In this document: positions 1 through 9,863 of the stretch, one piece after another
Position numbering within the stretch: position 1 is the first letter of the stretch
Layout of the letters: every line of letters begins with the position of its first letter
IMG/VR virus record: IMGVR_UViG_2711768003_000003
Direction: 5' to 3' (one strand)
From: a virus
Taxonomy: Duplodnaviria > Heunggongvirae > Uroviricota > Caudoviricetes
Length of the DNA: 9,863 bases
Made by a program: the position numbers and the translations under genes
The notes under the pieces: model-generated
What the model saw: the letters and a program-made list of their open reading frames with translations, nothing else
Told to the model about the DNA's origin: nothing
The model's database searches: none

Positions 1-50
1 CGCAGAGAATCGTAACGGGATACCAGATCAAGAGCCTGTCCAATGTGCAT

Positions 51-84
51 AAAAAAATCCGGAAACAAGTGAGCGTTTCCGGAT
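51..84 (-). terminator. Rho-independent terminator downstream of the portal gene
   Basis: Plus-strand 57-66 (atccggaaac) pairs perfectly with 75-84 (gtttccggat), a 10-bp stem with an 8-nt loop. On the minus strand the hairpin is followed by a U-run (plus-strand A-run at 51-57). It lies 34 nt past the portal stop (118-120). Confidence 0.6.
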
Positions 85-117
85 TCTTACACAGCCACTG
101 GATCGGTCAACTGATCC

Positions 118-1274
118 TTAACTGATCGGCATTACACCACCGGGACGCGGATTCATATCTTCCAGGTCGCGGCAGTCATTGGAAGAGTAAATTCCCCAGT
201 TGATCCCGGTGGCGTAGGCTTCAAAACGGGACTTCATATCCCCGCGCAGTAACGCCCCGGCGTTAAATTTGGCGTAATAAACGCCCTGCTTACTTTTTCG
301 TACCAGTCCGGTGTTGATCCGCTGTTCGATGCGGGTCAGATACGGCACCAGTGAATAGTTGATAAATCCCAGCCCCAGCTCTTCGATATTGTTGAAGGTG
401 GCGCGATCGGTGTTCTGCACCATGTGCAACGGCACCCGGAACAGACGACAGATTTCTTCCAGCTGAAACTTGCGGGTTTCCAGGAACTGACTGTCCTCGG
501 CGTTCAGCGCCATCGACTTCCAGTCCAGCCCCATTTCCAGAATCATCGGGCGGTGAGCATTGCCAAGCCCCGTGTGACACTCCTCAAAATCTTTCTTCAG
601 ACGCTCGTAAGCATCCGGCGTGAGCTTTTGTTCCGTACGCAACACACCGGATGTCACCGCACCATTACTAAACAACCTGGCACCGTGCTCCTCGGTTGCC
701 GCTGCCAGTGAAATGGCCTCACGCGCATACGCAATGGGATTCAGCCCGACAAGTCCATCCAGCGTCAGGGTGCGCACATGCCAGATTTCATTCTGGGTCA
801 ACACATCCACGGAACCATCCGGAAACGTCACCTGATAAACCGGCTGCCACTGGCTGTTCAGCTTCGGTTCCACACAGCCCGGATCTATCGGAAGAAGCTC
901 CACCACTTCTCCCAGTGCCTTTACCTTGTAGGCGTAAAAATTCCCCCGTAGACACAGGCAGACAATAACCAGCTCCCAGAATTCCTGCGGTGTCATGTAG
1001 CCATTAGGTTTTGCCGAAACCAACTTATGCAGTCGTTCATCCACCGCCCGTGTTTTCAGGGTACCGCTGATTTTGTAGAGACTGCAGGGCAGCATACCAA
1101 CAGACTCTGCCAGCACCCTGACGCAAGAATAGACCGCCGTCAGGCGCATGGCCCGCTGGCTACTGATCCGCTTTCCGGTATAGGTGTCGTATGACAGCCC
1201 GATAGCATCAGCAGTTCTGCTGGCGTGGTCACCGGCACATCGCTTTTTCGTTGAAATAATCCCGAAAAGAACAC
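118..1274 (-). CDS. Phage portal protein (HK97-type); 5' end probably frameshifted
   Basis: Long minus-strand ORF whose product carries a portal-like N-proximal motif (RLTAVYSCVRVLAESVGMLPCSLY) and sits directly after the terminase large subunit. The body frame has no ATG or GTG before codon 73 (ATG at 1149), only three TTG codons at 1357-1365 with no SD. A canonical GGAGG (1281-1285) followed by GTG (1272-1274) overlaps the stop of the upstream small ORF (TAGTG) but is in a different frame; that frame stops after 44 codons (TGA at 1140-1142). The span runs from the stop to the GTG and is not a multiple of 3. Confidence 0.8.
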
Positions 1275-1456
1275 TATTTACCTCCGCCGACAGACTGCCG
1301 TGTACGGTCGAGATATCGCGCCACCAGCCACGACCAGAACAGGCACAGCGCCCCGGCAACAACAAAACCCGCCGGGGGATAAATCAGCCAGGCACCATAC
1401 GCCAGCAAAAGCGCACCCAGCACGCCCACCAGAGGCGCGAGAATCAGCATGATCAT
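1274..1456 (-). CDS. Small hydrophobic protein with two predicted transmembrane helices (60 aa), function unknown
   Basis: ATG at 1454-1456 preceded by GAGGT 4 nt upstream, immediately after the TerL stop (TAA 1468-1470). Product [60 protein letters not shown] has two hydrophobic segments and a charged C-terminus. The portal-frame translation across the same DNA looks like out-of-frame junk ([12 protein letters not shown]). Confidence 0.5.
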
Positions 1457-1467
1457 AATTACCTCAG

Positions 1468-3201
1468 TTAAAGCGAGCGGATCCCGTAGGACTCAATGTG
1501 GTCAGACAGCGTGTCTTCTTTCTCGTACAGCATGGCTCTGCCAACCGCCATAATCAGCGCAACTGCACCATCGATTTTGTTTTCCGCCTGCTCTTTGACG
1601 GGTTTCACCACATCATCGTTACCCGGCATGTTTTTGCCGACCACGTTGCCGATACACCAGGTCATGATGGGATTGCCGTCATGATGAAAACGTCCCGATT
1701 CAATCGCTGCTTCCAGCTCTTTCATCGGATCGGACATATTGGTGAAGTTCTGGACGATAGTGACGGGATTCAGGTCTTCATCAGCAAGGTCATGTGACAA
1801 CCCGGTCGCCCCGAAGGGGTCGATGGGTGACTCACTGACCGGGCTGATTTTGTTCGCCGCTTTGGCCTCCTCGAGGATGTAGCGATAATCCACCTCCGCA
1901 CCATCGGTAACGGTCAGAACGCCCATTTCCACCCATTTCTGAAAGCGTTCGGCTGTCCGTCGATCTTCATTTTTCTCGACGCTGTACACCGTGTCATACG
2001 GTACCCAGAAACGCGGGGCCACACTGTAGTAATGCGTTTTACCGTCAATCTCGCGGGTATAAAGTCGCGCCATGCTGTTCATATCCAGCTTACGCGCCAG
2101 GTCAAAGGCCAGAATGCACGGCTGCCCCTCGAACTGCTCAAGGGTCAGTGATTTATCCTCGCAGCTCTGCCAGCTCACCAAGTTGAAATACGCCGAACGC
2201 GCCGACACCCAGATATTGAGGTGTTTTGTTTTAAAGACGTTTGCCAGACGGGCGTTATTTTTCGCACGCTGCTGCTGACTTAACAAAAATTCGCGATAAA
2301 CCGACACGCCAATATTTGGATTGGCTTTTTCCAGCACCTGCGGGCCGGTCCAGTCGTCACCTTCATCAACGGTATAGATGATCCCGAACAGTTCATCGTT
2401 AGGCACCGAGCCGTTGAGCATCTCGATGACTTCCCGCCGCTTGTCGTAGCACGGCCCCTCAATGTTGTACCCGGCGGTGGTGATGGCCCACATCAGTGGC
2501 TGACGTCGCGCCCCCATCCCGGTAAGCATTGTGGTATAAAGCGCATCGGTGGCATGCTCGTGATATTCATCAACCACGGCACAGTGGGGTGATGAACCAT
2601 CACCTGGGTTGCCGATCAGCGGTTCAAACCGCGCGCCATCCTCCGGACGGTTCATGTTTGAGGCGTTAACCTCAATCCCGAACGCTTCCGTCAGCATGGG
2701 TGTGCGTTTACACATCAGTCGCGCCGGGCGAAAGACTTCCCACGCCTGTTTCTCTGTCGTGGCACCGGAATACACTTCCGCGCCAAACTCGTTATCACAG
2801 GCAAAACAATACAGGGCAACACCGGCAGAGATTGCTGATTTGCCGTTCTTACGGGGGATTTCGGTGTACACCTCCCGGAAGCGGCGCAACCGGGTGCCTT
2901 TATTGACCCAGCCAAACGCACAGCAGATCACAAATAGCTGCCACGGCTCCAGCGTGATGGGCATCCGTTTGAATGCCCACTCCCCCTTGGTGTGCGGCAA
3001 CAGCTGAATAAATTTCGCGGCCCGTTCAGCCAGGTCCTTGTCGAAGCGGTAACGAAACGACTTACTTTTTTCCGCCATCAGGTCATCAAGATGGCGCTGG
3101 CAGGCCTGAATCACAAACTGGCAGGCAACAATCTTTCCGCGCACGACATCCCGGGCATACTGATTTGCAGCATTTACGTTGGGGTAAGATTTCCGGCTCA
3201 T
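1468..3201 (-). CDS. Terminase large subunit (ATPase plus nuclease)
   Basis: 577-aa ORF starting at ATG 3199-3201, overlapping the TerS stop (ATGA). Walker-A-like EIPRKNGKS and conserved acidic residues typical of terminase large subunits; position between TerS and portal. Confidence 0.93.
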
Positions 3202-3692
3202 GATTCGATAATTTTCAGAAACGGGTTAGTGGCTTTCTTCTGCCCCGCCAGGCCAATCAGACGCTGGCGGCTGCTGGGGTCGAGTCCGAGCATTGCCCCC
3301 GTGCTGCTCATCTCGGACTCCTGTTCTTTTTTGGCGGTCAGCTCCGGATTTTTGACCCTGCCGCCCATTGCACCGGTGATGGTGTTGCCCTGTATGGCAA
3401 TATTTTTCACGGCACGTCGCCAGAACTCATAGGCCACGCACCACCGCTCAAGTACCGCCAGGTCAGTCACGCACAGCAGGCCCTGACCGCAGAGTTCTTT
3501 GGTTGTCAGTTGCCACATGATCGTGGCGAGAGGGAGATCTTCTTCAGCGAACCACTCTGGTGGCTCAACACCTTTGATGGGCGTAAAAACAGGTTCATCT
3601 TTGTTCAGGGCTCGCTTGCCGGGGTTTCCGGCCAGCGCCTTGCGCGCCGTTGGCTTGGGGCGACGCCCGGAACGCCCCGCCGTTCCAGCCAT
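3198..3692 (-). CDS. Terminase small subunit (P27-type)
   Basis: ORF-track start at 3701 is GTG; the internal ATG at 3690-3692 has AGGAG 8 nt upstream. Basic N-terminus ([25 protein letters not shown]) is typical of P27-family small terminases. Stop overlaps the TerL start. Confidence 0.88.
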
Positions 3693-3813
3693 ATGCGGCA
3701 CTCCTGGTTAAATTTCATTTTTCGCGGGTATAAAAAAACGATGGGGCGGGCAGTCCGGAAGACGTCAGGTCACAGGGATTTGCCCCGCCCCTCCCTACAA
3801 GTGAGAATAATTA
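3693..3813. other. Candidate cos / packaging-initiation region between HNH endonuclease and TerS
   Basis: 121-nt intergenic region in the position where HK97-like cos phages carry cos. The GC-rich core GGGGCGGGCAGTCC resembles the lambda cohesive-end sequence GGGCGGCGACCT (recalled, not searched). Minus-strand flank ATGAAATTTAACCAGG resembles the lambda cosB-side ATGAAAATTTTCCGG. Confidence 0.4.
3743..3791. repeat. GC-rich imperfect inverted repeat (10 bp with a one-base bulge, 28-nt spacer) inside the cos-like region
   Basis: Plus-strand ggggcgggca (3743-3752) pairs with tgccccgcccc (3781-3791), with one unpaired c at 3786. The spacer contains the GACGTC palindrome. On the minus strand it is followed by a T7 run. 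Confidence 0.6.
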
Positions 3814-4164
3814 TCACCGGATTCGTTCGCGCGCTGTTTTCGCTTTATGGCAGGGCCAGCACAGACTCTGCAGGTTGCTGTCTGCGTCTGTTCCGCCATG
3901 CGCTTTCGGGATGATGTGGTCGACGGTTTTCGCCTCGCTCACCACACCGACACGCAGACACAACTGACACAGACCTTTATCGCGCTTCAGAATACGGGCA
4001 CGAATCACCGTCCATTTTGAGCCATAGCCACGCTGGTGGCGGCTCAGTCCGCGCTGGTGCTGCACCCAGCCTTCACCGCGATGTTTATCGCAGTAACCCG
4101 AACTGTCTGTGGTTGTACCTGCACATCCACGCTTACGGCAGGCACGTGGGATTAGTGATGGCAT
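3814..4164 (-). CDS. HNH endonuclease (terminase-associated, HK97 gp74-like role)
   Basis: 116-aa ORF, ATG 4162-4164 with GAGGT 4 nt upstream. Cys pairs (CRKRGC, CDKH, CQLC, CWPCH) and the HNH core VDHIIPKAHGGTDADSNLQSLCWPCH. Located immediately upstream of the cos-like region and TerS. Confidence 0.9.
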   Translation of the reverse strand: MPSLIPRACRKRGCAGTTTDSSGYCDKHRGEGWVQHQRGLSRHQRGYGSKWTVIRARILKRDKGLCQLCLRVGVVSEAKTVDHIIPKAHGGTDADSNLQSLCWPCHKAKTARERIR

Positions 4165-4206
4165 AAATACCTCATACCCTGCGAAATGTTTACCACGATA
4201 AAAAGG

Positions 4207-4671
4207 CTACTTAATGCACTGAGTGCGGATATACTCCTGTGCCCCTTCCAGTTGCATCTGCATCGTCATCAGCCGCTCTCTGAGGGTGAAATAATCCCGT
4301 TCAGCGGTGTCTGCCAGTCGGGGGCTGGTTGCATTATCCACGCCGGAGGCGGTGGTGGCTTCACGCACTGACTGACAGACTGCTTTGATGTGCAACCGAC
4401 GACGACCAGCGGCAACATCAGCGCGCAGAGTTTCATTTTCAGCTTTCGCATCAGCTAACTCCTTCGTGTATTTAGCATCGAGTGCATTAACATCACGCTG
4501 TCTCTGCTGCATGTCAGTAATGGTTGCGTTCGCCAGCTTCAGTTCTCTTGCGTTTTTGTCGCGCTGCTCTTTGTAGGTAATGGCGTTATCACGGTAATGA
4601 TTAACAGCCCATGACAGGCAGACGATGATGCAGATAACCAGAGCGGAGATAATCGCGGTGACTCTGCTCAT
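4207..4671 (-). CDS. Rz: Rz i-spanin (inner-membrane spanin subunit)
   Basis: ORF-track start at 4683 is GTG; the ATG at 4669-4671 overlaps the endolysin stop (ATGA). Product [34 protein letters not shown]... closely matches my recollection of lambda Rz: N-terminal TM segment plus coiled-coil periplasmic domain. Confidence 0.93.
4269..4451 (-). CDS. Rz1: Rz1 o-spanin (outer-membrane lipoprotein), embedded in Rz in the +1 frame
   Basis: ATG 4449-4451. Product has a lipobox (LVVVGC) followed by the proline-rich PPPPPAW, as in lambda Rz1; it lies entirely inside Rz. Confidence 0.9.
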
Positions 4672-5165
4672 TGCTGCCCCCACAAACAGACTTCACGCTC
4701 AATCTCACGACGGGTCATCAGCCCTTTCCATTGCTTACCGCCAGCATATGTCCAGCGACATAGCTGGTCACATGCGCCTTTGATATAGCCCTGGTTTATT
4801 TTGCGAAGAAGCGTCGATGTTCTGAAATTGCCAGCGCCCACGTTGTAAACGAACGAGTAAAGAGCGCCGCGCGTTGTTTCCGGTATATCGACTTTGATGT
4901 ACGGGTTAATTTGTCTGGCGACAGTGGCAAGGTCTTTATTCAGGAGGGCTTTGCATTCTGCTTCGGTATACGTTTTACCGAGCATGATGTCTTTTCCGGT
5001 GTGTCCGTGACATACAGTCCATACACCAATGATATCTTTGTATGGTATGTAGCTGACACCTTCCAGACCATCGTTACCACCTGGGCCAGTGATTAACACA
5101 GATGCTATAGCAACAGCCCCACCACCAATAGCAGCTGCAACAGCCTTGCGTAATGATGGCGACAT
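4668..5165 (-). CDS. R: SAR endolysin (phage-21-type lysozyme, T4-lysozyme fold)
   Basis: ATG 5163-5165 overlaps the holin stop (TAATG). Gly/Ala-rich N-terminal signal-anchor-release segment ([20 protein letters not shown]) then an E-x8-D-x5-T catalytic spacing ([16 protein letters not shown]). Matches my recollection of phage 21 R. Confidence 0.93.
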
Positions 5166-5336
5166 TATTCACCTCTCGCAGCCTTACGCTTGTCTTCTCT
5201 TATTTTGAAATACAGATTTGTCAGATAAGTCAGAAGCCCCAGAAGCAGACTTCCCAGCACACCAATCGCAGCCCACTGTGATGGACTGACCTGATCCAAC
5301 CACTGCAAAAACCAGTAGCCGGCACTGCCGGCGGAG
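5165..5336 (-). CDS. S: Class II holin / pinholin (phage-21 S-like), C-terminal 57 codons only; 5' end lies in the N-run
   Basis: Visible product ...[56 protein letters not shown] matches the two-TM S21 architecture. The ORF runs upstream into the N-run at 5337, so the start and about 14 codons are missing. Confidence 0.85.
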
Positions 5337-5690
5337 NNNNNNNNNNNNNNNNNNNNNNNNNNNNNNNNNNNNNNNNNNNNNNNNNNNNNNNNNNNNNNNN
5401 NNNNNNNNNNNNNNNNNNNNNNNNNNNNNNNNNNNNNNNNNNNNNNNNNNNNNNNNNNNNNNNNNNNNNNNNNNNNNNNNNNNNNNNNNNNNNNNNNNNN
5501 NNNNNNNNNNNNNNNNNNNNNNNNNNNNNNNNNNNNNNNNNNNNNNNNNNNNNNNNNNNNNNNNNNNNNNNNNNNNNNNNNNNNNNNNNNNNNNNNNNNN
5601 NNNNNNNNNNNNNNNNNNNNNNNNNNNNNNNNNNNNNNNNNNNNNNNNNNNNNNNNNNNNNNNNNNNNNNNNNNNNNNNNNNNNNNNNNN
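5337..5690. other. Assembly gap (354 N)
   Basis: Uninterrupted run of n. It removes the holin 5' end and whatever lies between the tRNA cluster and S. Confidence 0.99.
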
Positions 5691-5753
5691 GAGTCAGACA
5701 TTCCCACACAATATTGTGTCAGTGCAAATAACAACCTTCGTCTCAAATCTCGC

Positions 5754-5828
<75 letters not shown>

Positions 5829-5831
5829 ATA

Positions 5832-5907
<76 letters not shown>

Positions 5908-5909
5908 GC

Positions 5910-5986
5910 TGGCCCACCACCGAGGACTCGAACCTCGCACCGTCAACTTAGAAGGTTGATGCTCTATCCGGATGAGCTAGTGGTGG
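5910..5986 (-). tRNA. tRNA-Arg (anticodon UCU)
   Basis: 77-nt cloverleaf CCACCACTAGCTCATCCGGATAGAGCATCAACCTTCTAAGTTGACGGTGCGAGGTTCGAGTCCTCGGTGGTGGGCCA. Anticodon stem TCAAC/GTTGA, loop CTTCTAA, T-arm CGAGG-TTCGAGT-CCTCG, encoded CCA. Resembles the argN/argO class of lambdoid-phage tRNAs. Confidence 0.8.
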
Positions 5987-5987
5987 T

Positions 5988-6064
5988 TGGTGGCCCTTGC
6001 TGGACTTGAACCAGCGACCTGGCGATTATGAGTCGCTCGCTCTGACCAACTGAGCTAAAGGGCC
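5988..6064 (-). tRNA. tRNA-Ile2-like (anticodon CAU, probably lysidine-modified to read AUA; elongator Met not excluded)
   Basis: 77-nt cloverleaf GGCCCTTTAGCTCAGTTGGTCAGAGCGAGCGACTCATAATCGCCAGGTCGCTGGTTCAAGTCCAGCAAGGGCCACCA. Anticodon loop CTCATAA; overall close to my recollection of E. coli ileX, and to ileZ of Stx phages. Confidence 0.8.
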
Positions 6065-6073
6065 GGAGGCAGA

Positions 6074-6102
6074 ATAATAACCATATGTCATCACATCTGC
6101 AA
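6074..6102 (-). promoter_or_regulatory. Candidate sigma70 promoter immediately upstream of the tRNA cluster
   Basis: Minus strand: -35 TTGCAG (6102-6097), 17-nt spacer, -10 TATTAT (6079-6074). The predicted start falls a few nt before the first tRNA 5' end (6064). Confidence 0.35.
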
Positions 6103-6152
6103 ACTCATCTGACCACCAGCACGTTTAACGTCCTGTGCCGTTTTTCAGGTAT

Positions 6153-6178
6153 AAAAAAACCCGCTCATCGGCGGGTTT
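6153..6178 (-). terminator. Rho-independent terminator between the ORF6N gene and the tRNA cluster (weaker on the plus strand)
   Basis: Stem cccgc (6160-6164) pairs with gcggg (6171-6175), 6-nt loop, extendable by three A-T pairs. On the minus strand it is followed by U7 (plus-strand A-run 6153-6159); on the plus strand only by TTTAA. Confidence 0.5.
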
Positions 6179-6253
6179 AAGCTGTGTGGCGTAGTAACCA
6201 CTCTTAACAGGATATTCAACTTTTTACGATCGTAAAGTTTTCGGAAAAAATTT

Positions 6254-6823
6254 TTAAAACCGCATCAACCGCTCCACCAGTTGCTCTTTACGGGCAACGA
6301 TCCACCCGTGTTGCTCCAGATAAAATTTAAACCGTTCCAGAGTACATACCATCGCATCGGCGGGTACCTTTTCCGTGAACTCAACCTGACCGTGTTTATC
6401 GAAGTGGCTCAGTAATGCGCATCCATCATTTTCGATAGATGTGTTTTGTGCCGCTGGTGGCTGTTTCTGGTTGAAATAACAGTCTTCCAGTTTTTCGAAC
6501 ACTTCCCACGCCTGATCGGTTTCGAGCATTTTGGCGTGACGGGCTGCGCCACGTTCTGTCCAGAGGATGAGGGAGCGAACGTTACGGGCAATTTTCACAG
6601 AAACTCTTAAAGAGTTTTCGTTCTTCAACTCTCGTAACGCATCACCTTCTATCAGGAAAAAATGTTTACCTTCTATAAACCGTTCTTTGTTTCGATTGAA
6701 ATTGTTTGTCAAACGCTGGCGCTCTGTTCCGTACAAATCAGCCAGCAGCTCTGTTGTCATGACAGGAAGATGGTTATGCGTAAGTGACGGGAGTTTTTCA
6801 ATAGACGTGCGATTCATAGACAT
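6254..6823 (-). CDS. ORF6N-domain DNA-binding protein with an uncharacterised C-terminal domain (cargo gene at the Q-to-S locus)
   Basis: The ORF-track N-terminal extension to 7015 is rejected: it overlaps a promoter-like region and translates as junk. Start set at ATG 6821-6823 (MSMNRTSIEKL), with AAAGGA just upstream; the ATG at 6815-6817 is equally possible. N-terminal region LPVMTTELLADLYGTERQRLTNNFNRNKERFIEGKHFFLIEGD matches the ORF6N pattern; the C-terminal ~90 aa are not recognised. Confidence 0.8.
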   Translation of the reverse strand: MSMNRTSIEKLPSLTHNHLPVMTTELLADLYGTERQRLTNNFNRNKERFIEGKHFFLIEGDALRELKNENSLRVSVKIARNVRSLILWTERGAARHAKMLETDQAWEVFEKLEDCYFNQKQPPAAQNTSIENDGCALLSHFDKHGQVEFTEKVPADAMVCTLERFKFYLEQHGWIVARKEQLVERLMRF

Positions 6824-7023
6824 GTCCTTTCGAATATTTTGATTTACCCCTTTTGAGAGGGTGACCGGGCGCTCAAAACCGTCGAAAGTCGGCGGGCGTA
6901 TTTCCATTGCTGGTATTGTATTAGCCGCACACCCGGTCATAAACCAAGAATTCTGGACACAAAAAAACCACATGGCTATCGGGTGTGGATACCGCTTTCG
7001 AGGTGTTTTGAGCACCGCGGGGA

Positions 7024-7052
7024 AATGTAAACTGCAAACCTGAAACTGTCAA
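7024..7052 (-). promoter_or_regulatory. Candidate sigma70 promoter for the ORF6N gene
   Basis: Minus strand: perfect -35 TTGACA (7052-7047), 17-nt spacer, -10 TACATT (7029-7024). It sits about 190 nt upstream of the ORF6N start, leaving a structured leader. Confidence 0.35.
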
Positions 7053-7176
7053 CACCGTCAGGTTCCAATCATCGGGTGGTGAGACGCACAGGGTTGGAAC
7101 TACCGGGAAACCGACCGGCGAGCTTTTCAGCTCCCCCATGCGCCCCACCATAATTCAGATGTGCGCGTGCATACGA

Positions 7177-7202
7177 CAATAAAAAACACGCTCGCGGCGT
7201 GT
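7177..7202 (-). terminator. tR'-like intrinsic terminator downstream of the late promoter
   Basis: Minus-strand hairpin ACACGC-cgcga-GCGTGT (plus 7186-7202) followed by TTTTTTATT (plus-strand A-run 7177-7185). It lies about 75-80 nt downstream of the predicted PR' start. Confidence 0.6.
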
Positions 7203-7263
7203 GTCTGTCGCGGTCTCTATCCGGGGTTCCAATCCCGACGCCAGATTTTGCTGGCGCGTGAGG

Positions 7264-7293
7264 AATATAGCCCCGGACAATGTGTCTGGTCAA
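7264..7293 (-). promoter_or_regulatory. PR'-like late promoter (presumed Q-utilisation region)
   Basis: Minus strand: -35 TTGACC (7293-7288), 18-nt spacer, -10 TATATT (7269-7264), beginning 5 nt after the Q stop codon. A 6-bp hairpin CGCCAG-caaaat-CTGGCG follows in the early transcribed region. Confidence 0.55.
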
Positions 7294-7297
7294 GCAC

Positions 7298-7684
7298 CTA
7301 CATAATTCGTTCTACGTATCTGTCCATCTCCAGCCGGATATCAAGCATCATCAACATGCCATCAATAACCCCTTCCGCTTTCTGCAGGCGCTTGCCAATA
7401 CAGGTATCCGAACACCCATGTTTCCGTGCCAGACTCATAAAAGTCATTCCACCTACGTAATAATCCACCAGCAAATCGTGCAAATCCTGATTTTTCTTGT
7501 TCAACCGGGCCATACAGCCACAAATTATCATTGCATCATCATCAGAACACTGAGGGCGTGATTTCACTTTCGACGGAATTAACCCTTTAAAACCAGCAGC
7601 GATCGACGCCCAGGATACATCTTCATGAGTGTTTGCAGCCCAAGCCCCCCACCGTTCCATAACCTGCTGAATATCACGCGCCAT
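7298..7684 (-). CDS. Q: Late-gene antiterminator Q (QuuD-like family)
   Basis: Product [61 protein letters not shown]... closely resembles my recollection of DLP12 QuuD. Start chosen at ATG 7682-7684 (AGGTGA 5 nt upstream) rather than the ORF-track ATG at 7705. Sits directly upstream of the promoter-terminator pair. Confidence 0.85.
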
Positions 7685-8045
7685 CGTTATCACCTGTGAT
7701 TTCATAAATCTTCACGCCCAGTCGCCCACCAGGAACGAGCTGACCGCGCACAATATTGATTTCATCAAACTGCTCGTCGTCTATGAGTAGTCCGGCATGC
7801 GTCAGCGCATCCAGTGGTGCTTTCAGGATATTGTCCAGGTCACGACGGCGCTTATCCGGTGGCTCTGCAATAATCTTTATCGCCAGCCTTCCGGACAGGT
7901 TTAATTTCAGCCGCTGCTGGCGAACAATTAGCGTCACATCACGGCGATAACGCTCACCAACTTTTGATACAAAATATGTGCTGCCACGACGTCGCCAGTA
8001 AGTATTCACCGTCGGCGGATAAGGTAAAATAAACTCATGGCGCAT
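7674..8045 (-). CDS. rusA: RusA-family Holliday junction resolvase
   Basis: 123-aa ORF, ATG 8043-8045 with GGAGGTG upstream. Conserved RusA features ([12 protein letters not shown], acidic DLDN...LIDDEQ) and typical position in the nin region just before Q. Confidence 0.9.
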
Positions 8046-8287
8046 CAGCGCAGCACCTCCTGCACCATTTTTTCAAACTTTCCAACTTTGGTTTCCAGCT
8101 CTGCCACACAATCAACGAGCTCATCCACCGCTTTTTGTGCGCGATGTTTCGCCTGCATCAGTTCCCTGAGCGCTGGCACCATATCCCGACGAATGGCATC
8201 TTTTGTTACACCTGTTTTTTCCAGTTGTTCCGCCTGTCGCAACATTTCCTGCGCGTGTTTACGCAATTGTTCAGAGGTAAAAGTCAT
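8045..8287 (-). CDS. Hypothetical small alpha-helical protein (80 aa)
   Basis: The ORF-track first codon (8300-8302) is TTG; the first ATG is at 8285-8287 (MTFTSEQLRK...) with no clear SD. Stop overlaps the rusA start (TGATG) and the start lies 12 nt after the helicase stop, suggesting translational coupling. Charged, coiled-coil-like composition. Confidence 0.55.
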   Translation of the reverse strand: MTFTSEQLRKHAQEMLRQAEQLEKTGVTKDAIRRDMVPALRELMQAKHRAQKAVDELVDCVAELETKVGKFEKMVQEVLR

Positions 8288-8298
8288 TGTCTGGTTGT

Positions 8299-9690
8299 TC
8301 AAAAGAAACGCTCCATCTTACTGCTGTCGGTACGTGTATTGCTGTATCTGCGCGGCTGGGGCTGCCGCATTGGGGTGGAAAGAACCTGTGCGCTTTCCTG
8401 GTCCACAGGCAGAAAATGTCCGTTATAAAAACGCCGGTAAATCGTCCCCAGAGAACCGTTACGTTGTTTCGTGATATTAATTTCTGCTATGCCTGTAGCC
8501 TGTGTATCCGGGTTGTACACTTCATCCCTGTAAAGCATCAGAATGATGTCTGCATCCGCCTCTATTTCTCCGGAATTTTTCAGGTCTGAGTTCATGGGAC
8601 GTTTATTGGGTCTGGACTCCACACCGCGGGAGAGCTGGCTCAGCGCAATCAACGGAAAACCACCGGATTTTGCCAGGCCTTTAAGCCCCTTTGAGATTTC
8701 ACCCACGGCAAGGTCATGACGCCCCGTGGTTCGGGTTTTTATCAGCCCGAGATAATCAACCACCACCAGCGCCGTTTCCGGATGTTTAATCAGATGGTGT
8801 TTCGTTGTTGCGCATATCTCATCAATGGTCAGGTTCGCCTGGTCCACCATCCAGATATTGCGCCCGGTCATCCGCCCCACCCCTTGTGAGAAACGCGCCC
8901 AGTCTTCATCTTCAAAGTGAGCCACAGATTTCAGGCGTGATACTGGCATCCCTCCAGCCGCAGACACCATACGTTCACCAATCTGGATGTTCGCCATCTC
9001 CATGGTGAACAGAAGCACACCATGCCCCTGCTCAGTCACCTTGTCGATGATGTCCAGCGCAAGTTCGGTTTTCCCCATCGAAGGACGGGCGGCAATGAAT
9101 ACCAGGTCTCCGGGCTCCATACCGCCTGTTTTTGCGTCCAGTTCATCAATACCGGTCATCAACGTCCTGGATTTCTCCAGCCCCTGATTCCGGCATTCAA
9201 CACGCTCAACCACTTCCGGAAGCACATCATCAATATGTACCGGCTGAATGACGCCCTTTCCTGTCGACAGTGTGACCATCATGTTCTGCGCATCCTTCAG
9301 GGCATCTTCAGCTGCTTCACAGGTATGCGCATCACGTAATTTCTGCAGCGCCTCATTCAGTGTTTTTTCTGCATCGCGCAGTGCGGCATTGCGCCGCAAC
9401 GCTGCAACATAGTGCTCCAGTGAAGACTTCACCCAGGTTTTACGCCCGGTATCAGTAATCACCGGGGCAAGTTCCGGCATCTCATTACACAACAGCACGG
9501 GGTCAATCACTCCTGAAACACGGGCCTGTCTGCAGATGCCTGTGTAGATATCCCGATACGCTCGTACAGAAAAAATGTCCGCCGGTAGTGTGATCAGAAT
9601 ATCCATCACTTCATGATCTGCCCCACGCAGAAAGAATGCGCCAATGACAGCGCCTTCCAGGTCATCATTACGCCAGACTGGTGTTGTCAT
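8299..9690 (-). CDS. DnaB-family replicative helicase
   Basis: RecA-like core with Walker A (ARPSMGKT), Walker B (VVVDYLGLI) and downstream DnaB-like blocks (LSQLSRGVESRPNKRPMNSDLKNSGEIEADADIILMLYRDEVY, KQRNGSLGT). The ORF-track start at 9831 is GTG with a junk-like extension; the ATG at 9688-9690 (MTTPVWRNDDLEGAVIG) has GGTG upstream and is preferred. Confidence 0.9.
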   Translation of the reverse strand: MTTPVWRNDDLEGAVIGAFFLRGADHEVMDILITLPADIFSVRAYRDIYTGICRQARVSGVIDPVLLCNEMPELAPVITDTGRKTWVKSSLEHYVAALRRNAALRDAEKTLNEALQKLRDAHTCEAAEDALKDAQNMMVTLSTGKGVIQPVHIDDVLPEVVERVECRNQGLEKSRTLMTGIDELDAKTGGMEPGDLVFIAARPSMGKTELALDIIDKVTEQGHGVLLFTMEMANIQIGERMVSAAGGMPVSRLKSVAHFEDEDWARFSQGVGRMTGRNIWMVDQANLTIDEICATTKHHLIKHPETALVVVDYLGLIKTRTTGRHDLAVGEISKGLKGLAKSGGFPLIALSQLSRGVESRPNKRPMNSDLKNSGEIEADADIILMLYRDEVYNPDTQATGIAEINITKQRNGSLGTIYRRFYNGHFLPVDQESAQVLSTPMRQPQPRRYSNTRTDSSKMERFF

Positions 9691-9863
9691 GCAGCCACAC
9701 CTCTGATACAAGAACGGTAGCTGGGCCAGTTGAACGACAACCAGTTGCGCCCCCCGTCTGTGATCCTGTCGGCAATGCGGGGGCTGATGAACGCTGGATT
9801 TGCCCCTATATTTCCAGACACCTGTTATCACTTAACCCATTACTGGCTTGCTGCCGTAGATAT

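Follow-up and report, generated by a model that had tools for sequence, protein, structure and literature searches.

The window, that is, the whole stretch of 9,863 nucleotides analysed here, can be assigned by its sequence to the chromosome of Shigella sonnei. Ten complete S. sonnei chromosomes (L004–L013) match it with 99.96–100% identity, and when the proteins of the window were looked up by exact sequence, the sources named them Shigella sonnei. The locus is a lambdoid prophage remnant of about 10 kb, related to phiP27, ST64B and SfII, with an HK97-type head module and bounded by insertion sequences. All genes of the region lie on the minus strand, in the order IS3-family element, dnaB, rusA, Q, holin, lysozyme, Rz, HNH, TerS, TerL, ymfR and portal'::IS4. 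The TerS, TerL, HNH and lysis genes are still intact. The large terminase gene (1468–3201, 577 aa, Pfam TerL_ATPase and TerL_nuclease) lies upstream of the ymfR-like gene in a common late operon, and the identical TerL protein recurs on 1000 contigs or more. In intact relatives, namely phiP27 and E. coli A36, the gene immediately 3' of the portal gene encodes the protease. No prohead protease, capsid or tail gene was found within 10 kb past the portal gene in the ten complete chromosomes. Virion-essential genes are absent from the remnant, which makes it a defective prophage.

Several features of the remnant outside the portal region were also recorded. The edge of the remnant opposite to IS4, at about 9806–9863, is formed by the terminal part of an IS3-family element that immediately precedes the dnaB-type helicase gene of the phage (1–1037 of L004). 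This helicase gene encodes 463 aa, and the mechanically called open reading frame at 8299–9831 (510 aa) is too long. A scaffold gap of 354 N occupies positions 5337–5690 of the window, where complete S. sonnei genomes hold 661 bp (5153–5813 of L004); these include a 98-aa open reading frame and the beginning of the gene for the holin. In one of the complete chromosomes (L009, CP044191.1), the equivalent of window 4240–5136 carries more than 70 clustered substitutions, which are confined to the lysis cassette, and the remnant is otherwise identical. These substitutions probably arose by recombination with the lysis genes of another lambdoid prophage.

The portal gene is preceded by a ymfR-like gene (1274–1456, minus strand), which encodes a 60-aa membrane protein and ends with TAG at 1276–1274. 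An identical protein is recorded as 'protein YmfR [Shigella sonnei]', and phiP27, E. coli A36, ST64B and the e14 element of E. coli K-12 each have an annotated ymfR homolog in the equivalent place. G1274 is shared by this TAG and by a GTG at 1274–1272, the ancestral start codon of the portal gene. A GGAGG Shine-Dalgarno motif (1281–1285, minus strand) precedes the GTG with a 6-nt spacer, and the surrounding sequence GGAGGTAAATAGTG is kept in all 95 intact homolog loci. The frame opened by the GTG (1140–1274, minus strand) is a remnant of the true portal N-terminus. It has 44 codons and stops at TGA 1142–1140; its residues 1–21 equal the homolog N-terminus with one substitution (A13V), and past that point it is out of frame. 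The preliminary description of this DNA had reported the overlapping GTG, the GGAGG 6 nt before it and the early TGA, and all three, like its other statements on the sequence, were confirmed.

The body of the portal gene (135–1149, minus strand) is out of frame with this start. Its 343-aa open reading frame covers positions 2–321 of the 321 positions of the Pfam Phage_portal profile (PF04860, E = 1.7e-107), which places it in the HK97 family of portal proteins. The long portal frame spans 118–1365 on the minus strand, and the match to the profile begins only at the methionine of MRLTAV. Gene callers place the portal start at this internal ATG (1149–1147), which is codon 73 of the long frame. 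Before it, the only start-type codons of the frame are three TTGs at 1365–1357. It had been noted earlier that the frame has no ATG or GTG until codon 73 and that its early codons look like junk; consistently, the first ~50 codons match no portal. Close relatives have one uninterrupted frame of 413 codons from the homolog start to the native stop. The window has no such frame, because the GTG frame ends after 44 codons and IS4 sequence has taken the place of the native C-terminus.

Intact relatives of the gene are abundant. Prophages of 1384 complete E. coli genomes share 92–96% identity with the portal region, and phages phiP27, ST64B, SfI, SfII, SfIV and others are similarly close. When the window was aligned with the DNA of phiP27, E. 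coli A36 and ST64B, a single-base gap appeared between window positions 1213 and 1212 (minus strand), within the interval of about 1205–1220 that the preliminary description had predicted for the break. The window has CTG-CTGATGCT in place of the ancestral CTGGCTGATGCT, so that it is one G short next to position 1212. The ancestral CTGGCT (Leu-Ala) has become CTGCT through the loss of one G of a GG pair, adjoining G1212. We also considered whether the deletion and an adjacent G-to-T change were one complex event, and this was ruled out by the S. sonnei ancestral allele, CTGGCT. In S. sonnei the ancestral codon was GCT, which encodes Ala just as GCG does in other phages, and the loss of a single G is therefore sufficient.

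The N-termini of the homologs span both frames of the window, as shown by phiP27, E. coli A36, ST64B, 95 intact IMG/VR loci and the HK97 portal structure 8cez; this comparison had been proposed as a check of the frame break. The annotated portal genes have 413–414 codons. In phiP27 and E. coli A36 they begin where the ymfR homolog stops, and in ST64B one codon earlier. Among the 95 intact IMG/VR loci, the GTG follows GGAGG in every case, and the frame runs for 413 codons in 93. For codons 1–43, these loci comprise 27 different alleles, whose variable sites are distributed 4:1:14 over the three codon positions, a pattern indicating that the region is coding in the GTG frame. With the structure 8cez, the alignment begins at residue 17, before the MRLTAV methionine is reached (phiP27 homolog match, E = 1.5e-53). 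Homologs starting at the upstream TTGs or at the MRLTAV methionine would have spoken against a frame break; both were sought and neither was found. A native start at TTG 1365–1357 or at the MRLTAV ATG was ruled out, since intact homologs use the coupled GTG and the codon-position variation agrees with it. The 415-aa product of a TTG start was not present in a collection of 15 billion proteins searched by exact sequence.

The 3' end of the portal gene is damaged as well. Positions 1–134 (minus strand) are the terminal 134 bp of IS4 (TAATGCCGATCAGTTAAGG...), with 96–97% identity to annotated E. coli IS4 copies. The homology to portals ends at window position 135, so that the IS4 junction lies at 134/135. 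The window itself ends inside IS4, and in complete genomes the IS4 transposase gene comes next. The protein of the window ends with ...NPRPGG followed by VMPIS and a stop, and this tail from VMPIS on is encoded by IS4 (118–134, minus strand). It replaces the last ~33 residues of intact portals, which run on with DVYLTPMNMTT... Past IS4, the ten complete chromosomes continue with chromosomal genes, either bamE-recN-nadK-grpE or raiA-pheA-tyrA-aroF. That the genes beyond IS4 differ between S. sonnei strains suggests an IS-mediated rearrangement at the site.

To describe how the two lesions are distributed, we compared the loci across the site of the missing base. In contigs of IMG/VR and GTDB, a degenerate pattern across it matched 121 times, and 119 of these loci carried the intact allele of 52 nt. 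The break is thus no product of chance. The other two loci (L101 and L125) carried an allele of 51 nt that is identical to that of the window and comes with the IS4 junction sequence of the window; the deletion was found in none of the 119 IS4-free loci. In S. sonnei, a 201-mer containing the deletion is base-for-base identical in all ten complete chromosomes, which come from independent projects. Counted from ATG 1149, the 343-aa product bears the name 'portal protein [Shigella sonnei]' and occurs on 1000 contigs or more, some of them complete chromosomes. It is found in 1695 index blocks, 46 of which have contigs longer than 1 Mb, and all of these 46 represent the deleted allele.

The intact start also exists in S. 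sonnei. The protein was rebuilt with the G restored and looked up by exact sequence, and it was found as a 385-aa 'portal protein [Shigella sonnei]' with the tail VMPIS (P0046, 19 contigs). A 378-aa form of it, truncated by contig ends, is on 14 contigs (P0047). The fused N-terminus that had been predicted for a restored frame, MFFSGLFQRKSDVPVTTPAEL-ADAIGLSYDTYTGKRISSQRAMRLTAV, thus occurs exactly in other S. sonnei assemblies. Ten loci (L135–L144), from about 10 independent samples of several projects, have CTGGCTGATGCT where the window has CTGCTGATGCT. The intact-start samples include ERR025742/54/56/65, ERR1810436, SRR28511568, GCA_001252355.1, GCA_001252575.1, GCA_001253095.1 and GCA_900487965.1, and L135 is GCA_001253095.1, CXDF01000101.1. 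The loci are otherwise 99.5–99.96% identical to the window (at least 99.9% in 8 of the 10), their sole difference in the deletion region maps to window position 1212, and their IS4 junction is identical to that at 134/135 of the window. About 1695 index blocks carry the deleted allele and 31 the intact one, and these are rough frequencies because retrieval of loci through exact protein matches favours each allele that is looked up.

Two of the intact-start loci, L135 and L137, share a linked SNP at window position 2181 in TerL, and a single mismatch in L140–L144 is consistent with the same SNP. L135 and L137 also show a block of 16 differing columns at window 4488–4503 in Rz, where the product has 149 aa versus 154 aa. 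The SNP and the Rz block together support a distinct lineage for the intact-start haplotype. The contig of L135 has the same late module from lysis to portal'::IS4, and its positions 1–5400 hold a different early region with NinB, NinE, antirepressor genes, NinH and a Q of the PF03589 type. Either this contig is a mosaic recombinant, or short reads were misassembled across lysis genes that are shared. Two paralogous portal copies per genome were considered too, and were unsupported; no contig with the intact-start product exceeded 15 kb.

The G is present in the phage outgroups, which makes the deletion the derived state, and because intact-start S. sonnei carry the same IS4 junction, the IS4 truncation most probably came before the frameshift. 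By parsimony with the phage outgroups, we infer that IS4 inserted first and the G was deleted later, within S. sonnei. A minority lineage that had regained the G by back-insertion would give the same pattern, but this is unlikely without selection. The opposite order, which was implicit in the preliminary description, would mean that a functional prophage was killed by the frameshift in the first place, with the IS4 insertion and the loss of the structural genes following afterwards. Both lesions are indeed present in the window. However, the intact-start loci combine the restored frame with the identical IS4 junction and a product ending in VMPIS, so a frameshift-first history would need a precise re-insertion of the G in L135–L144. 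In addition, the deletion was never seen with an uninterrupted portal 3' end (0 of 119 IS4-free loci). We give this order of events hardly any probability. The missing base might instead be an indel introduced by sequencing or assembly into a draft whose true gene is in frame at its 5' end, which the preliminary description had offered as one of its two readings. The window is a scaffolded draft with an N gap, and its bases at 4787 and 4760 differ from all the other S. sonnei loci compared (L004, L009, L135 and L137); these two positions, in the lysozyme/Rz region, are strain-specific SNPs or draft errors. But the same deletion in ten complete chromosomes from independent projects and its product on at least 1000 contigs do not fit such an error. 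The deletion also sits in a GG pair and not in a long homopolymer, and the alternative allele belongs to a separate haplotype with the SNP at 2181 in L135 and L137. An artefact is extremely improbable on these grounds, and this reading was not borne out. Judged from the assemblies, the deletion is a real, inherited mutation in nearly all sequenced S. sonnei. The second reading, an inactivating frameshift in a defective prophage, was supported, with one correction: the frameshift is real and the prophage is defective, but the frameshift was not the inactivating event, as IS4 would have come earlier.

A further possibility is that the frame break is bypassed, by a -1 slip of the ribosome or by termination at the TGA and reinitiation at ATG 1149–1147, and that the portal-like protein is still used by the host. 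A -1 shift is indeed what would restore the frame, and the GTG frame offers sites for the slip of a single codon: A AAA (codon 10) and, directly past the deletion, G GGC (codon 26). These sites are weak, and intact homologs have the same motifs, so that nothing has evolved for a bypass. No X XXY YYZ heptamer occurs in the zero frame between 1274 and 1140, and the two-frame layout is not conserved, as a single continuous frame is found in 119 of the 121 related loci and in a minority of S. sonnei. A programmed frameshift was ruled out on these two grounds. The ATG at 1149 lies only 4 nt upstream of the TGA at 1142–1140 (ATGCGCCTGA), a geometry compatible with termination-reinitiation, but no Shine-Dalgarno motif precedes it in the sequence. 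The intact TerS, TerL, HNH and lysis genes could be taken to favour a use by the host. Against it, a bypass product would still be without the C-terminal ~33 residues, in a remnant without capsid, protease and tail genes, and near-identical genomes with the intact allele show that the change is recent and no conserved feature. Such a bypass with a function for the host is thus very unlikely. A truncated product may nevertheless be made, for example by reinitiation at ATG 1149. It is extremely unlikely that a doubly truncated portal (residues 43 to ~380 plus VMPIS) is made and, together with TerS, TerL and HNH, acts for the host or for another phage. If it did, interference with the head assembly of a superinfecting HK97-like phage would be an example.

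We therefore consider it highly probable that the portal gene of the window is a decaying pseudogene that lost the G within S. sonnei after IS4 had truncated it in a prophage remnant, and that no assembly error is involved. Compared with its intact orthologs, the gene carries a real, inherited and disabling lesion, as a pseudogene does. In the functional ancestor, the portal would have been translated from the GTG coupled to the stop codon of ymfR. IS4 would then have inserted after the ...NPRPGG codons, and the head-protease, capsid and tail genes were presumably lost. The loss of one G from CTGGCT (codons 21–22) would have followed later, within S. sonnei. Ribosomes starting at the coupled GTG are now expected to end after 44 codons at TGA 1142–1140, which would leave the portal body without a proper start. 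The frameshift would thus represent neutral decay of an already dead gene. We infer that the locus lacks portal function.

The locus resembles several known systems. Like the window, phiP27, ST64B and SfI/SfII/SfIV have the order HNH-TerS-TerL-ymfR-portal with a GTG overlapping the ymfR stop. Around the start, their DNA is 92–96% identical to the window, and the portals share the same N-terminus through (D/E)AIGLSY. These portals are intact with 413 aa, whereas the window is one G short at codons 21–22 and has its last ~33 codons replaced by IS4. The e14 element of E. coli K-12 (L145, 3171–5923) is also a cryptic remnant, with an intact ymfR followed by a truncated portal, BeeE, that starts at the overlapping GTG; its adjoining terminase is degraded (aaaE pseudogene). 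BeeE has 157 aa and has kept the correct start. Its first ~135 residues are the portal N-terminus, which is cut by a deletion or fusion. In contrast, the S. sonnei copy has kept ~380 of the 413 codons but carries the frameshift at the 5' end and IS4 at the 3' end. S. sonnei genomes contain roughly 480–500 IS copies and 660–710 pseudogenes each (PMC12795559). The present locus is like other IS-driven S. sonnei pseudogenes, with IS on both sides and an IS4 interruption, and nothing about it is distinctive. The finding is ordinary, one more IS-linked pseudogene of S. sonnei.

For annotation, the region should be described as one portal pseudogene, frameshifted and truncated by IS4, rather than as a 343-aa 'portal protein', and the locus is no evidence for an inducible prophage. 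The G deletion is polymorphic in S. sonnei and can thereby be dated after the IS4 insertion. It is possibly a clean marker that sets a rare lineage of S. sonnei apart from those that dominate. The locus illustrates the continued decay of a dead gene in a species with IS expansion and pseudogene accumulation. Two records assigned to other bacteria contain the same region. A sequence of 1764 bp named 'Enterococcus phage Efm 3-10' (OR844959.1) is 96.9% identical to the enterobacterial ymfR-portal region. The scan of GTDB species representatives gave one locus only, on a 'Bacillota bacterium' MAG contig (L014, JAEWTL010000102.1) that has the same portal start. Both records are probably due to contamination or mis-binning.

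Follow-up and report, generated by a model that had tools for sequence, protein, structure and literature searches.

Two tandem antisense RNA modules form a probable immunity switch upstream of an ORF6N antirepressor-family gene in a lambdoid prophage

The gene that follows Q in the window, the whole 9,863-nucleotide stretch of DNA that was analysed, encodes an ORF6N antirepressor-family protein that is probably controlled by an immunity switch of the P1 immI and Gifsy-1 isrK-anrP kind, here built from two tandem modules. The observations behind this reading are the RNA family memberships, complementarity that covaries across loci, a target site (a2) at the Shine-Dalgarno sequence (SD), and antirepressor-type genes downstream. 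What we infer, as described below, is where transcription starts, how the RNAs are processed, that translation is repressed and that the protein acts as an antirepressor. The locus itself is of a known type. The c4-like reading of sRNA-Xcc1 is the part that was not found in the literature searched.

All features of the locus lie on the minus strand. The Q antiterminator gene (7298..7705) was identified with Pfam Phage_antitermQ (E=2.7e-52), and the ORF6N gene (6254..6817; 187 aa) lies between Q and the lysis genes, where a preliminary description made from the sequence had placed it. An intrinsic terminator with an 8-bp stem followed by a T-run was found by a terminator scan 3' of the gene (6157..6178). 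Reading away from Q, the leader contains a promoter, an IsrK/c4-a1b1 RNA with its terminator and a C4 antisense RNA, then a second promoter (7052-7024), a second target pair, a U-run, an sRNA-Xcc1 RNA and the ribosome site. What had been described only as a long structured leader consists of four curated RNA families, isrK, c4-a1b1, C4 and sRNA-Xcc1, all above their Rfam thresholds. An identical leader is present in another IMG/VR contig (L029), whereas representative genomes searched for exact copies of the joint between modules 1 and 2 gave 0 matches.

The ATG at 6817-6815, rather than position 6823 or the GTG at 7015, is the likely start of the gene because of its SD (AAGGA at 6829-6825, with 7-nt spacing) and the N-termini of its homologues. 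Two database proteins with 99% (P0001) and 94% (P0002) identity are both 187 aa, and P0002 begins MNRTS. The closest database protein, at 99% identity, is from Shigella sonnei. An in-frame N-terminal extension from GTG 7015, or from ATG 6905 (MEIRPPTFDG...), was considered and rejected since its residues are a translation of the Xcc1 RNA.

Profile searches bore out the ORF6N assignment of the N-terminus proposed earlier. Pfam ORF6N (PF10543) matched with E=8.9e-21 and 74.4 bits against a cut-off of 27.8, and was the sole Pfam domain detected in the protein. After the domain (aa ~13-97; 6781-6527), a helical extension is conserved as far as aa ~118, and the C-terminal domain of ~60 aa (aa ~130-187; 6430-6257) is variable. 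PHROG 2379, annotated "anti-repressor", matched over its full length (E=3.3e-85; protein residues 2-188 aligned with positions 2-187 of a 187-position profile). These profiles place the gene in the antirepressor family, and the family annotation suggests antirepressor activity. The N-terminal module is common to PHROGs 1760, 4792, 8244 and 377 up to aa ~126-132.

The preliminary description had drawn the boundary of an unrecognised C-terminus of ~90 aa at HAKMLETDQAWEVFEKLEDCYF. The protein does end in an unassigned part, but this is only ~60 aa long (130-187), and HAKMLETDQAWEVFEKLEDCYF, which does not vary among homologues, still falls within the conserved N-terminal module. Within the C-terminal domain Pfam found nothing, and a search against PDB sequences gave no match at E<=1. 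AlphaFold models had pLDDT 81 and 83; a Foldseek search with the full model found nothing below E=0.5 in PDB, and a search of BFVD nothing below E=0.47. An exhaustive HMMER search with the C-terminal domain recovered only 25 representatives at E<=1e-3, and in other proteins the domain is fused to AntA or to a Rha-like N-terminus. The Salmonella-type homologue in a related locus (L005) is 67% identical overall, near-identical in the N-terminal ~120 aa and strongly diverged in the C-terminal domain, a pattern as expected for a domain specific to a partner.

Module 1 is headed by a promoter predicted by scanning, TTGACC-18-TATATT (7264..7293; 10/12 match, start ~7257), which begins 4 nt after the Q stop codon. 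It lies where Gifsy-1 has its isrK promoter and start site, and by that position it is also a candidate for the late promoter PR'. An IsrK-type short RNA carrying the a1/b1 target copy (7181..7257) was delimited using Rfam isrK and c4-a1b1, its fold and its terminator. Both models matched over their full length, isrK (RF01394) with 77.5 bits against a cut-off of 50 and c4-a1b1 (RF03163) with 50.1 bits against 46.7 (7218-7270). The short RNA ends in an intrinsic terminator (7202-7186 plus U-run), and its b1 element, GGGATTGGAAC, is located at 7236-7226. The C4 antisense RNA (7072..7155) was likewise a full-length match to its model (RF01695; 71.0 bits vs 45), and folds with an MFE of -44.9 kcal/mol (z=-5.0). 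Its helix P2 is the GNRA hairpin GAGCT-GAAA-AGCTC (7133-7120), correctly picked out in the preliminary description. The P3 loop is a' (7114-7107) and the joint is b', GTTCCAACCC (7100-7091).

The b2 element of module 1, GATTGGAAC (7062..7070), was identified by complementarity and by alignment with the E. coli locus L003. In L003 the same extra base is found in b1, b' and b2, a three-way indel covariation. Homology to L003 stops after ...GACAGTTT, and the a2, SD and start that L003 has are missing from the window. On this alignment module 1 is truncated, with a2, SD and start lost. Two 'orf45'-like ATGs (7151 and 7139) lie inside the C4 RNA. The orf45-like frame was rejected as a real gene: it is 76, 44, 27 and 33 aa long in four relatives, its sequence is not conserved, and the conservation of the region is due to the overlapping C4 RNA. 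The frame from ATG 7151 ends at 6921, ~100 nt before the start at 6817.

Module 2, as read from its sequence elements, is complete and directly precedes the gene. Its centre is an sRNA-Xcc1-family RNA (6855..6938; Rfam RF02221, 77.4 bits vs 53, model 1-87) in which a', CTTTCGA (6888-6882), occupies the loop of hairpin 2 and b', TTTTGAG (6878-6872), the joint. A CACCC tail lies 3' of the outer stem. Pairing was assessed by exact-complement counts and by duplexes of short segments; RNAduplex applied to long flanks gave meaningless long-range structures. Upstream of the RNA are 12-nt and 7-nt complements to it (6995..7016). The first is b1, GGTGCTCAAAAC (7016-7005), whose core CTCAAAA (7012-7006) sits in a predicted hairpin loop, and the second is a1, TCGAAAG (7001-6995). 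The duplex of a1/b1 with the Xcc1 RNA has an energy of -35.7 kcal/mol, and 0/500 shuffles were as good. Downstream (6825..6857), complementarity to a'/b' places b2, CTCAAAA, at 6857-6851 and a2, TCGAAAG, at 6833-6827, overlapping the SD. The downstream pairing here consists of two 7-nt contacts with a duplex energy of -17.7 kcal/mol, which was matched by 15/500 shuffles, and the duplex of a2 alone was not significant against shuffles. Because a' and b' resemble each other (TTTCGA and TTTGAG), the pairing registers are ambiguous.

Several of these segments had been noted before in another sense. The TTTTGAG/CTCAAAA pair near the ribosome site is present as described (6878-6872 and 6857-6851), but is better read as contacts between an antisense RNA and its target that would occlude the ribosome site than as a simple cis hairpin. 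The second CTCAAAA exists, 5 nt from where it had been put. The idea of alternative pairing was right in spirit, in that two CTCAAAA copies would compete for TTTTGAG, now as targets of an antisense RNA. Between the upstream targets and the Xcc1 RNA, CCACA...TGTGG followed by T7 (6961..6988) is a putative leaky terminator of a short a1/b1 RNA and the likely analogue of the IsrK terminator. It was not called by the terminator scan, probably because of its 11-nt loop. No icd- or orf45-like coupled upstream ORF, nor any conserved upstream ORF, was found in module 2. In a sub-threshold Rfam scan of 6780-7320 the C4, isrK and a1b1 models did not touch module 2. Since the C4 model is blind to the Xcc1 RNA, a shared architecture of the two RNA types is supported but their homology is not.

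The promoter assigned to module 2, TTGACA-17-TACATT (7024..7052; 10/12 match), had already been pointed out and was confirmed by scanning. It would start transcription at ~7018-7016 and give a leader of ~200 nt. By itself the match is not above chance, as shuffled sequence would be expected to give 2.0 promoter-like sites and the scan gave 3. Comparison with diverse related loci does support it: a sigma-70-like promoter (>=9/12) was found at this place, upstream of a1/b1, in 45/74 cases vs 2/26 control segments. It could be argued that the site is a chance match at a recombination joint, that the gene is made solely by Q-dependent read-through from the promoter that follows Q, and that module 2 is an inert remnant. 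Besides the lack of enrichment of promoter-like matches in the region, this account can draw on the -35 hexamer, which is partly built from sequence that loci lacking module 2 also conserve on the 3' side of C4 (GGTGGTGATAG in L003 vs GGTGTTGACAG here). We consider it very unlikely. Loci that have only the Xcc1 module, with unrelated upstream sequence, keep a promoter-like site at the same relative position, and in E. coli EC12 both hexamers are unchanged while the spacer has 3 changes. Moreover, module 2 has kept its a1/b1, U-run, RNA and a2/b2 intact in the window, and a'/b' fit both target copies.

The Xcc1 architecture was surveyed in 59 viral and 56 genomic non-redundant RNAs by comparing the frequency of complements of at least 7 nt in the RNA's own flank with that in the flanks of other loci. 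For a' of the viral RNAs, an upstream complement was present in 75% of own flanks vs 4% of those of other loci, and a downstream complement in 73% vs 3%. For b' the values were 66% vs 15% upstream and 56% vs 10% downstream. A control region, hairpin 1, showed no difference between own and other flanks in the same 59 RNAs. The result was reproduced in the genomic RNAs, with 71% vs 3% and 45% vs 2% for a'. The 3' end of a2 was located 6-11 nt before the start codon in 35/40 loci, a U-run of at least 5 separated the targets from the RNA in 69/83 loci, and a CC(A/C) tail followed the outer stem in at least 62/94 RNAs, which gives indirect support to release by RNase P. Members of the family occur in viral contigs and in genomes that carry the names of gamma- and betaproteobacteria (Pseudomonas, Xanthomonas, Haemophilus, Neisseria and others); phages, integrons and plasmids are among the elements that hold them. 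In 71 loci the first ORF of at least 90 aa after the RNA was examined for domains, which were KilA-N (14), Bro-N (13), ORF6N (12), Rha (9), AntA (9) and P22_AR_N (8). By these matches the genes that follow Xcc1 RNAs are nearly all antirepressor-type.

These results bear on the view that the ORF6N protein is cargo, which the lysogen would express from the gene's own promoter for lysogenic conversion or exclusion. The leader RNAs would then do no more than stabilise or attenuate the transcript, or would be sRNAs with host mRNAs as targets. The preliminary description had likewise seen a generic cargo or toxin-slot gene. The gene does occupy the slot between Q and lysis, with a promoter-like site and its own terminator; IsrK, which binds Hfq, and sRNA-Xcc1, described as trans-acting, have been published mainly with host or virulence roles. 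In Xanthomonas integron cassettes the RNA has covarying a1/b1 sites, but no obvious a2/b2 follows it directly, and it may therefore have targets in trans. Even so, cargo seems improbable. Stx phages carry the same gene family and RNAs in the nin region, which is not the cargo slot. The specificity elements vary together with sites flanking their own RNA, one of them at the SD, and the genes that follow nearly always belong to antirepressor-type families. The full-length match to the anti-repressor PHROG likewise argues for an antirepressor-family gene instead.

The immunity switch that we favour would operate as follows. Each module comprises a promoter, a short a1/b1 RNA with a leaky terminator, an ~84-nt antisense RNA, and a2/b2 at the ribosome-binding site. 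The antisense RNA is tRNA-acceptor-like, its specificity elements being the hairpin loop (a') and the 3' joint (b'). RNase P, which acts on P1 c4, would probably excise the Xcc1-type RNA from transcripts that read through, and this RNA would pair with b2 and with a2 over the SD, so that translation is blocked in the lysogen. The a1/b1 segment, which is predicted to bind a'/b' far more strongly, would be a competitor or decoy, whether it acts in cis or is released as a short RNA; such action has been shown for IsrK in Gifsy-1. Because a1/b1 would compete for a'/b', the balance between short RNA and antisense RNA would gate protein synthesis. The protein presumably binds a prophage repressor, which is not encoded in the window, via its variable C-terminal domain, and would promote or lock in induction. 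Expression in the lysogen from a Q-independent promoter had been proposed earlier, but a promoter alone does not imply protein; the architecture predicts transcription with translation held off in the lysogen.

In P1 and P7 the immI locus has the order P51 - a1 b1 - c4 - a2 b2 - icd - ant. As in the window, all elements share one strand, a' and b' each have one upstream and one downstream target copy with the downstream copy at the ribosome site, the outer stem is tRNA-acceptor-like with a CCA-like tail, and an antirepressor gene lies downstream, which in the window is such by family annotation. The c4 RNA is cut from the transcript that also carries its target, as is predicted for the antisense RNA here. 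Module 1 is a direct member of Rfam C4/c4-a1b1. The window differs from immI in having two tandem modules, of which the presumed working one is of the sRNA-Xcc1 family and invisible to the C4 model. In module 2 there is no icd-like coupled ORF and a2 overlaps the SD of the gene itself, and the module stands immediately after Q in a lambdoid prophage. The protein here is ORF6N plus a small C-terminal domain, and the domain make-up of P1 Ant is different. The competition between a1b1 and a2b2 for c4 follows the model as summarised in the supplement to Weinberg 2010, and RNase P has P1 c4 among its substrates (Hartmann 1995, as cited in PMC11143913).

Module 1 can be compared with the isrK-orf45-anrP-isrJ locus of Gifsy-1, although no Gifsy-1 record was among the phage matches listed. 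In both, a promoter right after a Q-like gene leads into an IsrK of 77 nt whose terminator is leaky, the transcript has ATGs at positions 107 and 119, and a helix joins the IsrK middle and 'orf45' in the same register (G28-C162). Both apparently have an ORF6N family protein downstream of isrK, a likeness at the level of the family. Counted from the predicted start, C18, G28, A107, AUG119-121, C162 and G173 of the window are the Gifsy-1 residues mutated by Hershko-Shalev et al., and the Gifsy-1 pair G31-C159 is A-U in the window. Unlike in Gifsy-1, C4 and the gene are separated in the window by ~200 extra nt (promoter, a1/b1, U-run and Xcc1 RNA). At 76 aa, the 'orf45' frame here has no AUGA overlap with the gene start, and because it stops within the Xcc1 RNA the published orf45-anrP coupling cannot apply. 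isrJ had no match in the window at the gathering threshold; the relative L005 has the order isrK-C4-Xcc1-ORF6N-isrJ, with isrJ at 101.7 bits. In Gifsy-1, IsrK provided in trans raised anrP translation ~140-fold (Hershko-Shalev et al. 2016, PMC4825925), and the evidence there for an antirepressor effect of AnrP is indirect, an increase in antQ mRNA. That paper makes no link to P1 c4: the terms 'phage P1' and 'immI' are absent from its text.

Gifsy-1 also supplies an argument for a function in addiction, in which the protein or its effect is toxic and the c4-like RNA is a type-I-like antitoxin that stabilises the prophage or aborts infection and does not set immunity. Salmonella cells that overexpress IsrK stop growing and die, an effect exerted via AnrP and AntQ (PMC4825925). 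sRNA-Xcc1 is found upstream of the toxin gene symE in Xanthomonas integrons, and a repressing RNA encoded beside the gene it silences is the layout such a system would have. In Gifsy-1, however, the toxicity is ascribed to AntQ, that is, to prophage derepression, and not to AnrP itself. Of the domain matches downstream of Xcc1 RNAs, 65 are to antirepressor-type N-terminal domains, not to toxins. We therefore regard a function in addiction as unlikely; its mechanism overlaps that of the immunity switch, and the two differ in the selected function only.

The Ant proteins of Stx phages share the ORF6N N-terminus with the window protein (~50-67% identity over the first ~125-158 aa). Stx phage Nil2 has isrK-C4-antA, then a 'promoter by homology', Xcc1 and antB. 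Nil2 AntB and related Stx Ant proteins differ in being ORF6N plus P22_AR_C, and the Stx-phage module differs in lying upstream of Q, in the nin region. Deletion of ant in phi24B lowered pR' reporter activity during induction (PMC3064807). sRNA-Xcc1 was reported by Chen et al. 2011 as a Xanthomonas campestris integron sRNA, and the literature treats it as trans-acting, controlled by HrpG/HrpX and linked to virulence, with no defined mechanism. APSE phages have been noted to carry an ORF6N gene preceded by an Xcc1 RNA. In departure from the published trans role, the full-length member at 6855-6938 is read here as a cis-encoded c4-like repressor with flanking targets.

A broader proposal is offered more tentatively. 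RF02221 as a whole may represent another class of c4-type immunity RNAs, the second and a widespread one, each RNA with its own covarying decoy and ribosome-site target, gating antirepressors and other genes that are dangerous. One system would then comprise IsrK, 'orf45'/STnc1160, c4 and sRNA-Xcc1, and prophages such as this one would stack two specificities, the first short RNA doubling as the terminated leader of the Q-dependent late promoter and so linking the late switch to antirepressor release. On that proposal, the a1/b1 decoy with its promoter and leaky terminator would be an IsrK-like anti-antisense sRNA.

The switch reading turns a "structured leader" into a concrete, testable mechanism. 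It would unite four RNAs that are handled apart in recent papers, namely P1 c4, IsrK of Salmonella, STnc1160 (the RNA processed from 'orf45') and sRNA-Xcc1 with its supposed link to virulence, under one design consisting of a repressing antisense RNA, a decoy target copy and a target at the ribosome site. If it is true, many Rfam sRNA-Xcc1 matches in pathogens would be markers of antirepressor or toxin switches in mobile elements, and not host-targeting virulence sRNAs. Database proteins with an N-terminus translated from an RNA gene would need correction. The variable a'/b' elements would define immunity specificities between co-resident prophages, and the control point would bear on the spontaneous induction of E. 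coli, Shigella and Salmonella prophages, including Stx phages.

The ORF6N gene lies in the late region of a lambdoid prophage, in which all genes are on the minus strand. The gene order is DnaB-like helicase, RusA (7674-8045), Q (7298-7705; Phage_antitermQ, E=2.7e-52), the ORF6N gene with its leader, four tRNA genes (5754-6064) and, beyond an N-run, lysozyme, Rz/Rz1, HNH endonuclease, terminase subunits and portal. The tRNAs are Met-CAT, Arg-TCT, Thr-TGT and Gly-TCC, with a promoter-like TTTGCA-18-TATTAT ahead of them at 6103-6074. The masked N-run (~5300-5700), just upstream of the lysozyme gene, turns the ORFs 5165-5746 and 5230-5709 mostly into X, so the holin region is unreadable. An Rz1-like lipoprotein frame (4269-4451) is nested out of frame inside the Rz-like gene (4207-4683), as is usual in lambdoid spanins.

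The stretch between Q and the gene was scanned with Rfam at curated thresholds. Four families were identified, all on the strand of the gene: c4-a1b1 (7218-7270), isrK (7181-7257, 77.5 bits), C4 antisense RNA (7072-7155, 71 bits) and sRNA-Xcc1 (6855-6938, 77.4 bits). The preliminary description had called the leader structured, and it is, in the form of these curated families; the GNRA hairpin it listed is present at 7133-7120 and is helix P2 of C4. The elements are arranged as two tandem modules, IsrK plus C4 directly after Q (module 1) and a second promoter plus the Xcc1 RNA directly before the gene (module 2). We use a' and b' for specificity elements in the antisense RNA, a1/b1 for their upstream target copies, and a2/b2 for the downstream copies at the ribosome site.

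Module 1 begins with a sigma-70-like promoter, TTGACC-18-TATATT (7293-7264), 4 nt past the Q stop codon. Its predicted start, 7257, coincides with the first base matched by isrK, and an intrinsic terminator (7202-7186) lies downstream of the isrK start. The position of this promoter makes it the strongest candidate for the Q-dependent late promoter; IsrK would then be the terminated leader, and antiterminated late transcription would run on through both modules. The module contains GGGATT(A)GGAAC (b1), GTTCC(T)AACCC (b') and GATT(A)GGAAC (b2), the bracketed base being an extra one that all three elements carry in the E. coli locus L003. This pattern is that of the P1/P7 scheme. As set out in the supplement of Weinberg 2010, a' and b' of c4 pair there with a2/b2 at the ribosome site, and a1/b1, a second copy upstream of c4, is the proposed competitor for c4. 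Module 1 is truncated in the window and in E. coli EC12: homology to the L003-type layout ends right after b2 (...GACAGTTT), and ~200 nt stand in place of the L003-type continuation.

In Salmonella Gifsy-1, isrK-orf45-anrP-isrJ lies just downstream of a Q-like gene (Hershko-Shalev et al., PMC4825925). The IsrK terminator is leaky and yields a long, translationally silent transcript; when IsrK is provided in trans, it binds ~30 nt within "orf45" and turns on orf45 and anrP translation ~140-fold, and antQ mRNA rises on anrP expression (PMC4825925). Counted from 7257, C18, G28, the ATGs at 107 and 119-121, C162 and G173 of the window are residues of the published mutant table. The Gifsy-1 G31-C159 pair, probed by G31A and C159U mutations (PMC4825925), is A-U in the window (7227 and 7099), a natural compensatory change in the b1-b' helix. 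The Gifsy-1 "orf45" maps onto the Rfam C4 RNA (7072-7155 in the window, where the frame opens at ATG 7151), and the processed ~80-nt STnc1160 fits C4. The orf45-like frame is 76, 44, 27 and 33 aa long in four relatives, so conservation acts at the RNA level. Module 1 corresponds to isrK of Gifsy-1, which is itself a P1 c4 module. The terms "phage P1" and "immI" are absent from PMC4825925, and a 2025 review gives IsrK and c4 as unrelated items. In the IMG/VR contig L005 (662-1794), isrK, C4, sRNA-Xcc1, an ORF6N gene and isrJ (101.7 bits) stand in one row; therefore a Gifsy-like locus with an added Xcc1 module exists beside the published Gifsy-1 layout.

Module 2 starts with the promoter-like site of the preliminary description, TTGACA-17-TACATT, found as described at 7052-7024. 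The upstream targets, GGTGCTCAAAAC and TCGAAAG (7016-6995), follow, then a hairpin with a U7 run (6988-6961) and the Xcc1 RNA. Downstream of the RNA are CTCAAAA (6857-6851) and, overlapping the Shine-Dalgarno (SD) sequence, a second TCGAAAG (6833-6827), the a2 copy. The complementary TTTTGAG (6878-6872) and CTCAAAA had been read as a 7-bp stem; the complement is real, and it links the Xcc1 RNA, at its 3' joint, with the site just downstream of that RNA. The further CTCAAAA copy was also confirmed, at 7012-7006 rather than 7001-7007. For the a'-b' stretch of the window, the duplex with the upstream copy has an energy of -35.7 kcal/mol (0/500 shuffles as good), that with the downstream copies one of -17.7 kcal/mol (15/500); thus the upstream copy, the decoy, is the much stronger partner. 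From the window alone, evidence for the downstream contact is weak.

More than 100 Xcc1-like loci were then retrieved from viral contigs using a conserved-core pattern, and exact reverse-complement 7-mers of each RNA were counted in its own flanks and in those of other loci. Two sharp peaks appeared in both flanks, one at the hairpin-2 loop (a'), the other at the joint that leads into the outer stem's 3' strand (b'). Among 59 non-redundant viral RNAs, a complement of at least 7 nt to the loop was found upstream in 75% of own vs 4% of others' flanks and downstream in 73% vs 3%; for the joint the values were 66% vs 15% and 56% vs 10%. For 56 non-redundant genomic RNAs they were 71% vs 3% and 45% vs 2% (loop), and 64% vs 10% and 34% vs 5% (joint). 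The non-cognate control removes the effect of kinship between loci only partly; hairpin 1 of the same RNAs gave no difference between own and other flanks in either set, which argues against a relatedness artefact. The complementarities covary across loci.

Features around the RNA also recur. The downstream loop target ends 6-11 nt ahead of the start codon in 35/40 loci, the upstream targets are closely preceded by a promoter-like site (at least 9/12) in 45/74 loci vs 2/26 control segments, and a U-run follows these targets in 69/83 loci. CC(A/C) follows the outer stem in at least 62/94 RNAs and recalls the tRNA-like end of P1 c4, which makes c4 an RNase P substrate (Hartmann 1995, as cited in PMC11143913). 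The Rfam model scan of the leader did not demonstrate homology between C4 and Xcc1 RNAs. The first ORF of at least 90 aa after the RNA was scanned at 71 loci and matched KilA-N (14), Bro-N (13), ORF6N (12), Rha (9), AntA (9) and P22_AR_N (8); therefore nearly all match an antirepressor-type family.

In three Xanthomonas genomes (L129, L143 and L168) the upstream a1/b1 sites covary with the hairpin-2 loop (CTATGAG/CTCATAG; CTATGTAC/GTACATAG; CTCTTAG/CTAAGAG). No matching site was seen directly downstream in these three, where a hairpin and then ATG follow, so family members need not all work alike. Two viral contigs carry two tandem sRNA-Xcc1 copies each (L058:12430-12770; L098:816-1109). Xylella fastidiosa Temecula1 has five, and strain De Donno an Xcc1-isrK-C4 row (PMC12189769, table). 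Viral contig L030 has three CRISPR-DR4 repeat matches (2202-2349) ~150 nt downstream of the antirepressor-type ORF after its Xcc1 RNA. In the nin region of phage Nil2, isrK-C4-antA is followed by "promoter by homology"-Xcc1-antB, and the IMG/VR contig L029 is identical to the window in leader sequence and in Rfam scores.

The gene itself, described as ORF6N, is present (ORF6N match E=8.9e-21). The protein is a full-length member of PHROG 2379 "anti-repressor" (E=3.3e-85). Its closest database protein, from Shigella sonnei, is 99% identical, and the protein occurs commonly in prophages of E. coli and Salmonella. Of 5426 complete E. coli genomes, 1349 contain DNA resembling the region, mostly lacking module 2. 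The start codon was placed at ATG 6817, based on the SD AAGGA (6829-6825) and near-identical database proteins of 187 aa (P0002 starts MNRTS). Salmonella proteins P0005, P0033 and P0112 have an extra N-terminus, MGICPPTFDGFERPV(T/A)LSKGVNQNIRKD..., and P0118 has MEIC...; this is translated sRNA-Xcc1 gene (window 6820-6938, same frame, reads MEIRPPTFDGFERPVTLSKGVNQNIRKD), and these start codons look mis-called.

An unrecognised C-terminal part of ~90 aa had been proposed. The part exists, but the conserved N-terminal module extends to ~residue 118 and includes HAKMLETDQAWEVFEKLEDCYF, therefore only ~60 residues are unassigned. The structure prediction suggested for it was run with AlphaFold (pLDDT 81 in the full model, 83 in the domain model). 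The predicted ORF6N domain carries a helical extension and is followed by a small domain built from a single beta-hairpin and two helices. The small domain had no structural neighbour, solved or predicted, in the libraries searched, and only 25 representative relatives among 1.84 billion proteins. Elsewhere it is fused to AntA or to Rha-like N-termini, or stands alone. The window and L005 proteins are nearly identical over the N-terminal 120 residues and strongly diverged in the C-terminal domain, a pattern that a partner-specific domain would be expected to show. Related Ant proteins of Stx phages, Nil2 AntB among them, differ in combining ORF6N with P22_AR_C. Evidence on function is indirect: besides the antQ increase in Gifsy-1, ant deletion in phi24B lowers pR' reporter activity during induction (PMC3064807).

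In a lysogen both promoters would fire, with most transcripts ending at the leaky terminators as short a1/b1 RNAs. The antisense RNAs may arise by processing of read-through transcripts, and the Xcc1-type RNA would occlude the SD in front of the ORF6N gene. The block could be lifted by an excess of a1/b1 RNA or by pairing in cis within the full-length transcript, and the protein would then inactivate a repressor.

In the searchable literature sRNA-Xcc1 is presented as a trans-acting, virulence-linked sRNA. In APSE phages it is reported ahead of an ORF6N gene, with no connection to c4 drawn, and in Xanthomonas integrons ahead of symE, the mechanism there being described as unclear; for Xylella it is regarded as a candidate effector sRNA. 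No paper proposing a c4 mechanism for it was found in this literature, the coverage of which is incomplete. The locus type is already known from P1 immI and Gifsy-1 isrK. The tandem arrangement, with an Xcc1-family RNA as the proposed working antisense RNA, is a variant of that locus type.
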